Source of the DNA: a virus
Length of the DNA stretch: 64,000 bases
IMG/VR virus record: IMGVR_UViG_2775507163_000001
Location: 2,155 to 66,154 of that record
Strand: one strand, 5' to 3'
The notes beneath the pieces were generated by a model. The model had not been told where the DNA came from. It made no database searches and worked only from the letters and a program-made list of their open reading frames with translations. Below, piece by piece: positions 1 to 64,000 of the stretch. The first letter of the stretch is position 1, and the number at the start of each line of letters is the position of its first letter. Both the position numbers and the translations under genes were made by a program.

Positions 1-1
1 A

Positions 2-649
2 CAAACGGCAAATAGATTTATACAGGCTTTTGAACAGTTCGGTAACGGTACGACGTCGTACCATATTGAAAGTGGGAAAATTTTTGAGTTAATATCACTA
101 CCTGCTGAAGTGGATAGGGTTTCTTTCTTAAAAGAAGAGCACGTAATACCTTCTACAAAGGAGGTTAAGATGGTAGACGAAATGACCGTTCGCGAGCTAC
201 GCGAAGTCAAAAAAGCGCTAAAGGCAGCGGAAGCACAACGCGAGCTTGCCTTAAGAGACGCGCAAATCTTACGCGACACACTTGAATCAATCGAAGATAA
301 AGAGCCAGAAGTTGAAGTTCGTACCGAGTACGTTGAAGTTAAGGACGGAGCTGCGGAAGAAAAACTTCGTAAATATGAAGAACGATTCGGCGACATTGGT
401 GTTTATGAAGGTACTACGACAAGAGTAACGAATGGTGACGCAATAACTTACGCTGTATTCGAATTCTCTGAGGATGTCCGAAAATTCGTAGAAAAGTATA
501 GCCATCTGCCTCATTTCGCAAGAGAGTTTAGTGGAATGATAGGCGAAGGTAAGTCGGAATATCAGAATGCGATTCAGGCGATGTTTTCATTAATGAAGTC
601 GATCGAACGAAACTTATCCGAGGAAGACGTACTAATAATTAACCAATAA
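2..649 (+). CDS. DUF3102-like phage protein, 5' partial
   Basis: Frame of ORF 110..649 is open back to base 2 ([14 protein letters not shown]...KIFELISLP...EMTVRELRE), resembling DUF3102 proteins. Confidence 0.6.
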
Positions 650-663
650 AAGGAGCGATTAAT

Positions 664-1161
664 ATGTTGAGTTTAAAAAACGTAAAAAATGGTGGAGTAG
701 CAATTGTTTTCGGAAAAGAATTCGCAGAGGAAGCGCGAATGTTGTTTCCGGCAATTTCGGCGAAAATATTCGGTTTTGAAAAATTAACGGCACTACCTGA
801 AAAGAAAGAATCTTCTTTGTTAGAGATTAAGCAGAAGGTTGAAGGATGTGGTTTGCCGAAGCCGTCCGTTCAGTTGAGTATTGAAAAACTCGAACCATCT
901 AAGCCGGACTTCTCAGTGTACGTAAAACAATACGTTGACGAAGAATCTAAACAAATGCTCGCTTACAAAAGAATTTACGCTGAAATATATGCGCGAACAG
1001 GTTTAAAAGTAAACGAGGAAAAGAAAAAGATGATCGCTGCGAGAAAAGAAAAGCCTCACGGAATGAGAGGTCCTCAAATATGGGCGAGCGATGTTATAAG
1101 AGCTTTAGGCCTAAATGACTTAGCGTTAGAAATCGCTAAGCAGGTTGTTAAAGAAGTCTAA
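664..1161 (+). CDS. hypothetical phage protein
   Basis: 165 aa ORF with AAGGAG RBS, in operon. Confidence 0.75.
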   Translation: MLSLKNVKNGGVAIVFGKEFAEEARMLFPAISAKIFGFEKLTALPEKKESSLLEIKQKVEGCGLPKPSVQLSIEKLEPSKPDFSVYVKQYVDEESKQMLAYKRIYAEIYARTGLKVNEEKKKMIAARKEKPHGMRGPQIWASDVIRALGLNDLALEIAKQVVKEV

Positions 1162-1173
1162 GGAGGCGCAATA

Positions 1174-1563
1174 ATGTCCGACAAACATCTCGTATCAGTC
1201 GAAACTCAATCTGAAATATCGCTCACCACCGGAAAAAAGGAAACGCGCATCTTCGTTAAAATGTACGTCGAAGCCGTCCACAGCGGACTAATCGCCGACA
1301 TGGGACCGGAACGCTGGCAGACACTTTGCGTAATAGCAGCGTTTATGGACGAAAAAGGCGAATGCTATCCGACACAATATGCGATAGCCCAACGATTAAA
1401 TGTCGCCAGAGAAACGGCAAACAGGCGCATCAAGTCGCTATGTGATTATCGCTGGCAAGGGCGGGCGGTCGTTCAGAAGGTTCAGTCGCGGGATCACGAT
1501 AAGCAAACGTGGGATAACGTCAGGTATACGATATTGCCGATAAGTGGGCTCGAGATATTCTAA
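1174..1563 (+). CDS. helix-turn-helix replication initiator-like protein
   Basis: AAGGAGG RBS; CYPTQYAIAQRLNVARETANRRIKSL winged-HTH typical of phage replication proteins; upstream of DnaC-like loader. Confidence 0.65.
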   Translation: MSDKHLVSVETQSEISLTTGKKETRIFVKMYVEAVHSGLIADMGPERWQTLCVIAAFMDEKGECYPTQYAIAQRLNVARETANRRIKSLCDYRWQGRAVVQKVQSRDHDKQTWDNVRYTILPISGLEIF

Positions 1564-1642
1564 CGTCACACGGTAAGCGTCACTCGGCGGACGTCACATA
1601 AACAATAACCATAATAACGAGAGCCATTATAACGAGAGCCAT
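1564..1642 (+). repeat. iteron-like short direct repeats, candidate replication origin
   Basis: CGTCAC at 1564, 1578, 1592 (14-nt period); ATAACGAGAGCCAT at 1614-1627 and 1629-1642. Confidence 0.5.
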
Positions 1643-1725
1643 AAAACATTGCGCTAGATAGAAAAGCACTATCTATCGCTACGATTATAAGAATAAAAGA
1701 TATTGCGAAAAGGGGATAGTCGAAA

Positions 1726-1956
1726 ATGAATAATAAGATAAGAGTTCCGAAACAAGTCGCAGCCGCCATCGCCCACTACGTCGCCCTAGCCGATTCCAAA
1801 ACGCAAGCCTTCACGGACATCCTAGCGCTAGGCTACGAGGCTGCCCAATCCGAAGTCATCCTGCGCCATTTCGACCACGATTACGACGAACTGATGGAGG
1901 CGCTGATTTGCGGATATGAGGTGGCGGAAGATTGGAGTGGGAACTTTGAAAAATAA
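1726..1956 (+). CDS. hypothetical phage protein
   Basis: 76 aa, AAGGGG RBS. Confidence 0.7.
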   Translation: MNNKIRVPKQVAAAIAHYVALADSKTQAFTDILALGYEAAQSEVILRHFDHDYDELMEALICGYEVAEDWSGNFEK

Positions 1957-2593
1957 CTATATTACAAAAGGCGATGTTACAGAAATCGAGTTAAATCACC
2001 GCTCAAAAGGTAAGTTTATCGCTTTAATAGATACCGAAGATTTACCTATAGCGAGTAGCATCCTGAATTCATGGTGCGCGAATGTAAACTACAGAGATAA
2101 AGTATACGTCGCAACAACTCAGAAAGGTAAAAACGTTAAGTTACACAGATTGATAATTGAGTGTCCGGAGGATAAACAAGTAGACCATATAAACGGGAAT
2201 CCTTTAGATAACCGTAAAGTAAACTTAAGAGCAGTTACTCCTTCTGAGAATCAACTTAATAGACAAAAGGCACAGTCCAACAGTAAGAGTGGTGTACGAG
2301 GTGTTTCTTGGGATAAGGAACGGAATAAATGGAGAGCGATTATACGAGTAGAAGGAAAGCAAAGATATTTAGGGCACTATCTAGCATTAGATGAAGCCGA
2401 AAGAGCGGTTAGGGTGTTTTTATTTAAAAATGTAATTATACCTGAAGAAATAAGACTACCACTACAGAAATATTATAAGTATCTTTCCGAATCAACCCCA
2501 GACGAATATACTATCGGGCAGATGGACGGTGTAATGGCAACGCTTGACATTCTCGGTCTTAAAATCGCCGGCATTAATGGAGGTGAGTGCTGA
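1946..2593 (+). CDS. HNH endonuclease with AP2-like DNA-binding domain
   Basis: LHRLII...VDHINGNPLDNRKVNLR HNH motif then SGVRGVSWDKERNKWRA; TTG start after GGAGTGG. Confidence 0.85.
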   Translation: MKNNYITKGDVTEIELNHRSKGKFIALIDTEDLPIASSILNSWCANVNYRDKVYVATTQKGKNVKLHRLIIECPEDKQVDHINGNPLDNRKVNLRAVTPSENQLNRQKAQSNSKSGVRGVSWDKERNKWRAIIRVEGKQRYLGHYLALDEAERAVRVFLFKNVIIPEEIRLPLQKYYKYLSESTPDEYTIGQMDGVMATLDILGLKIAGINGGEC

Positions 2594-2985
2594 TGGCAAC
2601 GAAAAAGCCTAACGTTAAAGATTGGCGCAACCTACCGAAGGAATCCTGGACCGTAACCACCTTTCGCCAATTCCTCTACGATCAGCACGAAGCAAAATAC
2701 GGAATCAAATATACAACGCGCAGCTTTGCGATTGAAGGGCGATGGATTAAGGCGATGGTGGCGGAACACGGGGCGGAAGTAGTTAAGGCATTTATCGAAG
2801 GCTGCCTCGCTGAATATAAGCCGACGCGGGATTATCCTGGGCTTAACTTTTCGTTTATGTTTACGTATCAGAGGGCTCGAGTGCTTCCTAGGGTGCTGGC
2901 TGAAGTGAAACGAAAAGAACAGGCCGAAGCACGTCGCAATCACACACCGCAAGAATCAATCGAAGATATTACCGAATGGCTATAA
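2593..2985 (+). CDS. hypothetical replication-associated protein
   Basis: GGAGGTG RBS, TGATG overlap, directly before the loader ATPase. Confidence 0.7.
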   Translation: MATKKPNVKDWRNLPKESWTVTTFRQFLYDQHEAKYGIKYTTRSFAIEGRWIKAMVAEHGAEVVKAFIEGCLAEYKPTRDYPGLNFSFMFTYQRARVLPRVLAEVKRKEQAEARRNHTPQESIEDITEWL

Positions 2986-3000
2986 AGGAGGTGAACGCTA

Positions 3001-3774
3001 TTGACTAACGAAAAATCATGCCTTCTCGCTAGTCGGTGTAAAATCGCAGGGTCAGAACACTGTACACGCCAATGTCCACACGCCATAGCAATGCACGGTT
3101 TAAGCGGACTAGGAGGGCGCTCAGCGTCGGCAAATGTTCCGAGGGACTATCGCTTAGTCACCGTTGAAAACTCGCCAGCAAGGGCGTCTCAGGCAGGCGT
3201 GTATAAGGCTATCGATGCTTACATTAAGACGTACGAAAGGCAATTCGACGAGAACGGCGAAAGGATAAAGTCGTTATTCCTTTGGAGCGCAAATACCGGT
3301 ACGGGAAAATCAACGACGGCCAGTGCTGCACTGAACGAATATTTAATAACGCATTATCTCGGCAGCATTAAAAGAGGACGACAAGCGCTTCAAAATCCTG
3401 CGTACTTTTTATCGGTGAATAATTTGCAGCAGACGCATAATAAAACGCATTTACCTGCGTCATTATCAACGAAAGAGAAACTCGGCGAGGAATTGATACG
3501 CGATATTGAACGAGCAAAGACTACGCCGTTTTTAGTAATGGATGACATTGCAGTTCGCAAAGCTACGACCTCCTTTGCGGGTATCTTATACGATATTTGC
3601 GATTACAGAACATCGAATCGCTTACCTACTATCTATACGTCCAATAAGTCGCTTGATGACTTACGCGAGTTTTTTATCGATGAAGATCCGGAAGGTAAAA
3701 TCGTAGATCGTATTTCTGACATGGCTGCCGTACTCGAATTCAGCGGAGATTCAAAAAGGGGGATGAGGCGATGA
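3001..3774 (+). CDS. DnaC/IstB-like helicase loader ATPase
   Basis: Walker A SANTGTGKST, Walker B LVMDD, TIYTSN and IVDRI motifs. Confidence 0.85.
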   Translation: MTNEKSCLLASRCKIAGSEHCTRQCPHAIAMHGLSGLGGRSASANVPRDYRLVTVENSPARASQAGVYKAIDAYIKTYERQFDENGERIKSLFLWSANTGTGKSTTASAALNEYLITHYLGSIKRGRQALQNPAYFLSVNNLQQTHNKTHLPASLSTKEKLGEELIRDIERAKTTPFLVMDDIAVRKATTSFAGILYDICDYRTSNRLPTIYTSNKSLDDLREFFIDEDPEGKIVDRISDMAAVLEFSGDSKRGMRR

Positions 3775-4328
3775 GCGACGAACAAAACGAAAACGAAATT
3801 TACTTCAATTTCTTCGACTTAGTCCGAGTGGACGGTTACTGGCCGAGAGTATTCCGCGTTGACGGATACCACACGGACACTTGGCGCTATCCTAACGAAA
3901 CATGGACAGAAACGGTCTACGAATTGGTAGATGCGCACAGCGGCGAATTCTTGGAGGCAGACGTCGAGGACTTAACGCTAGTGGAAACGGCAGACAAGGC
4001 GGACGCTTGGCTGGCGGCGAATCCTGCACCGACGGGCGCAAGTAAGCCGTTAGACACAAGCGAATGGGCAATCGATATTTCAAAATATTTCGGAGGTGTA
4101 ATGAATATGGCGAAAAAGGAACCACGCAAGCCGACGGCAAGGGAGTTAAGCGCACAATTGGCGAAGGAAGCGAAGGCGGCACGGAAGAAGCGCGGCGAGC
4201 AGATTGATAACTTGCTAGACTTGCGGAATTGGGCTGCGGATATGTTGGCGAAGACGAATGATGAGGCGTATGGGGATCGCGTGATGGCGATAGATGCGAA
4301 ATTGAAGGAGATAGTTGAGACGGAATAG
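3771..4328 (+). CDS. hypothetical phage protein
   Basis: 185 aa, ATGA overlap with upstream gene. Confidence 0.7.
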   Translation: MSDEQNENEIYFNFFDLVRVDGYWPRVFRVDGYHTDTWRYPNETWTETVYELVDAHSGEFLEADVEDLTLVETADKADAWLAANPAPTGASKPLDTSEWAIDISKYFGGVMNMAKKEPRKPTARELSAQLAKEAKAARKKRGEQIDNLLDLRNWAADMLAKTNDEAYGDRVMAIDAKLKEIVETE

Positions 4329-4365
4329 ACAAAAATTGTGACTTAACGAAAGGGGAACGAATTAA

Positions 4366-5355
4366 TTGAGGAAAAAGTTACTAGGGAGTTTGGAGTTAAA
4401 CCGGATATATCAAATGGACTGCTTAGAAGGAAGCAAACTTATCGAAAATGAAAGCGTGGATTTGATACTGACTGACTTGCCCTACGGAAATATGAATACT
4501 GATGGCGGACGAAAGCTCGGAATTAACGGATGGGATCACGCTATTGAGCCCGCGAAAGTGTTCGAAATTGCTAATCGTGTTTTGCGGAAAAATGGCAAAA
4601 TGATTCTGTTCAGTCAAGAGCCTTACACTACCGAATTAATAAACTGTGCGATACCTAATTTACCATTTTCATATCGCGCTATATGGGAAAAGGACAATTT
4701 CGCTAATGCTCTCGGCGTGAATAAAGCGATGGTTAGTTTCTATGAGGATATTCTTATATTTAGTAAGAATGACTATCACGAAGCTAAACACCCATTAAGA
4801 GAGACTATGAAAAAATATTTAGAAAAGTATGGCAGGGACTACATCTTCGACTTATTCACTAAGGAAGGAAGGTACTCAAAACGCACAGTCGCGAAGGTAC
4901 ACGCCTCGTTTAAATTCGGATTTAACAGTGGCAGGTTCGATTTTATGGATTATAAAATGTACGAGTTTTTGAGTAACTATATCCAGTTTGAAGAAACCTA
5001 CGAACAGTTGAAAGCAATAGACACCGTGTATAAACAAAGTTATTCCAGCACATTCAATCTCTGGGAAGGAAATAAATTTAAGTCAAATATCCTTAAATAC
5101 AAGAAGGATTATGATGGATTTCACCCAACGCAAAAGCCTGTATTATTGCTTGAAGACTTAATAAAGACGTTCAGCAATGATGGCGATATAGTAGTCGATT
5201 TAACCTGCGGAAGTGGGTCGACTTGTGTAGCTGCCGCAAGAGTTGACCGCAACTTTATCGGATTTGAATTGGAAACGGAATATGTCCGCATTGCTAACCA
5301 ACGCTTAGAAGTGATACAGGACGAAACGGCTGAACGGAAATTAACTGAAGAATAG
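4366..5355 (+). CDS. DNA methyltransferase, N4-C/N6-A beta class
   Basis: ILTDLPY motif IV, HPTQKP, VVDLTCGSGST motif I, FIGFELE. Confidence 0.9.
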   Translation: MRKKLLGSLELNRIYQMDCLEGSKLIENESVDLILTDLPYGNMNTDGGRKLGINGWDHAIEPAKVFEIANRVLRKNGKMILFSQEPYTTELINCAIPNLPFSYRAIWEKDNFANALGVNKAMVSFYEDILIFSKNDYHEAKHPLRETMKKYLEKYGRDYIFDLFTKEGRYSKRTVAKVHASFKFGFNSGRFDFMDYKMYEFLSNYIQFEETYEQLKAIDTVYKQSYSSTFNLWEGNKFKSNILKYKKDYDGFHPTQKPVLLLEDLIKTFSNDGDIVVDLTCGSGSTCVAAARVDRNFIGFELETEYVRIANQRLEVIQDETAERKLTEE

Positions 5356-5385
5356 ACAAAAATTGTGTCGTTAGGAGGAGAGGAA

Positions 5386-5580
5386 ATGAAAATTAAAAAG
5401 GAACATTTAGACATTCCGTTTTGTTCACTGATAGTAGGTGCGACAAATGATGAATCACCAAGAGAATTCATTAGAAACAGTGAAAGAGAGTTTGGAATGT
5501 CAATGGCTGATATTGATAATATGTCAGAAGAAGAACTTAATGGTTATATCGAACACTTGGATTATTTGTGGGATAAATAG
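5386..5580 (+). CDS. small acidic hypothetical protein
   Basis: AGGAGAGG RBS, ATG at 5386. Confidence 0.65.
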   Translation: MKIKKEHLDIPFCSLIVGATNDESPREFIRNSEREFGMSMADIDNMSEEELNGYIEHLDYLWDK

Positions 5581-5639
5581 TCGCACTTCGAACATATTGC
5601 GACCAAAATAACCAAAAATCGGTAAAAATGTATTTCGTA

Positions 5640-5668
5640 TTCACGGGACTTACGGACTATGCTAGTAT
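5640..5668 (+). promoter_or_regulatory. sigma-A-like promoter for the helicase
   Basis: TTCACG-17 nt-TAGTAT with TG extension, upstream of GGAGGTG RBS. Confidence 0.55.
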
Positions 5669-5689
5669 AAAAATTACGGAGGTGAGCGA

Positions 5690-7042
5690 ATGCACTATAC
5701 GCAAATGCTACTGAGCAAGGCGATCGACGATAACAACGTCCAGGCGCTAACAAAATACGGCATTACAGCGAAGGATTGTGCGACGGAGGGTGATAGGCAG
5801 ACCCTCCGGTATATCCTCGATTATGCCGAGAAGAATCGCGGGCAGGCGCCCGGCTACGCAACAGTTACGGCGGAGTGTCCGGACTTCGTCTACACGCCGC
5901 AGGTGGGCGACAGCTACGAGTTTTTAGCGCGCGAAATAAAGAAGCACTCGGCAAAAGTGCAATTTGCGGAACTGGTTAACGGCAAGCTCGGCGAACAATT
6001 CGAAAATGTCGGACAAAAAGATATATTTAAGATGTTCGAATGGTTGCAATCCGAAGTCGAAAGTATTAAACTAAGAACAAGCGTTCGTAGTAAAATAGGA
6101 ACGGACATCAAATCGGACGCCGAAGCGTTCCTTGCCGAATACCGCAGGCGAAAAGACGGCGAATCCTTCAAAATATGGCGTAGCAAGTTTCCGTCCATAA
6201 ACGAACAAATTGGCGGATATCTCAGCGGTAACATGTATACATGGCACGGGCGATCAGGACGCGGTAAGTCGGTATTTACGATGGAGGAAGCGATTGAGGC
6301 AGCGGTCCAAGGCGCTAACGTACTCGTCTGGGCGATGGAAATGTCGCGCTTTGAGTGGATGGCGCGAGCCTATTCGGCAATCAGCGCCAGGGCAGGCATT
6401 GTCAACGCCAACATCGACGGCATTGATTACGAGGCAGGCTTCGAAAATCGAGCGTTGTTAACCGGCAAGCTGTCGGACGAATTCGAGGCGGGCTTCGAAA
6501 TATTCTTATCGCAAATGGCGGAAGGAGAGCACTTGGCGGGCAATATTACGCTGAGAGCTGCTGATGATGCCGACTTCTTTACGCGAGATGTGAAGCAGTT
6601 GGAGGCGGATATCCTTGCGACAAAGGCTGACGTCGTGGTCGTCGATCCGATTTACCTGATGGATTACGAGGCCAATACGTCAAAGGTTGCCGGCGGTGAT
6701 GTCGCCAATACTTCGAAGAGGATTCGGAGGCTGGCCGGACTGACTGGCGCCGTGATTCACGTTATTACTCAGGCGGACGAAGTGAAGGATGATAGGGATG
6801 ACGAAGGCAATCGTGAGTTAAGGGCTCCCAAAAGGGCGGAGATAAAAAAGACGAAAGCGGTCCTCGAGGATGCTGCGAATGTATTCGGCATTGATACGTT
6901 GGATGGCGCTGGGATCATCGAGATTGGCAAAGGGCGAAACGGCGGTGAGGGTACGCAGGTCGAAGTGTTGTATCTGCCGAATTACGGAATAGTTCGCGAG
7001 GTGGAAACCGGAGAGGCGGCCGTGAGTCAGTTCGATTTTTAG
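5690..7042 (+). CDS. dnaB: DnaB-like replicative helicase
   Basis: Walker A GRSGRGKS, VWAMEM, VVVDPIYLM, HVITQA, EIGKGRNG. Confidence 0.9.
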   Translation: MHYTQMLLSKAIDDNNVQALTKYGITAKDCATEGDRQTLRYILDYAEKNRGQAPGYATVTAECPDFVYTPQVGDSYEFLAREIKKHSAKVQFAELVNGKLGEQFENVGQKDIFKMFEWLQSEVESIKLRTSVRSKIGTDIKSDAEAFLAEYRRRKDGESFKIWRSKFPSINEQIGGYLSGNMYTWHGRSGRGKSVFTMEEAIEAAVQGANVLVWAMEMSRFEWMARAYSAISARAGIVNANIDGIDYEAGFENRALLTGKLSDEFEAGFEIFLSQMAEGEHLAGNITLRAADDADFFTRDVKQLEADILATKADVVVVDPIYLMDYEANTSKVAGGDVANTSKRIRRLAGLTGAVIHVITQADEVKDDRDDEGNRELRAPKRAEIKKTKAVLEDAANVFGIDTLDGAGIIEIGKGRNGGEGTQVEVLYLPNYGIVREVETGEAAVSQFDF

Positions 7043-7177
7043 TGGATGGGTAAAATAATCTGCAATTGGATGGTGTGTTCCATTTGTAGGTATGTTAAGT
7101 TCGTTCTACAAAAGAACAAATTTGGAATTTTTATTACAAAATAGTTACAAACGACATAAATCGACAAGTTTCACCTA

Positions 7178-7246
7178 TTTACACATCGTTTAGACAGGCG
7201 TAATATTATAAAGTACTCAAACATGTATATTCAAGTTTTTGAATAT
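7178..7246 (+). promoter_or_regulatory. sigma-A-like promoter plus downstream palindrome before primase
   Basis: TTTACA(7178)-17 nt-TAATAT(7201); inverted repeat ATATTCAA-N4-TTGAATAT at 7227-7246. Confidence 0.5.
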
Positions 7247-7267
7247 TTAGATGCGGAGGCATGCACG

Positions 7268-8275
7268 ATGGAACCAATACGAATACGCGGTCAGGACGTG
7301 GCGGTCGACATCCGCACCGAGCTCGAGCAATTTAATTGGGTGCGCCCGAAATGGTCGTCAGATAAGCTGATAGCAGCGAGCCCCTTCCGTTACGACAAAA
7401 CGCCGAGCTTCTTCGTTAACTTCACCGGTCAGTATGCCGGATGTTGGGGCGACTCAGGCGCATATGACGCGGAATGGGCGAGCGGCAATTTCACGAAACT
7501 ATTAAGCTTTCTTCGCAACGAAACGTATGAGGAAACCGAGGAGTACTTGCTCGGAGAATACGGTATAAACGATAGCCAAACCAATGTAATCACGCTCCGA
7601 CCGGTCCGGCTTCAAGTTCAGCGATCTAGGCAGTCGCTGAGCGCTAGTATTCTCGCAAACTATACGGAAGACTATGCGTATCTGAAATCGCGCGGCATTA
7701 GCGAGGAAGTCCAAAGGCAAATGGGCGTTCTTTATGACCGCGAAAGCAGAGCGGCAGTTATTCCGTGGTGCTCTCCGAAAAAAACTTTAGAAAGTGTGAA
7801 GTACCGCACAGTCTACGGGAAAACTTTCTGGTATCATAGGGGCGGGCGACCTATTCGCGAGTTAGTTTACGGAATTGACCAGGCGGAAGCGACAACGGTA
7901 ATCTGTGAGGCGGAAATCGACGCAATGAGCTGGCTTCAAGCGGGCTATAGTGCGGTAGCGGTTGGCGGCGCTAATTTTAACGCACAGAAGCGCGATTTAC
8001 TCTTGCGTTCGAAAATTTCAGAATTAATCATCTGTTGCGACAACGATAAAGCAGGCGGCAAACTGCGTCGGGAAATTGAAGCGGCGATGAAAGGGCATGT
8101 GCGCGTGAGGCAGGCGTATGTGAGAGCGGATGGCCACAATGACGGCTTTTTCGTCAAGGACGCCAACGAGGCGCTAGTGAAGTACGGAGTGAGTTCCTTG
8201 CGTGAGGCGGTTGAGGAAGCGAAAATTTCGGATCAGTTGTACGTGAATTTACGTACCTTTGGTCGGGGTAGGTAA
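7268..8275 (+). CDS. dnaG: DNA primase (TOPRIM)
   Basis: PFRYDKTPSF N-terminus, VICEAEIDAMS and ICCDNDKAG TOPRIM motifs, KDANEAL; ATG 7268 after GCGGAGG. Confidence 0.85.
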   Translation: MEPIRIRGQDVAVDIRTELEQFNWVRPKWSSDKLIAASPFRYDKTPSFFVNFTGQYAGCWGDSGAYDAEWASGNFTKLLSFLRNETYEETEEYLLGEYGINDSQTNVITLRPVRLQVQRSRQSLSASILANYTEDYAYLKSRGISEEVQRQMGVLYDRESRAAVIPWCSPKKTLESVKYRTVYGKTFWYHRGGRPIRELVYGIDQAEATTVICEAEIDAMSWLQAGYSAVAVGGANFNAQKRDLLLRSKISELIICCDNDKAGGKLRREIEAAMKGHVRVRQAYVRADGHNDGFFVKDANEALVKYGVSSLREAVEEAKISDQLYVNLRTFGRGR

Positions 8276-8306
8276 CGCTCTGTTCCGTTACTTACCTTTC
8301 CTTTTT
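8267..8306. terminator. hairpin between convergent primase and XRE genes
   Basis: GGTAGGTAACG / CGTTACTTACC stem followed by TTTCCTTTTT. Confidence 0.6.
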
Positions 8307-8530
8307 CGCTTGCGTTCGGACGGATCGACATAAACCCATTCGTAAAGATCGGTGATTTCGCAGCCGAGTATTTCAGCGAGATTCATTGCGCTATCGAGTT
8401 CCATTACGTTGCGTTTATTTTCCCAGCCGGAAATCGTCGATTTCGACTTTCCGATTCGGTCGCCGAGTTGTGTTTGCGTAAGACCGCGGGATTTCCGTAT
8501 GTTCCGAAGCAAGCACTTTCCGACCGCAAT
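8288..8530 (-). CDS. XRE-family HTH transcriptional regulator
   Basis: LRNIRKSRGLTQTQLGDRIGKSKSTISGWEN classic XRE HTH; start probably ATT at 8530 behind GAGGTGA RBS (ORF track uses TTG 8512). Confidence 0.85.
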   Translation of the reverse strand: MAVGKCLLRNIRKSRGLTQTQLGDRIGKSKSTISGWENKRNVMELDSAMNLAEILGCEITDLYEWVYVDPSERKRKRKGK

Positions 8531-8566
8531 CGTGGCGCTTCACCTCGCAAAAACGTATGTATTTAA

Positions 8567-8788
8567 TTATTTCGACTTGGAGCCGTCAGGAGTGAAGCGA
8601 ACTACTGCTTCGATAGGGACGTCCAGAAATAAGCAAATCTTTTCGACGGTACTTAGGTTGACGTCGCCATCACGATTAATGGCGGCGATTGTTTTCTGAT
8701 GAAGGACTATGCCACGCATGTCGCTAATCACCATCTTTTTCTCAGTTAAGGTTTTACGAAGTGGCGAAAAATCTATCATTTTAACCAT
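8567..8788 (-). CDS. Cro/C1-type HTH regulator
   Basis: DFSPLRKTL...TIAAINRDGDVNLSTVEKICLFLDVPIEAVV; divergent from aimR. Confidence 0.8.
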   Translation of the reverse strand: MVKMIDFSPLRKTLTEKKMVISDMRGIVLHQKTIAAINRDGDVNLSTVEKICLFLDVPIEAVVRFTPDGSKSK

Positions 8789-8803
8789 TTCCTTCCTAAT
8801 TTT

Positions 8804-8835
8804 ATGTATACTTTAGTGTACATTCGTGGTACAAT
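8804..8835 (+). promoter_or_regulatory. imperfect palindrome overlapping the aimR promoter
   Basis: ATGTATACTTTAGTGTACAT (8804-8823) followed by extended -10 TGGTACAAT (8827-8835). Confidence 0.55.
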
Positions 8836-8891
8836 TCAATTATAACAGACAACGGAAAAATTTAACATCATTTTTGAAAGGGGATTTCCGA

Positions 8892-10109
8892 ATGGATAAA
8901 CTGTCTAAAGAAGTTTGCGATACAATTGAAAACCACGATTATTTAACGTACAACCTAGTCGCCGAAATGATCGACGGCACTAAGGATGATATGTCAAAAT
9001 TCCATACAAATAAAAGGCAATTAAGTTTCCGTAAATTCTTACGGTTATCTTATGTTCTTCATCCGGACAACCAAAAAGAAGTGTTTGACGGATGGTGCTT
9101 GCGCTTCAATACTACGGAAGCTATAAAACAAAGCTTTGAGTATGCGTCGATCACTCGGAATAAAGAGCTTTTAAAAACGCTTATTGATAAGTATAGCGAT
9201 GACAGCGCTCTAAGTAAACACGTCGCGATTTATACCATCTTATACGATTTCTATACGAATGAGATTAGAGCGAAGGATTTAATAACCAGACTCGATAAAG
9301 TCGGGCAGTTAAAAGGCGAGTTAGTTATTTTATCCGATATCATCAAATGCTATAATTATTACTGGGCGGAAAATTACTCGTTAATGCTGGCAACTGCAAA
9401 AGAAGCCGAGAAAGAAATCAACAAATTGGGAGACAGGCAGTTATTCATCAAAGAGTGTTACTTACATAGGGTTGCCGAAGTATTAGGCCACGTTAGCCGT
9501 CATTTAAACGACATTGATTCAGCTCGTTTTTACGCTAATTTAATAATTAATGCAGATATCTGCGCGAAAACAGTTGCGGGCGCGACATATATATTAGGGA
9601 TGTCGTACTTGCCCGAAGATAAAGAAAAAGCAATTAAATATCTTCAGATAAGATACGATATCACTAAAACTCTCGGAGAGCAAGATATAGAAAATAACGC
9701 TCGACGAGATTTAGATTTCGCAAAACTCTATTTAGACATTCAACTAGACGCCGACGCCGATCCTATACTTCTCAGACTACAGAATAACGAGGGAAGCGAA
9801 TTCGAACTAAAACTAATTAGGGAGGCGGTTTTCCAGGGAGGCGACGATGAATTTTTAGTTTTCTTATGCGCTATGGCCAAAAACTCCTTAGAGAAAATGC
9901 ACGAATGTCGCAAGTACTTTTTCAAACGAGGCAACTACTTCTTTACAAGTATGGCAGCCAGAGAAGCGAAGAAGTTAGGTGAAAGTTCCGCATTGATCGA
10001 GGAATTCATTGAAATTAAAACCGAAACCAAAGGGGATGTTGAATTTGAAGAAAATTTTATTAAGTGTTTTAATCGCGTCAGCAATCATCGCAGTTCCATT
10101 AGTGCTTAG
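8892..10109 (+). CDS. aimR: AimR-family arbitrium peptide receptor
   Basis: 405 aa; N-terminal HTH-like region, all-helical TPR-like body (SFEYAS, ECYLHRVAEVLG, AYILGMSY); followed by a short secreted peptide gene; GAAAGGGG RBS. Confidence 0.8.
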   Translation: MDKLSKEVCDTIENHDYLTYNLVAEMIDGTKDDMSKFHTNKRQLSFRKFLRLSYVLHPDNQKEVFDGWCLRFNTTEAIKQSFEYASITRNKELLKTLIDKYSDDSALSKHVAIYTILYDFYTNEIRAKDLITRLDKVGQLKGELVILSDIIKCYNYYWAENYSLMLATAKEAEKEINKLGDRQLFIKECYLHRVAEVLGHVSRHLNDIDSARFYANLIINADICAKTVAGATYILGMSYLPEDKEKAIKYLQIRYDITKTLGEQDIENNARRDLDFAKLYLDIQLDADADPILLRLQNNEGSEFELKLIREAVFQGGDDEFLVFLCAMAKNSLEKMHECRKYFFKRGNYFFTSMAAREAKKLGESSALIEEFIEIKTETKGDVEFEENFIKCFNRVSNHRSSISA

Positions 10110-10182
10110 CAACGGAGGAAAAGATACTGCCAGCGAAAAAGTCGGCGGCATTGTCACTTACTCAGAGAAAGTCGGAGGTTAA
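10045..10182 (+). CDS. aimP: AimP arbitrium pro-peptide (45 aa)
   Basis: TTG start 8 nt after AGGGGA; MKKILLSVLIASAIIAVPLVLSNGGKDTASEKVGGIVTYSEKVGG*: basic N-terminus, hydrophobic signal, SEKVGG twice; overlaps the aimR 3' end by 65 nt. Confidence 0.85.
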   Translation: MKKILLSVLIASAIIAVPLVLSNGGKDTASEKVGGIVTYSEKVGG

Positions 10183-10210
10183 TCCTAGAAATAAATAAAA
10201 GAAACTCCTT

Positions 10211-10239
10211 AAGGCGGCCATTGAGGTCGTCTTTTTTTT
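10211..10239 (+). terminator. intrinsic terminator after aimP
   Basis: AAGGCGGCC-ATTGA-GGTCGTCTT stem followed by a T run. Confidence 0.8.
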
Positions 10240-10250
10240 ATGCGATTTTT

Positions 10251-10270
10251 ATGTACACTGTAGTAGACAA
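10251..10270 (+). promoter_or_regulatory. second copy of the operator-like palindrome
   Basis: ATGTACACTGTAGTAGACAA, 16/20 identical to the reverse complement of 8804-8823; upstream of extended -10 TGCTATATT at 10321-10329. Confidence 0.5.
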
Positions 10271-10379
10271 AGAGTCAGAATTGAAAGATTGCCTACTTTC
10301 TACATTTTACCAATCGCCCATGCTATATTATTTATTGTAGACACGCACCAAAAAGTTTTTAAAGAAAATTTCAAAAAAG

Positions 10380-10408
10380 TGCGCGAAAACAAAAAGTCGT
10401 GCGACATA
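10380..10408 (+). promoter_or_regulatory. phage-sigma promoter consensus copy (autoregulatory position)
   Basis: TGCGCGA-N13-TGCGACATA. Confidence 0.65.
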
Positions 10409-10441
10409 CATTATGTAGCCGATAAAACGGGAGGTAATAAA

Positions 10442-11068
10442 ATGAACGAAAGTAAAAAACTAAATATCAACCACGCAGTAGCTCGATACCTGGTAACGAA
10501 AGGCGAAGCGGATTTCAACGAAGTCTACCGCAGCCTACACGCAGAGTACCGAAAGAAGATCGCCTACTGGTCGACATCAACGTTTATGGCAAACAAACAC
10601 GACGTTATGGAGATTTTCGATGATATGTTACTCCGGTCATTGGACGCAGTTGAAAAGAATGGCGGCGACTTCGTAAAGTTATTTCACCTCTCGCTAAACA
10701 GCCGCTACAAATCGCTACTACGAAAATTGACAACACGAAGAAAATTCGAGCAATACGAAGTGGAATCAGAAGAGGATGAGAAGCCGGCAAGCTTCGAAAT
10801 CGACAGCGGATTCAGAATCGAAGAAGAAATTATCGCAAAGAAAAAAGCCGACCAGCGGCAACTGATCGACTCTCTTCTGAACGATGCGGATGCTAAAACA
10901 ACGGCAATTGTTGAAGCGTTCCTGGTAAGTGAGAATGCATCTCCGACGGCAATCGGTGAAGCTCTCGGTTTACACCATTCAACTGTTATACGCTCACTCA
11001 AACGCCTGGCCGGCAAGTTTGATTCAAAAAAGTACGGCGATTATACCGACTTTTTAGTAGCGCTTTAA
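10442..11068 (+). CDS. phage sigma-70-like RNA polymerase sigma factor
   Basis: Region-2-like FNEVYRSL...DVMEIFDDMLLR...YKSLLRK and C-terminal HTH SPTAIGEALGLHHSTVIRSLKRL; GGGAGG RBS. Confidence 0.7.
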   Translation: MNESKKLNINHAVARYLVTKGEADFNEVYRSLHAEYRKKIAYWSTSTFMANKHDVMEIFDDMLLRSLDAVEKNGGDFVKLFHLSLNSRYKSLLRKLTTRRKFEQYEVESEEDEKPASFEIDSGFRIEEEIIAKKKADQRQLIDSLLNDADAKTTAIVEAFLVSENASPTAIGEALGLHHSTVIRSLKRLAGKFDSKKYGDYTDFLVAL

Positions 11069-11074
11069 TTTTAA

Positions 11075-11148
11075 GAGGTCGGTTAGGCCAATAGGCATTA
11101 GGTCTAACCCCTCGCGTTCATTATATCAACTTAATTTCGTTTTGTATA
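11075..11148 (-). promoter_or_regulatory. convergent sigma-A promoter and hairpin after the sigma gene
   Basis: Minus strand TATACA-17 nt-TATAAT with TG extension (11148-11120); hairpin 11075-11113. Confidence 0.5.
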
Positions 11149-11246
11149 TACGTTGTCTTGACACGTAATACGATTTAATCAAATTTTAATCTTTAATATA
11201 GTACGCTATTTTCGCCAAAAACGCAACGCCAAAGGAGGCTACGAAG

Positions 11247-11414
11247 TTGGGAAAATTCTTAAATAAACGTTTCTCTTCCTATTATACGCCGGAGTACCTA
11301 AAACATACGTCGTTTGAGCGACAAATTGAGCGGTTACAACACGATCCTATCCGACTTTGCGATGGCAATAACGAAAATGTATCGATAAAAAATATAAAGG
11401 CGGTGCGACTATGA
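11247..11414 (+). CDS. small hypothetical protein (55 aa)
   Basis: AAAGGAGG RBS, TTG start, MGKFLNKRFSSYYTPEYL...IKAVRL. Confidence 0.6.
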   Translation: MGKFLNKRFSSYYTPEYLKHTSFERQIERLQHDPIRLCDGNNENVSIKNIKAVRL

Positions 11415-11479
11415 TGTTCGGAGCGTATTTATTACTGGTAGCTGCGTGGGGAAGTTGGGAAATTTGGCGTGAATGTTAA
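11411..11479 (+). CDS. 22 aa hydrophobic micro-protein
   Basis: ATGA overlap; MMFGAYLLLVAAWGSWEIWREC. Confidence 0.4.
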   Translation: MMFGAYLLLVAAWGSWEIWREC

Positions 11480-11505
11480 CGAAGTCTAACGCAAGGAGGA
11501 ACGAA

Positions 11506-12408
11506 ATGAATCTCGAAGGGTTGACAGAGAAAGTCACTAAAGGGCGTTGGAAGACCGTTTACTACGAAGACCGGTCAGGAGAAATTGTCGCAAAAAAGTG
11601 TAGAGGAGATTGCGGCGAGGTTAAAGCGCTAGATGAATTCTCGGAACGCAATGATAAATATACTATAGGAGGGCGTGAATCAAAATGTAAAAAGTGTATG
11701 GCGGAATTAACTCGCAAATGGCGTACAAATAACAACGAACGTAATAGGGAGTACCAACGGAAATGGCACGAGGAAAATAGGGATTACCATATAGAACTTA
11801 ATAAAGAATGGCGAAAGAATAATCCGGAGTATAGGCGTAAGTACCGAGAAGAAAACAAGGAACGTGTTAAAGAAGTCGAACAGAAGTACTACAAGGAAAA
11901 CAAGGAACGAATTGCAGAGAATGCTAGAAATTGGTACCAAAATAATAAAGATCATTATATAAAGGCAAAACAAGAATACAGAAAAAATAATCCCGACAAA
12001 GTCGCATTAATCAAGCAACGTCGAAGAGCTAGAAAAATAAGTTTACCAGACGATTTCACCTCAGAGCAGATGGAAGTAACATTGTCTTGGTTTGGAGGAT
12101 GTGCATTAACCGGTGACGATGGTGATTACCATTGGGATCATGTTATACCGATAGCTACCGGAAATGGAGGAACAACTTTCGGTAATATGGCACCGCTGAG
12201 AAGCGACTTAAATATATCTAAAAATAGCGCAAACATCTTCGAATGGTTTGAGGCGAATAGGCAACGTTTCAAACTAGAACAATGGCGCTTCGATAGACTA
12301 ATAGAATGGCTTGCGTCGGCAAACGCAATGTCATTTGAGGAATATCGCGCTTATGTTTACGAATGTCATGCGAATCCAAACGAAATAAATGACGCCAAGG
12401 CGAATTAA
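11506..12408 (+). CDS. HNH endonuclease with N-terminal Cys cluster and charged repeat linker
   Basis: KKCRGDC...SKCKKC, WDHVIP...LRSDLNISK HNH core; AAGGAGG RBS; paralog of 38228..39049. Confidence 0.8.
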   Translation: MNLEGLTEKVTKGRWKTVYYEDRSGEIVAKKCRGDCGEVKALDEFSERNDKYTIGGRESKCKKCMAELTRKWRTNNNERNREYQRKWHEENRDYHIELNKEWRKNNPEYRRKYREENKERVKEVEQKYYKENKERIAENARNWYQNNKDHYIKAKQEYRKNNPDKVALIKQRRRARKISLPDDFTSEQMEVTLSWFGGCALTGDDGDYHWDHVIPIATGNGGTTFGNMAPLRSDLNISKNSANIFEWFEANRQRFKLEQWRFDRLIEWLASANAMSFEEYRAYVYECHANPNEINDAKAN

Positions 12409-12556
12409 CTTTCGCCCGTCCGTGAACGCTTCGAAACAAAGGCGCTGACGCAAGCAGACTGTACGTAACGGTCGGCTCACCGTCCAGGACTTGGCGGCCC
12501 TCGAAGCGACCACGGGCGACTGGAGACGCTCGACACCTCCTTATGAAAGAAAATAA

Positions 12557-12621
12557 TTGACGAAACGGCCTTCGGGTCGTCGCGGTAGGATTGACCGTCT
12601 ACCGCCTGATGAGTCAGGTCG
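12557..12621 (+). ncRNA. type II hammerhead ribozyme
   Basis: Stem II UUGAC(12557-61)/GUCAG(12613-17); GAAA 12562-65; stem III ACGGCC-UUCG-GGUCGU; GUC cleavage triplet 12579-81; stem I GCGGUAG/CUACCGC; CUGAUGA 12606-12. Confidence 0.92.
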
Positions 12622-12682
12622 TGCGGGTGTGGGCGTTGCCGATACTCGAAAACTAAACGCCGAAAGGCAAGGAGGAAAACGA

Positions 12683-13453
12683 ATGACACAATTTCAAAGC
12701 GGAGCTGACGCTCTAAACTCGCTAAACGCATCAAACGAAGGTGGTAACGGAAGCAAAGCGGAATTCGCAAGCTTCAAGAGTGGCAGTTCGTACAAAGTCC
12801 GCGTAACAAGTACAACGGACTTAATCAAGTTTTACAGCTACGGAATTTTTAAGAAGGTCAACAGTTTCGTTGCGAAAGACCCTTCGGTCAAAAACGCCAA
12901 AGGTTTCGCAGAGTCAAACTTCACACCGTGGGATCTTGCTTCGAACTACTATTCGGACTTAAAGCGCAAAGCAGAGGACGCAGGTCAAGCCGCCAAAGCT
13001 GAGGAATACAAAGCGGAAGCCGGCAAGTATCGCGCCAAAGAACGCTATGCCTTCGGATTTATCGACTTAACAACTGGCGAGCCAATCATCGTCGACCTAT
13101 CGAAAAAGCAAGCGCAAGGCATCCACGCAGTTATTGCGAAGTATGCGGCGAAGCTTGGCAAGTTGGCGTTCGAATTAAGCAAGAGCGGAAGCAGCACGTC
13201 GACCGTCGTAAGTTTATCGCCAATTATCGATATGGACGAAGATTTGTCCGATAAAGAACGCGAGAATTTCGCTAAGTTTGCAGATAAGACATTCGATATG
13301 TCTCTATTTGACGGACTGTTATTCGAGGCTGACGAAAAGCAGCAGATTGAAAACTTAGTGGCGGCGGGCTTCGATATTACGCTTATCGGCTTGAGCATCG
13401 GCGCTAGTGGAGACGGACTTGGCGACTTATCCGAAGATAAATTCGAATTTTAG
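12683..13453 (+). CDS. phage single-stranded DNA-binding protein (probable)
   Basis: AAGGAGG RBS at 12669-75; 256 aa with acidic/aromatic tail DLSEDKFEF; upstream of the polymerase. Confidence 0.65.
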   Translation: MTQFQSGADALNSLNASNEGGNGSKAEFASFKSGSSYKVRVTSTTDLIKFYSYGIFKKVNSFVAKDPSVKNAKGFAESNFTPWDLASNYYSDLKRKAEDAGQAAKAEEYKAEAGKYRAKERYAFGFIDLTTGEPIIVDLSKKQAQGIHAVIAKYAAKLGKLAFELSKSGSSTSTVVSLSPIIDMDEDLSDKERENFAKFADKTFDMSLFDGLLFEADEKQQIENLVAAGFDITLIGLSIGASGDGLGDLSEDKFEF

Positions 13454-13464
13454 GAGGCGAAATA

Positions 13465-13767
13465 ATGGGCGTTGACTTTTTAGCTTGTGAAACATGCGGA
13501 GATACATTTCCTGATTGTGGAGATTACGTCACTTGCGAATGTGGCAGACAATGGTGCTCCGATAGTTGCGCCGAGTCTGATGGCTTTCGCGAAGAAGAGG
13601 ACGGATTTACTCCTAAAGGTTCGAACTGGTCGCAAGAAACAAGTTGTGATTATTGTCGCGGAGAAGATTTCGAGGATTACGAATTATTGTCGGAAGCACT
13701 CGACCTCCTTGGAAAAACGCGTCAAGACATCGTCGATATTTTAAAAGCTAAGCGGGAGGCGGAGTAA
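13465..13767 (+). CDS. Cys-rich hypothetical protein
   Basis: Multiple CxxC motifs; AGGAGG RBS. Confidence 0.7.
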   Translation: MGVDFLACETCGDTFPDCGDYVTCECGRQWCSDSCAESDGFREEEDGFTPKGSNWSQETSCDYCRGEDFEDYELLSEALDLLGKTRQDIVDILKAKREAE

Positions 13768-14162
13768 TGGCACACGCAACTATTACGAAAGGACGTCACT
13801 CTGAACTCCTCGCCCAAACGGCGCTACTTGCTAACGGATGGAACGTTGCGGAGCCAATCGCTCCCGAAGCGTTCGATCTCGTAGCAAGGGCGCCAGGCTC
13901 TACGGAGTGGCAACGAATTCAAATTAAAAGCGCAAGGGTTCGCGATGATCGTAACGGTGAAATCGTTTGCTACACACGGAAGAACAACGGCAAAGTCTAC
14001 GACCAAGATGATTGCGACTTGTTTATCGCGGTATTGAACAGCGACGTTTACATGTTCGCCAATCGGAATATCTCCGAGTACTGGGTAACGGCGGCCAACA
14101 TCGAAGAGAAGTGGACGAAGTTGGAAATCGGAATTGAGCACTTAAAAGGGGCGGTTGTATGA
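13767..14162 (+). CDS. PD-(D/E)XK endonuclease, free-standing, of the group I intron-associated type
   Basis: KGRHSE...FDLVA...IQIKS...CDLFIAV pattern. Confidence 0.65.
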   Translation: MAHATITKGRHSELLAQTALLANGWNVAEPIAPEAFDLVARAPGSTEWQRIQIKSARVRDDRNGEIVCYTRKNNGKVYDQDDCDLFIAVLNSDVYMFANRNISEYWVTAANIEEKWTKLEIGIEHLKGAVV

Positions 14163-14386
14163 GAGAGCCGTGGGAGTACGAGTTCGACCGATGGAAAACG
14201 ACGCCACCAGCCGAGCCGGCCAGCGTAAGATTATGCGCCCATTGTGAAGGCGACCTTTTCGAAGGCGGCGAGTACGTCAAAGACCTGGTCGAAGGCGAAT
14301 GGTACTGCGATACCGACTGCTACTTCGAGAAGATGCGCGACAACACTACGCTTGCAATTCTCGAGGCTGAGCGTGATGAGGAATGA
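14159..14386 (+). CDS. hypothetical zinc-finger protein
   Basis: CAHC and YCDTDC motifs; overlaps neighbours. Confidence 0.65.
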   Translation: MREPWEYEFDRWKTTPPAEPASVRLCAHCEGDLFEGGEYVKDLVEGEWYCDTDCYFEKMRDNTTLAILEAERDEE

Positions 14387-16608
14387 CGCCTAAACTAACA
14401 TTAAATATTAAGGCGGACGATGGCGCGGCTGCTGAAGCGAATGCGCGGGTCAAATCGGCGGCCAAGAAGAAGGCGGATGCGACGGAAACGCTTAGCGAGG
14501 CATGGACGCGTATACTAGCGATGAACAATAGCGAGAGCGATCAGAAAAGACTTATCGAAGTGAAAAACGGAATGGATGCGGGCCTGGTAGGCAGAGAGCC
14601 CGCTGCCGTTTCGAAAAAGTTCAGTAAAGCGGAGGCTTTGCGCTTGTGGCGGCAACTACGAGAGCAAATGCGCGAATCAACCTTACGGAAGATGGTCGAT
14701 GAAACTCCGGATAATTACTGGCTAATAACCGACGAAAGAAAGCTGCGGGAGTTTACCTTGTTGCTTTCGAAAGAAGACGAGATTGTCTTTGACGTTGAGA
14801 CAACGGGTGTTGACGTATGGAACGACTACATTGTCGGTCATGTAATAACAGCAGTTAAGGCGGATATACACGCGTATATTCCAACTGGTCATAAGACGGA
14901 TCATAAACAACTGCCGAAAGAACTCGTATGGAAGCATCTTAAACCGATATACGAGGACGAAAGAATCGGAAAGCTCGCACATAACGCTAAATTCGATATT
15001 CATATGCTCGACCGAGACGGAATTGATTTACGTGGGTTGACATGGGATACGCAAGAGGCTATGCGGATGCTTAACGAAAACGAAACGTCATTCGCGCTTA
15101 AAAACCTCGTAACAAAGTATTTAAAGATTCCTTCTTTAACTTACGGGGATTTATTCGGACAAATCGGATTTGACGAGGTTAGTGATTTAAAAGTAGCCTT
15201 GGCATATGCGGCAAAAGACGGTGACGTCACTCTTAAATTACGAAATTTTCAACGGGAGCACTTGGCGAAAATGCCTGGCGTACTTGAATATTTTCAGACG
15301 GTAGAGGTTCCGTTAATTAAGACGCTTGTTTATATGGAATCGACCGGATTTGAAATCGATAAAGAGTATGCCAAAACATATGGCGCTGAGATGAAAGCGG
15401 ACATCGAACGCATGAAAGCGGAATTGATACAAGAGTTTGGCGACATTAATATCGATAGTCCAGCACAGTTAAAGCCTGCACTTGAACGTATAACAGGACT
15501 TACGCTTGTTTCAACGGATGCCAAAAAGGTATTAAAACCGTTAGCCGGAGAATATCCGATTATCGAAAAGCTACTCAAATATAAAGGCATGAACAAACTT
15601 TATTCGACTTATATCGGAGTATTGCCGGAGTTAATCGACCCACGTACCGGAAAGCTTCATACGAATTTTAATCAAAATGGTGCGAAGACAGGCCGATTAT
15701 CAAGCGGTGGTGAGTCAGGCGTTAACCTTCAAAATCAGCCTTATCCGGCCCGTAAGTTATTTATTGCGCCACCTGGTTACGTATTGTTAGGCGGAGACTG
15801 GTCGCAACAGGAGGTCCGGTGCCTCGCTTACTTTACGCAGGAACCAACGTTGCTTGAAGCTTATCAGACAGGTCGCGATATCTACTCATCAATGGCGAGT
15901 GAAGTATTCGGCAAGCCTTATGAAGAGTGCGGAGATGGAACGTTTGAACGTAAAGCAATGAAAACCGGCGTACTTGCGAGTATGTATGGAACAGGGCCGA
16001 AAACACTCGGTCAGCAGCTCGGCATTTCAGAAAAAGAAGCGAAAGCATTTCTCGCCGACTTCTTTGACCGGTTGCCTCTCGTTAAAAAGTGGATCGATGA
16101 AAATACGAAGTTTGTTCGCAAACATGGATTCGTTTATATGGACGGAGAAAAGCGCAAGCGCCGACTGCCGACTGCATTAGACCGAAAAGCCACTTACGGA
16201 CAAAAGAGTCAAGCAGACCGTCAAGCTACTAACGCAAGGGTGCAAGGATCGAGCGCTATCCAATCTAAGACGACGTTAAATGCGTTATATCAACTATGTC
16301 AGCGAAAAGAGGATTGGCGTATGTGGGTCACGGTCCATGACGAAGCCCTCAATGTAGTACCTGAATCTTTAACAAGAGCTGATGTTGCGGACTTTGAAAG
16401 AACGATGGTAAATACCTATGCGTTCGGAAATGTGCCTAATAAATGTGATATCGAAATTTCCCGCAGATGGGGCGAGGGGATGTCGGTTACTGAATTCTTC
16501 GAAGGCCCATCTGCAGTTTATCGCGAAGATTATAAAACCGATGAATCTTACGAAAAGAGAGTCCGATTCGTTACTGCGAATTGGCAAAAACGGGAGGAAA
16601 CGAACTAA
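14383..16608 (+). CDS. polA: DNA polymerase family A with 3'-5' exonuclease
   Basis: FDVETTG, HNAKFD, TGRLSS, NLQNQP, GDWSQQEVR, KTGVLASMYG, NARVQGS, VHDE motifs. Confidence 0.95.
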   Translation: MTPKLTLNIKADDGAAAEANARVKSAAKKKADATETLSEAWTRILAMNNSESDQKRLIEVKNGMDAGLVGREPAAVSKKFSKAEALRLWRQLREQMRESTLRKMVDETPDNYWLITDERKLREFTLLLSKEDEIVFDVETTGVDVWNDYIVGHVITAVKADIHAYIPTGHKTDHKQLPKELVWKHLKPIYEDERIGKLAHNAKFDIHMLDRDGIDLRGLTWDTQEAMRMLNENETSFALKNLVTKYLKIPSLTYGDLFGQIGFDEVSDLKVALAYAAKDGDVTLKLRNFQREHLAKMPGVLEYFQTVEVPLIKTLVYMESTGFEIDKEYAKTYGAEMKADIERMKAELIQEFGDINIDSPAQLKPALERITGLTLVSTDAKKVLKPLAGEYPIIEKLLKYKGMNKLYSTYIGVLPELIDPRTGKLHTNFNQNGAKTGRLSSGGESGVNLQNQPYPARKLFIAPPGYVLLGGDWSQQEVRCLAYFTQEPTLLEAYQTGRDIYSSMASEVFGKPYEECGDGTFERKAMKTGVLASMYGTGPKTLGQQLGISEKEAKAFLADFFDRLPLVKKWIDENTKFVRKHGFVYMDGEKRKRRLPTALDRKATYGQKSQADRQATNARVQGSSAIQSKTTLNALYQLCQRKEDWRMWVTVHDEALNVVPESLTRADVADFERTMVNTYAFGNVPNKCDIEISRRWGEGMSVTEFFEGPSAVYREDYKTDESYEKRVRFVTANWQKREETN

Positions 16609-16883
16609 TGGCGATTATTACAATTAAGAAATTTTCACGACAAGACTGCAGACCTTGCAAAGCACTAGCGAACTACCTTGGCGATATCGATTTATTCGGA
16701 CTTGGTGCGACGCTTGAAAATATTGATATCGAAGAGCAGCCGGAAGTCATCGATCAATACGGTTTATCGAGTGTGCCCGTAATGGTGCTAGAGAGATCAG
16801 GCGTAGAAGTCCACCGCATCGTCGGCCTACGTCCTACCGAAGAAATCATCGACGCAATCGAGCACGCTAAGGTGGTGCGCTGA
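16608..16883 (+). CDS. thioredoxin-like protein
   Basis: CRPC active site, YGLSSVPV; near nrdJ. Confidence 0.85.
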   Translation: MAIITIKKFSRQDCRPCKALANYLGDIDLFGLGATLENIDIEEQPEVIDQYGLSSVPVMVLERSGVEVHRIVGLRPTEEIIDAIEHAKVVR

Positions 16884-17065
16884 TGACTCTTCGATATACT
16901 TTCGAAAAAGTACACGGAGAAGAATGGTATCAAGTCCGATTGAATGGCGAATTTATCACGTATGCAGAACGGAAAGATTCGAAGTTAGTCGATGAAATAT
17001 TACGCGATAATGGGTTCGAAAGTAGAGAAGTTTATTGGGCGTATTTAATGGAGGCACGCAAATGA
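16883..17065 (+). CDS. hypothetical protein
   Basis: 60 aa, TGATG coupling. Confidence 0.65.
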   Translation: MTLRYTFEKVHGEEWYQVRLNGEFITYAERKDSKLVDEILRDNGFESREVYWAYLMEARK

Positions 17066-17256
17066 CCGCCCGCATTGCAAACTTCGCAATCGTGATGGCG
17101 ACGGTATACTTCGCGTTACCTGTCGTCTTTCACGGCGGAAGGCTAGCCCAAGCGGCGGCGATAACGTTGTTGGCTTTCGTGGCTAAGACGTTGTTATCGC
17201 CAGAGGCTCCGGAGATTTACTTGATTAACGGAAAAGACGGGGAGGATGCGGAATGA
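17062..17256 (+). CDS. small membrane protein
   Basis: Two hydrophobic segments; GGAGG RBS. Confidence 0.6.
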   Translation: MTARIANFAIVMATVYFALPVVFHGGRLAQAAAITLLAFVAKTLLSPEAPEIYLINGKDGEDAE

Positions 17257-18239
17257 CGAAAGAATTGCTCGGCGGGCTGGAATTAAACCGGATATATCAA
17301 CGTGATTGTTTAAGCGACGGAGGCATGGCGCTGATTCCCGACAAGTCAGTCGATTTAATCGTAATCGATCCTCCGTATAATATCGGCAAGGATAAACGAT
17401 GGGATAAGTGGCAGACGATTGAAGGCTATGTTCAGTGGATGTCGGACGTATTTAAGGAGTGCGAACGTGTTTTAAAGGACAGTGGTTCCTTTTACTGGTT
17501 TCATAACGATATGACGCAAATTTGGCGATTAATGCAGTCGATAGAGATTGAGACTAATTTCGTATATAAGCAGTTTATCGTATGGAATAAGCGTTTTGAC
17601 TCAGCCTCCAATAAAGGATTCCTTGATGGGTTCGTCGAGGTCGGAGGCTTACGTAATTATCAGCAGATGGCGGAATATTGCTTGTTCTACACTTTGCAAG
17701 ACGAATACGGATCTAATAAAAGCGGTTTTGGGTTTACGGACCTTCGTAAATATTTCAAGGAATTACACTCGTCTATCGGATTGAGTAAAAAGACTATTAT
17801 TGAGACTGTCGGACAGCGTGCTGACCACTGTTTCCGGTATAACAGTTCGCAGTGGGATTTGCCCACGAAAGAAACTTACGACGCGATTTCTGAACTTCCT
17901 AGAGCAGTAGAATTCGAGTTTATCAGCTACGATGATTTGCGGAGTTTGTATGAAGCATCTAAGTATACGTATAACAACCTAAAAACGCATCACAGTGTAT
18001 GGAATTATGAAATCGCTCAGAAACAAGGACACGTAACTCCTAAACCGTTAGAAACTATCGAAGCAATCATTCGCCACTCTTCAAACGAAGGTAATATCGT
18101 CCTCGACTGTTTCATGGGAAGCGGGACAACAGCTGTCGCATCCGTAAGAACGGGACGAAAATTCATCGGATTCGAGCGAGAGTCTGAGTATATAGAAATC
18201 GCAAATAAACGCTTAGATAACGAGGAGGAATCTATTTGA
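17253..18239 (+). CDS. DNA methyltransferase, N4-C/N6-A beta class (second copy)
   Basis: IVIDPPY, HVTPKP, VLDCFMGSGTT, FIGFERE. Confidence 0.9.
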   Translation: MTKELLGGLELNRIYQRDCLSDGGMALIPDKSVDLIVIDPPYNIGKDKRWDKWQTIEGYVQWMSDVFKECERVLKDSGSFYWFHNDMTQIWRLMQSIEIETNFVYKQFIVWNKRFDSASNKGFLDGFVEVGGLRNYQQMAEYCLFYTLQDEYGSNKSGFGFTDLRKYFKELHSSIGLSKKTIIETVGQRADHCFRYNSSQWDLPTKETYDAISELPRAVEFEFISYDDLRSLYEASKYTYNNLKTHHSVWNYEIAQKQGHVTPKPLETIEAIIRHSSNEGNIVLDCFMGSGTTAVASVRTGRKFIGFERESEYIEIANKRLDNEEESI

Positions 18240-19207
18240 CGAATATAAACGAAATCGCACGCCATTTCACGCAGGAACTTGATCGATGGTATTCGCAGCC
18301 TGAGCAGTTTGATAACGAGCTCGACCGTCAGATTCACGTATGGTACTCGAACCCACCGACAGTATGGCCGAAACGACCGTATTTCAGTCCGTCTAGTTCG
18401 AAAGCCTGCCCGCGAGAGCTCTATCTTAAGGCAAAGCGCGCTAAGAAAGACGTTAATCCTCAACCTCCGTACCAAGGCAGGTGGAAAGAAATCGGAACAG
18501 CTATCGGAGACGTGATTCAACGGACGGTACTCGCAATGGAGCGAAACCTGCCCGGCTGTCCTTTCCGATTCGAACGCAACGATGATGGCACGCCAGTATT
18601 CGAAGATTTTGCGAAAAAGAATCACGAGATTTACCATAACGGACAGCGCTTTTACCTGTACGGCACCTGTGACGGCATCATGCAGTATGTGAACGAAGAG
18701 ACGGGCGAAATCATTCGTGTCGGCCTCGAAATCAAGTCGAAGCAAAGCACGCCAGCCAAAACGTCGCTCTATTCCTTCAAGGAAGCGGAGGAAGGCCACC
18801 GAAAGCAATGCGTTGCCTACTCGATCATGTATAACGTCGATTACTACATCATCCTTTACGTGAACGCGGCTAAAAAGGCGTGGGTGATGAGCGACGAGGA
18901 TTACGAAGCGACTCCGGACATTCGAGCGTTTGGCTTCGAGATTACGGATGCCGACCGTCAGGAATTGCTAGATAGCTTCGCCGAGATAGCGAAGTGTATT
19001 GCTAACGACACACCTCCGGCGCTTGACTTGTCTCGTTGGACCTTTAACGGATTCAAGACGGCATGTGCGCAGAGCTTGACTGACGATGAATTTTCGATAT
19101 TAAAGGCGCAAGTCAAACGCATGCAACGCTCAGGGCTTCCGCAATGGAAAAAGGATCAGTTCGTCGATGCGTTTATGTTTATCGAAGAGGCGCGTCAAAA
19201 TGAGTAA
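18236..19207 (+). CDS. PD-(D/E)XK exonuclease (RecB/Cas4-like fold)
   Basis: FSPSS..CPRELY, GTCDG, GLEIKS, QCVAYS motifs. Confidence 0.7.
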   Translation: MTNINEIARHFTQELDRWYSQPEQFDNELDRQIHVWYSNPPTVWPKRPYFSPSSSKACPRELYLKAKRAKKDVNPQPPYQGRWKEIGTAIGDVIQRTVLAMERNLPGCPFRFERNDDGTPVFEDFAKKNHEIYHNGQRFYLYGTCDGIMQYVNEETGEIIRVGLEIKSKQSTPAKTSLYSFKEAEEGHRKQCVAYSIMYNVDYYIILYVNAAKKAWVMSDEDYEATPDIRAFGFEITDADRQELLDSFAEIAKCIANDTPPALDLSRWTFNGFKTACAQSLTDDEFSILKAQVKRMQRSGLPQWKKDQFVDAFMFIEEARQNE

Positions 19208-19712
19208 GACGAAACCTTTCCGCGTTCTTGGACTCGATTTAAGCTTGACGAGTCCAGGATTCGCAATCGTTGAAGTTAAAAACGGAAATCCTCGCCTCAT
19301 CAAGACGGCAAACTTTACGACAGACTCGAGCACGGCGCAGGCACTCCGCTACGAGGAAATCGAGGCATTTACGCTATTATTCATTCGCGAAAATAAGCCA
19401 TTTGACGTGATAGCACGCGAAATATGGCCGCCAAGCCGTAACTATGCGCAGAACAATAAGATACACGGATGTTGGGCGGCTGTCGAGCGGGCGCTCTCAC
19501 GATATGGATACGAAGTCGGCGAACATTTGACGCCAAGTAACGTCAAGAAAACGGTGACGGGGAATGGCTCAGCGAAAAAACCAGAGGTCGCCGAACATGT
19601 CCGTAAGATACTTGGGCTTGGCGAAGATTACAAGTTCGATAGCGATGACCATTCGGATGCAGCGGCTATCGCGCTCGCCTACCTGATTCGCGAAGGACTG
19701 ATTAAGAAATGA
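19200..19712 (+). CDS. RuvC-like Holliday junction resolvase
   Basis: VLGLDLSLTSPG, AKKPEV, DDHSDAAAIAL. Confidence 0.85.
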   Translation: MSKTKPFRVLGLDLSLTSPGFAIVEVKNGNPRLIKTANFTTDSSTAQALRYEEIEAFTLLFIRENKPFDVIAREIWPPSRNYAQNNKIHGCWAAVERALSRYGYEVGEHLTPSNVKKTVTGNGSAKKPEVAEHVRKILGLGEDYKFDSDDHSDAAAIALAYLIREGLIKK

Positions 19713-19900
19713 CCACGGAAGAACAACTCGAAAAATTGCACGTTGATATGGAACGCCAGCTCCGCGAGATTGAATTCGAATTAAAACATCTCGCGGACAA
19801 ATACGGCGACAAGATGATAGAGTGGCGCAAGATTAAAGGCGGAATTATCGGAATAGAAGCAGAATTAGAACGCATAAAAGGGAGCGGATTGAATGACTAA
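19709..19900 (+). CDS. small coiled-coil protein
   Basis: 63 aa, overlaps both neighbours. Confidence 0.65.
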   Translation: MTTEEQLEKLHVDMERQLREIEFELKHLADKYGDKMIEWRKIKGGIIGIEAELERIKGSGLND

Positions 19901-21168
19901 GACAACACAACTATTAACGAATGAATTTATCGGAAAATACCCGGAGTTTCCTGCGCATATGAACGCGCTTGGCAAGTTTGTATACTTCCGGACTTACTCA
20001 AGGTTCTTGCCGGAAAAAGGGCGTCGTGAAAACTGGAAGGAAACGGTTAGGCGTGCGGTTGAGTATAACGTTGAATTATCCGTTAAACATAACGAAAAAA
20101 TCGGCTATCCTGTTGACTTGGAGAAACATCGCAAAGAAGCGGAAGACTTATTCGACAGCATGTTTAATCTGCGCCAATTCTTATCAGGCAGAACAATGTG
20201 GATTGGCGGTGCGGATGGCGGAGTTGCTGAAAAGTATCCATTGGCAAATTTCAACTGTAGCTTCGTCAATATCCGGAGTTGGAGCGATTTAGGTGACTTA
20301 TTCTACTTACTGCTTGTCGGCACAGGCGTGGGGTTCAAATGTACGAAAGAATTCGCGAATAATCTAGCCCCAATTCGCACGAACACAACGCTAATTAATG
20401 CTCCATATGAGCCGGTATCGAAAGACCTCCGACTTGAGCATACGAAGATTACAAAACTTGATAATGGGTACGCGAAGATTTACGTCGGCGACAGCAAGGA
20501 AGGCTGGGTTGAGGCATTGCGATTCTACTTCGACGTGCTGACTAAACCGGAGTACGAAGACGTCCACACAGTAAAAGTTTCGTATAATTCCGTCAGACCA
20601 CTTGGAGAAAGACTGAAGACATTCGGAGGAACAGCGTCTGGACATGAACCGTTGGCGGAAATGTTCGAAGGAGTCGACCGCGTGCTGAAGAATAAAATTG
20701 ATCCGAACTTGGCGCCACTAGAAGACGCAGTTAATGGTTATAAACACGTCCGACCGATTCACATTCTCGATATCGGAAATCTAATCGGAAATAACGTTGT
20801 TGTCGGAGGAGTAAGAAGAACGGCCGAAATTTTCCTTATGGACGCAGATGATTATGAATCTATTTTCGCTAAGTACGGAATTAACGGTCTTTGGGACGAA
20901 GCGAAGCATAAAGCGGTAATTGATAACGTTAAGGCAGTCGGCAAGGACGAAGTGGCGCAATGGCTCGAAAATATGACGCTATTTGACGCAAATGTACGTC
21001 CGCTGCATCACCGTAGAATGTCCAATAACTCTGTGGCATTTACGGAAAAGCCGTCTCGCGAACTATTAAACTTGATATTTACGATGATGCAAGCGGAAGG
21101 CGAGCCGGGGTTCATAAATCTCGAGGAAGCGAATCGACGCCGACCTAACGCAGAAGGATTGAATCCGT
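19893..21168 (+). CDS. nrdJ: class II (B12-dependent) ribonucleotide reductase, exon 1
   Basis: RTYSR, FNCSF, GGVRRTAEI, SNNS; ends EGLNP plus the T of the Cys codon. Confidence 0.9.
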
Positions 21169-22075
21169 TAACCGCATAGCGGATGTAAAACCTCTCTAAT
21201 TGCTGGGAACTCTGACCGCGTAATGGCGAAGACAATCAGCAGCGAAGCCCGAAAGGGAACGTTCAACGACTAGGCGAAAGCCGTAGGGTCCAAGAGGATT
21301 CGAAACGGGAGGCAGTCGGTCATAGATTACGTCACAAACACTGTAGGAGTGATTTGTATGAGGGAGTTCTTTAAAGAGCGAAACCTTTCTGACGGATTTA
21401 TGGAGAATTTTACTGGTTTTATGTTAGGAGATGGGTACTTATCCAATCAAAATAAAAGCAAACATTCTGCGCAACTATGTATGAGAAACAAATTTCCGAA
21501 TTATATCTACTACGTCTCGAAGTTGTTAACTGCTGAGGATGTAGAGCATATCGTGAAGATTAATGATGTGAAGGGTAATTTCAAAGGGTCAGGGTTTTCT
21601 TCGACCGTTTATACGAAATTCTATAAGACTTTCGCCGATTTAGAAAGAAAGTGGTACGAAACAAGAGATGATGGCACTCATTTCAAGATCGTACCGGTAG
21701 ATTTAAAACTGACGCCAATCAGTCTACTACAATGGTACATCGGCGATGGATACTTAGTCAACCTTCACGGAAAACCTGAGCGAGTTCAGTTTTGTACTGA
21801 CAGATATTCGGATGAAGAAATACAGTTTTTGCGAGATTGCTTCGAGCGCGACTTTGGAATAAGCGTTCAAATTGATTGGTGCCGAAGAAGGCTACGAATA
21901 CCTAAGCGGTATCTCGGTGATTTCTTCGAAGTACTTCCGGAATGTCCACAGGATTTCAATAACGTATTAGGGTATAAGTGGGCGTAATCTAATAAATGAC
22001 CGACTGGTGATATAGTCTGAGCCTTGCGGAAACGCAAGGAGGCAGTACGGAATCGGTGCTGCCGTAACATATCTG
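21169..22075 (+). mobile_element. group I intron (907 nt) with homing endonuclease in P8
   Basis: P1 AUCCGU/GCGGAU with U.G at the splice site; P AAUUGCUGGGAA, Q AAUCAGCAG, R AACGACUAG, S GAUAUAGUC; P3 CCUCUC/GGGAGG; P8 CAGUCGGUCAU(21313)/AUGACCGACUG(21996); terminal G; splicing restores NP-C-AEILL. Confidence 0.93.
21358..21987 (+). CDS. intron-encoded LAGLIDADG homing endonuclease
   Basis: FTGFMLGDGYL and LLQWYIGDGYL double motif; AGGAG RBS; lies in the P8 loop. Confidence 0.9.
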   Translation: MREFFKERNLSDGFMENFTGFMLGDGYLSNQNKSKHSAQLCMRNKFPNYIYYVSKLLTAEDVEHIVKINDVKGNFKGSGFSSTVYTKFYKTFADLERKWYETRDDGTHFKIVPVDLKLTPISLLQWYIGDGYLVNLHGKPERVQFCTDRYSDEEIQFLRDCFERDFGISVQIDWCRRRLRIPKRYLGDFFEVLPECPQDFNNVLGYKWA

Positions 22076-23046
22076 GTGCAGAAATATTATTAGACTCATA
22101 TGGCGTATGTAATCTGACAACTGTAAATATGGTCCAGTTTGTCCGTGAAGTGGGCGGTAAGTACGAACTTGACATCGTAGGATTACTTGATGCTCAGCGA
22201 CGTTCAGCTCGTGCCGGCTTACGTATGACATTGGCGACTTTGGAATTGCCGCATTGGGATGCCGTTCAGCAGCGCGATCGTCTGCTCGGAACATCATTAA
22301 CAGGCGAAAAAGACGCGTTAGCTATGCTCGGATATAACGAAGAGGACGAATCTAATTTGCTGAAACTTCTCGGTCAAATTGCACGGGATGAAGCGGACGA
22401 ATATGCGAAAGAACTTCGGGTGAGTTCTCCGTTATTAGTAACGACAGTTAAGCCGGAAGGAACCATTTCGCAAGTAGCTGGCGGGGTATCGAGCGGACTC
22501 CATTGGTCGCATTCACCGTACTATATCCGCAGAATCCGTATTAACGCTGCTGATCCACTAGCAAAAGCGGTTCAGAGTATTGGATGGCCTGTTAATCCGG
22601 AAGTAGGCACTCCAGGCGAAACGCATGCAGAACGATTATCAAATGCAAGAACACTTGTTATTGACTTCCCTGTTGCTAGCGGAGCGTCAAAGACGAAGGA
22701 CGACGTATCTGCAGCCGAGCAATTTGAAACGTACTTCTCGTTCCAGCGCAATTATACCGAGCATAACTCGTCTAATACTATTCACGTTAGACCTGACGAG
22801 TGGACTACTGCGGAGGAAATCGTTTGGAATGGTTGGGACGAATTTACGGCGGTAAGTTTCCTTGCTTACGATGGCGGAACGTATCAACTCGCTCCTTACG
22901 AAGCCATTACAAAAGAGCAGTATGAGGTTCTGGCATCTAAGTTGACAGAGTTTGATCCGGAAATTTTACAACAATACGAAAGCGGAGCCGAGAGTGATTT
23001 AGACGGTATGGATGGCTGCGATGCGGGAATTTGCCCCGTTCGTTGA
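22076..23046 (+). CDS. nrdJ: class II ribonucleotide reductase, exon 2 (spliced product 748 aa)
   Basis: AEILL..GVCNL, TTVKPEGTIS, C-terminal CDAGICPVR. Confidence 0.9.
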
Positions 23047-23066
23047 TAAAATAATTTCGCAATAAC

Positions 23067-23095
23067 TGCGCGACATTCAAATCTCGCGCGACATA
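23067..23095 (+). promoter_or_regulatory. phage-sigma promoter consensus copy before phoH
   Basis: TGCGCGA-N13-CGCGACATA. Confidence 0.65.
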
Positions 23096-23157
23096 GTAAA
23101 TAGAAGGGCGGTAGCCAATCGGTTATCGCCCTTAATAAAACCCGGAGGTGTTGAAGC

Positions 23158-23811
23158 TTGCCATTACCGAAGAATAACTTACTTTTCGGATTTGAACCGA
23201 AGCTAACCGATGAACAACGTGAGTACGTCGATTCTATTTTCGATAACCAGTTAACGATCGTCAACGCAAAGAGTGGAACGGGAAAAACGACGCTGGCAGT
23301 AGCTTGCGCCAAGATTATCGGAAAGCCGCTAATTTACGTATTCTCACCTGTGCAAGAAAAGGCGATGGGCTTCCGTCCAGGAACGCAGCAAGCGAAAGAG
23401 AAGGAGTACCTGCAGCCGTTAATCGATGCGCTCCTAAAGATTAACGAAGTACCAGCGCGAGTCCTTTTTGACGAGGAGAATGTCGACGCATTAAAGGCGG
23501 GCCATATTTGGGTCTATCCGAAGTCTCACATCTTTGCACGCGGAACGAATATCGAAGATTGTACGGTGATAATCGATGAGTGCCAGAACTATACTCGCAA
23601 CGAACTAAAGAAACTGCTAACGCGAATACACGACAATTGCACGGTAATAATGATCGGGCATGACGGCCAGGTCGACCTCGATAAACCGGAGAAAAGCGGA
23701 TTTGCTCCTTACATCGAACATTTTCGCGATGAGCCTTACGCAAAAGTCTTAGAGCTTCACGTTAACTTCAGAGGAAAATTAGCGCGCCATGCGGACGAAT
23801 TGAAATGGTAA
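23158..23811 (+). CDS. phoH: PhoH-family ATPase
   Basis: AKSGTGKT, MGFRPG, ARGTN, IIDECQN, LLTRI, GHDGQVD. Confidence 0.9.
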   Translation: MPLPKNNLLFGFEPKLTDEQREYVDSIFDNQLTIVNAKSGTGKTTLAVACAKIIGKPLIYVFSPVQEKAMGFRPGTQQAKEKEYLQPLIDALLKINEVPARVLFDEENVDALKAGHIWVYPKSHIFARGTNIEDCTVIIDECQNYTRNELKKLLTRIHDNCTVIMIGHDGQVDLDKPEKSGFAPYIEHFRDEPYAKVLELHVNFRGKLARHADELKW

Positions 23812-23915
23812 TCATCGTAAGTATTTTAGTCGGCAGCATGTTCGGTTTCATGGGAGCGTCACTTTTCGCAGTAAACGCTTATAACAAAGGATACGAAGAC
23901 GGAAGGGGTGAGTAA
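23805..23915 (+). CDS. 36 aa membrane micro-protein
   Basis: MVIIVSILVGSMFGFMGASLFAVNAYNKGYEDGRGE, overlaps the phoH stop. Confidence 0.5.
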   Translation: MVIIVSILVGSMFGFMGASLFAVNAYNKGYEDGRGE

Positions 23916-24033
23916 CGATGGAAAATCAAACGCACTTAAACGCAGTCGGCGAAATAACCGAAATGATTTACAAATCTACACACGGCGAAGAGGCGTAATC
24001 GAAATAAATTGCGACACAAAGGAGTTGGAAAAA

Positions 24034-24231
24034 ATGAAATATGGAATAGGCGATATTGTTCGGTTTAAGTATGGTAGAGGGCAAAAAGACGGATTACATG
24101 AAATAACTGAAGTCTATAATGACAAGGTTTATCAATATGCCGTAACAAATGATGAATGTAATAGCGAATATTACGCTAAACATGACGATTTAATTTTCGT
24201 TTGTGCTTACAAAGATAGAAAAGATATTTAG
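24034..24231 (+). CDS. hypothetical protein (SH3-like, MKYGIGDIVRF)
   Basis: AAAGGAG RBS, ATG at 24034. Confidence 0.65.
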   Translation: MKYGIGDIVRFKYGRGQKDGLHEITEVYNDKVYQYAVTNDECNSEYYAKHDDLIFVCAYKDRKDI

Positions 24232-24275
24232 TGCACACTACGAGGAAAAGGCGAAACAAAAGGAGGTAAATAACG

Positions 24276-24455
24276 ATGGGTCAGGGTCAGCCGTTTAATT
24301 ACGAAAATATCCTTTATAACGAAGTTATCGACTATTTAGAAACGAAGTGGCAACGCAAACTAACGGATCATGAGAAACACGTAGTCATCGAAGGTTATCG
24401 CTTCGGCAGAATGATTGAGTCCGAAAATGAGATACGTATACTGGAGGCGTTCTAA
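24276..24455 (+). CDS. hypothetical protein (59 aa)
   Basis: AAAGGAGG RBS; TAATG coupling to the next gene. Confidence 0.65.
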   Translation: MGQGQPFNYENILYNEVIDYLETKWQRKLTDHEKHVVIEGYRFGRMIESENEIRILEAF

Positions 24456-24643
24456 TGCCGTTTTATTATTTCAAGTGTACGAAGTGTGACGAAGTTAAAA
24501 ACGAACTTGTAGCGATGAATACGGAGTCAACCACCTGCGCCACCTGCGGAGCACTCACTACCAAGCAGCCGAGTTTTCGGTTCAGCGCGCACGGATTGCC
24601 TAACGGCTTCGCAAATACTCGGAGTCAATCACGAAAGGAGTGA
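24455..24643 (+). CDS. FmdB-like zinc ribbon protein
   Basis: MPFYYFKCTKC...TCATCG. Confidence 0.7.
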   Translation: MPFYYFKCTKCDEVKNELVAMNTESTTCATCGALTTKQPSFRFSAHGLPNGFANTRSQSRKE

Positions 24644-24648
24644 CGTAA

Positions 24649-24789
24649 ATGTTATATGACGCAATACCCGCGCTAATTGGCGCAAAAGTCGTAGAGGCGG
24701 ATGACAACACGCTCGTATTCGATAATGGTATTCGAATTGAGTGCGAAGATTTATATAACTACATCAACGTCTTACATTATAAGGAGTGA
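24649..24789 (+). CDS. hypothetical protein (46 aa)
   Basis: AAAGGAG RBS; MLYDAIPALIGAKVVEADD... Confidence 0.55.
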   Translation: MLYDAIPALIGAKVVEADDNTLVFDNGIRIECEDLYNYINVLHYKE

Positions 24790-24794
24790 TTTGG

Positions 24795-25370
24795 ATGAAA
24801 AAAGCGGCCCTAGTCGCATCTGTCGCCCTAGCCAGCGGCATCTACGTCGGCACGGTATTAAACGCAAGCCATGCCGAAGTGGTCACGCCCGTCGAGGCGC
24901 CACACTATGTCGACAAGCAAGCGGTCATCAATGCGCTGTCAACGAAGGCTCAGCTCGTCGGTCTCACCGGCAAGGTTGCGAAAACGATCGAGTATCACGC
25001 GGACAAATGGTACGGAGACAAAACGTATAAGCTGGCGGCAACCGGCACGTTCAAACTTGGCGTATCAACGTCGGACATCATCGTAACCACCAGCGGCAAC
25101 ACGGTCACGGTCAAGTTTCCGCAACCTAAGATTATCAGCGTCGACATTCCGTTCGACAAGGCGGAGCTCAGTAAGGACGTCGGCATGTTCCGCAGTGACA
25201 TCAGCGAAGGCGAGCTCCAGGCGATGTTCGGCAAAGCACGTACTGGGGCGGTCGAGGACATCAAGCGCAATAGGCAAGCGTTTGACAAGGCGGAGGCGTC
25301 AGTGGAGCGGACGATTGAGGCGTTGGTGGGTCAGGTTGATGGCGTGAAGAATGTGGAGTTTACGCAATGA
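24795..25370 (+). CDS. DUF4230-like membrane-anchored protein
   Basis: N-terminal hydrophobic signal, VTVKFPQPKIISVDI, AFDKAE; locally GC-rich. Confidence 0.65.
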   Translation: MKKAALVASVALASGIYVGTVLNASHAEVVTPVEAPHYVDKQAVINALSTKAQLVGLTGKVAKTIEYHADKWYGDKTYKLAATGTFKLGVSTSDIIVTTSGNTVTVKFPQPKIISVDIPFDKAELSKDVGMFRSDISEGELQAMFGKARTGAVEDIKRNRQAFDKAEASVERTIEALVGQVDGVKNVEFTQ

Positions 25371-25474
25371 GTTACGTGATGCTCAAAGCGGCCCGCCGCC
25401 TGATGTGCGACAAGTTTTCGGTGTTGTGCAATCTGGCGGAGCTCAACGCGAAACAATTAAGGGAGGAAGATACG

Positions 25475-25672
25475 ATGAACGAAGATAAAACGTGCTGGTC
25501 TTGCGGTCATTACTTAATTGGCGGAGGTTGTTGGAAAGACGGAGACTTTGGCGAAGATGGTTGGCGCAACGTTGGTCCTAATGATTCTTGCGAAGGTTGG
25601 GTCGAGGAAACTACGCCCGGAACTATAAACGGAGAAATGTACGAAATGAACTCTAAGGAGGAAACGGAATGA
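25475..25672 (+). CDS. Cys-containing hypothetical protein
   Basis: GGGAGG RBS; CWSCGH...SCEGW. Confidence 0.6.
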   Translation: MNEDKTCWSCGHYLIGGGCWKDGDFGEDGWRNVGPNDSCEGWVEETTPGTINGEMYEMNSKEETE

Positions 25673-26196
25673 ATCTAAACGTTAGAATTAAACGCTTGAA
25701 TGAGGACGCAGTTATTCCGAAATATGCTCGCGAAGGAGATGCGGGTTTTGATCTTATCGCTAGTCAGGACGTCATAATTGAGCCGGGAGTTACTACGTTA
25801 GTACCTACGGGCTTGGCGTTCGAGATACCGCCAGGTTACGAAATGCAGATTCGCCCACGTAGCGGAGTTACGCTAAAGACTAAACTTCGCGTGCAATTAG
25901 GGACGATTGATTCAGGGTATCGCGGAGAGGTTAGCGTCATTGTCGATAATATTGCCGAAATTAATGCCGATTTCGACCCTTGTATTTTACTAATTGACGA
26001 CTCGGTAATCCGTTTTGATGACGGAAGCCAATCTAATACTTACATCATCCGCAAAGGCGACCGAATCGCTCAGGCGGTAATCGCACCGTTCGAAACGGCA
26101 CACTTCGTTGATTCCGATAAGTTAGAAGAATCGATTAGAAGCACACAAGGTTTTGGCAGCTCAGGCGTTAGGGATGAAGGCGATATTATTGACTAA
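25669..26196 (+). CDS. dut: trimeric dUTPase
   Basis: DAGFDL, QIRPRSG, GTIDSGYRGE, GDRIAQ, RSTQGFGSSG. Confidence 0.95.
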   Translation: MNLNVRIKRLNEDAVIPKYAREGDAGFDLIASQDVIIEPGVTTLVPTGLAFEIPPGYEMQIRPRSGVTLKTKLRVQLGTIDSGYRGEVSVIVDNIAEINADFDPCILLIDDSVIRFDDGSQSNTYIIRKGDRIAQAVIAPFETAHFVDSDKLEESIRSTQGFGSSGVRDEGDIID

Positions 26197-26830
26197 AGTA
26201 GATCATACAGGCAGACAGTTTGGTAGGCTTACTGCGATTAGAAAGGTCATTATCAATAATCGCGGACATTATGTTTGTAGATGTGAATGCGGTAATGAGC
26301 GAATTATCAGAGGAGACTCTCTCGTAGGAGGAAAATCCAAGAGTTGCGGATGCCTTTCTCCAGATGTTAATCAGGAAGTCCACAAAACTCATGGAGACTC
26401 AGCCACAAGGCTATATAATATATACCACAAAATGATATCACGTTGTTATCACAAAGAGAATGACAGATTTCATAGATATGGACAAAGAGGAATATCTATA
26501 TGTAACGAATGGCTCAATGATTATGAGTCGTTTAAAGAATGGTCATTAAGTAACGGCTACACTGACGATTTGTCCATAGATCGTATAAATAACGACGGTA
26601 ACTACGAGCCAAGTAACTGCCGCTGGACGACGGTAATAGTGCAGTCAAACAATACGTCAAGAACTAGGAAAATAGAATTCAACGGAGAAATTAAATCAAT
26701 ATCAGAGTGGTGCAGAGAACTTAACTACTCTTATGGGACAACGAGAAAATTACTGAAACAAGGGCATAAAACACCTGATGAAATATTCACGAGACCTCGA
26801 TTAGGAAAAGGATATACCGGAACAAGATAA
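26189..26830 (+). CDS. free-standing HNH homing endonuclease
   Basis: TGRQFGRLT...CRCECG...KSCGC N-terminus, SIDRINNDGNYEPSNCRW; start at TTG 26189 or ATG 26174. Confidence 0.85.
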   Translation: MTKVDHTGRQFGRLTAIRKVIINNRGHYVCRCECGNERIIRGDSLVGGKSKSCGCLSPDVNQEVHKTHGDSATRLYNIYHKMISRCYHKENDRFHRYGQRGISICNEWLNDYESFKEWSLSNGYTDDLSIDRINNDGNYEPSNCRWTTVIVQSNNTSRTRKIEFNGEIKSISEWCRELNYSYGTTRKLLKQGHKTPDEIFTRPRLGKGYTGTR

Positions 26831-26845
26831 CTAGGAGGGAGTAAA

Positions 26846-27532
26846 ATGAACGAAATGATTAGCGTATTAGACAAAGGTTATGTGCGATTAACGAACGTAA
26901 TGGGGTCCGACTTATCCGTCGTAAACTCAGCGCGAGTCAGTTACGACAAGGAATCTACGGAACTATCAGAAAAGGATGCGCGATTAATTCGCTTTCTAGC
27001 ACGCGAAGGCCATACTAGCCCATTCCGCCATGCAACGGTTCAATTCGAAATGTACGCTCCGTTAATGGTAGCTCGCCAGCATTGGAAATACGTTGTCGGC
27101 AGCGATCATACTATGGATGCTTGGAACGAGTCAAGTCGGAGGTACATCACGGAAGAGCCTGCGTTTTATATTCCGCAATCAAATGAGTGGCGCCAAGCAC
27201 CGGAAAACTCGAAGCAAGGTAGTGGAGACATAGTTGGCGGATATTTAGGAAAGGTAGCGACAGAGGCTTTAACGGAGTATATAGAGCGCGGTGAGCGACT
27301 TTATAGCGAAGCCATTGAATCCGGAATCTGTGCAGAGCAAGCGCGCCTATTCCTTCCGGCTTACGGAATGTATGTCCGCTATTACTGGACGGCAAGCCTT
27401 CAGTCGGTCGCCCACTTCTTACAACAACGTCTGGCACACGATAGCCAAGTCGAAATTCAGGAGTATGCAAAGGCGGTCAAAGCGCTAGCCGAACCGCACT
27501 TCCCTGTCAGCATCGCAGAATTAACGAAATAA
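26846..27532 (+). CDS. thyX: flavin-dependent thymidylate synthase
   Basis: NSARVSY, GHTSPFRH, ARQHWKY, NESSRRY, EQARLFLP, SQVEIQEYA. Confidence 0.95.
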   Translation: MNEMISVLDKGYVRLTNVMGSDLSVVNSARVSYDKESTELSEKDARLIRFLAREGHTSPFRHATVQFEMYAPLMVARQHWKYVVGSDHTMDAWNESSRRYITEEPAFYIPQSNEWRQAPENSKQGSGDIVGGYLGKVATEALTEYIERGERLYSEAIESGICAEQARLFLPAYGMYVRYYWTASLQSVAHFLQQRLAHDSQVEIQEYAKAVKALAEPHFPVSIAELTK

Positions 27533-27545
27533 GGAGCGGATACCT

Positions 27546-28034
27546 ATCGGTTTACTAGCAACGATGATGTTAACTTACAATTTACTAAGTCCGCCAAGCA
27601 TTGTCGCAGGGGAGCTCGCTAATCAAGTCGCTCCTCTAGCGCAAGAGTGGCGCCAGCAAGCCGAAGTACTAGCGCAGGAAAACGAACGCCTACGCGCCGA
27701 GAATAAGCGTCTGAGAGCGTCTCAGTGGCGGGACTTCACCGCAACAGCTTACACCGCAGATTGTCCGGAAGGATGCATCGGAATCACCAAGACGGGGCTC
27801 GACGTAAGGAATCGGACGCACCTAGACGGCAAGCGCATTATCGCCACTGATCCGAGCGTAATTCCGTTAGGCACGGCGGTCGAGCTCCGGTTTAGCGACG
27901 GACGGACCGAGCAAGCCGTTGCGTTAGATACCGGAGGCGCCATCAAGGGCGAAATTATCGATTACCTAATTAGCGACAATGAAAAAGCCCTCCAATTCGG
28001 AAGGCAACGGATAAAGATACGGATTATAAAATAG
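27546..28034 (+). CDS. secreted 3D-domain cell wall protein
   Basis: FTATAYT...GITKTG...IATDPSVIPLGT...ALDTGGAIKGEIIDY; hydrophobic N-terminus; start ATC 27546 or ATG 27564. Confidence 0.85.
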   Translation: MGLLATMMLTYNLLSPPSIVAGELANQVAPLAQEWRQQAEVLAQENERLRAENKRLRASQWRDFTATAYTADCPEGCIGITKTGLDVRNRTHLDGKRIIATDPSVIPLGTAVELRFSDGRTEQAVALDTGGAIKGEIIDYLISDNEKALQFGRQRIKIRIIK

Positions 28035-28221
28035 ACGATAATTCATTGCGGTAAACGTGAATCATTCCGGATAAAGGAATGCTGCCGTCTTTACATCGCC
28101 CGTGCTTATGCAAGAATTCACGGAATACAATTTCGTTAACTTGAGTAGGAGTGGCGAAAGGGTCGTCGATTCTAACTTCGTAAACATCACGCTTTTTGCT
28201 ATACAATACGGCACAACGCAT
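28024..28221 (-). CDS. counter-oriented hypothetical protein (moron)
   Basis: AAGGAG RBS and its own sigma-A promoter on the minus strand. Confidence 0.7.
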   Translation of the reverse strand: MRCAVLYSKKRDVYEVRIDDPFATPTQVNEIVFREFLHKHGRCKDGSIPLSGMIHVYRNELSSIL

Positions 28222-28251
28222 AATAACACGCTCCTTAGATTTATTGTCTTA

Positions 28252-28280
28252 ATTTTAACGTAATAACTAACGCAAGTCAA
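28252..28280 (-). promoter_or_regulatory. sigma-A promoter
   Basis: TTGACT-17 nt-TAAAAT. Confidence 0.75.
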
Positions 28281-28307
28281 ACGCATAATTAACGAGGGGG
28301 AATCAGA

Positions 28308-28637
28308 ATGAAATTCAGAGTTGGCGCAATTGACTACGTAGTAACTGAGGCGCCCGGCCTACTAAGCAAGCACGACCTATTCGGACAGGTAACGTATGAT
28401 GACGGCCTTATCGAAATCGAGCCTACGTTAAGCCAGCAACGCAAGCACAACGTCATTATTCACGAATTGGTCCACGCTTGCCTATTCGAGGCTGGCTACG
28501 ATGAGCAGGACGAAGAGCAGGTCCGCAGGCTCGGCAATGTGCTGACGCAAGTGCTGCGGGATAATGATTTCGGATTTATGCGGGAAGTGGACGAAGGAAG
28601 CAACGAAATTAACGGAGCATTGGAGGCGTTGTATTAA
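28308..28637 (+). CDS. ImmA/IrrE-like HExxH metallopeptidase
   Basis: IIHELVHACLFEAG, EEQV. Confidence 0.65.
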   Translation: MKFRVGAIDYVVTEAPGLLSKHDLFGQVTYDDGLIEIEPTLSQQRKHNVIIHELVHACLFEAGYDEQDEEQVRRLGNVLTQVLRDNDFGFMREVDEGSNEINGALEALY

Positions 28638-29077
28638 TGAGCGAATTTGCTAACGTAAATACCGATAAAGAAATTTGGCGCGAGATTGAGGGCGATTATT
28701 ATGCGCCTAGTATTCACGTACACTCAAGCGGAAAAATAGGAATCAATGTCGGCGGAACCGTTCATATAAAAGACGTCCGCGATTGGCACAATCTAGCGCA
28801 AGAAGATTGGAAGTCCGAAGAAGTCACGGTCGACGGCACGCAAGCCAGCGAGCAAGTCGAAGTCGATGAAAGAGACGCATCGCCTTCTGTAGTCGAAATG
28901 CTCGCAAATCTGGCGCGCCGAGTAACTTCACTCGAGCAACAACTGGCGGCGACCCAGCGCAATTTGGAAACTTTCGCCGAGCAGACGGAGAGCAACTCGG
29001 AGGACATCCGGACGCTTGACGAACGCACGCAGTATAGAACGCTTGCAAAGGAAATGGCGAGGAGGCTAAGCCGATGA
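28637..29077 (+). CDS. hypothetical coiled-coil protein
   Basis: TAATG coupling, 146 aa. Confidence 0.65.
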   Translation: MSEFANVNTDKEIWREIEGDYYAPSIHVHSSGKIGINVGGTVHIKDVRDWHNLAQEDWKSEEVTVDGTQASEQVEVDERDASPSVVEMLANLARRVTSLEQQLAATQRNLETFAEQTESNSEDIRTLDERTQYRTLAKEMARRLSR

Positions 29078-29670
29078 AACATACGCTAAATGTGAATCGT
29101 GAAGTCGACGTAATTAAGATAGCCATTTGCGGCCGCATTAGAAGCGGAAAGGATACTGCTGCTGAACATCTTTATATTAAATACGGATTTGACCGTATCG
29201 CATTCGCAGACGCGCTCAAACGAACTGTTAGCGAAATATTTCCGTGGATGATAGGGCCGAATAAGCCACGCGCGCTCTTACAGCAATACGGACAGTTAAT
29301 GCGGGAGATTGACGATTCAGTTTGGATCAAACACGCCGAACGCAAAGTTAACGGCACGATTGACTTCCGGGTGAATACGGGTTCGGACCGCATCGGCATT
29401 GTGATAACGGATTTACGCAATCCTGTTGAGTACGACTGGGCGCGGGCGAACGGCTTTACGTTGATTCGCGTAACCGCTCCGGATGATGTCCGCATTGCTC
29501 GGGCGATTAAGGCGGGCGACGATTTCACCGTTCACGATTTATGTCATGAGACGGAGCTGGCGATTGACACTTTCGAAGTTGACAACGAAGTTCAAAACGA
29601 CGGCACTGTCGACGAGTTAAAAGCGCAGATTGACGCGATACTCTCGCAGTTAGAGGTGTCCAATGCCTAA
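29074..29670 (+). CDS. deoxynucleoside monophosphate kinase
   Basis: ICGRIRSGKDT, AFADALK, RALLQQYG, ITDLR, HETE. Confidence 0.85.
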   Translation: MKHTLNVNREVDVIKIAICGRIRSGKDTAAEHLYIKYGFDRIAFADALKRTVSEIFPWMIGPNKPRALLQQYGQLMREIDDSVWIKHAERKVNGTIDFRVNTGSDRIGIVITDLRNPVEYDWARANGFTLIRVTAPDDVRIARAIKAGDDFTVHDLCHETELAIDTFEVDNEVQNDGTVDELKAQIDAILSQLEVSNA

Positions 29671-30337
29671 ATTGAATGATTTAACAGACAAAAAGTTTGG
29701 TAGGTTGTCTGTGCTATCAAGAGCAGGGACCAACAAATCTAAAAAACCCATTTGGGAGTGTCTTTGTGACTGTGGCAACGTAACAATTGTTGTAGGTGCT
29801 GAATTAGTAAAAGGCACTACAAAGTCTTGCGGTTGTTTAAGAAAAGAAGTGACTGCTCAGCGTACACAAACACACGGAATGCGAAAGACTAGATTCTATG
29901 AAATTTGGTATGCCATGAAGAAGAGATGTAGAGATGAACACAATATCAGTTACCAATACTACGGCGGACGAGGAATACGCGTATGTGATAGATGGGGAAG
30001 CTTCGAGAATTTTAAAGCGGATATGTATGCGGCTTACCTAGATCACTCAGAAAAGCACGGAGAAAAACAAACTACGGTAGACAGAATAGACAACAACAAA
30101 GACTACACCCCAGAAAATACACGTTGGGCAACTTACACGATTCAAAATCGAAACACACGCATCAGAAGTGATAATAAGACTGGTTACAAAGGCGTTTATA
30201 AGCGCTACGAAGGTGGAGGATACACTGCGCACATCAGAGTAAACAACGAGCAAATTTACCTTGGAACTTTTGATAATATCGAAAACGCAATCGAGGCGAG
30301 GATAGACGCAGAAAAAACATATTGGGAGGCGATTTAA
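29663..30337 (+). CDS. HNH homing endonuclease with AP2 domain
   Basis: KKFGRLSV...CLCDCG...KSCGC, TVDRIDNNKDYTPENTRW, TGYKGVY...YLGTF. Confidence 0.85.
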   Translation: MPKLNDLTDKKFGRLSVLSRAGTNKSKKPIWECLCDCGNVTIVVGAELVKGTTKSCGCLRKEVTAQRTQTHGMRKTRFYEIWYAMKKRCRDEHNISYQYYGGRGIRVCDRWGSFENFKADMYAAYLDHSEKHGEKQTTVDRIDNNKDYTPENTRWATYTIQNRNTRIRSDNKTGYKGVYKRYEGGGYTAHIRVNNEQIYLGTFDNIENAIEARIDAEKTYWEAI

Positions 30338-31764
30338 TGACGTTCAACTACGTATCATTATTCAGCGGCATCGGAGGATTTGAGCAGGCGCTAAACAGAC
30401 TCGGAGGCAGTTGCGTAATGGCGTCCGAAATTGATAAATACGCCAATCAAGCCTACGAGGTTCTTTACGGACACTCAACGGTCGGCGACGTAACCAAAGT
30501 CGCAGCTGAAGACGTTCCGGATCACGACTTATTGGTCGGAGGATTTCCGTGCCAGGCGTTCTCAGTCGCTGGAAAAAGATTAGGCTTCGAGGAGGCTCGC
30601 GGAACACTATTCTTCGAGATTGCAAGAATTGCGAAGGTTAAGCAGCCGAAAGCGATGATGCTCGAAAATGTGAAGGGACTCGTTGGGCATGACGGGGGCA
30701 AGACGCTAGACACGATCATCCAAACGCTGGACGAAATCGGCTATACCGTTGATTTCGAGGTAATGAATTCGAAGTATTTCGGAGTGCCCCAGAATCGCGA
30801 ACGTATCTTTATCGTAGCTGTCCGCAATGACCTGATCGAGCCAAGCGAATGGAACGTCGGCAAACGTTCTGATGTAGTGGCGAAAGGTAAGCGTAGGATT
30901 GCGGGACTGGGTGTTAAGACGTTTAACTTCGACTTTCCAGCGCAAAACGAAGTAACTGTTAGGTTGCGTAACATCCTCGAAAATGACGTTGATGAGAAGT
31001 TTTATTTGAGCGAGGAAAAGACGGCTAGTCTGATTACACAACTTGAAAACGGGATTGCTGTAAAAGAAGCTACTAAGCAAGGGTACGCAGTGGCGGAAGA
31101 AGGGGACGCAGTTAATTTTCAGTTTCCGGACAGCCAAACACGCAGAGGTCGAGTCGGCAAGCAAATCGCACAAACGTTAGAAGCAAGCGGAATAAATCAG
31201 GGCGTAGTCGAACCGCAAATGCTCGGACATATCGACCTAAAAGGTCATGACGCAATCAAGCGTGTATATGATCCGCAAGGTGTTTCACCAACACTGACGA
31301 CAATGGGTGGAGGTCATCGCGAACCTAAAATCGCAGTACAAATGAACCGCCACGAAATTAATAAAGAGACAGACATAGCGCACTGTCTAATGGCTCGTGA
31401 TTATAAGGGATTCGGCAACCAAGATATGACAGGTATTATCGAAGAGGTACGCCCAGTCCTAACGCCAGACCGATTAGAAAAACGTCAAAACGGACGCAGA
31501 TTTAAGGAGGACGACGAGGAATCATTCACACTGACAGCTCAAGACAAACACGGAGTAGCGATCGGAAACCCACCGAAATACCGCATACGCAAGCTTACAC
31601 CGCGCGAATGCTTCCGCCTTCAAGGATTTCCGGATTCAGAGTTCGATAAGCTGACGGCAAACGGCATATCAAACTCGCAGCTTTACAAGATGGCCGGTAA
31701 CGCGGTGACTGTAAACGTAATAAGTGCGTTAGGCAGGCGCTTATTACCTTACATCGCGGACTAA
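30337..31764 (+). CDS. C5 cytosine DNA methyltransferase, possibly multispecific
   Basis: SLFSGIGG, GGFPCQAFS, LENVKGL, PQNRERIF, long variable region, RKLTPREC, YKMAGNAV. Confidence 0.95.
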   Translation: MTFNYVSLFSGIGGFEQALNRLGGSCVMASEIDKYANQAYEVLYGHSTVGDVTKVAAEDVPDHDLLVGGFPCQAFSVAGKRLGFEEARGTLFFEIARIAKVKQPKAMMLENVKGLVGHDGGKTLDTIIQTLDEIGYTVDFEVMNSKYFGVPQNRERIFIVAVRNDLIEPSEWNVGKRSDVVAKGKRRIAGLGVKTFNFDFPAQNEVTVRLRNILENDVDEKFYLSEEKTASLITQLENGIAVKEATKQGYAVAEEGDAVNFQFPDSQTRRGRVGKQIAQTLEASGINQGVVEPQMLGHIDLKGHDAIKRVYDPQGVSPTLTTMGGGHREPKIAVQMNRHEINKETDIAHCLMARDYKGFGNQDMTGIIEEVRPVLTPDRLEKRQNGRRFKEDDEESFTLTAQDKHGVAIGNPPKYRIRKLTPRECFRLQGFPDSEFDKLTANGISNSQLYKMAGNAVTVNVISALGRRLLPYIAD

Positions 31765-32115
31765 CTGAAACGAATGCCAGAACACGCTGCCCTCGTCGAT
31801 CTTTCCGACATACTCAAATTTAAGCGGAAGGTCGGCGTCCGCCAGCGCCAATTTACTAACGACTAGCTTTCCGGCAGCAACACCGAGATACCCGCGTTTG
31901 TCAGGGCGCACGACTGAGGCGTTGGGAATCTTCGCAAGCTCTTGCTTAACGACACCGACACGCTTGTTTTCTACATCAACGCTAATAACGACGGGTGTAA
32001 ATGTGGTCAACGCAAGTTCTTGGCGCATGGTCGCAGACAGGCGGATGCGGTGCTGCTTATCGATTGTTAGTGACTTACCGCTTTGGCGAGCGAGTTGTAA
32101 CGGCTCGAAGGGCAT
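31744..32115 (-). CDS. counter-oriented AbrB/MraZ-like protein
   Basis: AAAGGA RBS before ATG 32115; TIDKQHRIRLSATMRQEL swapped-hairpin-like motif. Confidence 0.55.
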   Translation of the reverse strand: MPFEPLQLARQSGKSLTIDKQHRIRLSATMRQELALTTFTPVVISVDVENKRVGVVKQELAKIPNASVVRPDKRGYLGVAAGKLVVSKLALADADLPLKFEYVGKIDEGSVFWHSFQLVRDVR

Positions 32116-32149
32116 ATATAACACGTCCTTTATCGGTTTTATTAACGCA

Positions 32150-32178
32150 ATTATAACGAATAAGCACGAAATTAGCAA
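32150..32178 (-). promoter_or_regulatory. sigma-A promoter
   Basis: TTGCTA-17 nt-TATAAT. Confidence 0.7.
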
Positions 32179-32230
32179 GTTAGATTAAACGGACTAACTA
32201 CGACATATTTAGACGAAAGGGGCGAACCGG

Positions 32231-33790
32231 ATGTTTAACGAGGACTTTTACCCGACGCCTGACGAATTAATTGAGGAATTATTATCTATGAGTATAGGCG
32301 ATAACTTACCGAAAATAAAAGGCATAAGCCGATTTACATTACGAGGTCGCGTTTTAGAGCCATCAGCTGGTAAAGGAAATATCGTTAAGTATATACGAGA
32401 AAAAGGTCGTTCAATAAAGGTAGATACCGTTGAAAACGATCCCGAACTCGCTAGTTTCTTAGTAGGAGCCGGTCACAACGTTGTTTGGTCGGACTTCCTT
32501 ACCTTCGAAACCTTCCGAGAATACGAGGCTATCGTCATGAATCCTCCTTTTAGTGCTTGCGATAAACACCTATTACACGCTATCAGTATTGCCAACAAGC
32601 AAATCACGAAAGATTGTGAAATATACGCAATTATCAACGCCGAAACGATTAAAAACCCGTTCAATACGACTCGTAAAGAGTTGGCGCGATTGCTCGCCTT
32701 ACACGGTGCCAGAATAAAGTTCGTTAGCAACGCTTTTAGTGGTGCAGAACGTAAGACGGATGTTGAGGTAGCGCTCATTTATGTCAAAGTTAATCGGAAT
32801 AACGCTAGTGAGGATTTATATAGGAGAACCGTTGACGCTGTAAGAGGAGATCAGAAGGAGCAATCATCAGAAATATCTAGCGCGTTAAGTACGTATGTAA
32901 AGCACCAAGAAGTGCAGGAACGCCTAGATGATATTACTCGATTAACTTACGAATACGATCAAGCTGTCAGGTTAATCCGCGAAGCGTATGAAATAGACAA
33001 GCGCAGGACGGACTTCATAAGTTATATTTCAAATTTAAACGGTGGAAAACTGCACGTACCAAGCGATACTATCGCGAGAGACTATGAGGAAGATTTACAA
33101 AGGTTGCGGTCGACATATTGGCAGTTAATACTGCAAACAGACAAATTTATGAAGATGTTAACGACGGAAGCACGTGAAAAATTAACCCGACAACTAAACT
33201 CGGCTTCGGAATTAGAAATAAATTCAACGAATATTTACATGCTTTTGCACGCCATCATGGCGAACTCTAACGAAATGTTAATAAGTAGTGTTGTTAGCAT
33301 GTTCGAAAAAATAACGTCATATAGTCGTAGGGAATTTTCGACGAATATCCATTACTACAACGGGTGGAATACGAACGAGGCGTACAAGATCGGCAAGAAA
33401 GTAATTTACCCGTTTTTCACTAGTTTCGGAGATTGGGATATGGGATCGCGAGGCAATAGTTTTAATAGCGTGGATTATCGGATAAAAGGTTTTATTTTCG
33501 ACTTATTAAAAGCGTTTGAGCCGTTTAGAGACGTAAGTTACGAATTTGACGTAATTGGGAAAGGCGAATTTAGTAACGATATTCTACGTTTCAAGATTTT
33601 CATGAAAGGAACGGTTCATGTTTGGTTTAAGGACTTAGATTCGTTAAACAAGATTAACTACGTATGCGGACGTAAGTTTAACTGGCTTCCGACGGATGAA
33701 GAAATTAAAACGGACGAAAAAGCGCGAGAGTATATCGTTAAAGAGTTCGGAGAAGAATCGTTATCTATTAAGTTATTGGAGGCGAATTAA
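32231..33790 (+). CDS. N6-adenine methyltransferase with DUF4942-like C-terminus
   Basis: DFYPTP, VLEPSAGKG, IVMNPPF; C-terminal FKIFMKGTVHVWF. Confidence 0.8.
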   Translation: MFNEDFYPTPDELIEELLSMSIGDNLPKIKGISRFTLRGRVLEPSAGKGNIVKYIREKGRSIKVDTVENDPELASFLVGAGHNVVWSDFLTFETFREYEAIVMNPPFSACDKHLLHAISIANKQITKDCEIYAIINAETIKNPFNTTRKELARLLALHGARIKFVSNAFSGAERKTDVEVALIYVKVNRNNASEDLYRRTVDAVRGDQKEQSSEISSALSTYVKHQEVQERLDDITRLTYEYDQAVRLIREAYEIDKRRTDFISYISNLNGGKLHVPSDTIARDYEEDLQRLRSTYWQLILQTDKFMKMLTTEAREKLTRQLNSASELEINSTNIYMLLHAIMANSNEMLISSVVSMFEKITSYSRREFSTNIHYYNGWNTNEAYKIGKKVIYPFFTSFGDWDMGSRGNSFNSVDYRIKGFIFDLLKAFEPFRDVSYEFDVIGKGEFSNDILRFKIFMKGTVHVWFKDLDSLNKINYVCGRKFNWLPTDEEIKTDEKAREYIVKEFGEESLSIKLLEAN

Positions 33791-34179
33791 TGGGCCACGT
33801 AAAAATCGATTTATCGCAGAAAGAACGCAGCCTCGAAGCGAAGTATCCAGCGCTCGACAATCCGGCCGGCCTCCGCATCTTATTATCCGACTACCACGCG
33901 TTGATAAATAGGCAATATCAAGGCGACTATGATGCGGTAGTCCTGCTCGCTGACCTACGTAAAGCGGTTCAATTAGCGGGGCTCACCGCCCGGCAATCCG
34001 AGGCTCTCCACCTGGTTTACGAGGAGGATTTGACGCAGGAAGAGGCGGGGCGACGGATGGGTGGACTCGCAAGAGATGCGGTTAATCACTTACTCGATCG
34101 GGCCATCGAAAGCATATCGGACATCTATTATTACTGGAGTCATCACGGAGAGGGGTACGTAATTAATGGCGGATTATAA
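33790..34179 (+). CDS. sigma-70 region 4 HTH domain protein
   Basis: LTARQSEALHLVYEEDLTQEEAGRRMG. Confidence 0.75.
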   Translation: MGHVKIDLSQKERSLEAKYPALDNPAGLRILLSDYHALINRQYQGDYDAVVLLADLRKAVQLAGLTARQSEALHLVYEEDLTQEEAGRRMGGLARDAVNHLLDRAIESISDIYYYWSHHGEGYVINGGL

Positions 34180-34636
34180 AGCGAAATTACACGAATCAAT
34201 AACTGAGTTACAGCAGGCGATTAAACGCGGTGAGATGCCGCGGGAGGTTCGCTTGGGGAAGATTGAGGAATTGGCGGAGAGGTACTTCGCTAAAACTGGC
34301 GAAATGCCCGACGCTGTGACACTCGAAAGAATGTCCGATTTATGTCTATTCGAAGAATTATCGGATACACATCCGGATAAGGTTACCCGAACAGAGTATC
34401 CGTTCTTTAGCGAAACACAATTCGAGGAGCGCCGGAAGGCTGAGGTATCGTTTAAGCTATCGGAAGAGCACGGCGTTGACGGACGGAATCATAAACCGCC
34501 TACCAGGCGCGAGCGTACTAATCGAGAAATTAAACTCATGGATAAGCACGCTAGAATTCGGAATAAAGAGCGCAAACAACGATATCACGAATTTACGAAA
34601 GTGCAGCCGGTGGTTGTGCGAAAAATAGGACTTTAG
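34166..34636 (+). CDS. hypothetical phage protein
   Basis: 156 aa, overlaps the upstream gene. Confidence 0.7.
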   Translation: MADYKAKLHESITELQQAIKRGEMPREVRLGKIEELAERYFAKTGEMPDAVTLERMSDLCLFEELSDTHPDKVTRTEYPFFSETQFEERRKAEVSFKLSEEHGVDGRNHKPPTRRERTNREIKLMDKHARIRNKERKQRYHEFTKVQPVVVRKIGL

Positions 34637-34660
34637 TCTACCTCCATTTTTATCGATTTC

Positions 34661-34901
34661 ACGGCCTTATATATGAGGAGAACTTTTTGCGGAAAAGACG
34701 TGGACTTTTCTCCTCTTTTACGGTCTTTATAGTGAAGGACTCCATAAAAAGAACTGTTTTGTGTCCTATTATATGAGAGGGTATAAAAATGAGTCTTTAG
34801 AACTACTGTACTTTTATGCCCTTAGTTGTCTATACGTTATGAAGAAGTATTTTTAGAAAAACGTATACTTTTAGGCTGTTTTGTGGCTATACGTTATGAG
34901 G
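34661..34901 (+). repeat. array of five imperfect promoter-like repeats
   Basis: Units ending TGAG/TGAA at 34674, 34733, 34774, 34840, 34897; AGTTGTCTATACGTTATGAA (34824-43) recurs exactly at 37159-78. Confidence 0.6.
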
Positions 34902-34954
34902 GCGATCATTTTGACGTCCTAGACGAAAATTGCGTACTAAGGAGGATTTAAAAA

Positions 34955-35284
34955 ATGAGTTTTAATACAGTTTTTAAGGAGTACGGTGACGTAATTAACT
35001 TTCTTAAAAATCATGACAACCCCGCTTGCTTTACTGTTAATTACAGACCCAAAGAAGATGATTATGAATTATGGATTGGTAATCAACCTTATGAAAATTA
35101 CGAAAAAATGATTGAGGAATTAGAAACCGAATTAGTTAAAGCAGATATAGACAAGGCAGGGTATATCACACAAATTGAACTATTAGAAGAACAAGCTGAA
35201 AAGTATCAACGGCTTAGAAATAAAATACTTGAACAAACCATTCAAAAGAACCATGAAGCATTAAAGAAATTAGCAGATAGTTAA
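34955..35284 (+). CDS. hypothetical coiled-coil protein
   Basis: AAGGAGG RBS; AT-rich. Confidence 0.7.
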   Translation: MSFNTVFKEYGDVINFLKNHDNPACFTVNYRPKEDDYELWIGNQPYENYEKMIEELETELVKADIDKAGYITQIELLEEQAEKYQRLRNKILEQTIQKNHEALKKLADS

Positions 35285-35315
35285 TGAACTATACGAAGAA
35301 AGGAGATTGTGAAAA

Positions 35316-35450
35316 TTGAAATACAGTGATTACCTTGAACTAAAAAGAATGGTACTCAATGATGAAACAACCGTAAATTATGTGATGGAATATTTGAAAA
35401 TCCCTTACATTGTAGCACGTTGTTTAGTTAAGGATTGGAAGGAGGTTTGA
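35316..35450 (+). CDS. hypothetical protein (44 aa)
   Basis: AAAGGAG RBS, TTG start, MKYSDYLELKRMV... Confidence 0.55.
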   Translation: MKYSDYLELKRMVLNDETTVNYVMEYLKIPYIVARCLVKDWKEV

Positions 35451-35453
35451 AAA

Positions 35454-35576
35454 ATGACTGGTAAAGAAATTGCTAACCTAATTTATGAATGGGCTGAGAA
35501 AAAGAATATTCACCCTGATGATTTTGACGCATTATTTGTACCTGAGTTATTAGAAAAACTCGAAGAAGATAAGTGA
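35454..35576 (+). CDS. hypothetical protein (40 aa)
   Basis: AAGGAGG RBS, MTGKEIANLIYEWAE... Confidence 0.6.
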   Translation: MTGKEIANLIYEWAEKKNIHPDDFDALFVPELLEKLEEDK

Positions 35577-35605
35577 ACTATACGAGTAAATTATGAATCT
35601 TTAAC

Positions 35606-35627
35606 GCTCGCTTCGGCGGGCTTTTTT
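35606..35627 (+). terminator. intrinsic terminator
   Basis: GCTCGC-TTCG-GCGGGC-TTTTTT. Confidence 0.85.
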
Positions 35628-35648
35628 AATTAAAAGGGAGATGGGAAA

Positions 35649-35885
35649 ATGGAAAATCAAAAGCGATTTATCTGTGGAACGTGTAACGAGTTAATGGAGC
35701 TTAAATACGACGATTATTATTTGGAACATCGAGGAGAAATCGAACTAGTTACCGATGTACCTCAACATATTTGCCACACTTGCGAGGTTATCGCGGTAGC
35801 AAACGAAGACATAGCGAAGATGCATCGGATTATTGACCACAACCTCTTTATCGAAAGATTTGGAGGTTATGACGATGAGCAATAG
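35649..35885 (+). CDS. YgiT-type zinc finger protein
   Basis: CGTC...VTDVPQHICHTC. Confidence 0.65.
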   Translation: MENQKRFICGTCNELMELKYDDYYLEHRGEIELVTDVPQHICHTCEVIAVANEDIAKMHRIIDHNLFIERFGGYDDEQ

Positions 35886-36807
35886 GAATGCGGAGCAATT
35901 AGCATGGCAACGCCTGGCACCGAAACAAAAGCGCGGATTCATGGCGATAAAAGATAGCGCAACCGTTATTAACGGGGTTGTATACGATAGGAAAGGAAAC
36001 GACCAGTCTCATCGCGCTGAGTTAGTCGTTAATACAACGGAAGCACAATACGAATCTCTTCAGGCGATTGATGAAATGACAGCACACGAAGTAGAAAACG
36101 GAAAGTTTGTATTCGCCTTTTTCGAAAGTTGTAAGACGATGTGCGATCAGTACCCGTCACTAACTAAAGCGGACTTAGCGCGTCTTATGTTTGTCGGAAC
36201 ATATACAGGATACCGTACCGGACGATTGCAGCATGATAACGGACGAGTAATCGATAAGAAGTCGCTCGAAGGGTTAATCGGAATCAGCCGGAATAAGTTT
36301 AGCGAGTTTTATAGAAAGCTAATCAACGAGGATATTCTACAGGAGTATGACGGAGAGATATACGTTAATCCTAGCGTATTTTACCGAGGGTCAATTAAAG
36401 ACATCGGATACCAGCTCGATGAATATCGGCACACGCGATTATTCCGAAAGACGGTGCGAGAGTTGTACGAAAAGTATTCCGGACGTAAAACGGTTCAACT
36501 GGCTATTATCTACGCTGTGTTGCCGTTCTTAAACTTCGATACTAACGTCGTCTGCTTTAATCCGAAGGAATATAACGAAGATGAGTTGCGTCCTATGAAT
36601 CTCGAAAACTTGGCGGCATTGTTACATTATAGTGATACGCATAAGCTAAAGCGCGCTCTTGATTCCGTTAAGATTGACGGTCAGCCAGTCTTTTGGTTGC
36701 CGAATAATGCACACGATAAAAGGCAGCGAAGGATCATCGTAAATCCTCGTATCGTGTACGCTGGTAGTGCCGAATCATTGCGTGCGATTAAGGTTCTGTT
36801 CAACTAA
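35875..36807 (+). CDS. hypothetical DNA-binding protein, RepL-like
   Basis: GGAGG RBS; wHTH-like SLEGLIGISRNKFSEFYRKLINEDIL and twin YVNP/IVNP motifs; family call tentative. Confidence 0.45.
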   Translation: MSNRNAEQLAWQRLAPKQKRGFMAIKDSATVINGVVYDRKGNDQSHRAELVVNTTEAQYESLQAIDEMTAHEVENGKFVFAFFESCKTMCDQYPSLTKADLARLMFVGTYTGYRTGRLQHDNGRVIDKKSLEGLIGISRNKFSEFYRKLINEDILQEYDGEIYVNPSVFYRGSIKDIGYQLDEYRHTRLFRKTVRELYEKYSGRKTVQLAIIYAVLPFLNFDTNVVCFNPKEYNEDELRPMNLENLAALLHYSDTHKLKRALDSVKIDGQPVFWLPNNAHDKRQRRIIVNPRIVYAGSAESLRAIKVLFN

Positions 36808-36862
36808 AAATACACTGCTTTTAGGGTGCAATATTGGCGAAATACACTGCTTTTAGGGTGCA
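36808..36862 (+). repeat. perfect 23-bp direct repeat
   Basis: AAATACACTGCTTTTAGGGTGCA at 36808-30 and 36840-62. Confidence 0.9.
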
Positions 36863-37791
36863 TCGTAAATTTAGCGATAAACACGATATATGGTGTCTAA
36901 ATGGCGTTAAATCAACGTTTATAACACTATATGTTGTGTTTATTGTGGTTGTTGGCTAAATCTATCCCTCTTAATCAGACTAAGACCTTGCGCCTCATTC
37001 GCTAACGCTCATTCGTCGCCACGATTCTTTTCTTATAAAGACCGTCGATAACAATACAATAATGGCAGTGGGACGGCTCGGCCGGCACACAAGGTTTTGA
37101 AGTCGTAAGACTTCTCGTTTATCATTGCGTACATATTTTCGTCAACATTTGCGCTATCAGTTGTCTATACGTTATGAAAGGTAATCCTTCGTAATGTTCC
37201 TTACGTAGATGAATTCGGACTGCTTAACGATAAGCATTGCGCACATATAAGCGCCATACATTACGCACATAATAACGTTGTACTATTATATAGAAGGAAC
37301 ACGGTATTAAACGGAATGGCAGCGGTAAGTTAACGTAAGCAAGGGCGCCTACTATTGCGGTAGGGTGAGGCTGTACTATCGCTAGGCTACCGAATAGCGC
37401 TCCGCATTAGCACGAAGCCACCAGCGGAGACGCCTCGGTCAAACTCACGGGGTTTGCTACGCAAATGGTGGAGCGGTGTCGAATAGTGGCGGGGCATACC
37501 TGGCGTAGCTACTCGGCAGCACGATCGGTACATATTCGCCAGCTCATCCGCCTTTATGCAATAACGACGGGAAATAATACGGCAATCAATCGTAGCCGCC
37601 CACTTAAAAGCCCGCCATATCAACGCTGCATAAAAAGATGCATGGCGTTATGATCTGCGTAATGATAAGGTGTTGATATCACGGCGTTTGTAACGGACAT
37701 AATTACGTCAAATCGTTATTTTACGTAATTATCTACGTATATTTATACGCCGGTATACATTGGCGGGCAGGTGGCGGTGGGCTAGTCCGTA

Positions 37792-37805
37792 CGAACAGTC
37801 GTTCG
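37792..37805. promoter_or_regulatory. candidate LexA (DinR) box
   Basis: CGAACAGTCGTTCG matches the Bacillus GAAC-N4-GTTC consensus with CG flanks. Confidence 0.4.
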
Positions 37806-38088
37806 ATTGTCCAAATTGCGTTAATTGTGCGAACAATACAAACAATTCTGACAATGTCGAAGGCTGTCGACCCCAAGCCTACCGTTCGACAAAGCAGAGA
37901 TAAGAGGTTTCGATTTCTAACCAAATTTTCAAAACCGACCCGTTGTTCTGAATGCCTAACGGAACACATTACGAAGGCGATTTCGCAAGAAGTCGTCTTT
38001 TTAGTGCGCGGATTTTCATTATCACTCCTATTATCTAGTGTATACGTTGTCCGAAACGGCAAACTAGCGCGTCAATATTTATATAAGG

Positions 38089-38117
38089 TGCGCGATTTCC
38101 GATTCTCGTGCGACATA
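38089..38117 (+). promoter_or_regulatory. phage-sigma promoter consensus copy before the HNH-terminase operon
   Basis: TGCGCGA-N13-TGCGACATA. Confidence 0.65.
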
Positions 38118-38227
38118 TTACATAGGCGGAATAGTTTCCGAATAGCTACCGAAAATGAACGCAGGACACTCCGACCACGTTTTCCGCCAATTAAAACATT
38201 CGGAGCACTAACGGAGGGTGATGACGT

Positions 38228-39049
38228 GTGTTAACGCAAAAGAAAAACGGTAAAGGTACGATTTACTTCGTTGACGAAAATGACGTAATAATCTCGAAAA
38301 CTTGTACGAAGTGTAACGAGATTAAAACGCTTGATTGTTTTGCGGAAAATAAAGAAGGGCTTGGAAATAGAAGGGCGAAGTGCCTCGGATGTCATAACAA
38401 AGTGTATGCGTCAACCAAGGACTACGACGTAAGGAAACTGACGAGAGTAGCGTTAGAAACACGCGACGGAATTTCCGGAAAAGAGTGTACAGTTTGCGGT
38501 AAATGGAGTGCGCTAGGTAACTTCGCGAAGGATAGCAGAGGATTAGGCGGAAGAGAATCTAGGTGCAAGACATGTGTCGCCAAGTTTGGTCGGAAATTGC
38601 GAGAGGCTAACAAAGAACAAGAAGCGGAACGTATTCGTACTTGGAGGAAAGCCAATCCTGAAAAGGAAGCACTAAAGAAACAACGTCGGCGCGCCCGTGA
38701 GAAGAACTTACCAGACAACTTTACGAAAGAGCAGATGTCAGCGACGTTTGATTATTTCGGAGGATGCGTCTTAACGGGGGATGTCACTAATATCGATTGG
38801 GACCATGCCGTACCATTAGCGACTGGCGAGGTCGGAACAACTTTCGGCAACATGATTCCGTTGAGGAGTGACTTAAACAAGTCGAAGAATGACTCGAACA
38901 TCTTTGAGTGGTTCGCTACAAATAAAGAACGCTTTAAATTATCGCAATCTAATTTTGATAGGCTCGTAGGGTGGCTCGCTGAAGCTAACGGTATGACTAT
39001 CGAAGAATATCGGGCATATGTTTATAAATGCTTTGAAAAAACGGCGTAG
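38228..39049 (+). CDS. HNH endonuclease (paralog of 11506..12408)
   Basis: Two CxxC zinc-finger repeats; WDHAVP...LRSDLNKSK. Confidence 0.8.
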   Translation: MLTQKKNGKGTIYFVDENDVIISKTCTKCNEIKTLDCFAENKEGLGNRRAKCLGCHNKVYASTKDYDVRKLTRVALETRDGISGKECTVCGKWSALGNFAKDSRGLGGRESRCKTCVAKFGRKLREANKEQEAERIRTWRKANPEKEALKKQRRRAREKNLPDNFTKEQMSATFDYFGGCVLTGDVTNIDWDHAVPLATGEVGTTFGNMIPLRSDLNKSKNDSNIFEWFATNKERFKLSQSNFDRLVGWLAEANGMTIEEYRAYVYKCFEKTA

Positions 39050-39070
39050 AGCGAAAACTCTACGCTTTTT
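39044..39070 (+). terminator. intrinsic terminator between HNH and terL
   Basis: GCGTAGAG-CGAAAA-CTCTACGC-TTTTT. Confidence 0.75.
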
Positions 39071-39103
39071 CTATACATAGTTTTCACGAAAGGAGGGCGC
39101 AAA

Positions 39104-40858
39104 ATGGCAATGGTGAATGGTGAGTGGTTGGAGCGCAAAGAACGTCAGCAACGTATTGAGTTATTGTCGGAACGTATTCGTAAATTGGCTACGCTAATTA
39201 AAGCGGATAAGGCAAACGATTATCATATTGAGTCATTCCGAAGCGATAAGCAAGAATTAACGAAGCTTAAAAGAGTTCATCGAGCGGAAGTTGATGTCGC
39301 TTATTTCTTTTACGAATATCTAAGCGATGGGGCTAATCCGGCGAACGAGGATAATGTTATACGTAATAGTGAAGACGGAACGCAGCATGATCCTATTGAG
39401 CTAATTGCGCCTATCCATCGGGACTTCTTTGAACACTGCGATTACGTTAACGAAGCGGAGCGAAACGCGCGTTTAGCAATAGCGGCGGCACGTGGTCACA
39501 ATAAATCCGGTACATTCTCAAACGGATTCCCTCTTCATCAGATAGTATTCAGGCGCCGAAAATATGTACTTCTCATATCCGAGACAGACTCACTCTCGAA
39601 AAAGTTAATCGGATGGGTAAATAAGCAACTGAAGTTTAACGCAAAGCTTCGAGAGGATTTCGGAGTATTGCTAAATGAGCGCAATCAGCAAAACGAAAAA
39701 GATAACGAGGAAGCATTTATCACACTATCTAATGCGTTAGTTGAGGCGTCGTCGTCTGGTAAACAGTTGCGTGGTAAAAGACACGGTGCTGTTCGTCCAG
39801 ATTTAGTTATAATTGATGACCCTTCCTCAATGAACAACGAAGGAACAAAAGAAGCGCGGGAAAAACTCGTACATTGGTTTAATAGTGTAGTCGTTCCAAT
39901 CGGAAGTAAAGCGACGGCCATCGTGCTAGTCGGAACAATGGTCAGCGCGACCGGACTTTTAAACCACGTACTGAAGCGGAAGGATTTCAAGTCCTCGTTT
40001 CACGGCGCGGTCATTAGCGAGCCGAGCAATCCGAAGTTATGGGACCAATATTGCGAAGTGTATGCGCGGGCCGACTCGATGGAAGAGGTCGACGAGTTCT
40101 ATAACGCAAATCGTGAGGCGCTGGAAGCCGGCATCGAACTGGCGTGGCCTTGGCGATGGACTTATCGCGCTCTGATGCACGAAAAGGTCAACATGGGAAC
40201 GCGGGCATACAATTCGGAGTATCGGAACCTGGCGTTCAGCGAAGACGAGCAGTTCTTCTTTCCGGAAAACTATGCGAAGTATCACTATTACTACGAAAAT
40301 GATCGAGCGTTTGTTGTTTACGAAGATATGCGAATACCTCTCAGCGACTTATTCATTGTCGGCGCATGGGATATCGCTATGGGGAAGAATAAACGGTCGG
40401 ATTATAACGCAATCATCATCGTCGGTAAGCACGCGCCTACCGGCTTAATTTTTGTGCTTGACGAATATGCGACTAAAGAGCAGCCTCACACGCTTATCGA
40501 CGTCTGTATCGAAAAGATAAAGAAGTTTAACGTGCGAATCTTCAGCGTTGAGACGATTAACGCTTATCACGAATTCTATCGGCAGTTACAGGAGAAGGCG
40601 CGGGTTGAAGGCGTTTATAAATGCCGGATTAATGACGTTAAGGGGCACGGAAGCAGTAAGGAACAGCGGATTGAGTCGCTGGAGCCTATTTTGCATAATA
40701 AAACGCTGATTCTTAACGACAGACACACGATGCTACTTGACCAAATGGCGCAATATCCGTTCGCTGATTTTGACGATCTTTTAGATGGAACTCAAATGGC
40801 GGTAAATAGCATCTTTAAACCGAAATCAAGAGTCGCAGTAAAACCGAAATGGTTATAG
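39104..40858 (+). CDS. terL: terminase large subunit
   Basis: AAARGHNKS Walker A, DLVIIDD Walker B, GAWDIA and DDLLDG nuclease motifs. Confidence 0.9.
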   Translation: MAMVNGEWLERKERQQRIELLSERIRKLATLIKADKANDYHIESFRSDKQELTKLKRVHRAEVDVAYFFYEYLSDGANPANEDNVIRNSEDGTQHDPIELIAPIHRDFFEHCDYVNEAERNARLAIAAARGHNKSGTFSNGFPLHQIVFRRRKYVLLISETDSLSKKLIGWVNKQLKFNAKLREDFGVLLNERNQQNEKDNEEAFITLSNALVEASSSGKQLRGKRHGAVRPDLVIIDDPSSMNNEGTKEAREKLVHWFNSVVVPIGSKATAIVLVGTMVSATGLLNHVLKRKDFKSSFHGAVISEPSNPKLWDQYCEVYARADSMEEVDEFYNANREALEAGIELAWPWRWTYRALMHEKVNMGTRAYNSEYRNLAFSEDEQFFFPENYAKYHYYYENDRAFVVYEDMRIPLSDLFIVGAWDIAMGKNKRSDYNAIIIVGKHAPTGLIFVLDEYATKEQPHTLIDVCIEKIKKFNVRIFSVETINAYHEFYRQLQEKARVEGVYKCRINDVKGHGSSKEQRIESLEPILHNKTLILNDRHTMLLDQMAQYPFADFDDLLDGTQMAVNSIFKPKSRVAVKPKWL

Positions 40859-40864
40859 AGAGGA

Positions 40865-41311
40865 GTGGAGCAAATGTCAAATAACAAACTAAAAGCGCTC
40901 GAAGCGAAGTTAACAGAGCAACAAAAGAAAGCGGCCTATATGCTCGTTGAGAACGACTTAAAGTCGAACAAAGACCCGTTAAAGCTAACGTATGAGCAAA
41001 TCGCTGAAGAAGTCGGCGTATCATATAAAACGATCTGGAGCTGGCGGACTCAGAATCGCAATTTTATCGCATATAAGAACGAAATCTCTGACGATTTCCT
41101 CAGCGACAAACGTTCGCGAGTATACGGGCAATTATTGAAGCTTATCGAAGGCGAACAGCCGAGCGTAAAGGCGATTGACCTGTTTATGCGTAGATTCGGA
41201 CTACTTACGGAGAAACAAGTTATTACAACAGAAGAAAACGGCGGTTCACGTAGCAATGACGACTTAGCGAAGGAACTCGCAGAACTAGACGACTTATTAA
41301 ACGAGGATTAA
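40865..41311 (+). CDS. HTH protein, probable terminase small subunit
   Basis: LTYEQIAEEVGVSYKTIWSWR, SVKAIDLFMRRFGLL; between terL and portal. Confidence 0.7.
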   Translation: MEQMSNNKLKALEAKLTEQQKKAAYMLVENDLKSNKDPLKLTYEQIAEEVGVSYKTIWSWRTQNRNFIAYKNEISDDFLSDKRSRVYGQLLKLIEGEQPSVKAIDLFMRRFGLLTEKQVITTEENGGSRSNDDLAKELAELDDLLNED

Positions 41312-41330
41312 ACGGAAGGAGGTGTGCGAC

Positions 41331-42923
41331 TTGGGCTTATTTTGGAAAGGCAAAGCCGAGCTCGACAAAGTTAACGAGTATACGTCGGTATATACGTTCA
41401 ACGCGTTTCAGCCTGGCGAACAGTTTCCGCCAGTTGCTGACCGAGAACGTATCTCGAAGTATAAGCGGTTGAAAAAATTATTTCAAGGCAAGCAGGCCGA
41501 AGTATACGAGCGAGCGTCGAAGCTATTAAAAGATACGCCACACGCGAGCCAGCTTGAGCAGTTATATATTGCGGTCAATATTTCAGATATTTTGGTGACC
41601 AAACCAAGTGACCTACTTGTAGGCGAACCACCGAGCTTTGAATCGGGATTGCCCGACAGTAGCGAAGAACAAAAGGCGGTTAATCGGTATGTAGAAGAAA
41701 ACGATCTTGTTAAATTGGTACACGAAAGCGCGATTGGTAACGGCTATCGCGGCGACGCTTGGATTAAGACGCGGTACGGCTATCGTCAAGATTTTTCTGA
41801 AGTGATACAACGAGGCGGAACTATTCCGGCCGGAATCGAAATGGAGCCGATAATTGAGCATGTCAATGCCGAGTTCGTCTTTCCGGAGACATCGCGCGGT
41901 AATGTGAAATCGTTTAAGGCAGTCAATATCTGCACGGTCGAATATGTCATCGACGGCAAGACAGAAAAGCCGTTCCTAAATGTCGAGCGACACATTCCAG
42001 GATATATCATCTATGAACGCTATCGTTTGTTCGAATTTGAGGGCGGAATTGACACGCGTTGGGGGTATCCGTTGCAAATATTCACAATCGGCGAAAGAGT
42101 AGCGACAGGACGCGAAGAAGACACTGTGGAAACTGGCGTTCCTCATTTACTCGTCCATCACATCCCATATAAATCGGTCGACGACGATTGGGAAGGCGTT
42201 AGCGGGCTTGAAAAACTTGAGTCGTTGTTGGCGGCGATTAATGATCGTTTAGTATCACTTGATTTCATACTTATGAAGCACAGCGACCCGACGGCTTACG
42301 GACCTGAGTTAGACGGAAGTGGAGACAACGTTCGGTTAAGCGGAGCGTACATTCCGATGACAAAGGAAGACGCCACTCCGGGATATATGACTTGGGACGG
42401 ACAACTAAACTCAGCGTTTAAAGAATTAGAAGTTTTAATATCGCTAGTCTTTCAGATTTCAGAAACACCACAGTGGCTATTCGGTACCGTTCTAGGCGAA
42501 AACAGCGGTGGAACTGGAACTAGTCATACAGATAGTGCTTCGATTAAGGCGCGTTTTCTACCGATCCTTTCCAAAGTAAACCGGATTCGAACTCATTACG
42601 ATAAAGCAATTAGAGACGCATTGTGGACGTGTCAACTTTTAGATGTCGCGCACGGAGAAGCCAACTTTGAACCTGTTTACCCTACGATTGCTTGGAAAGA
42701 CGGAATTCCGGTCAACGAGAAGGAACAAGCGGAAATTATGCAACTTAGAACGCAGAAACCTACATTAGACGTCAAGAGCGCGATCAAACGCCAGGATAAC
42801 GTGGATGATATGCAAGCAGACGAAATCATGCGTCGAATTGAAGAGGACGAAAAGAACGCGAATGGAGTCGTTGATTCTAGCATTTTTAACGGAAATGGAG
42901 CGGCGCAAGGCGGTGGTAACTAA
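41331..42923 (+). CDS. portal protein (SPP1 gp6-like)
   Basis: Position and size about 530 aa; AAGGAGGTG RBS before TTG 41331. Confidence 0.85.
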   Translation: MGLFWKGKAELDKVNEYTSVYTFNAFQPGEQFPPVADRERISKYKRLKKLFQGKQAEVYERASKLLKDTPHASQLEQLYIAVNISDILVTKPSDLLVGEPPSFESGLPDSSEEQKAVNRYVEENDLVKLVHESAIGNGYRGDAWIKTRYGYRQDFSEVIQRGGTIPAGIEMEPIIEHVNAEFVFPETSRGNVKSFKAVNICTVEYVIDGKTEKPFLNVERHIPGYIIYERYRLFEFEGGIDTRWGYPLQIFTIGERVATGREEDTVETGVPHLLVHHIPYKSVDDDWEGVSGLEKLESLLAAINDRLVSLDFILMKHSDPTAYGPELDGSGDNVRLSGAYIPMTKEDATPGYMTWDGQLNSAFKELEVLISLVFQISETPQWLFGTVLGENSGGTGTSHTDSASIKARFLPILSKVNRIRTHYDKAIRDALWTCQLLDVAHGEANFEPVYPTIAWKDGIPVNEKEQAEIMQLRTQKPTLDVKSAIKRQDNVDDMQADEIMRRIEEDEKNANGVVDSSIFNGNGAAQGGGN

Positions 42924-43741
42924 TGCCGAATTACGACGCTCAGACCGAGGCACTAGTCCGCGAGTATAAGTTAGCCGTTGAGCGCATTAAAGCGGAACTT
43001 GACCGTTTCGACTTAACGGACTTCCGGCGTGCTAATTCAATGGCTACGCTAAAATCAATCAGCGAAATTCTCTCTGCTCTAAACGACGAATCAGCGAAGT
43101 GGGTAGAGACTAACATTCCGATTGCGGCCCGAGCTGGTGTTGCTGATGCAATAGTGGCGCTTGGCGTAGTAAGTACGGTTTCCGAAGCGCAGCAGATCGT
43201 CAAGTTTAACCGAGTTAATGCTGAGCTGGTGAAAGCGGCCATTGCCGACACTCAAGCCGACCTGCTCGCTGTTACGCAAAATATTGATAGGAAAGTTCGG
43301 GCGACGGTGCGCCAGGTAGCTTCGGAGTCTATGCGACAGAACCTAGCGCAGGGGATTAACGGCAGGCGGACCATGAACGCCGACACGCTTAGTGGCTTAC
43401 GGGCAAAGCTAGGCGACGCGGTAAATACCGGAATCATTGACGCAAGTGGGCGTAGGTGGCGTCCGGAGGTTTACGTGGATATGGTAACGCGAACAAAGAT
43501 GATGCGAATAACCACCGAGGCAACAATTAACGAGGCGGTACAACGAGAAGCGTATTACGGGGTCATTTCGAGTCATGGCGCAAAGGACTTGTGCCGGAAT
43601 TGGGAAGGTAGAACGGTTAAGTTAGTCGACGAAGCACCGGGCGACTATCCATACTACGGCAACTTACCTAACCGCGAGATATTTCATCCGAATTGCAAGC
43701 ATTCAATTTCGCCAGTTAGAGATCCCGAGAGATACAACTAA
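42923..43741 (+). CDS. minor capsid/head morphogenesis protein
   Basis: GRRWRPEVYVDMVTRT, SSHGAKDLC, FHPNCKH. Confidence 0.8.
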   Translation: MPNYDAQTEALVREYKLAVERIKAELDRFDLTDFRRANSMATLKSISEILSALNDESAKWVETNIPIAARAGVADAIVALGVVSTVSEAQQIVKFNRVNAELVKAAIADTQADLLAVTQNIDRKVRATVRQVASESMRQNLAQGINGRRTMNADTLSGLRAKLGDAVNTGIIDASGRRWRPEVYVDMVTRTKMMRITTEATINEAVQREAYYGVISSHGAKDLCRNWEGRTVKLVDEAPGDYPYYGNLPNREIFHPNCKHSISPVRDPERYN

Positions 43742-43744
43742 CTA

Positions 43745-44170
43745 CTACATTAACGAAGAAATTTCGCGGTAACTCTTTTCGTCACAACGAATATGGAGCG
43801 CCACTTCTTCGTTTGTTTCCGGATTAATTAAATAAACGAATGCTTTAGAGCGGTCGCGTTTCCGTCCGCCAATTGCGGCGCCGGCAATCGTACCTAGTGG
43901 TCCAGCGACCATTGTTCCGATTATTGCTCCACCGGCAGCTTTACCTGCGCTGCGAGTAGCGGATTCTTCCCATTCGATTCCGTCTAGCATCCAGGTATTC
44001 TTTGTTAAAAACGGTATTTGAATTACGACTTTACCACGTTCTCCACTATCGATCATAAAGGCATTGCGGATAGCTGTAGGCATTTCTTTTCCGGATAAAT
44101 TTATATCATTTCCACCTGAAAGAATATCGAGGTTGATTTTACGTTTAAATGCGTCTTTGAAAAAGCCCAT
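43745..44170 (-). CDS. counter-oriented glycine-zipper protein (moron)
   Basis: GGAGG RBS, AT-rich upstream with TATAAT boxes; AAGGAIIGTMVAGPLGTIAGAAIGG. Confidence 0.7.
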   Translation of the reverse strand: MGFFKDAFKRKINLDILSGGNDINLSGKEMPTAIRNAFMIDSGERGKVVIQIPFLTKNTWMLDGIEWEESATRSAGKAAGGAIIGTMVAGPLGTIAGAAIGGRKRDRSKAFVYLINPETNEEVALHIRCDEKSYREISSLM

Positions 44171-44349
44171 TTTAAAATGACCTCCGTTTTATATTATAGG
44201 TTAATTTTACCTTATTTTACAGTATGCACACAACTATAAAATTATAACGCAAATGACGAATTAAAACGCAATTGTCCGAACGTTAAGACGTAAAAAGAAA
44301 CGGATGTATTAAATTAATGAGCGACGGCTCTCAAACGGAGGTTAATAAC

Positions 44350-45012
44350 ATGAGTGAAGAATTAAATCAAAATCCTGAAGTAGTTACCGAAAATCCTACG
44401 GTTGAGGAACCGGAAAATAAACCAGAAGTAAAAACGGTAACGATGACACAAGATGAACTAAATGCACTAATCAGTAAGGAAAAAGGTCGTGTTAAAAGTA
44501 AATATGCGGACTACGACGACATCAAAACGAAGGCATCCGAATATGAAAAAGCGCTGGAAGAAAAACGCCTTGCTGAGTTAAGCGAAAAAGAACGTCTTGA
44601 GGAAATTGCAAAGAAATACGATGAAGAAAAGCAGTCGTTAGCGAAGGAACTCGAATTATTACGTGAGAGTAATAAGAACGAGAAAATCCGAAATGCTTTT
44701 ATTACTAAGGCGCAAGCAGCCGGAATTGGCTACGTAGACGATGCGTACCAACTTTCTTCGAAACTACTATCCGCGGTTAAGGTAGATGAAGAGGGGGTAC
44801 ACGGTGTCGACGAAATCATATCCGAACTGATTACAAATAAACCGTTTTTACTTGCGCAAACCAAGAAGCAACAAAAACCAATTGGGGAGCCGTCTAATAA
44901 TTCTGTTAATGAGGAAATTAAGACACTAGAGGCGCAGTTAGCGGATGCTAAGAAAGCGAAGAACTTCGCTAAAGTAATTGAGTTAAGTAATTTAATAGCT
45001 AGTAAGAAATAA
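44350..45012 (+). CDS. capsid scaffolding protein
   Basis: MTQDELNALISKEK, YADYDDIK, coiled coil, KPFL; before the MCP. Confidence 0.85.
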   Translation: MSEELNQNPEVVTENPTVEEPENKPEVKTVTMTQDELNALISKEKGRVKSKYADYDDIKTKASEYEKALEEKRLAELSEKERLEEIAKKYDEEKQSLAKELELLRESNKNEKIRNAFITKAQAAGIGYVDDAYQLSSKLLSAVKVDEEGVHGVDEIISELITNKPFLLAQTKKQQKPIGEPSNNSVNEEIKTLEAQLADAKKAKNFAKVIELSNLIASKK

Positions 45013-45078
45013 GTCGCCTAAAAAAGGTGACTTTATTTAATTTAACCTAAAAATATATTAAATGGAGGAATACAAACA

Positions 45079-46203
45079 ATGCCAGTAAACACTTATAGTT
45101 TCCAAAACCAAGTACGTCAATTACAAGAAGGAATCTCAATGATCATCAACGATGAGCCAACACTTTTAGGCTTGATTGGACTAAGCGGAGAGCCGTTGTT
45201 CCAAACGAAATTCGAATGGATGTCTGACAACCTAAACTCTAACCGTGCTAACCTTGCGGCTAACCTAGACGCAGTAGCAACAACTTTTAACGTTGCATCA
45301 GGCGACGGTTCTAAATTCCGGGTTAACGCACTTTTAGTATTAGACGATGAGTACATGAAGGTAACTGCGGTAGCTGGAGATGCAATTACTGTAGTACGTG
45401 GATTTGACGGAACAACAGCCGCAACACACACTGCTGCTTCATCTGAAATTCGTATCGTAGCACGTCCGCAATTAGAAGGCGCAGGCGTAGGTCAAGATGA
45501 GTCACACGATCGCTATGTTGATTACAACGTAACTCAAATTTTCGAGCGTTACGCTTCAGTATCTAATACTCAACAAGCAGTCCGCACTTACAACGTTTCT
45601 GACGAACTTAATTACCAAGTTCAACTTCGTTTGAAAGAACTTGCTCGTGAATTCAACGATGCGTTAATTTACGGTCGTCGTATTGATGCAGGCGGTTCAC
45701 AGCCAAGAATGACTGGCGGTCTATTAAACTTCGCAAATCTTAAAAGCTCAGTAAAGCAGAACTTAGCTGGCGGAGAAGTTACAGCGAAAGTAGTAAATGA
45801 CGCGCTTGAGCAAGTATACCAACGTGGCGGTAACGTAAATACAATTCTTACTAACACTGCTGGTGCTCGTCAATTCTCTAAATTGCTTGGCGACAAAATT
45901 CAAATCCAACGCCAAGATACTACTCGCGGAGGATACGTTGCAACATTCGTTTCTGACATCGTAGGCGGCGACATGGCTACTATCGTAGTTGATAAGAATA
46001 TGCCGAAAGATAAAGTTGTACTGTTCGACCGTTCAATCTTATCTATGCACGCTCTAAACGGACGCTCTTTATACGATGTAGACGCAACAGTTGCAGGCGC
46101 TGACTTTGTTGCTCGCCAGATTCGTGGAGAATACGGCGTTAAAGTTATGAACGCGAAAGAAAAAATTGCAGTCCTTGAGAACGTAAGCAAAACTGTATCT
46201 TAA
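45079..46203 (+). CDS. major capsid protein
   Basis: 374 aa after the scaffold; EWMSDNL, NVTQIF, RMTGGL, GEYG motifs of DUF5309/SU10-type MCPs. Confidence 0.85.
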   Translation: MPVNTYSFQNQVRQLQEGISMIINDEPTLLGLIGLSGEPLFQTKFEWMSDNLNSNRANLAANLDAVATTFNVASGDGSKFRVNALLVLDDEYMKVTAVAGDAITVVRGFDGTTAATHTAASSEIRIVARPQLEGAGVGQDESHDRYVDYNVTQIFERYASVSNTQQAVRTYNVSDELNYQVQLRLKELAREFNDALIYGRRIDAGGSQPRMTGGLLNFANLKSSVKQNLAGGEVTAKVVNDALEQVYQRGGNVNTILTNTAGARQFSKLLGDKIQIQRQDTTRGGYVATFVSDIVGGDMATIVVDKNMPKDKVVLFDRSILSMHALNGRSLYDVDATVAGADFVARQIRGEYGVKVMNAKEKIAVLENVSKTVS

Positions 46204-46220
46204 TAATCGGAGGGATTTAG

Positions 46221-46457
46221 ATGGCGAAGTATAAAGCGGAGCCTTTCTATTCCGTCCACTCCAGCGCCGGCATAATTCATTTCGATCATGTCGGCGAATA
46301 TGAAACTATTAACGAGGGTGAAATCGCGGTTCTTTCCGGATTATGCCCTCGTTATTTAATTTGTGTGGACGAAGGAAAAGCGAAAGTGGATGAACCAAAG
46401 AAAGCGGAGGAAGCGCCGAAGCCGAAAGCGCCAGCGAAGAAATCCTCCGGCAAATAG
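46221..46457 (+). CDS. small head-associated protein
   Basis: Follows the MCP; K/P-rich tail. Confidence 0.65.
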   Translation: MAKYKAEPFYSVHSSAGIIHFDHVGEYETINEGEIAVLSGLCPRYLICVDEGKAKVDEPKKAEEAPKPKAPAKKSSGK

Positions 46458-46469
46458 GAGGCGATTTAA

Positions 46470-46859
46470 TTGGCGGTAAACGTATTCGAAGCGGACTCTT
46501 ATATTGAGGAAAACGTAATTGTAATTGAGGATTGGACGGACAGCGACGACTCCAAAAAGCAGCGGCTATTAAACGTGGGGCTATCAACGTTGAACCGGGT
46601 CTATCCGAGCTATACGATTCCTGACAACGCGGTGTATGAGTATGCGGCAGTATTGGCGCGAGCTTTTAACGATACAAATATTCAGAAGCAAAACGGAGTT
46701 AAGACGTTCGCAGTGGCGGGCATTCAATTTACGTTTGACGGCGGCAAAGATTCGCTCGAGTCACTGATTCCTACTACAGCCATCGACTTAATTTCGAAAG
46801 AAAACGGTGTGTCGTTAGGCGGTAGCGGTGGCAAGCGCGTGAAATGGACGGTGTTGTAA
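46470..46859 (+). CDS. head-tail adaptor
   Basis: AVYEYA, GVKTFAVAGIQFTF; position. Confidence 0.65.
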   Translation: MAVNVFEADSYIEENVIVIEDWTDSDDSKKQRLLNVGLSTLNRVYPSYTIPDNAVYEYAAVLARAFNDTNIQKQNGVKTFAVAGIQFTFDGGKDSLESLIPTTAIDLISKENGVSLGGSGGKRVKWTVL

Positions 46860-47198
46860 ATGGCAATTATGCCGATGAAGCAAACCGTTACGCGCATACG
46901 CAAGTCCGGAAGTGATTGGGACGGAACAGAAGCCGAAGAAAGAACGCAATTAAAATGCGCTATTACAGAAGGCGCTAAATTAGTTCGTTCTATGTCGGGA
47001 ACAAGTGGTGTCCAGGGAGTTACCTCAAGCGAAGATGTCTCAACTGCGCAAATCTATTTCGATAAACTCGCGGATGTACAAATCACTGACGAGTTTGAAT
47101 ACACGAACGAATTAGGCATAACCCGTAAATATTCGCCTTTAACAATTGACATTAAGCGATTAAACGGTAAGCCGATTCTAACGGTGGTGAGCGTGTAA
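46860..47198 (+). CDS. head closure protein
   Basis: Position and size. Confidence 0.6.
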   Translation: MAIMPMKQTVTRIRKSGSDWDGTEAEERTQLKCAITEGAKLVRSMSGTSGVQGVTSSEDVSTAQIYFDKLADVQITDEFEYTNELGITRKYSPLTIDIKRLNGKPILTVVSV

Positions 47199-47599
47199 TG
47201 GCGCGGGATTTCGAAATAAACACTTCGGGGTTGGAGGCACTTATACAACGTTCTCCGCAAGCGGCATCAAAAGGAGCTAAACGCGGTTTGCACGACTCAC
47301 TTGACGATTGGGTAGTCCGATCGAAAGACATCGCGCCATTGGATAAAGGGACACTAAGACGAGGAATTAAATCGGAGGGTGTTCATGGAAATGGCATGAG
47401 ATTGGTTGGCGAGATATCGTCCGTCGCAAAAGAACGCAATTTTAACTACGCCTATTATATTCACGAAATGAATGCCGGCGGTAAAAACGTCGGTGGCGAA
47501 AAGAAATACCTCGACAAATCCGGCGAAGATAACAAAGACAAGTGGATGCGCTGGGTAGAAGAGGAGATACGCAATGAACTTCAACGCGAAGGATGGTGA
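47198..47599 (+). CDS. HK97 gp10-like neck protein
   Basis: APLDKGTLRR, YAYYIHE, KYL. Confidence 0.75.
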   Translation: MARDFEINTSGLEALIQRSPQAASKGAKRGLHDSLDDWVVRSKDIAPLDKGTLRRGIKSEGVHGNGMRLVGEISSVAKERNFNYAYYIHEMNAGGKNVGGEKKYLDKSGEDNKDKWMRWVEEEIRNELQREGW

Positions 47600-47605
47600 C
47601 GGTAA

Positions 47606-48052
47606 TTGTCCGTTGTAACAGAGTTAAATTCGATTTATGACGTTTTAAAAACGAAGTATCCGAGCGCAACGATTGTGCGGCAGGATGTGCCGTCATCGCC
47701 AAAAGCGAACACGTTCGTTGTGCGGATACAGTATACCGACAGTAAAACGGAAACACGGGCATCGTTTTTGAACGACCGTGAGTTCCAGCTTATATATTTT
47801 GGCACAAGTTCCGTCGATGTCTTAACGAAGGCTGACGAACTAAACCGATTATTTCAAAACGATCGATTCGTCGTACCTATTCGAGATTCTTTGCGCTATA
47901 TACGCGTGAAGGGTTTTTCTTATGGAGCAGCGTTTAAGTCAGCAAGCGGAGTCGATTCCTTGATTGCGATAATGCAAACGGAGACGCGCGAAGCTCGCGA
48001 TTTTGAAACTTATGAAAAAATCACGTCTGTTATCGCAGACATTAAGGAGTGA
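47606..48052 (+). CDS. tail terminator-like protein
   Basis: Position before the sheath. Confidence 0.6.
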   Translation: MSVVTELNSIYDVLKTKYPSATIVRQDVPSSPKANTFVVRIQYTDSKTETRASFLNDREFQLIYFGTSSVDVLTKADELNRLFQNDRFVVPIRDSLRYIRVKGFSYGAAFKSASGVDSLIAIMQTETREARDFETYEKITSVIADIKE

Positions 48053-48057
48053 ATTAA

Positions 48058-49110
48058 ATGGCAGGTGGGTCTTGGGATAAAAATTCTTTACCAGTACGTC
48101 CAGGTTTATACGCTAACTTTGTTTCTAGTGCCAGCGCACAAATTAGCGGAGGCGAACGTGGTACAGTGGCTATTCCACTAAAAGCGTTCAATGGCGGAAC
48201 AGCTTCAGCAAAAACTTTTTACACAGTTACAAACGAGACTGATGCAGGCGTACTTTTCGGTACAGCTAATATTCAATCGATTAAATTCGCACTACAGGGC
48301 GGCGCAAAAGAGGTGCTTGTATATACGATGCCTACATCGCCAGCAACGCAAGACTATGTAGACATGCGGTTAGCATTCGACACTCGCCCGTTTAACGTAT
48401 TCGTTTATGACGGCATTGTGGCGTCTGTTGAACAAGACAACACGCTAGTTTGGGTGAAGGCTAACAAAGACGAAGGTAAACATTTCACGGCCGTATTCGG
48501 TTGCGTATTAGCGGCAGACGATAATGACCCAGCAGTCGGCGATGCTCGCTCGATTCGATTAGCTGATGATTACTCCGTCAATTTAATTGAAGGCGTAGTT
48601 ATCGGAGGAGTTTCTTATAACTCTGCTCAATACGCATCGTATATCGCTGGACTTATCGCAGGCACTCCGATTAACCAATCGATTACTTATCTCGTGGTAC
48701 CGGCTGATGACGTTACTAAGCGTCTGACTAATACTCAGATTAAAACATCACTATCTAACGGCTCGCTAGTTCTTACGAATGATGGCGAAAAAGTTAAAGT
48801 CGAGCAAGGCTTAACGGCTTCCGTTAAAAAGATTCGTACCACTCGAGCTCGCCAGGCGGTTCTTACCGATGTAGCTAAGACGGCTAACGATAATTATATC
48901 GGCAGACTCGACAACAATGCAGACGGTCAAGCTGCGCTAATTAGTGCGGTGAAAGTATATCTTGAAACGCTTGAACAAGCGAATGTGCTAACGGATATTT
49001 CTGTCGGTATTGACCCGCAATTCCAATCCGTTGGTGACTCCGTTTTCCTTGCAATTGCATTTACGGAAATCGATTCAATGGAACGTATTTTCTTAACAAT
49101 CAACATCTAA
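48058..49110 (+). CDS. tail sheath protein (XkdK-like)
   Basis: MAGGSWD...RPGLYANF, KKIRTTR, YIGRLDNNADG. Confidence 0.85.
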   Translation: MAGGSWDKNSLPVRPGLYANFVSSASAQISGGERGTVAIPLKAFNGGTASAKTFYTVTNETDAGVLFGTANIQSIKFALQGGAKEVLVYTMPTSPATQDYVDMRLAFDTRPFNVFVYDGIVASVEQDNTLVWVKANKDEGKHFTAVFGCVLAADDNDPAVGDARSIRLADDYSVNLIEGVVIGGVSYNSAQYASYIAGLIAGTPINQSITYLVVPADDVTKRLTNTQIKTSLSNGSLVLTNDGEKVKVEQGLTASVKKIRTTRARQAVLTDVAKTANDNYIGRLDNNADGQAALISAVKVYLETLEQANVLTDISVGIDPQFQSVGDSVFLAIAFTEIDSMERIFLTINI

Positions 49111-49129
49111 AAAGGGGCGGTGAAGTTAT

Positions 49130-49567
49130 ATGGCAATGGACGCAACTCGTACTATTTCCGGAAGTTACGGAGAGGTTTGGCACGAAGGTAAGTGGTTGAC
49201 TAATTTTAACTCCGCAGAAGCAGCGGGTGAGATTAATTTCGAAGAAATCAACCGTAGCGGAACTCGGATTGTCGGACAAAAAGCAACGACTGTGACTTTC
49301 AGCGGTAACATGAAAGGCTTAAAATTATCGTCCAGAATGACGAAACTAATCGGTCAAATTGGCACAGATCGCGGTAAATCTTTCGTTACAGAATTAATTA
49401 TGAAGTTAGACGATCCAGAAAGTTACGGAGCAGAGCGCATTCGGTTAAAGGGCGTTCAATTTAGCAGAATAGATTTAATTAAATTCGAAGCTGGTAGCGT
49501 AGTAGAAACTGAATTACCTTTCGTATTTACAGGCTACGACTTACTAGACGAGATCAAAGAAGCGTAA
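49130..49567 (+). CDS. tail tube protein (XkdM-like)
   Basis: TISGSYG, LDDPESYGAERI, ELPFVF. Confidence 0.85.
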   Translation: MAMDATRTISGSYGEVWHEGKWLTNFNSAEAAGEINFEEINRSGTRIVGQKATTVTFSGNMKGLKLSSRMTKLIGQIGTDRGKSFVTELIMKLDDPESYGAERIRLKGVQFSRIDLIKFEAGSVVETELPFVFTGYDLLDEIKEA

Positions 49568-49626
49568 TCATGGCGGGCCTAGTGTCCGTCTTTTAATTTG
49601 AAAGTTACCTGGGAGGGTTATTATAA

Positions 49627-50001
49627 ATGGCGAAAAAAGATGCACTATCAGCGTTTCTTAGCGCTGACATTAACGTAAAACAAGGCGTACCTATTAAAAG
49701 ACTTGGAATCGACTTGACGGTGAAAGCCATTGACGGAAAAACTATCGCTCGCTTAACCGAGCAGGCCACACACGGAAAGACGCTAGATGAACAGAAGTTT
49801 GGCGCACTAGTCATTGCAACAGCTTGCGTAGACCTCAATTTCGGCGATGCAAAAATGCTTGAGAAATACGAAGCGTCCGACGCAGGTGATTGCGTTCAAA
49901 AGGCGTTGCTGGCTGGAGAAATCGCAAAACTTACGCAAGCAATCATGGAGATTAGCGGATTTGACGATATTAATGCGCAGATTGATAACGCAAAAAACTA
50001 A
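49627..50001 (+). CDS. tail assembly chaperone (XkdN-like), with -1 frameshift extension to 50150
   Basis: LLAGEI..L...IMEISGF; slippery A AAA AAC at 49992-98 just before TAA; -1 frame open to TAG 50150. Confidence 0.85.
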   Translation: MAKKDALSAFLSADINVKQGVPIKRLGIDLTVKAIDGKTIARLTEQATHGKTLDEQKFGALVIATACVDLNFGDAKMLEKYEASDAGDCVQKALLAGEIAKLTQAIMEISGFDDINAQIDNAKN

Positions 50002-50179
50002 TTAAAGCCGGGGGAGAAGCACTAATACTACACAGTATTTTCCAACGGCACCATATACCACCTGACGAAGTTTACCAAAAAGAAGTACGGCATAGGGCGT
50101 TTATGTATGCGTCTATGGAACTCGTCCTTGAAGAGGAAGAAAAGAGCTAGCGTTAAACTCCGAGATAATTCGTCAGAAG

Positions 50180-50255
50180 TGTCCGATTTTGTGAAGTCAT
50201 GCGTCATACAAAATATAGACGTAGACTGCGCGACTTTGCTGAGTAATGCGACATA
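50180..50255 (+). promoter_or_regulatory. two tandem phage-sigma promoter copies before the HNH gene
   Basis: TGTCCGA-N13-TGCGTCATA (50180-208) and TGCGCGA-N13-TGCGACATA (50227-55). Confidence 0.6.
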
Positions 50256-50361
50256 CGTATTGAGGCAGGTGCGCGGATTTATAATCTCGCAACCTATAAT
50301 TCTATGACGACGTCGTTTCTGAGGGGAATTGGCGCACTTGATGACGAAATGAAACGGAGGA

Positions 50362-51195
50362 TTGACGTTTAAATTGGCGAATACAAAAGTTTGCAAGGGT
50401 TGTTTAAAGGAGTTACCGCTGGAAAATTTCGGAGTTGCAAAAACAAACAAGGACGGAAGAGAAGGAAAGTGCCGAAAGTGTAGGGAAAATCAAAGACCTA
50501 AGGTAACTAAGACTTGCTTATACTGCGGGGAGGTTTTTCAAAATACGAGGTCTAACTCGAAATTCTGTAGTCATAAATGCCAAGGTGATTCTCGAAAAGA
50601 AAAACTTACCGTAAATTGCTCTTATTGTGGGAACGAGAAGTCAATCGTCCCTTCATTGTTTAAGAGGCTGGAAAACTTTTATTGTAATCAATCTTGCAGA
50701 ACAGAGCATTTAAAAATCATAATGCAGGCTGAAAATAACCCGAACTACGCAAGGATTAACACAAACTGCTCTGGGTGTGGGGAAAGCATAACTATTCAAC
50801 CATTTCGATTAGAAAAGCATAAATTTCAATTTTGCTCTAACGATTGTTATAAGAAAAATATCGGAAAGTTTCACAGAGGTGAAAATAACCCAATGTGGAA
50901 TGGTTCCCTCAGTAGCGAAGAAAGAATTAAAATGAGGGCACTGCCAGAATACAGAGGTTGGCGAAAAGAAGTTTATGAAAAAGATAGTTACACTTGTCAA
51001 CACTGTTTAGATAAGACTGGCGGTAACCTAGTTGCGCATCACTTGTATAGTTGGAATAGGTATCCTAATTTGCGTTTTGATGTGAACAACGGAATAACAC
51101 TTTGTAAAGACTGTCATAAGGATTTCCATAAGCACTATGGTTATGGAGATAATACTGAAGAACAGTTTGTTACATGGGAATCACTAGGACGGTAA
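50362..51195 (+). CDS. free-standing HNH endonuclease with multiple zinc fingers
   Basis: Repeated CxxC/FCSxxC; TCQHC...LVAHHL...NGITLCKDCHKDFH. Confidence 0.85.
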   Translation: MTFKLANTKVCKGCLKELPLENFGVAKTNKDGREGKCRKCRENQRPKVTKTCLYCGEVFQNTRSNSKFCSHKCQGDSRKEKLTVNCSYCGNEKSIVPSLFKRLENFYCNQSCRTEHLKIIMQAENNPNYARINTNCSGCGESITIQPFRLEKHKFQFCSNDCYKKNIGKFHRGENNPMWNGSLSSEERIKMRALPEYRGWRKEVYEKDSYTCQHCLDKTGGNLVAHHLYSWNRYPNLRFDVNNGITLCKDCHKDFHKHYGYGDNTEEQFVTWESLGR

Positions 51196-51237
51196 CAAAT
51201 CACCGTCTTTTTTATTTTGTAGAAAGGAGGAAATTAA

Positions 51238-51529
51238 ATGGCATTCGATTTAACAGCTGTCTTACGACTAAACGATGCCGGATTTACGCGTGGTATGAGA
51301 AACGCAAGGCGTAGCATGAGCGGGTTGCGTAATAGCGCGCGCGAAGCAGTAACGCAACTAGGGCTTATAACCGGAGCGGCGGGCGCTGTTGGCGTGGCGT
51401 TTCTGTCAGCGAAAAAGGCGATGGATTTTGAATCTCAGATGTCCACAATAAAGGCATTAACCGGCGCAACAGGTGCGGAGATGAAACAAATGTCCGACCT
51501 AGCGATTGAAATGGGTCAAAAGACGAAGT
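51238..51529 (+). CDS. tail tape measure protein, exon 1
   Basis: AAAGGAGG RBS; AMDFESQMSTIKALTGAT...MGQKTK TP901-type core. Confidence 0.85.
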
Positions 51530-51808
51530 AGACGAATGCTTCACTACGTGAGAAATCCGTAGAACAAATAACAGTGTGAATTCGGTGAAGGCTCAGCGCA
51601 TAATGGCGGTGCTAATACCGAGCCAAGCCTAGACGGAAACGTCAGGAAGGTGTAACGACTAATCGGAGTAACCTAAGTTAAAAAGATACGGTGAAACGGA
51701 CACGAGCGCACTGCACCCTAACGAAATACGACGAGGGTGATGAGATAGTCTGAACTTGCCGGAAACTGCAAGAAGTAGAGGATAAAGAGCCTCTACGATA
51801 ACATTTTG
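51530..51808 (+). ncRNA. ORF-less group I intron (279 nt) in the tape measure gene
   Basis: P1 GAAGU/GCUUC; P10 GAAU/AUUC; P3 CAGUGUG(51572)/CGCACUG(51707); P AAUUCGGUGAA, Q AAUACCGAG, R GUAACGACUA, S GAGAUAGUC; terminal G 51808; splicing gives KTK-Y-SALEAG in frame. Confidence 0.93.
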
Positions 51809-53487
51809 ATTCAGCCCTAGAAGCAGGAAGAGGTATTGAAGAGTTACTTAAAGCAGGTATAACTCCAGCGGCAGTTCAATCCGGAGCACTTCAAGCGGCG
51901 CTTAACCTCGCTACTGCGGGCGGACTGGAATTAGCGGAAGCGGCCGAGGTAATGTCGACAGCACTAAATGCTTTCAAAGACGACGCGTTAACTGCGGAGC
52001 AAGCTTCCAATATCCTCGCTGGAACTGCAAACGCTTCGGCAACTGGCGTGCATGAACTACGATATTCCTTATCGATGGTTTCTGCGGTAGCGGCCGGCTT
52101 AGGTATGTCTTTTAGAGATACAAACTCAGCGCTCGGTGTGTTAGCAAATAACGGACTCAAAGGTTCGGACGCAGGTACATCATTAAAGACGATGTTATCA
52201 AACTTAGAGCCTAAAACAAAAAGAGCGCGCGAAGCTATGTACGAGATGGGTATCACTACTAAGCAAGGCGCCAACCTCTTCTTTGACGCTCACGGTAAAG
52301 TTAAGTCTATGGCCGAAATAGCAGGCGTGTTACACGATAAGCTGAAAAAACTAAATCCGCAACAACGACAAACAGCTTTATACGCCATGTTCGGATCAGA
52401 CGCCATACGTGCTGGAACTATTTTATATAAAGAAGGCGCAAAAGGGATAGACGAATTTAACAAGGCTATGTCGAAAGTAACAGCGCTAGACGTCGCAAAA
52501 GAGAAAATGAATAACGCAGCGGGCGCGCTCGAAATATTAAAAGGCGCACTAGAAACGTTTCAGATTCAAGTAATGACACCGTTGTTGCCGGTAATAAAAG
52601 ACGCAGGACTTCAGTTCGCTAACTGGATGTCTAGTATTAAACCGGAACAAATCCAGGCGATGGGCGATAAAATTCGCGATGCAGGGCAGGCGGTACTTGA
52701 TTTCGCCAATTTTATCCGAGACAACTGGGTGCCAATCCGTGAGACTGTAATTGCTTTAGCGGCCGGGCTTGTAACGTTAAGAGCCGGAATGCTGGCCTTG
52801 ACTATTATTTCAACAATCAACGCGCTAATGGTTGCATACAGAGCGGGAACAATCGCAGCGACACTCGCACAATGGGGTCTTAATGCGGCAATGCTCGCAA
52901 ATCCAATCGGACTTGTAATCGTTGCTATCGCTGCACTAGTGGCGGCAGGCGTTGTGCTTTATCGAAATTGGGATGCCGTTAAAGCTAAAATGTCCGCAAT
53001 CTGGGATGGAATAAAACAAGCGGCAGCAGACGCCGTTAACTTTATGATTGGTGAAATCAACAAACTAATCGGACTGATAAACAAAATTCCAGGAGTCAAT
53101 ATTCCTATCATACCGAAAATTGATTGGGATAAAGCGAAAAATCCTGGAGGCGGAACAAAGCCGTTAACAGGCACGAAGAATATACTCGGTCCCGCCAAAA
53201 AGCCGAAGCAAACCTTTAACGATGCGAGAACAAAGAGTATTATGAGCGGTTTTAGTCATCACGCAGGAATCGATAGAGTCCCTCGGGATCAATATCCAAT
53301 TTCTGCACATAAAGGAGAAAAACTGTTAACAAAGGCCGAAGCCGACGCTTACAGGCGTGGAAAGGGCGGAAACTCTTACGCATTCAACGTCACTCTAAAC
53401 GGCTCTGGCTCGACTGAAAAGGACGCGGAAAAACTATTCGAAATCTTCGTTAAGAAAGTCGAAGCAGCAGGAGGTGCTGGCGCATAA
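51809..53487 (+). CDS. tail tape measure protein, exon 2 (spliced product 656 aa)
   Basis: SALEAGRGIEELLKAG...GLKGSDAGTSLKTML; AMLANPIGLVI. Confidence 0.85.
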
Positions 53488-54152
53488 TGGCTATCGAATA
53501 TTGGCTAATATCCGGAAAAACGAAACTAAGGCTTCCCGTCAATCCCGAATCCTATGCGTACAGTTCCCCGTTCGCCTACACGGAAACCGAAGTGGAAAGT
53601 CTCGGCGAAGTCACGAATATCGGACGCCGTGGTCTGAAGGACTTTACGCTAACAACGTTCTGGCCTCGCGATTATAACCCGGCATACTGCAATTATTCCG
53701 GATTTCGTTCGCCTGCTAGTTTCGTCGCTCAAATTGAAAGTTGGCGGAGTGCTCGTGCACCAATACGATATGTCGTGACAGGAATCAGCGGCGCCAACCA
53801 CCTCGTAACGATTCGCGACTTTGATGTCGAAGCAGAAAAGGCAGGCGCGCCAGGAGACGTTTATTTTACGCTATCACTAAAAGAGTATCGCCAGCCTTCT
53901 ATCAAAGTCGTTGATACATCGAAGCCTAAGAAGGGCTCGAGCTCGTCTAAATCGCGCCCACCAGCGTCCAAGTCTAAGCAACTTAAGTCATACACCGTTA
54001 AGTCGGGCGATAGTCTGTGGAAGATTGCGGCCCGAAAGGACGTGTATGGCGCGGGCAGTAAGTGGCGCAAGATTTACGATGCCAATAAAAAGACCATCGG
54101 CAAGAATCCGAATAGAATTTATCCGGGTCAGAAGTTGGTGATTCCGAAGTGA
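53487..54152 (+). CDS. XkdP-like LysM baseplate protein
   Basis: LRLPVNP, GDVYFTLSLKEYR, YTVKSGDSLWKIA LysM. Confidence 0.9.
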   Translation: MAIEYWLISGKTKLRLPVNPESYAYSSPFAYTETEVESLGEVTNIGRRGLKDFTLTTFWPRDYNPAYCNYSGFRSPASFVAQIESWRSARAPIRYVVTGISGANHLVTIRDFDVEAEKAGAPGDVYFTLSLKEYRQPSIKVVDTSKPKKGSSSSKSRPPASKSKQLKSYTVKSGDSLWKIAARKDVYGAGSKWRKIYDANKKTIGKNPNRIYPGQKLVIPK

Positions 54153-55561
54153 GCGTTTCGGTATTTTATTACATCGGTAAGAAGGTCATTTATTTGACGC
54201 CATTGGTTACGGGCATCACTTGGTCCGGCGATGTGACAGAAGCAAGTCGGTCGTGCGAGATATCGCTAAACAATACGCTGAATGGCACGATTAAAGCCGT
54301 AATTGTAGAAGTGGGCCATAAAGTACGTGTGAAAGTAGATGGCGAGGAAATCTTTCGCGGCATCATTTTTTCTACCGATATGACAAGCGACGGAACTATG
54401 CAGATATCCGTGCGCGACTACAACCACTACCTTACGAAAAATACGGATTCACAGAAATTCGTTAAGATGAAGGCGAGCTCCATCGTTAAGTCTATCTGTA
54501 AAAAGTACGACATTGATTACGGACACATCGACGACACGGGCTACGTTATACCTAAGTTAATACTACGCGATAAAACTTTGTACGACATGATCGTTATAGC
54601 CTTGACGGAGACTCGACAGAAGACCGGCAAGGTTTATTTATTGTCCAACGAAAAAGGGAAACTCGTTTTGCGTGAGCGTAAGAAGCAAGTGAAGCGCCTG
54701 ATTATTTCGGACGGCTCGAACATATTAAGCGCAAACATGACGACGTCCATCGATGACATGCGTAACTCTGTTCGTTATACAGGTAAGAGCGGAGAGGATG
54801 CTAAGGGCGTAACCGTGAGTGATTCGGCATCGATTAAAAAATACGGTCTTATGCGGCAAAAGGAGCACGATGGCGATAAGTCTGACGCTAAGTTAAAGCC
54901 AATCGCTGCCTCGCTTTTAAAAGAACTCAACAAAGTGGCGACCGAATCAACCGTAGATTCATTCGGCGATCCGTCCGTTTATGCCGGAACGATGGTTCAA
55001 GTATCCGAGAAAATGACGGGGCTTAGCGGAGGGTTTTACGTGATTACCGATTCGCACCAATTTGACCCTAACGGAATGCACACGATGTCGTTGAAGGTTT
55101 CTAAGACGCTTGAGCTTAACGAAATTAATTACGAGGCGCCTGACGAATCAACTGACGGCAAGTCATCCCCATCCTCAAAAGTAAGCGAAAAAGCGAATGA
55201 TGTTGTTGAGCTCGCGCGGAGCTATAAAGGAAAAGTTCGTTATGTATTCGGCAACAAGAACATCGCAGGCGGAACCGGCGACTGCTCCGGCTTTACTCAG
55301 TTTATATTCCAAAAAGCTGCGGGCATCAATATCGGCCACGGCACCTCCACGCAAATTACGAAGGGTTCGAAAGTTTCGAAAGACGACGCTCAGGCTGGTG
55401 ATTTAATCTTCTTCCAAGGCACGTATCGAGCCGGAGTTTCTCACGTTGGCATCGTAACGAGAAAAGGATATTTCATCGGGCTTGGAAATAGCGGAGTTAA
55501 GGAAGCAAGTTATACAAGCGGTTATTGGGACCGTCATTTTATGCAGATAAGGCGGGTGTAG
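54149..55561 (+). CDS. XkdQ-like baseplate hub fused to an NlpC/P60 peptidase
   Basis: ITWSGD...SRSCE hub; C-terminal GDCSGFTQ, AGDLIFF, SHVGIV. Confidence 0.85.
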   Translation: MSVSVFYYIGKKVIYLTPLVTGITWSGDVTEASRSCEISLNNTLNGTIKAVIVEVGHKVRVKVDGEEIFRGIIFSTDMTSDGTMQISVRDYNHYLTKNTDSQKFVKMKASSIVKSICKKYDIDYGHIDDTGYVIPKLILRDKTLYDMIVIALTETRQKTGKVYLLSNEKGKLVLRERKKQVKRLIISDGSNILSANMTTSIDDMRNSVRYTGKSGEDAKGVTVSDSASIKKYGLMRQKEHDGDKSDAKLKPIAASLLKELNKVATESTVDSFGDPSVYAGTMVQVSEKMTGLSGGFYVITDSHQFDPNGMHTMSLKVSKTLELNEINYEAPDESTDGKSSPSSKVSEKANDVVELARSYKGKVRYVFGNKNIAGGTGDCSGFTQFIFQKAAGINIGHGTSTQITKGSKVSKDDAQAGDLIFFQGTYRAGVSHVGIVTRKGYFIGLGNSGVKEASYTSGYWDRHFMQIRRV

Positions 55562-55566
55562 TAGCG

Positions 55567-55851
55567 ATGGATAAACGAATGAAAATCGAAGGTTCGGCGG
55601 CGTCCAAAATGATTCAACTCATGCGGAAGCATGGACATAATCGCGACGTGTCGATCGAACTAGCGACAGTTGTCACGCCATTGCCCGAATTATCTGTGCA
55701 GCTCGGCTCAGACGGATTATTGCTCGAACGTGAGGACTTAGTAATTGCGGGAATCGTCGCCACCTATTCGTTAGCACCGGGCGACCAAGTTATTGTAATC
55801 GGCGATGATGATTCGCAGTTTTATTACGTAATAGATAAGGCGGTGGAATAA
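55567..55851 (+). CDS. XkdR/DUF2577-like baseplate protein
   Basis: ELATVVTPLPEL, LAPGDQV, FYYVIDK. Confidence 0.75.
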   Translation: MDKRMKIEGSAASKMIQLMRKHGHNRDVSIELATVVTPLPELSVQLGSDGLLLEREDLVIAGIVATYSLAPGDQVIVIGDDDSQFYYVIDKAVE

Positions 55852-56279
55852 TGGCACTCACACCGGAAGAAATTGACGAAGTTAACGAACCAGAGATTTC
55901 CGATGAAGGCGAGATACCTTCGAAAACATGGGCGATTGATTTCGAGAATGGCACCATAGGCGGATTTATTGACGGCGACGCTGCCCTAAAACAGTTTGCG
56001 TTAAAGGCGCTTATGACGGAGCGTAGCAAGCACTCCATTTATACGGATGATTACGGCACCGAGTTAATGGACTTAGTCGGAGCGGATGTCACAGCGGCGC
56101 TCCTAGATTCGGAGATTCCGAGAATGGTCGAAGAGACGCTTATTTATGACGACCGAATCGACGAAGTAACGGACATACTTTTAACGCGAGAAGGCGATAA
56201 ATTATACATTTCATTTCGCGTCGTAACGACTACGGGCGAAGAGATAACAACGGAGGAGGTGGCGATAAATGGCGTATGA
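55851..56279 (+). CDS. XkdS/DUF2634-like baseplate protein
   Basis: KALMTER, IYTDDYGTEL, ETLIYDDRI. Confidence 0.8.
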   Translation: MALTPEEIDEVNEPEISDEGEIPSKTWAIDFENGTIGGFIDGDAALKQFALKALMTERSKHSIYTDDYGTELMDLVGADVTAALLDSEIPRMVEETLIYDDRIDEVTDILLTREGDKLYISFRVVTTTGEEITTEEVAINGV

Positions 56280-57321
56280 GGATAAAACGCCCGACTTAAT
56301 TCACGGATCAATGCTTGAGAACGTGGACCCCGCGATTGACATGCGGGAAGGCTCGGTCGTACACGATTTAACGAAGCCGGCAGCCATCGAGATTGCGAAC
56401 GCTTATATCGAATTGGATGCGGTGCTGGCGCTAGGATTTGCGGAGACATCCGAAGGCGAATACCTCGATATGAGGGCGAGCGAGCACGGAGTCACACGTA
56501 AAGCGGCGGTAAAGGCGCAAGGCTCCGTTACATTGACCGGTCCTGACGGCGAAGTTGTTCCTTCCGGAACGCGGTTGCAGACTGAGTCGGAGGTGTTCTT
56601 TGTAACGCTTGCAGACGTAACACTAACGGGAGGTACGGCAACAGTCAACGCAGAAGCGGAAGAAGCCGGACTTGCGGGCAACGTGGCGGCTGGAACCATC
56701 ACAGCGCTAGCACCTGGTGATTTATACGGAATTGTATCGGTAACAAACGCTCTCGTATTCGATGGGGGCGCCGATGCTGAAGACGACGAGGCGCTATTAG
56801 CGCGCTTGCTAGACCGTGTACGAAAGCCGGCAACGTCAGGCAACGCGGCACACTATAAGCAATGGGCGCTAGAAGTGGCGGGTGTTGGGGATGCGAAAGT
56901 CTATCCGGTTTGGAATGGCGGAGGCACCGTCAAAGTCGTCCTACTTGATACGGAAAAGACAGCGCCGGCACCGTCGGTCGTAACGGCGGCAACGGATTAT
57001 ATCGAATCTCAGCGTCCAATTGGCGTAACACTTACCGTGGTCGGCGCGACTGAGTTGGCGATTAATGTGGCGGCTACAATGACGCTTGCTTCGGGCGCAG
57101 ACATTGCGGATGTGCAAGCGCAGTTTACCGAGTCACTTGCGGACTACTTAAAGTCGGTCGCTTTCACTGGCGAGCAAATCCGTTATACGCGAATCGCAAA
57201 CTTGCTAATCGACGTGCCTGGCGTAATTGACTACGCAAGCCTGACCGTTAACGGAGGGACGGCGAACATCCTGCCTACCGATGAGCAAGTCGGTGTGGTC
57301 GGGAGTGTGACGCTGACATGA
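56269..57321 (+). CDS. baseplate J-like protein (XkdT-like)
   Basis: DMREGS, GEYLD, SGNAAHYKQWA, GGGTVKV, RPIG. Confidence 0.9.
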   Translation: MAYEDKTPDLIHGSMLENVDPAIDMREGSVVHDLTKPAAIEIANAYIELDAVLALGFAETSEGEYLDMRASEHGVTRKAAVKAQGSVTLTGPDGEVVPSGTRLQTESEVFFVTLADVTLTGGTATVNAEAEEAGLAGNVAAGTITALAPGDLYGIVSVTNALVFDGGADAEDDEALLARLLDRVRKPATSGNAAHYKQWALEVAGVGDAKVYPVWNGGGTVKVVLLDTEKTAPAPSVVTAATDYIESQRPIGVTLTVVGATELAINVAATMTLASGADIADVQAQFTESLADYLKSVAFTGEQIRYTRIANLLIDVPGVIDYASLTVNGGTANILPTDEQVGVVGSVTLT

Positions 57322-57947
57322 TCGAATATTTACCGAGATTTTACGAAGATATACGAGAGGCTCGCGCCATCATCGACTCAGACTCCGATGCAGTATCCGA
57401 GCTGAATGTCGCTATTGGCGATGTACTCGACCAGTTTCACGTAGATAGAGCGACATGGGGACTCGAAATATGGGAGCGCCTCGTCGGACTGCCTAGCGCG
57501 GCAAAATACACGATTTGGGATTCGATGAAGAATCAGAGCGTCCTATTCGATACGCTCGAGTTTAAAACGTGGGACTTGATAGAGCGCTCTTATACGTCGA
57601 GTTTGGACGAAAGGCGGGCGGCTGTCAAGTCGAGACTGCGCGGAACCGGAACCGTTACGAAAGATATGCTTAAGAGCGTGTGCGCATCCTACACGGGCGG
57701 AACAGTGGATATTAACGAGTTTGCCAGTGAGTACCGTGTTCAAATCGTATTTACCGATATTGCGGGCGTGCCGATTAACATGGATGCGCTTCAGGCGGTA
57801 GTGCGCGACATTATGCCGGCCCATTTAGAAATCGAGTACGTGTATCGCTACTTACGCTGGACCGAATTAGACGGTTATGCGTGGTCATGGGATACGCTAG
57901 ACGGTAAATCGTATACATGGGACGAATTTAGTGAAGCGATTCAATAG
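57318..57947 (+). CDS. XkdU/YmfQ (DUF2313)-like baseplate protein
   Basis: YLPRFY, ATWGLEIWE, RGTGTVT, MPAHL. Confidence 0.85.
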   Translation: MIEYLPRFYEDIREARAIIDSDSDAVSELNVAIGDVLDQFHVDRATWGLEIWERLVGLPSAAKYTIWDSMKNQSVLFDTLEFKTWDLIERSYTSSLDERRAAVKSRLRGTGTVTKDMLKSVCASYTGGTVDINEFASEYRVQIVFTDIAGVPINMDALQAVVRDIMPAHLEIEYVYRYLRWTELDGYAWSWDTLDGKSYTWDEFSEAIQ

Positions 57948-57961
57948 GAGGTGTGCTTTGA

Positions 57962-59437
57962 TTGGCGACAAATAAAACGGATTATTTAAAATTGAACGAT
58001 TGGGTTGGTTCTGACCCGTTCAGACGTGAAGAAATTAACGCGAATTTTCGCACATTGGACGCAAAGGCGAAAGAACATGAGGATAGTATTGGCGATTTAA
58101 CTACGTTGCAGACTACCGATAAGAGTAGTTTAGTTAAAGCTGTCAACGAGAATACGTCGTCTTTGGCGGAAAAGGCGAATCAAAAGACAAACGTATTTAA
58201 TAAGAAAACATTTGGTACTTTTGGAAATGCTGCTGTACTATCCTCAATGGGAAATGAACCAAGCGATAACCCAAAACCACAGGTGCTAGGCCTTACAACT
58301 ACCCAACAGGCATCGACATATTCAAATAGGGATAGTGTTGCTTTTTACAATTCAAATAGGAGTAAAAACCCAACATTTACGACTAACACCGGAACAATTA
58401 CCTATGCTAGTTTGAGTGTTCAATTTACAGGAGATGCTACGAATTTATCTAAAGTAGTATCAGGAATGTTAATTGATACCCTTCACACTCCTAACCATTG
58501 GGCATCTATTGTTGATTATGTAGACGTTGCAAATAAAACCATTTATATAAAAGATGGTTGGTACTTAGTTCAAGATGGAGGAAGTGCTACACCGTCATTA
58601 CCACCGAATAATATAGGGTTTGATGTTGATTTACTAACTAGGGTGTGGGGTATTAACAATAATGTGTTTTTGTTTGCGGAGGATAAAACAAACTCAGCCG
58701 TTGCAGAAGAAATAGGGTTGTTCAACAATGTTACGGATGGTGCAACCGAAGGAATTGATGTAGTAAACTTTGAGAATAAATCAAATTACGGTGTTCGTGT
58801 TCGTCATAAGGATAGCGAACCGGGGGTAATTGGTTTTTCTGATGGATTTGTTGCCCAAGATACGGATAGTGCCTTTACCTTTATTGCTGATTACTCGACA
58901 CAGTTTTTAACGAAATCTGTCTATAACGGTAATTCAAGTACAGATGGTTTTCAATTAACAGCAGAAGGCAAACAAAACAAAGTGAGATTGTTTGCGACGG
59001 TTTATACGAACGGACAAAACGTAATAAGCTCGACTACAAATAAAATGATTATTCTTAACAAGACAGTTGTGGAAACATTTACGATCCCTACACCCGTTGG
59101 GCGGTCAGGTGAAATTTTGTTTGTCTTGAATCAAGGTACGGTGAATGCTGATTTAAACGTGACGGATGGGAAAAACATTGTTTATGACTCTAGGGTTTTA
59201 ACGGCTGTTACGATTGTTTCTAAGAACAACGCTATTTTAGTTAGTGATGGTAATAGTTGGATTGTTGTTTCTGGTTTAATGGACAGACGACCTGTAAACG
59301 CTCGTACTGGTACAGCAGCACCAACTGTAAACGCTGATTATGTTGGTCAAGTATACGTTGATACTACGAATAAAATCAGTTACATGGCTGTAGCAACAGG
59401 AACAGGTGCAACCGATTGGAAACAAATCACCAACTAA
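57962..59437 (+). CDS. tail fibre / receptor-binding protein
   Basis: TDYLKLNDW..D....EEINANFRTLD attachment N-terminus; AT-rich beta-rich body. Confidence 0.8.
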   Translation: MATNKTDYLKLNDWVGSDPFRREEINANFRTLDAKAKEHEDSIGDLTTLQTTDKSSLVKAVNENTSSLAEKANQKTNVFNKKTFGTFGNAAVLSSMGNEPSDNPKPQVLGLTTTQQASTYSNRDSVAFYNSNRSKNPTFTTNTGTITYASLSVQFTGDATNLSKVVSGMLIDTLHTPNHWASIVDYVDVANKTIYIKDGWYLVQDGGSATPSLPPNNIGFDVDLLTRVWGINNNVFLFAEDKTNSAVAEEIGLFNNVTDGATEGIDVVNFENKSNYGVRVRHKDSEPGVIGFSDGFVAQDTDSAFTFIADYSTQFLTKSVYNGNSSTDGFQLTAEGKQNKVRLFATVYTNGQNVISSTTNKMIILNKTVVETFTIPTPVGRSGEILFVLNQGTVNADLNVTDGKNIVYDSRVLTAVTIVSKNNAILVSDGNSWIVVSGLMDRRPVNARTGTAAPTVNADYVGQVYVDTTNKISYMAVATGTGATDWKQITN

Positions 59438-59524
59438 TTCGGACTTGGATGAAAAAGCGTCGTAAGTAATATTAGATTAAGAGCCCATCGCGGCTCTTTT
59501 TCACTTTAGAAAGGAGCGGATCAC

Positions 59525-60103
59525 ATGCCGGATTTAACTCCGCGAATAGGAATTAAGAAACCTCTCGGCAATGAAAACGTATCACGCGCATCATTTAACG
59601 AAAACTGGGACATTCTTGACGCGAAAGTAGCTACGAATGCTTTCTCGAGTGTAGCCGGAAAAACAGGCGGAAGCTTATCGACAGTTGTTGCGGATAGCCC
59701 ATCGGACACATTGACGATTGAAGGGCTCGCGCCTATCCAAGTTTCGGCGGATGTAAACACGGATACTATCACCGTAAGTTTAGAAACGCCAACGCCGGTA
59801 AATTTAACGTTACAGAATGGCACAACGGTTTATTCAGACAGAACGCCGAGGTATATAAAGGACGGCTACGCAGTTGAGCTTGACGGGGCTGTTATTGCAA
59901 CGGGCGGAGGCGTTACCCTCGCGACATTGCCCGCCGGTTATAGGCCTCCGAAAACTCAGATTTTCAAGGTGGCGCAAAACTGGTCCGCCACAAACGATGG
60001 CGCAACCATCTACGTTAATCCAGACGGAACCGTGATTCTCCTAGTAGCGGCTAGTTATGCGCAAGCCATTTCTTTATGCGGTATCCGATTCTACACAATC
60101 TAG
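59525..60103 (+). CDS. second tail fibre-like protein
   Basis: TPRIGIKKP...FNENWDILD N-terminus; TLPAGYRP C-terminal domain. Confidence 0.75.
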   Translation: MPDLTPRIGIKKPLGNENVSRASFNENWDILDAKVATNAFSSVAGKTGGSLSTVVADSPSDTLTIEGLAPIQVSADVNTDTITVSLETPTPVNLTLQNGTTVYSDRTPRYIKDGYAVELDGAVIATGGGVTLATLPAGYRPPKTQIFKVAQNWSATNDGATIYVNPDGTVILLVAASYAQAISLCGIRFYTI

Positions 60104-60112
60104 TACGAAAGG

Positions 60113-60367
60113 GTGTTATCAGTGAAACAAGTTTACAAGTATGATAGCGCAGGCAAATACGTCGAGCCCGTACTAATCGCAGACGGGGCGCCAATCCCGG
60201 CAAACTGCACGGACAAACCGCTCCCACAACCGAACTGGAAGCCGGTACTCAAGAACGGCGCATGGGTCGAAACAGGCACGCCTCCATCCGCACCAACACC
60301 GAAGCCGACCGTCGAGCAAGAGATTGCGGATTTATGGTATGCGGTCATGATGGGAGGGGTTGCGTAA
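60113..60367 (+). CDS. tail fibre assembly-like protein
   Basis: VYKYD..GKYV, PQPNWKPV. Confidence 0.65.
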   Translation: MLSVKQVYKYDSAGKYVEPVLIADGAPIPANCTDKPLPQPNWKPVLKNGAWVETGTPPSAPTPKPTVEQEIADLWYAVMMGGVA

Positions 60368-60508
60368 ATGCTAACGTATGAACGAATCAAACGGTTTTAT
60401 GACGGAGGTTACTGGACGAAGTCAATGGTGGGCGACGCGGTGGTTAAAGGAGTTATTACGCCGGCACAATACGAACAAATTACCGGAGAGCCTTACGTAG
60501 CTTCGTAG
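60368..60508 (+). CDS. XkdX-family protein
   Basis: MLTYERIKRFYDGGYWTKSMVGDAVVKGVITPAQYEQITGEPY. Confidence 0.85.
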   Translation: MLTYERIKRFYDGGYWTKSMVGDAVVKGVITPAQYEQITGEPYVAS

Positions 60509-60533
60509 GTTCTCTTAGATGGGAGGCGCAACG

Positions 60534-60788
60534 ATGGGCGAACCAATAAGCCGGGACATTGCGGAACTGCGCGAATGGCTTGTGCGAATTGATACGAAAA
60601 TGGACTATATGAGCGAAGTTAAGCGAGTGGCAGACGAAGCAGACGCAAAAGCGGACAAAGCGCTGGCAATGTCGGAAGACAATCGCGAGGATATTCGCGA
60701 CATGAAGGCGAATACGAAGTGGGTTTGGGGAACGATGATAGCCGTGCTTGGCTTATTAGCAACGGTGGGCGTAGCGGTTTTCGGATAA
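60534..60788 (+). CDS. XhlA-like hemolysin/holin helper
   Basis: Coiled coil then C-terminal TM (TKWVWGTMIAVLGLL); before the endolysin. Confidence 0.75.
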   Translation: MGEPISRDIAELREWLVRIDTKMDYMSEVKRVADEADAKADKALAMSEDNREDIRDMKANTKWVWGTMIAVLGLLATVGVAVFG

Positions 60789-60889
60789 GACAGTCGGCAA
60801 CCGCAGCCCTTCGTTGGCTACGTTAAAGTTGCGGCGCCGACCTTAGATAGATTGTACCACAAAAAATTAACGGAAGGAAGCGAAATAAT

Positions 60890-61744
60890 ATGGCGTTTGA
60901 AATATTGACAGCCGATCAATTAATCGCACGGTTAAAGGGGCGGAAATACAAATATTCGCAAATCCATCACACTTGGCGTCCTAATCATAGTAATTTCAAC
61001 GGAAAGAATCATCTAGCGTTACAACAAGGGATGTACGACTATCACGTAAAGACTCGCGGCTGGGATAACATCGGTCAGCACGTTACGCTTATGCCGGACG
61101 GAACCTTCGTGACAGGGCGTCCGTTCAACCAGACTCCTGCCGGAATTAGCGGATATAATACTGGCGCATTCATGGTCGAGATGCTGGGCGATTTTGACAA
61201 AGGAAAGGATAAATTAGAAGGCGCTCAACTTGACGCTATGTTAGCGCTACAGCATTTCCTAACGACAGAATGCGGAGCAAAGATTATGTTTCACCGTGAG
61301 CATGCGCCGAAAACGTGCCCAGGGACCGGACTTGACAAAGATGCGTTTCTGAAGCAAGTCGCTAACTATGGCGATAAACCTGGAAAGGCGTCAACTCAGT
61401 CCGTGTTGAAGCTTGGCGACAAGGGGGCGGACGTGAAGAAGTTGCAGGAAAATCTGCTGAAGGTCGGCGAGAAACTTCCGAAGTTTGGTGCGGACGGAGA
61501 CTTCGGGCAGGAAACGGTCGACGCGGTCAAATCATTCCAATCCCGAAACAAGTTAACGGTTGATGGCGTAGTAGGCGCGAAGACAAAAGCGAAGTTAGAC
61601 GAAGCGGTAAAGCCAGCGCCGAAACCGACCGTCCGAGTCAACGTGATTACCGGATGGTATAACGAAGGGTCCAAGGGGCTAGCGGAACTAGAAGCGTTTT
61701 TGAAATCGAAGGGCTGGCATTATCGTAAAGAGGAGGCGAAGTAA
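60890..61744 (+). CDS. endolysin, N-acetylmuramoyl-L-alanine amidase with PG-binding domain
   Basis: QIHHTW, GWDNIGQH, FHRE..KTCPG, LKLGDKGADV..LQ...DGDFG. Confidence 0.9.
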   Translation: MAFEILTADQLIARLKGRKYKYSQIHHTWRPNHSNFNGKNHLALQQGMYDYHVKTRGWDNIGQHVTLMPDGTFVTGRPFNQTPAGISGYNTGAFMVEMLGDFDKGKDKLEGAQLDAMLALQHFLTTECGAKIMFHREHAPKTCPGTGLDKDAFLKQVANYGDKPGKASTQSVLKLGDKGADVKKLQENLLKVGEKLPKFGADGDFGQETVDAVKSFQSRNKLTVDGVVGAKTKAKLDEAVKPAPKPTVRVNVITGWYNEGSKGLAELEAFLKSKGWHYRKEEAK

Positions 61745-61745
61745 C

Positions 61746-61934
61746 ATGAAACGGTTTAAGAACTACGGCTTATGGCTTGCGGTGGCATCGCTCGGCTTAA
61801 TCGTAGCGCAGGCATTCGGGCTAAATTTCGCAGAAGATAAATATAACGAAGTGGTTAACGCTGTGCTGACGGTGCTCGTGTTAGCGGGGGTCGTGAATAA
61901 TCCGACGAGCGGTACCGGATTTAAGGATAAATAA
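61746..61934 (+). CDS. holin
   Basis: Two TM segments, GVVNNPTSG. Confidence 0.85.
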   Translation: MKRFKNYGLWLAVASLGLIVAQAFGLNFAEDKYNEVVNAVLTVLVLAGVVNNPTSGTGFKDK

Positions 61935-61938
61935 TACC

Positions 61939-61963
61939 GGCGGTCCTGACGGGCTGCCTTTTT
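61939..61963 (+). terminator. intrinsic terminator after the holin
   Basis: GGCGGTCC-TGAC-GGGCTGCC-TTTTT. Confidence 0.75.
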
Positions 61964-61983
61964 ATTTTGCGGAGGTGAAATAA

Positions 61984-62388
61984 TTGGCGTTCCAACAATA
62001 CATCGATTTCAGCGTTTCATTAGACAGCATCGTGCAAGGAAATAACGGAAGTATTTTGCGCTTTACCGTACTTCGTAATAAGGCGACAGTTTCAATCCAG
62101 GACGCTACCGTCAGTGTTGCGATTAAGCAAGGCGCAACTTTAGCAGTAAAACAAGCGTCTATTACTGACGCGGTGAGCGGTAAATGCGAAGTTACATTAA
62201 ATAAAGCGGACTTAACCACGCCGGGCCTTTACTTTTTCCAGCCGACAGTTACGTATGCGGATGGTGATGAGTTTTCCGGTGATGTTCAGCGCTTTAAAGT
62301 TACGGGTAAATTGACGGGAGTTCCTCCGGTTGACGGCGGAGGCACCGGCGATATAACGGTTTCTATAGACGGAGGCGATCTTGGTTGA
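61984..62388 (+). CDS. BppU-like fibre/baseplate attachment domain protein
   Basis: ILRFTV, GKCEVTL...DLTTPG.Y; GGAGGTG RBS. Confidence 0.6.
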   Translation: MAFQQYIDFSVSLDSIVQGNNGSILRFTVLRNKATVSIQDATVSVAIKQGATLAVKQASITDAVSGKCEVTLNKADLTTPGLYFFQPTVTYADGDEFSGDVQRFKVTGKLTGVPPVDGGGTGDITVSIDGGDLG

Positions 62389-64000
62389 CGAATATACGAA
62401 TAGATAAGATTCAGATAAAGCGAGGGAAGGTCGCAAACTTGCCGACTTTAGATGACGGCGAGTTATTCTACGCCTACGATACGAAAGAGCATTATCTCGG
62501 AATGGGCGGAGTAAATCAACTAATCAGCAAGGATTTTGCCTCTCTTAATCAGCATTACGAGGGCGTTTTATCGAGGTTCGGCATTAATTCGAACGGTAAG
62601 TTAACGATTGATAGCGTGGAGTTTGCGGGTGGTGGCGCTGGTTCCTTAGTTTATAATACATTGGCTGATTTACAAACGGCATATCCTAACGGAACAACTC
62701 AACCCGCTTGGATCGTAGCGGATAATAGTTGGTATTATTGGAGTGGCACCGTAACACCTCCAGCAGATACGACAGCGCCAGAATTAACGATCACGGCTGG
62801 CGGAACATTTACCGGCACTAAGTCCGTTACGATGAGCGCTAACGAGACGGCGACCATTTATTACACTCTTGACGGCTCAACTCCTACAACAAGCAGTGCG
62901 GTATATACAACGCCGCTATCTATTAGCGCAACGACTACGCTCAAGGCATTCGCGAAAGATACTGCCGGAAATTCAAGCGCCGTTCAGTCTGTTACTTACA
63001 CGCTTGATGCAACGCCACCAGCGGACACAACGGCGCCTAGTAACGTCACAAACCTTGCGTATAGCAACGTGACACAGACCGGATTAACTTTAACATGGAC
63101 GGCTTCAGCGAGCTCTGACGTGGCATCTTATGATGTATATAACGGCTCGACGTTATTAGCGAATGTCACCGGAACGACTTATAACGTGAGTGGATTGACG
63201 GCTTCAACACAGTACACTTTCGCGGTTAAGGCGAAGGATGCGGCGAATAACGTTGCGAGTGGTACTTCTGTAACGGTGACTACTTCGGCTCCAGCGGATA
63301 CCACTGCGCCAGTGTTAACGATAACACCTGCGGCAACATTTACGGACACTCAAACGGTGGTAATGAGTACAAATGAAACGGCTACAATTTGGTATACGTT
63401 GGATGATACCGACCCAACATCAAGCGGAACAAAAGTACAATATACAGCGTCATTAACATTAACGGCGACCGATACCATCAAGGCATACGCAGTGGATAGC
63501 GCCAATAATGCAAGTGCGGTTCAGACGGTTACGTATACAAAACAAAATTTAAGCGCCGCAGTAATTTATCCTGAAAATAATTATTTGGTAATGCCGGTAA
63601 ATCAATTTACTTACGGGTCTTTAAGTGGTTATGACGATGGAACATATAATAGCGTTCCTTCTGTCCAAGCTTTAACCACGATGTTTGACCAAACAGGAGC
63701 GAATCCTATTTATGGTGATGGGCTGCCTTATGTCACCTTTGCTTCAGGAATGGCAGCTTATCCATACGAATGTATGACTATTGGGTCAGGTTCGACAGCA
63801 AACAAGGTAATTATAAGGTTAGCAAAAACGAAAGGGGCAACTGCGGCGGAGTTAGACAGCTATTTGGCGTCATCCAATGCACTTATCAGAATAAAGTTAA
63901 GTGCGACTTATAAAACGTTTAATATTCCATCAAATATATCAACAGTCACAACTAGAACTTCAGGTGTCAATGCGAATTTTGAGTATTTTAAATGCGTATT
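62385..64000 (+). CDS. Ig/FN3-repeat virion fibre protein, 3' partial, absent from the ORF track
   Basis: TTG 62385 open to the window end; IQIKRG...LPTLDDGE N-terminus, two TIYYTLDG/TIWYTLDD Ig-like domains around an FN3 (LTWTAS...YTFAVKAKD). Confidence 0.8.
   Translation, partial: MTNIRIDKIQIKRGKVANLPTLDDGELFYAYDTKEHYLGMGGVNQLISKDFASLNQHYEGVLSRFGINSNGKLTIDSVEFAGGGAGSLVYNTLADLQTAYPNGTTQPAWIVADNSWYYWSGTVTPPADTTAPELTITAGGTFTGTKSVTMSANETATIYYTLDGSTPTTSSAVYTTPLSISATTTLKAFAKDTAGNSSAVQSVTYTLDATPPADTTAPSNVTNLAYSNVTQTGLTLTWTASASSDVASYDVYNGSTLLANVTGTTYNVSGLTASTQYTFAVKAKDAANNVASGTSVTVTTSAPADTTAPVLTITPAATFTDTQTVVMSTNETATIWYTLDDTDPTSSGTKVQYTASLTLTATDTIKAYAVDSANNASAVQTVTYTKQNLSAAVIYPENNYLVMPVNQFTYGSLSGYDDGTYNSVPSVQALTTMFDQTGANPIYGDGLPYVTFASGMAAYPYECMTIGSGSTANKVIIRLAKTKGATAAELDSYLASSNALIRIKLSATYKTFNIPSNISTVTTRTSGVNANFEYFKCV

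Follow-up and report, generated by a model that had tools for sequence, protein, structure and literature searches.

The region described here is the lysis-lysogeny control region of an integrated temperate phage of ~65-70 kb, one of a widespread Bacillaceae family, and its sequence points to a largely undescribed route by which a peptide signal would reach the choice between lysis and dormancy, namely via a self-activating sigma factor instead of a small aimX. In the reading that we consider most likely, with a probability of roughly 0.6, the arbitrium receptor AimR would activate a promoter (P1) located after aimP, the small regulator XRE1 would oppose this activation, and the phage sigma factor made from P1 would then lock itself on. 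The window, by which we mean the whole stretch of 64,000 nucleotides, was analysed entirely by computation, using sequence, comparison with related loci and predicted fold. The genes and the terminator concerned are as follows.

8288-8512, minus strand: XRE2, a 74-aa HTH_3 protein (Pfam HTH_3, E 7e-14), distal gene of a minus-strand pair
8567-8788, minus strand: XRE1, a 73-aa HTH_26 protein of Cro/C1 type (Pfam HTH_26), divergent from aimR
8892-10109, plus strand: aimR, arbitrium receptor, 405 aa (NCBIfam NF038310, Pfam PF22871)
10036-10182, plus strand: aimP, a 48-aa pre-peptide overlapping the end of aimR; its product ends in ...SEKVGGIVTYSEKVGG, and the hexapeptide is therefore encoded twice
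10211-10241, plus strand: intrinsic terminator after aimP, its position kept in relatives
10442-11068, plus strand: phage sigma factor, 208 aa, sigma2 and sigma4 (ECF-like; TIGR02937, PHROG 1740 and fold)

Conservation of the aimR-aimP-sigma synteny, named as a check in a preliminary description of this DNA, was examined across related loci, and the full order of XRE2 and XRE1 (both on the minus strand), aimR, aimP, terminator and sigma was found in ~70 of them (29 distinct). The isolated phages KLEB27-1 and phi18-2 are among those with this layout, and the order is kept even at only 22-30% AimR identity. The genes 3' of aimP comprise sigma, an HNH endonuclease gene and others, and a 741-aa ORF downstream of sigma occupies the position of DNA_pol_A in relatives. 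A serine integrase gene adjoins the window on its left. A DNA search of the phage collection with positions 8200-11300 gave no match, protein-level searches alone being informative, and a search of RNA runs found none containing this DNA. No publication describing an arbitrium-sigma synteny was found, Stokar-Avihail et al. (2019) lying outside the coverage of the literature search.

The arbitrium genes themselves are clear. AimR scores 239.8 bits on the equivalog model NF038310, for which the cut-off is 70, and matches PF22871 at E 1.8e-32, which places it in the AimR family of HTH-TPR receptors. AimP has the hydrophobic N-terminus and the xxxxGG/GA ending of an arbitrium pre-peptide, the C-terminus here being SEKVGG, and AimP-like peptides with such an ending are present in all related loci (AEKVGG, SDKVGG, ETRPGG, DIRVGA and similar). 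The output genes of canonical and extended arbitrium systems, that is, a small aimX, a convergent HTH gene aimC and aimL, were not found after aimP. The gap up to the next gene contains no conserved ORF, in agreement with the earlier remark that no aimX-like ORF is evident; sigma comes next, on the same strand, and HTH genes lie instead upstream of aimR. A hidden aimX in this gap was considered and rejected, as the candidate ORFs have TTG or GTG start codons that lie within the terminator, lack a ribosome-binding site and are broken by insertions in loci L004 and L082; they seem conserved only because the underlying DNA is conserved.

On the output side of aimP, two elements bear directly on control by AimR.

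10262-10297, no strand assigned: putative AimR-type long-spacer inverted repeat AGTAGA-N24-CCTACT, 5/6 complementary
10321-10329, plus strand: predicted P1, the arbitrium output promoter, with extended -10 TGCTATATT and a poor -35

The extended -10 at 10321 and its poor -35, both already noticed in the preliminary description, were confirmed; the element is identical in 7/7 close relatives and takes a similar form in 24/29 representatives. It sits 26 nt past the right box of the long repeat, as it does in relatives, and the left box of that repeat is the right arm of a short palindrome (operator copy B, below). The relatives' long repeat is perfect, reading AGTAAA-N24-TTTACT or GTAAAC-N22-GTTTAC. 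A correctly positioned perfect repeat occurs at 15 of 24 representative loci against 0.74 expected, a ~20-fold enrichment that involves at least 8 different box sequences; the remaining 9 have no perfectly positioned repeat, and the window's own copy is imperfect (5/6). Furthermore, P1 aligns without gaps with the promoter that follows aimP in Wbeta and z1a, with both boxes kept and TACTTT invariant, and in these two phages the long repeat is kept and the left arm of the short palindrome is missing. In characterised AimR operators, the two arms of a 6-bp inverted repeat are separated by a spacer of ~25 bp, and AimR binding is abolished once the spacer loses only a few bp (PMC6458997), while the gene after aimP has been reported to be activated in an AimR-dependent manner (10.1101/2025.11.23.689978). 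By this alignment P1 and the Wbeta-type post-aimP promoter are homologues that match in register, and P1 carries the hallmark of the family, a putative AimR-type operator whose 6-bp inverted boxes have a 22-24-bp spacer. The predicted recognition helix of AimR in the window has a Q-to-D change, alongside the same A-to-G change in both boxes of the long repeat.

The gene that follows had been called a sigma factor on first reading, and the comparison agrees: its homologues carry the NCBI name sigma-70 family, it belongs to PHROG 1740, and its predicted model (mean pLDDT 76) has the matching folds. Residues 6-103 of the model match sigma2 of SigW, sigmaE region 2, CnrH and SigK (Z 7.7-8.7, rmsd 2.5-3.6 A; Z 8.1-8.7, rmsd 2.6-3.6 A for SigW, sigmaE and CnrH), residues 136-200 match sigma4 of sigmaA domain 4 and SigD (Z 6.7-7.2, rmsd 1.9-2.6 A), and the top 50 Foldseek matches are all sigma factors. 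The TIGR02937 match (E 1.3e-5) is below the cut-off of that model, and a profile search of PDB sequences with the sigma alignment returned no sigma factor. The identity of the protein as a sigma factor rests on fold prediction, sub-cut-off HMM matches and the co-variation set out below, and its use of core RNA polymerase is predicted. The promoters that it would recognise share one motif.

9561-9589, plus strand: sigma-type promoter TGCGCGA-N14-GCGACATA within the aimR coding sequence, ~470 nt upstream of aimP
10380-10408, plus strand: predicted P2, autoregulatory sigma-type promoter TGCGCGA-N14-GCGACATA
23067-23095, plus strand: perfect sigma-type promoter ahead of a PhoH-like gene
38089-38117, plus strand: perfect sigma-type promoter; next come an HNH/EndoVII-like gene and then terminase large subunit and portal
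50227-50255, plus strand: perfect sigma-type promoter ahead of an HNH endonuclease gene

These five perfect copies are all on the plus strand of the 64 kb, and shuffled sequences give none that is perfect; a weaker copy lies at 50180. Only these five strong promoters were found, three of which precede PhoH or HNH genes. P2 has an ECF-like geometry, TGCGCG-N16-CGAC (TGCGCG-N16-CGACATA), and TGCGCG-N16-CGAC/CGTC is the geometry of the ECF promoters of B. subtilis sigX, sigM and sigW. Across loci, a -35 of TGCGCG goes with the region-4 helix HHS(T/K/I)V (37/37 loci), TGTGCG with HH(E/M/Q/Y/V)xV (16/16) and TGTCCG with DHKQV (2/2), and one locus each pairs TGCGCA with HHSAV and TGTCCA with HYKKV. 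Because the P2 -35 co-varies perfectly with the region-4 helix, the predicted autoregulation of sigma through P2 is well supported; the earlier suggestion that sigma has its own promoter at 10380 is borne out by a motif that is both real and repeated. Between phages the -10 part changes in step with the variable N-terminal half of sigma, and in several relatives' loci it is TATAAT-like. A role of TGCGCGA as a repressor 'stoperator' is less likely than one as a promoter, as the motif stands at a constant 14 nt from a -10-like element and ~30 nt before start codons, and its -35 tracks the sigma4 helix.

The copy inside aimR could couple the two modules. It recurs in 26/29 representative loci (by a loose pattern, with some partial matches), and the Ala codon at the motif is GCG in 24/26 of these compared to a background of 24%; the putative promoter is conserved at the nucleotide level. 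Its -10 part co-varies with P2 of the same locus, the observed match being reached by 0/5000 shuffled pairings, and variant -35 elements appear in both copies, TGTCCG in L004 and L011 and GCGCAA in L014. The motif is missing from the aimR genes of Wbeta, z1a and MY192, though the protein is similar there.

The remaining control elements are a short palindrome, found on either side of the arbitrium genes, and the two divergent promoters next to its first copy.

8804-8823, no strand assigned: putative operator copy A, short palindrome ATGTATAC-TTTA-GTGTACAT
8827-8835, plus strand: aimR promoter, extended -10 TGgTACAAT, predicted by consensus and kept in 7/7 close relatives
8839-8847, minus strand: predicted XRE1-XRE2 promoter, extended -10 TGtTATAAT, kept in 7/7 close relatives
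10251-10270, no strand assigned: putative operator copy B, TGTACAC-tgta-GTAGACA at 10252-10269

The 20-mer ATGTATACTTTAGTGTACAT described earlier over the aimR promoter was found there as copy A, which overlies the -35 region of that promoter and is also inside the XRE1 transcript leader. The second copy after the aimP terminator is likewise present, but by direct count it agrees at 15/20 positions, not the 16/20 first given (19/23 with the flanking T-run, 17/20 in the best register). The window alone is borderline, since repeats of comparable quality are common within the same 2.8 kb and a degenerate palindrome pattern gives 3 matches compared to 0.48 expected. What makes the repeated palindrome solid is comparison across loci and not window statistics: in 23 representative related loci carrying XRE1, TGTnnAC-N4-GTnnACA scores on average 10.5/12 next to aimR and 9.7/12 immediately past the terminator of aimP, compared to 7.9 for shuffled sequence, and many independent loci agree in the relative positions of the best match between the two regions. 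The palindrome occurs only in loci carrying XRE1 and tracks XRE1, not AimR. XRE1 has the features of a Cro/CI-type XRE repressor with palindromic operators, and it is probably the protein that binds the repeated palindrome, as predicted from sequence. At P1 the palindrome overlaps the AimR-type left half-site. A LexA (Cheo) box was rejected as an explanation for the palindrome; the consensus order of that box is GAAC-N4-GTTC, and the window has GTTC...GAAC or no GAAC.

The preliminary description had AimR, or the divergent Cro-like protein, gating sigma directly through the 20-mer. The main idea, an arbitrium output position that reads into a sigma gene with its own autoregulatory promoter, is well supported by comparison, namely by the synteny, the Wbeta-homologous P1 and the co-variation of the -35 with the region-4 helix; the 20-mer as the AimR element is the part that probably does not stand, and as a regulator's site it suits the Cro-like protein (XRE1) better, having a 4-bp spacer and following XRE1. 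We consider it improbable that AimR itself binds the 20-mer at both places, autoregulating aimR and gating sigma through the short palindrome. Copy B does have an arm in common with the long repeat, both copies lie at arbitrium gene promoters, and the half-site TGTnnAC, or ATGT(T/A)(C/T)AC, resembles AimR boxes and the phi3T AimR box ATGTTC (PMC6458997), so that one protein could bind all three half-sites. However, a 4-bp spacer is far from the ~25 bp of solved and footprinted AimR operators, in which shortening by a few bp abolishes binding, and binding of peptide-bound AimR to the palindrome was rejected since the closed form keeps the recognition helices ~75 A apart (PMC6458997). Moreover, the palindrome is missing from both regions in AimR-positive loci without XRE1, which come from two clades only; within one AimR clade, L015 has XRE1 and the aimR-side palindrome, and L005, L011, L014 and L057 have neither. 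Wbeta and z1a also have the long repeat without the left arm of the palindrome. As the palindrome follows XRE1, AimR operators have ~25-bp spacers and a long repeat is present, the 20-mer is probably not the wire from AimR to sigma.

Control of sigma by the XRE repressors only, with P1 constitutive or repressor-gated, arbitrium acting elsewhere (on XRE1 or by way of protein contacts, for instance) and the synteny reflecting an insertion site, seems to us an unlikely arrangement. AimR-less relatives run the XRE/sigma pair without arbitrium: a single XRE gene, which in Paenibacillus loci is of the XRE2 type, is divergent from sigma, whose sole promoter is of the P2 type; host RNA polymerase must then be able to start sigma somehow, and the need for P1 is weakened. 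The imperfect long repeat of the window and the 9/24 loci lacking a perfect one point the same way. Against these stand the in-register homology of P1 to the Wbeta-type promoter with both boxes included, the ~20-fold enrichment of the positioned repeat, the poor -35 of P1, which is typical of activator-dependent promoters, and the sigma promoter inside aimR, by which the two modules would be functionally coupled. Improbable, too, is the idea that the 208-aa protein is a DNA-binding activator placed on TGCGCG at -35 while host sigma-A reads the -10. It would fit the HMM scores under family cut-offs, the PDB profile search without a sigma factor, the TATAAT-like -10 of several relatives and the need of AimR-less phages for some start of expression, but the N-terminal domain matches sigma2, including sigmaE region 2 on -10 DNA (Z 8.1-8.7), the top 50 Foldseek matches are uniform, the -10 part also varies between phages with the variable N-terminal half, and the promoter geometry is that of ECF sigma factors.

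In the preferred reading, in which AimR activates P1, peptide-free AimR would bind the long repeat on infection and switch on P1, with its poor -35 and extended -10. P1 would read into the ECF-like sigma gene with no small ORF between, and the first sigma molecules would act on P2 in positive feedback. Sigma would further activate the other sigma-type promoters, one of them before the terminase block, giving commitment to lytic development, and the promoter within aimR, giving more AimP export. In later infections, AimR loaded with SEKVGG would be unable to span its operator and P1 would stay silent. XRE1, expressed from the promoter on the minus strand, would then occupy both short palindromes, turning aimR off and blocking the left AimR half-site at P1, which would keep sigma off in the lysogen. 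We infer that such a switch would be bistable and under peptide control. As for its origin, we see even odds that XRE1, aimR, aimP and an AimR-activated promoter form a portable cassette inserted before an older switch of repressor and self-activating sigma, with sigma as the output, sigma driving aimP, and XRE1 and AimR competing at an overlapping site. If so, a committed cell would automatically raise the population signal via sigma-driven aimP.

The closest known relatives are extended arbitrium systems, in which aimR-aimP-aimX is followed by convergent aimC and aimL, as in phi106, phiW23 and Wbeta-type phages (Kabel et al., 2025; 10.1101/2025.11.23.689978). Receptor and peptide belong to the same families (AimR here is 36-42% identical to Wbeta-group AimR), and after the aimP terminator comes a homologous output promoter that keeps both boxes, their spacing and the invariant TACTTT. 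The output, however, is a sigma factor of ~208 aa here and an antirepressor of 29-80 aa there; no convergent HTH repressor lies downstream, two small XRE genes being located upstream and divergent from aimR instead, and a short palindrome over the left AimR box and a sigma-type promoter inside aimR are additional. With SPbeta and phi3T, where AimR-AimP-AimX acts via MazF and the SroF/YopR repressor, the window shares a peptide of the xxxxG(G/A) type and a putative AimR operator architecture in which, downstream of aimP, 6-bp inverted boxes flank a long AT-rich spacer (PMC6458997). It differs from them in a spacer of 22-24 bp rather than 25 bp, in having no aimX, in an output that would be a transcription initiation factor with positive feedback, and in a different backbone of ~65 kb, which encodes a DnaB, a primase and a PolA of its own.

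Two further systems offer partial parallels. In the Rap-Phr cassettes of B. subtilis, sigma-H-dependent phr promoters lie inside rap genes, and here, similarly, the receptor gene contains a promoter for an alternative sigma, which would raise expression of the downstream signalling peptide. Unlike in Rap-Phr, the sigma is phage-encoded and is the presumed output of the receptor, which would close a loop between cell decision and population signal. With autoregulated ECF sigma factors such as B. subtilis sigW, sigX and sigM the protein has in common the sigma2-sigma4 build, the hexamer-N16-CGAC/CGTC promoter and a cognate promoter ahead of its own gene, whereas an anti-sigma gene is not apparent, TGCGCG takes the place of a TGAAAC-like -35, and the gene is phage-borne and presumably gated by a quorum-sensing receptor.

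The mechanism of AimR output has been settled for SPbeta-like phages (~4% of systems) and for the aimX-antirepressor type (~75%), with the remaining arbitrium architectures, including the 'RP' class of Kabel et al. (2025), unexplained (10.1101/2025.11.23.689978). The aimR-aimP-sigma family may offer a third and simple answer, in which the receptor turns on a self-amplifying sigma factor, and, if the reading as a cassette placed onto a sigma switch is true, it would explain part of the uncharacterised 'RP' class. The family predicts a peptide-sensitive promoter, a functional promoter hidden in the receptor gene and a specificity code between sigma and promoter in which one helix residue corresponds to one -35 base, and the isolated phages KLEB27-1 and phi18-2 make these predictions testable. 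More broadly, arbitrium would be a communication cassette that could be plugged into different effectors while its operator and promoter are retained.

The window corresponds to C44:12172-76171 within a 5.6-Mb genome. Its G+C content is 45% against 39% for the 5.6-Mb genome, and nearly all of its genes are on the plus strand. A large serine recombinase gene lies immediately to its left on the minus strand, and terminase, portal and major head genes occupy 39-46 kb, so it is an integrated temperate siphophage. The region considered here is arranged as follows.

Features of the arbitrium region
5690-7042, plus, DnaB-like helicase
7223-8275, plus, primase
8288-8512, minus, XRE2 (small HTH gene)
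8567-8788, minus, XRE1 (small HTH gene)
8892-10109, plus, aimR
10036-10182, plus, aimP
10211-10241, plus, terminator
10442-11068, plus, 208-aa sigma-like gene
11506-12408, plus, HNH/EndoVII-like gene

The gene following aimP had been described as a sigma factor, and this is borne out by structural comparison. Sequence models are weak on the 208-aa protein (TIGR02937, E 1.3e-5, under its cut-off; PHROG 1740), and many homologues are named sigma-70 family by NCBI. With its AlphaFold model (mean pLDDT 76), the best 50 Foldseek matches are all sigma factors; residues 6-103 resemble sigma2 of SigW, sigmaE (including its complex with -10 DNA), CnrH and SigK (Z 7.7-8.7, rmsd 2.5-3.6 Å), and residues 136-200 resemble sigma4 domains (Z 6.7-7.2). 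As judged from the modelled fold, the protein is a sigma factor. The strongest sigma-A-like promoter of the region (TATACA-17-TATAAT with TG; 11075-11148, minus strand) is directed antisense into the gene's 3' end, and its -10 (ATTATA on the plus strand) and neighbouring hairpin are kept in six or seven relatives. The switch could include an antisense transcript acting on sigma.

The motif TGCGCGA-N14-GCGACATA has five mismatch-free copies in the window, every one on the plus strand; written as TGCGCG-N16-CGAC, it has ECF promoter geometry.

Sigma-type promoters
9561, plus, inside aimR
10380, plus, in front of the sigma gene (P2)
23067, plus, in front of a PhoH-like gene
38089, plus, in front of an HNH gene (38228-39049), then terminase large subunit
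50227, plus, in front of an HNH gene (50362-51195); a weaker copy at 50180

Over the whole set of loci, the -35 hexamer ahead of the sigma gene varies with residue 3 of the recognition helix in region 4.

Recognition helix and -35 hexamer
HHS(T/K/I)V, TGCGCG, 37/37 loci
HH(E/M/Q/Y/V)xV, TGTGCG, 16/16 loci
DHKQV, TGTCCG, 2/2 loci
HHSAV, TGCGCA, 1 locus
HYKKV, TGTCCA, 1 locus

Such co-variation is what direct recognition predicts, and autoregulation of the sigma gene is therefore the best-supported single claim; the earlier proposal that P2 is sigma's own promoter gains a real, repeated motif whose -35 tracks the helix. Two of the five promoters immediately precede free-standing HNH/EndoVII-like endonuclease genes, and another gene of this kind (11506-12408) comes after the sigma gene. 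It looks as though these mobile nucleases bring along, or make use of, the promoter type of the phage itself.

At E <= 0.001 the protein collection contains 193 relatives of the sigma-like protein, and 93 loci were assembled from neighbourhood look-ups and two collection scans. A check of aimR-aimP-sigma synteny found the order XRE2(-), XRE1(-), aimR, aimP, sigma kept in ~70 of them (29 distinct representatives), even where AimR is merely 22-30% identical to that of the window; the same arrangement is seen in two isolated phages, vB_BauS_KLEB27-1 and phi18-2. Peptides differ among loci (SEKVGG, AEKVGG, ETRPGG, DIRVGA, AIKVGG, DPGGGGH-type and others), and many arbitrium specificities therefore share the sigma-linked context. 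Relatives in Paenibacillus, Brevibacillus and Salibacterium are without aimR and have one XRE gene directly divergent from the sigma gene. In the DPGGGGH-peptide clade (L005, L011, L014, L057), a small plus-strand HTH_17-like gene upstream of aimR (about 4260-4420 in L005) replaces XRE1. The B. cereus-group locus L036:2434-5000 (IMG/VR UViG_2822064472_000011) has a ~2.5 kb insertion between aimP and the sigma gene, a natural disruption of this junction, whose ORFs, apparently on the minus strand, point to an intron or mobile element; L040 has a smaller gap. In the window aimP carries its presumed mature hexapeptide two times over (…TASEKVGGIVTYSEKVGG), as do relatives L082 (SDKVGG twice), L057, L059 and L084; PMC11343458 deals with pheromone pro-peptides that are duplicated in tandem.

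The gap between aimP and the sigma gene holds no plausible ORF, in agreement with the preliminary description, which saw no aimX-like ORF, and the extended -10 TGCTATATT of the predicted output promoter P1 is present at 10321-10329. Close relatives keep the order terminator, short palindrome, AT-rich stretch, TTTACTTTC, ~23-nt spacer and ATGCTATATT. In relatives the palindrome's right arm GTAAAC forms a perfect inverted repeat with GTTTAC across a 22-nt spacer, the right box ending 26-27 nt upstream of the -10 hexamer. Of the 24 representatives whose extended -10 can be recognised, 15 have a perfect 6-bp repeat so positioned with an 18-25-nt spacer (shuffle mean 0.74, maximum 5), and at least eight different box sequences are involved. 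The long-spacer repeats of the DPGGGGH clade have unrelated boxes (TTTCAG, TTTAGT, AGTTGA). A 6-bp inverted repeat with a long spacer is the experimentally established AimR operator architecture of SPbeta and phi3T (PMC6458997). Anchored on the -10, the P1 region aligns gap-free with the promoter after aimP in the arbitrium phages Wbeta and z1a, including GTAAAC-N22-ATTTAC and an invariant TACTTT; their promoter reads into a small aimX-like ORF, whereas that of the window reads into the sigma gene. The window boxes share one A-to-G change (AGTAGA ... CCTACT), and where relatives with AGTAAA boxes have Q in the predicted recognition helix of AimR, the window has D, a match that is suggestive at most because it is a single event. 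At its start (10336-10354) the predicted P1 leader has TTGTAGACACGCACCAAA, a stretch that the window shares exactly with L004, L050 and L051 but not with L006, L054 or L082; this may be a leader element, or no more than a sign of recent common descent.

The repeated 20-mer lies where it was first placed (8804-8823 and 10251-10270), with the second copy matching at 15/20 positions (19/23 with the T-run; 17/20 in the best register) rather than the 16/20 claimed. Within one window the pair is borderline, since the same 2.8 kb contains other repeats of similar quality. Its palindrome, TGTnnAC-N4-GTnnACA, adjoins the XRE1 start codon, overlies the -35 region of the promoter predicted for aimR (TGgTACAAT, 8827-8835) and also falls within the leader of a predicted minus-strand promoter (TGtTATAAT, 8847-8839). 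It had been proposed as a wire for AimR or the divergent Cro-like protein, and the comparison favours the latter. In the 23 representatives with XRE1 the palindrome averages 10.5/12 next to aimR and 9.7/12 downstream of aimP, but it is at shuffle level (7.8) in the six with AimR and without XRE1. One and the same AimR clade contains L015, with both XRE1 and the palindrome next to aimR, and L005, L011, L014 and L057, with neither; Wbeta and z1a lack both XRE1 and the palindrome's left arm. The 4-bp spacer is unsuited to an AimR operator (PMC6458997) and fits a small Cro/CI-type dimer. Because the palindrome tracks XRE1 and its spacer is unsuited to AimR, the 20-mer is assigned to XRE1 with a likelihood of about two-thirds. 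The degenerate right arm of the second copy can be read as a compromise with a second role as the AimR left box. Two tandem short palindromes follow the aimP terminator in L004:5800-5850 and L082 (e.g. AATGTACACTTTAGTAAAC then TGTTCACTGTAGTAAACA), which suggests cooperative XRE1 binding.

The bipartite sigma-type motif inside aimR (codons ~223-235) occurs in 26/29 representatives by a loose pattern that admits some partial matches. AimR proteins in general have the amino-acid motif encoded at this site, I-C-A-K-T-V-S-x-A-x-Y; the DNA motif is absent from aimR of Wbeta, z1a and MY192, which use other codons and residues and have no such sigma gene downstream. The Ala codon is GCG in 24/26 sigma-linked genes, compared with 24% of all their Ala codons. 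Furthermore, the internal -10 part fits its own phage's P2 best (0/5000 shuffled pairings equalled the observed match), sharing up to 17 identical bases in L054, L057 and L065, and rare -35 variants are present in both copies in L004, L011 and L014. The site lies ~470 nt upstream of aimP, and sigma would therefore raise AimP production. Its predicted start (~9596) is a few bases 5' of an in-frame ATG (9600-9602), the 'GM(S/T)Y' Met conserved across all AimR proteins; speculatively, a near-leaderless mRNA could yield an HTH-less AimR C-terminal fragment.

Sequence and comparison show the parts, their order, conservation and co-variations, and from these we infer the regulatory steps. Apo-AimR would activate P1, and sigma would then fire P2 and the remaining sigma-type promoters and boost aimP; peptide-bound AimR would fail to activate P1. 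In lysogens, XRE1 would repress aimR and block AimR at P1. According to Kabel et al. 2025 (10.1101/2025.11.23.689978), ~75% of arbitrium systems are of the aimX/aimC/aimL type and ~4% of the SPbeta type, with a generic 'RP' architecture left unexplained. Arbitrium-to-sigma wiring was not found in titles or abstracts matching arbitrium and sigma in full-text searches, nor is it mentioned in the full text of a review and a recent study, and the variant is apparently unpublished. To summarise, the locus is a real, conserved arbitrium variant, whose output would be a self-activating phage sigma factor. Two putative layers are added to the first reading: an XRE1 operator overlapping that of AimR, and a promoter of the sigma type within aimR.

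Follow-up and report, generated by a model that had tools for sequence, protein, structure and literature searches.

The DNA analysed here, referred to as the window, is a stretch of 64,000 nt (positions 2,155 to 66,154 of the IMG/VR record IMGVR_UViG_2775507163_000001). Its gene content is that of a phage and includes helicase, primase, polymerase, RNR, terminase, portal, capsid and tape-measure genes. The carrier is a temperate phage of about 65 kb integrated in the genome of a Neobacillus-type soil bacterium. An arbitrium pair, aimR (8892..10109, plus strand) and aimP (10045..10182, plus strand), lies as expected of such systems in a large mobile element, a prophage; the window is filled with its genes for replication, packaging, head and tail. 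A DNA search with the region 8200-11100 against 50,697 phage records gave no match, an Rfam scan of 8200-11200 at E <= 0.1 found nothing, and AimR is at best 33-42% identical to proteins of isolated phages. Few close relatives came from scans of genome and metagenome contigs; most were collected via AimR homologue loci and IMG/VR, where the related phages are contigs of 57-67 kb.

The aimR gene encodes a 405-aa receptor with an N-terminal HTH and a TPR-like domain. An earlier note on this DNA had taken this HTH-TPR-like gene for AimR, and the assignment was borne out. The protein scored far above the curated cut-offs of the AimR equivalog HMM NCBIfam NF038310 (239.8 bits, cut-off 70) and of Pfam PF22871 (113.2 bits, cut-off 26.7). 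Its AF2 model (pLDDT 87.7, pTM 0.87) matched the HTH and TPR-like superhelix of solved AimR structures, and the best 16 PDB matches in Foldseek were all AimR (TM 0.6-0.75), with Rap appearing only from rank 17. The genome carries no other AimR. The ends and backbone of the peptide are held in SPbeta by N202, R228, T236, E300 and D360; of these, R228 anchors the carboxylate in SPbeta-type AimR (PMC6458997). In a remote profile alignment at 17-21% identity, the invariant K226 corresponds to this residue and the near-invariant N348 to D360; H200 and I234 fall on SPbeta N202 and T236, and the peptide motif differs (KVGG versus RGA).

The aimP gene is located directly 3' of aimR, overlaps its end by 65 nt and encodes a 45-aa pre-pro-peptide with the mature peptide at its C-terminus. 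It starts with the TTG at 10045, 9 nt after the ribosome-binding site AAAGGGG (10029..10035, plus strand); the TTG is invariant in 16 relatives, with GGGG or GGAG kept 9 nt before it. An alternative upstream ATG at 10036 is missing from two relatives, and in a third a stop codon lies between it and the TTG. In the leader, an N-terminal KK leads into a hydrophobic stretch of 18 residues, and NGG is preceded by a putative signal-peptidase site, assigned by rule from Pro at -5, Val at -3 and Ser at -1, so that secretion is predicted by the same rule. From this site, the 7-residue pro-segment NGGKDTA (10111..10131) leads to an internal copy of SEKVGG (copy 1, 10132..10149, AGC GAA AAA GTC GGC GGC), the spacer IVTY (10150..10161) and a second SEKVGG in the canonical C-terminal position (copy 2, 10162..10179, TCA GAG AAA GTC GGA GGT) followed by TAA. 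The C-terminal portion thus reads KDTA-SEKVGG-IVTY-SEKVGG-stop. Between the copies, 6 of 18 nucleotides differ, and every change is synonymous. What the earlier note had read from the letters, an overlapping 45-aa ORF with two SEKVGG copies in different codons, holds throughout. The gene is probably unannotated. A search with AimP against 5.8 billion called proteins returned only two relatives and no self-match, since aimP seldom features among called genes; the aimP genes of this clade almost always escape gene callers.

Two small regulator genes precede aimR on the minus strand: a 74-aa XRE/Cro-type HTH gene (8288..8512; Pfam HTH_3, E 7e-14; PHROG transcriptional regulator/repressor families) and a 73-aa HTH_26 (Cro/C1-type) gene divergent from aimR (8567..8788; 25 bits, cut-off 22). 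A 65-70-aa HTH_26 gene occupies the same position in every relative having upstream DNA. An operator-like 18-bp palindrome, TGTATAC-TTTA-GTGTACA, lies in the aimR promoter region (8805..8822), and a second copy stands at 10252..10269, just after an intrinsic terminator with a 9-pair stem and a T-run (10211..10241, plus strand). The stem and T-run are kept in 16/16 relatives aligned. Two full sites and a weaker one in the window give six matches over both strands, with 0.17 expected. Of 16 relatives examined, 14 have the site 5' of aimR, and 15 of 16 sequences, window included, have it 3' of aimP, with two tandem copies there in L035, L026 and L036.

A promoter-like motif of sigma type, TGCGCGA-N14-GCGACATA, is situated inside aimR, about 450 nt 5' of aimP (9561..9589, plus strand), and recurs at 10380, 23067, 38089 and 50227. 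Four relatives have it at the same place in aimR, and the codons TGC GCG AAA are identical in 12 of 12 distinct aimR versions of the motif stretch, the 13th version being the copy at 10380. That copy (10380..10408, plus strand), in which GTGCGCGA is kept in the relatives' alignment, precedes a gene for a 208-aa sigma-70-family-like protein (10442..11068, plus strand), which adjoins the arbitrium pair and is the candidate output. The protein matched TIGR02937 at E 1.3e-5, below the cut-off of that model, and the sigma factor family phrog_1740 at E 1e-3; nearly all of the best 50 PDB folds of its AF2 model (pLDDT 76) were sigma factors, all weak (E >= 5e-3). A homologue of 200-208 aa lies 3' of aimP in every relative.

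No convincing AimR-type operator, that is, 6-bp inverted repeats about 25 bp apart, was found at 10183-10441. An operator downstream of aimP together with aimX defines the SPbeta subtype and not the AimR family. No conserved aimX-like ORF was found after aimP, where L002 and L034 have a broken frame. The 39-codon ORF at 10221..10340 was rejected as aimX: it starts in the T-run of the terminator with no ribosome-binding site, its conservation is block-wise irrespective of codon position, and in L002 and L034 its frame is disrupted or truncated. By analogy, the AimR target is probably the promoter region before the adjacent sigma-like gene rather than aimX. This output wiring, with a sigma-like gene and neither aimX nor aimC, is unusual.

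The SEKVGG repeat is non-random: when the whole peptide was shuffled 1,000,000 times, the C-terminal hexapeptide recurred exactly in 7 cases, and the same number of shuffles of the pro-region gave 3 such cases. The C-terminal hexapeptide co-varies with AimR clades, and of the 64 distinct AimP tails collected, 7 carry an exact internal copy of it. Five further AimPs contain SDKVGG twice in the same layout. Three of them (L005, L044 and L100) are grouped at 100/100 in the AimR tree, and L106 and L108 were assigned to this clade by 86-90% AimR identity. In all six doubled AimPs copy 1 encodes Ser with AGY and copy 2 with TCN, which means that the layout has been inherited and not homogenised by gene conversion. 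These common Ser codons and a shared KD[TI]A pro-segment rule out that the window and the SDKVGG clade gained their duplications separately.

Across the six, whose AimRs differ by up to 32%, copy 1 is variable at 6/6 third-codon positions and at 0/12 first and second positions (Fisher p = 5.4e-5). Comparison of the sequences indicates that purifying selection acts on both copies. The synonymous differences exclude that the six doubled sequences are very recent copies of one another. The earlier note had taken the protein sequence to be the conserved level; this synonymous-only variation among the relatives says so much more strongly. The difference between Glu (window) and Asp (five relatives) is concordant in both copies and arose via separate third-base changes. 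Gene conversion behind this joint change is ruled out, as each phage retains 3-8 synonymous differences between its copies. The spacer varies strongly among the relatives (MMTPF, FVTPY, FILF, ITTY and IITPY), and in 6/6 doubled AimPs the repeat identity ends exactly at six residues, with varying flanks. Since the identity stops at six residues and Ser is kept with different codon families, SEKVGG is favoured as the mature signal over EKVGG, the other form that had been proposed. The suggestion that the gene makes two variants is not supported, because the copies are identical in every doubled relative.

SEKVGG is also the C-terminus of single-copy AimPs in L033, L034, L035, L026 and L036. L033 has the closest AimR (93% identical), so at least one lineage can do without a second copy. 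Decayed remnants of the first copy were found in the same place as S--GG (L039), GVGSGG (L035), GFDTGG (L026) and GFSPGG (L036), and single-copy peptide variants among the relatives include SERVGG, AEKVGG, ANKVGG and SDKVGL. None of the 64 tails combines Glu and Asp in one AimP.

Seven AimR positions track Glu versus Asp in the peptide. Five of them (233, 269, 273, 276 and 350) align with the SPbeta contacts L235, I269, A273, F276 and F362, an enrichment in contact residues (hypergeometric p = 2.7e-5) that was computed on the remote profile alignment at 17-21% identity. Synonymous-only variation, the joint Glu/Asp change and the co-variation of the pocket together argue that both SEKVGG copies are selected to fit AimR, as judged from these comparisons.

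We consider it probable that this is a working AimR-AimP module, whose precursor yields up to two SEKVGG peptides that switch off AimR and bias the phage to lysogeny. By homology to studied systems, AimP would be exported, signal peptidase would cut it after ...VLS, and host extracellular proteases would trim the 23-residue pro-peptide NGGKDTA-SEKVGG-IVTY-SEKVGG. The host genome has genes for at least 8 S8 peptidases and 4 OppA-type binding proteins. The C-terminal copy would be freed by one cut and the internal copy by two, one of them after Gly-Gly; with cuts at both copies, up to two identical SEKVGG would come from each precursor, probably with different release kinetics. Cleavage after Gly-Gly is not typical for subtilisin-type proteases, which counts against release of the internal copy. 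Peptides that span the internal copy are NGGKDTASEKVGG and SEKVGGIVTY, and the counterpart for the C-terminal copy is IVTYSEKVGG. SEKVGG would then be re-imported via an Opp-type permease and bind the TPR pocket of AimR, which would switch off its DNA-binding activity and favour lysogeny. The double dose of signal is plausible by analogy with the Phr of phage phi105 (PMC11343458). This Phr contains two identical ERPVGT with a 4-residue spacer, beginning 7 residues after the signal-peptidase site, and both copies were matured experimentally, the internal one in a WprA-dependent manner (Felipe-Ruiz 2024, PMC11343458). Its propeptide geometry is near-identical to that of AimP, and the system is likewise phage-borne and of the RRNPPA family; however, the phi105 receptor is a Rap, which has no HTH and acts on proteins, whereas that of the window is an AimR, for which maturation of both copies is proposed by this likeness.

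The signal may instead come from the C-terminal copy only, with the internal copy kept for another role that needs the same sequence, an alternative that we regard as unlikely but worth weighing. The internal copy might then serve as a built-in competitor for the maturing proteases or delay them, or might give a cell-bound or longer form (SEKVGGIVTY or the 16-mer) with weak or different activity. The atypical Gly-Gly cut agrees with this alternative, as does the fact that L033 functions with one copy. In phi105 Phr, moreover, the internal copy depends on one particular protease, and binding by immature forms is poor (PMC11343458). On the other hand, the joint Glu/Asp change with pocket residues is predicted by selection at the level of the receptor and would be unexpected for a role at the level of proteases, and the repeat identity stops at the hexapeptide borders while the flanks are free to vary.

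It is rather improbable that the duplication was mainly an evolutionary device, a 'duplicated promiscuous intermediate' that, as proposed for Rap-Phr, allowed the Glu/Asp shift in specificity without loss of signalling, the present identical copies being the end state. The EE of the window and the DD of the five relatives do mirror the RR/KR/KK series of RapK2-PhrK2 (Even-Tov et al. 2016, PMC5199041), which likewise has a persistent intragenic duplication with the same single-residue difference in both copies, and the same route was suggested for arbitrium, without data (bioRxiv 10.1101/2025.10.13.681967). RapK2 belongs to another receptor family, however, and the mixed intermediate is missing from the 64 AimP tails. 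The copies are still identical although synonymous sites are saturated, which points to long-term maintenance and not to a transient state, and the 3' half of the window aimP may have arrived by recombination. That the internal copy is a neutral, functionless relic of an old duplication is very improbable, since the decayed remnants in four relatives would fit it but copy 1 varies only synonymously among phages with AimRs up to 32% apart, next to a spacer that varies at almost every residue. Similarly, we give little credence to a host quorum-sensing cassette (Rap/NprR/PlcR-like) inside the prophage in place of a lysis-lysogeny switch: the output gene is neither aimX nor aimC, but the NF038310 score and the top folds are those of AimR, and the pair lies between replication genes and the sigma-like regulator in every related phage contig.

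The preferred reading, a working module with two selected signal copies, places the pair beside known arbitrium systems. It shares with SPbeta/phi3T AimR-AimP-AimX (Gallego del Sol et al. 2019, PMC6458997) the receptor family and fold, an aimP directly 3' of aimR, a terminator after aimP, a secreted pre-pro-peptide whose last six residues end in Gly-Gly or Gly-Ala, and a basic carboxylate-anchor residue. It differs in that its AimR is only 17-21% identical to solved AimRs, the peptide is of the form xxKVGG and not xxxRGA, the hexapeptide occurs twice, and a sigma-like gene stands where SPbeta and phi3T have an aimX ORF and a recognisable 6-bp/25-bp operator. The aimR-aimP-aimX/aimC-aimL module (Kabel et al. 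2025, bioRxiv 10.1101/2025.11.23.689978) likewise lies beside small HTH switch regulators; there, however, aimC is downstream on the opposite strand with aimX between, whereas in the window the HTH genes are upstream and divergent, no conserved small ORF follows aimP, and the next gene is the co-directional sigma-like one.

Beyond the working module, we tentatively propose, as a real possibility short of probable, a long-lived doubled AimP in which a concerted Glu/Asp switch went together with remodelling of the AimR pocket, plus an atypical sigma wiring. If so, the setting would be a Neobacillus/Peribacillus phage lineage and the pocket positions those at SPbeta 235, 269, 273, 276 and 362, and phage arbitrium would have its first naturally documented case of a duplicated signal carrying a change in specificity. 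The system may also be wired unlike all studied arbitrium systems, with AimR controlling a phage sigma factor; in that case the sigma-type promoter inside aimR would boost aimP in cells committed to the lytic programme.

The doubled SEKVGG AimP adds a good new case but no new principle, because the two-copy phi105 Phr is known (PMC11343458) and repeated mature peptides in AimR propeptides ('chatterers') were already counted in a survey by Felipe-Ruiz, Marina & Rocha (2022, PMC9765709). That survey covered unusually long propeptides only and, in the portion consulted, had no clade-level analysis. The window AimP is of ordinary length (45 aa) and would have been skipped by such a length filter. 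Doubled signals thus exist in normal-length AimPs, and their frequency has probably been underestimated. The practical consequence is modest: the locus offers a testable case of how the dose or timing of a phage signal might be controlled, and brings no new mechanism. The question that the clade addresses is how arbitrium systems gain new private signals, for which they are said only to 'possibly' follow the Phr duplication route (bioRxiv 10.1101/2025.10.13.681967). The clade offers a natural series of single SEKVGG, doubled SEKVGG, doubled SDKVGG, single SDKVGL, single SERVGG and decayed first copies, together with a few receptor positions at which AimR changes along with the peptide.

The product of the 405-codon ORF at 8892..10109 on the plus strand (aimR) scored 239.8 bits against the NCBIfam AimR equivalog (cut-off 70) and 113 bits against Pfam AimR, as expected for the arbitrium receptor named in the earlier note. 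A profile of 30 homologues matched the solved AimR chains 9f36, 7q0n, 6s7i and 5zvv. In a PDB fold search with the AF2 model (pLDDT 87.7), the 16 best matches were AimR structures, and Rap, PlcR, ComR and PrgX ranked only below them. It is the single AimR in the genome. The small ORF claimed to overlap it, aimP, was also found as described: it is on the plus strand, ends at 10182, and its product terminates in KDTA-SEKVGG-IVTY-SEKVGG. Copy 1 (10132-10149, AGC GAA AAA GTC GGC GGC) and copy 2 (10162-10179, TCA GAG AAA GTC GGA GGT) do use different codons, with six nucleotide differences, all of which are synonymous. When the peptide was shuffled, an exact repeat of its C-terminal hexapeptide arose 3-7 times per million. 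The start is best placed at TTG 10045, 9 nt after AAAGGGG, because this codon is unchanged in 16 relatives and the ATG upstream of it is gone in two of them (L005, Neobacillus niacini 3240, and locus L039) and separated from it by a stop codon in a third (locus L044); the 45-aa length assigned earlier is thus retained. The leader consists of KK and an 18-residue hydrophobic stretch. Positions -5, -3 and -1 in front of NGG are Pro, Val and Ser, and a signal-peptidase I site is predicted there by rule.

The window is a large prophage in a genome of 5.6 Mb, where its contig is 218 kb long. It encodes DnaB-like helicase, primase, DNA polymerase and ribonucleotide reductase as well as terminase, portal, major head and tape-measure proteins. 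As in the homologous systems of SPbeta and phi3T, the peptide would be exported, trimmed extracellularly, imported by Opp and bound by AimR, which at high peptide level would lose its activating DNA binding. We infer the host to be a Neobacillus-type bacterium, because it belongs to the genus of genome G166, whose match coordinates equal those of the N. niacini 3240 contig (L005). With at least eight S8 peptidases and four OppA-type binding proteins, it plausibly has what is normally needed for maturation and import. The closest functional precedent for the doubled peptide is Phr of phage phi105, which has two identical ERPVGT separated by a 4-residue spacer, the internal copy lying 7 residues past the signal-peptidase site (PMC11343458). 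Extracellular proteases matured both copies; several enzymes could release the C-terminal copy, and the internal one depended on WprA (PMC11343458). Since AimP has the same geometry (the 7-residue NGGKDTA segment and the 4-residue IVTY spacer), production of up to two SEKVGG per precursor is favoured by analogy, and the internal SEKVGG would be released later or under narrower conditions than the C-terminal copy.

AimR homologues with 60-93% identity were found in genomes of Neobacillus, Peribacillus and Mesobacillus as well as on contigs of metagenomic and viral origin, and aimP was read beside every homologue whose locus was retrieved. The C-terminal hexapeptides are of the [SAP][EDN][KR]VGG type except for SDKVGL (L109-L111). 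These three are Logan contigs with a single-copy AimP in which the Gly-Gly ending is broken, and they represent a relative of the SDKVGG clade (75% AimR identity). The hexapeptide is doubled in six distinct AimPs of the group: that of the window and those of N. niacini 3240 (KDIA-SDKVGG-FILF-SDKVGG), L044 (VDTA-SDKVGG-FVTPY-SDKVGG), L100-105 (KDTA-SDKVGG-MMTPF-SDKVGG), L106/107 (VDTA-SDKVGG-ITTY-SDKVGG) and L108 (KETA-SDKVGG-IITPY-SDKVGG). An exact internal copy was present in 7 of the 64 distinct AimP tails collected. The seventh case, L054 (IMGVR_UViG_2574179748_000003), belongs to a distant B. cereus-type clade, carries QYAEIKPGG twice and is an independent, recent 30-nt tandem duplication. 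Its AimP ends in MQYAEIKPGG-IQYAEIKPGG, and the copies differ at only three nucleotides, all synonymous. Three SDKVGG phages, L005, L044 and L100, group together in the AimR tree (100/100); L106 and L108, outside the tree, were assigned to this clade by 86-90% AimR identity to members. The window AimR pairs with that of L033 (100/100), which is 93% identical to it, yet L033 AimP has only one SEKVGG.

The Ser codon is AGY in copy 1 and TCN in copy 2 of all six doubled genes; the layout was therefore inherited rather than repeatedly invented or homogenised by gene conversion. Third-codon positions vary at 6/6 in copy 1 and 4/6 in copy 2, and the first and second positions at 0/12 in each (Fisher p = 5.4e-5 for copy 1). 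Nearly every residue of the spacer differs among the doubled AimPs. The sole amino-acid difference among the doubled hexapeptides is Glu in the window versus Asp in the other five, found in both copies and made by separate third-base changes (GAA and GAG versus GAC and GAT). Because the identity between copies ends exactly at the six residues, the comparison supports a hexapeptide beginning with Ser as the mature signal, and of the two forms proposed earlier SEKVGG is favoured over EKVGG. Single-copy relatives keep remnants at the copy-1 site, namely AGC GGG GGA (S--GG) in L039, SNGDGG-ISTA-AEKVGG in L001, and GVGSGG, GFDTGG and GFSPGG in L035, L026 (genome G261) and L036, respectively, each followed by VEVA-SEKVGG. 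These remnants suggest that the duplication is old, with decay in some lineages and intact retention in others. L035, L026 and L036 are very close relatives, yet their copy-1-site hexapeptides differ and all end in Gly-Gly, which may reflect rapid decay of copy 1 or, alternatively, a second peptide that has diverged.

Seven AimR positions (189, 233, 269, 273, 276, 309 and 350) carry a residue common to all receptors of Asp-type peptides (the five SDKVGG systems, SDKVGL and SDRVGG) and absent from every Glu- or Asn-type AimR. In a remote profile alignment to AimR 13952, which is numbered like SPbeta AimR, five of them align with L235, I269, A273, F276 and F362, all listed as peptide-contacting by Gallego del Sol et al. 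(PMC6458997); the pockets that receive peptide positions 2 and 3 are lined by A273, F276 and F362 (PMC6458997). Five of seven within 28 contact residues of 386 is an enrichment (p = 2.7e-5), in which the Asp-type systems may share ancestry. DNA identity between the window and L033 is 80-94% along aimR and 49-56% at 10078-10198, where identity to L100 climbs to 81-92%. Because of this switch, recombination may have brought the doubled 3' half of aimP into this phage, with later adaptation to a Glu-type receptor; another possibility is that L033 remodelled its own aimP copy. Both copies match the receptor type whether recombination or remodelling occurred. The gene after aimP is of a sequence type unlike that of L033 and common to L034-L036 and L001. 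Mosaic junctions lie in 10078-10700, with an SDKVGG-clade-like aimP 3' half, an L033-like aimR and a downstream gene of another type.

The layout is unlike both described arbitrium architectures. Two small HTH genes lie upstream of aimR on the minus strand, and aimP is followed by a conserved terminator, an 18-bp palindrome, an extended -10-like motif and a 208-aa gene. The palindrome, TGTAYAC-N4-GTNNACA, occurs in the aimR promoter region (8805-8822) and just past the aimP terminator (10252-10269); the window has these two full sites plus a weaker third, where 0.17 matches would be expected. It is kept in nearly all relatives, as a tandem pair in L035, L026 and L036. Since its spacer is short, it would suit a small dimer of the Cro type better than an SPbeta-type AimR; the 73-aa HTH_26 protein (8567..8788, minus strand) may be such a dimer. 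The extended -10-like TGCTATATT is conserved in the alignment of relatives between the palindrome and the 208-aa gene (10442-11068). The 208-aa protein gives weak but consistent sigma-70/ECF signals, and across relatives its N-terminal half is mosaic and its C-terminal half highly conserved. This sigma-like gene is a candidate for the arbitrium output replacing aimX. Five exact matches to a promoter-like motif, TGCGCGA-N14-GCGACATA, lie in the window (1.75 expected for a looser pattern): before the sigma-like gene (10380-10408), inside aimR upstream of aimP (9561-9589), and at 23067-23095, 38089-38117 and 50227-50255. The intra-aimR motif is at the same position in L001, L006, L037 and L047, relatives down to 36% identity. 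The codons TGC GCG AAA (Cys-Ala-Lys) at 9561-9569 are identical in 12 of 12 distinct aimR versions (the window and 11 others, down to 36% protein identity), which indicates constraint at the DNA level within the coding sequence. The recurrence of the motif and the frozen codons suggest, as a hypothesis, that a putative sigma-dependent promoter inside aimR feeds aimP.

Our literature search found no mention of KVGG arbitrium peptides, and duplication as a route of arbitrium diversification was still a conjecture in a 2025 preprint (bioRxiv 10.1101/2025.10.13.681967). Intragenic doubling of the mature peptide is already established for Phr and NprX (PMC5199041), repeated mature peptides are counted in 3 of 11 atypically long AimR propeptides ('chatterers'; PMC9765709), and doubled peptides have been dissected biochemically in two phage Rap-Phr systems (phi105: PMC11343458). 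The doubled SEKVGG AimP is therefore a well-supported case of a known phenomenon. What this case adds is the evolutionary evidence and the unusual output wiring.
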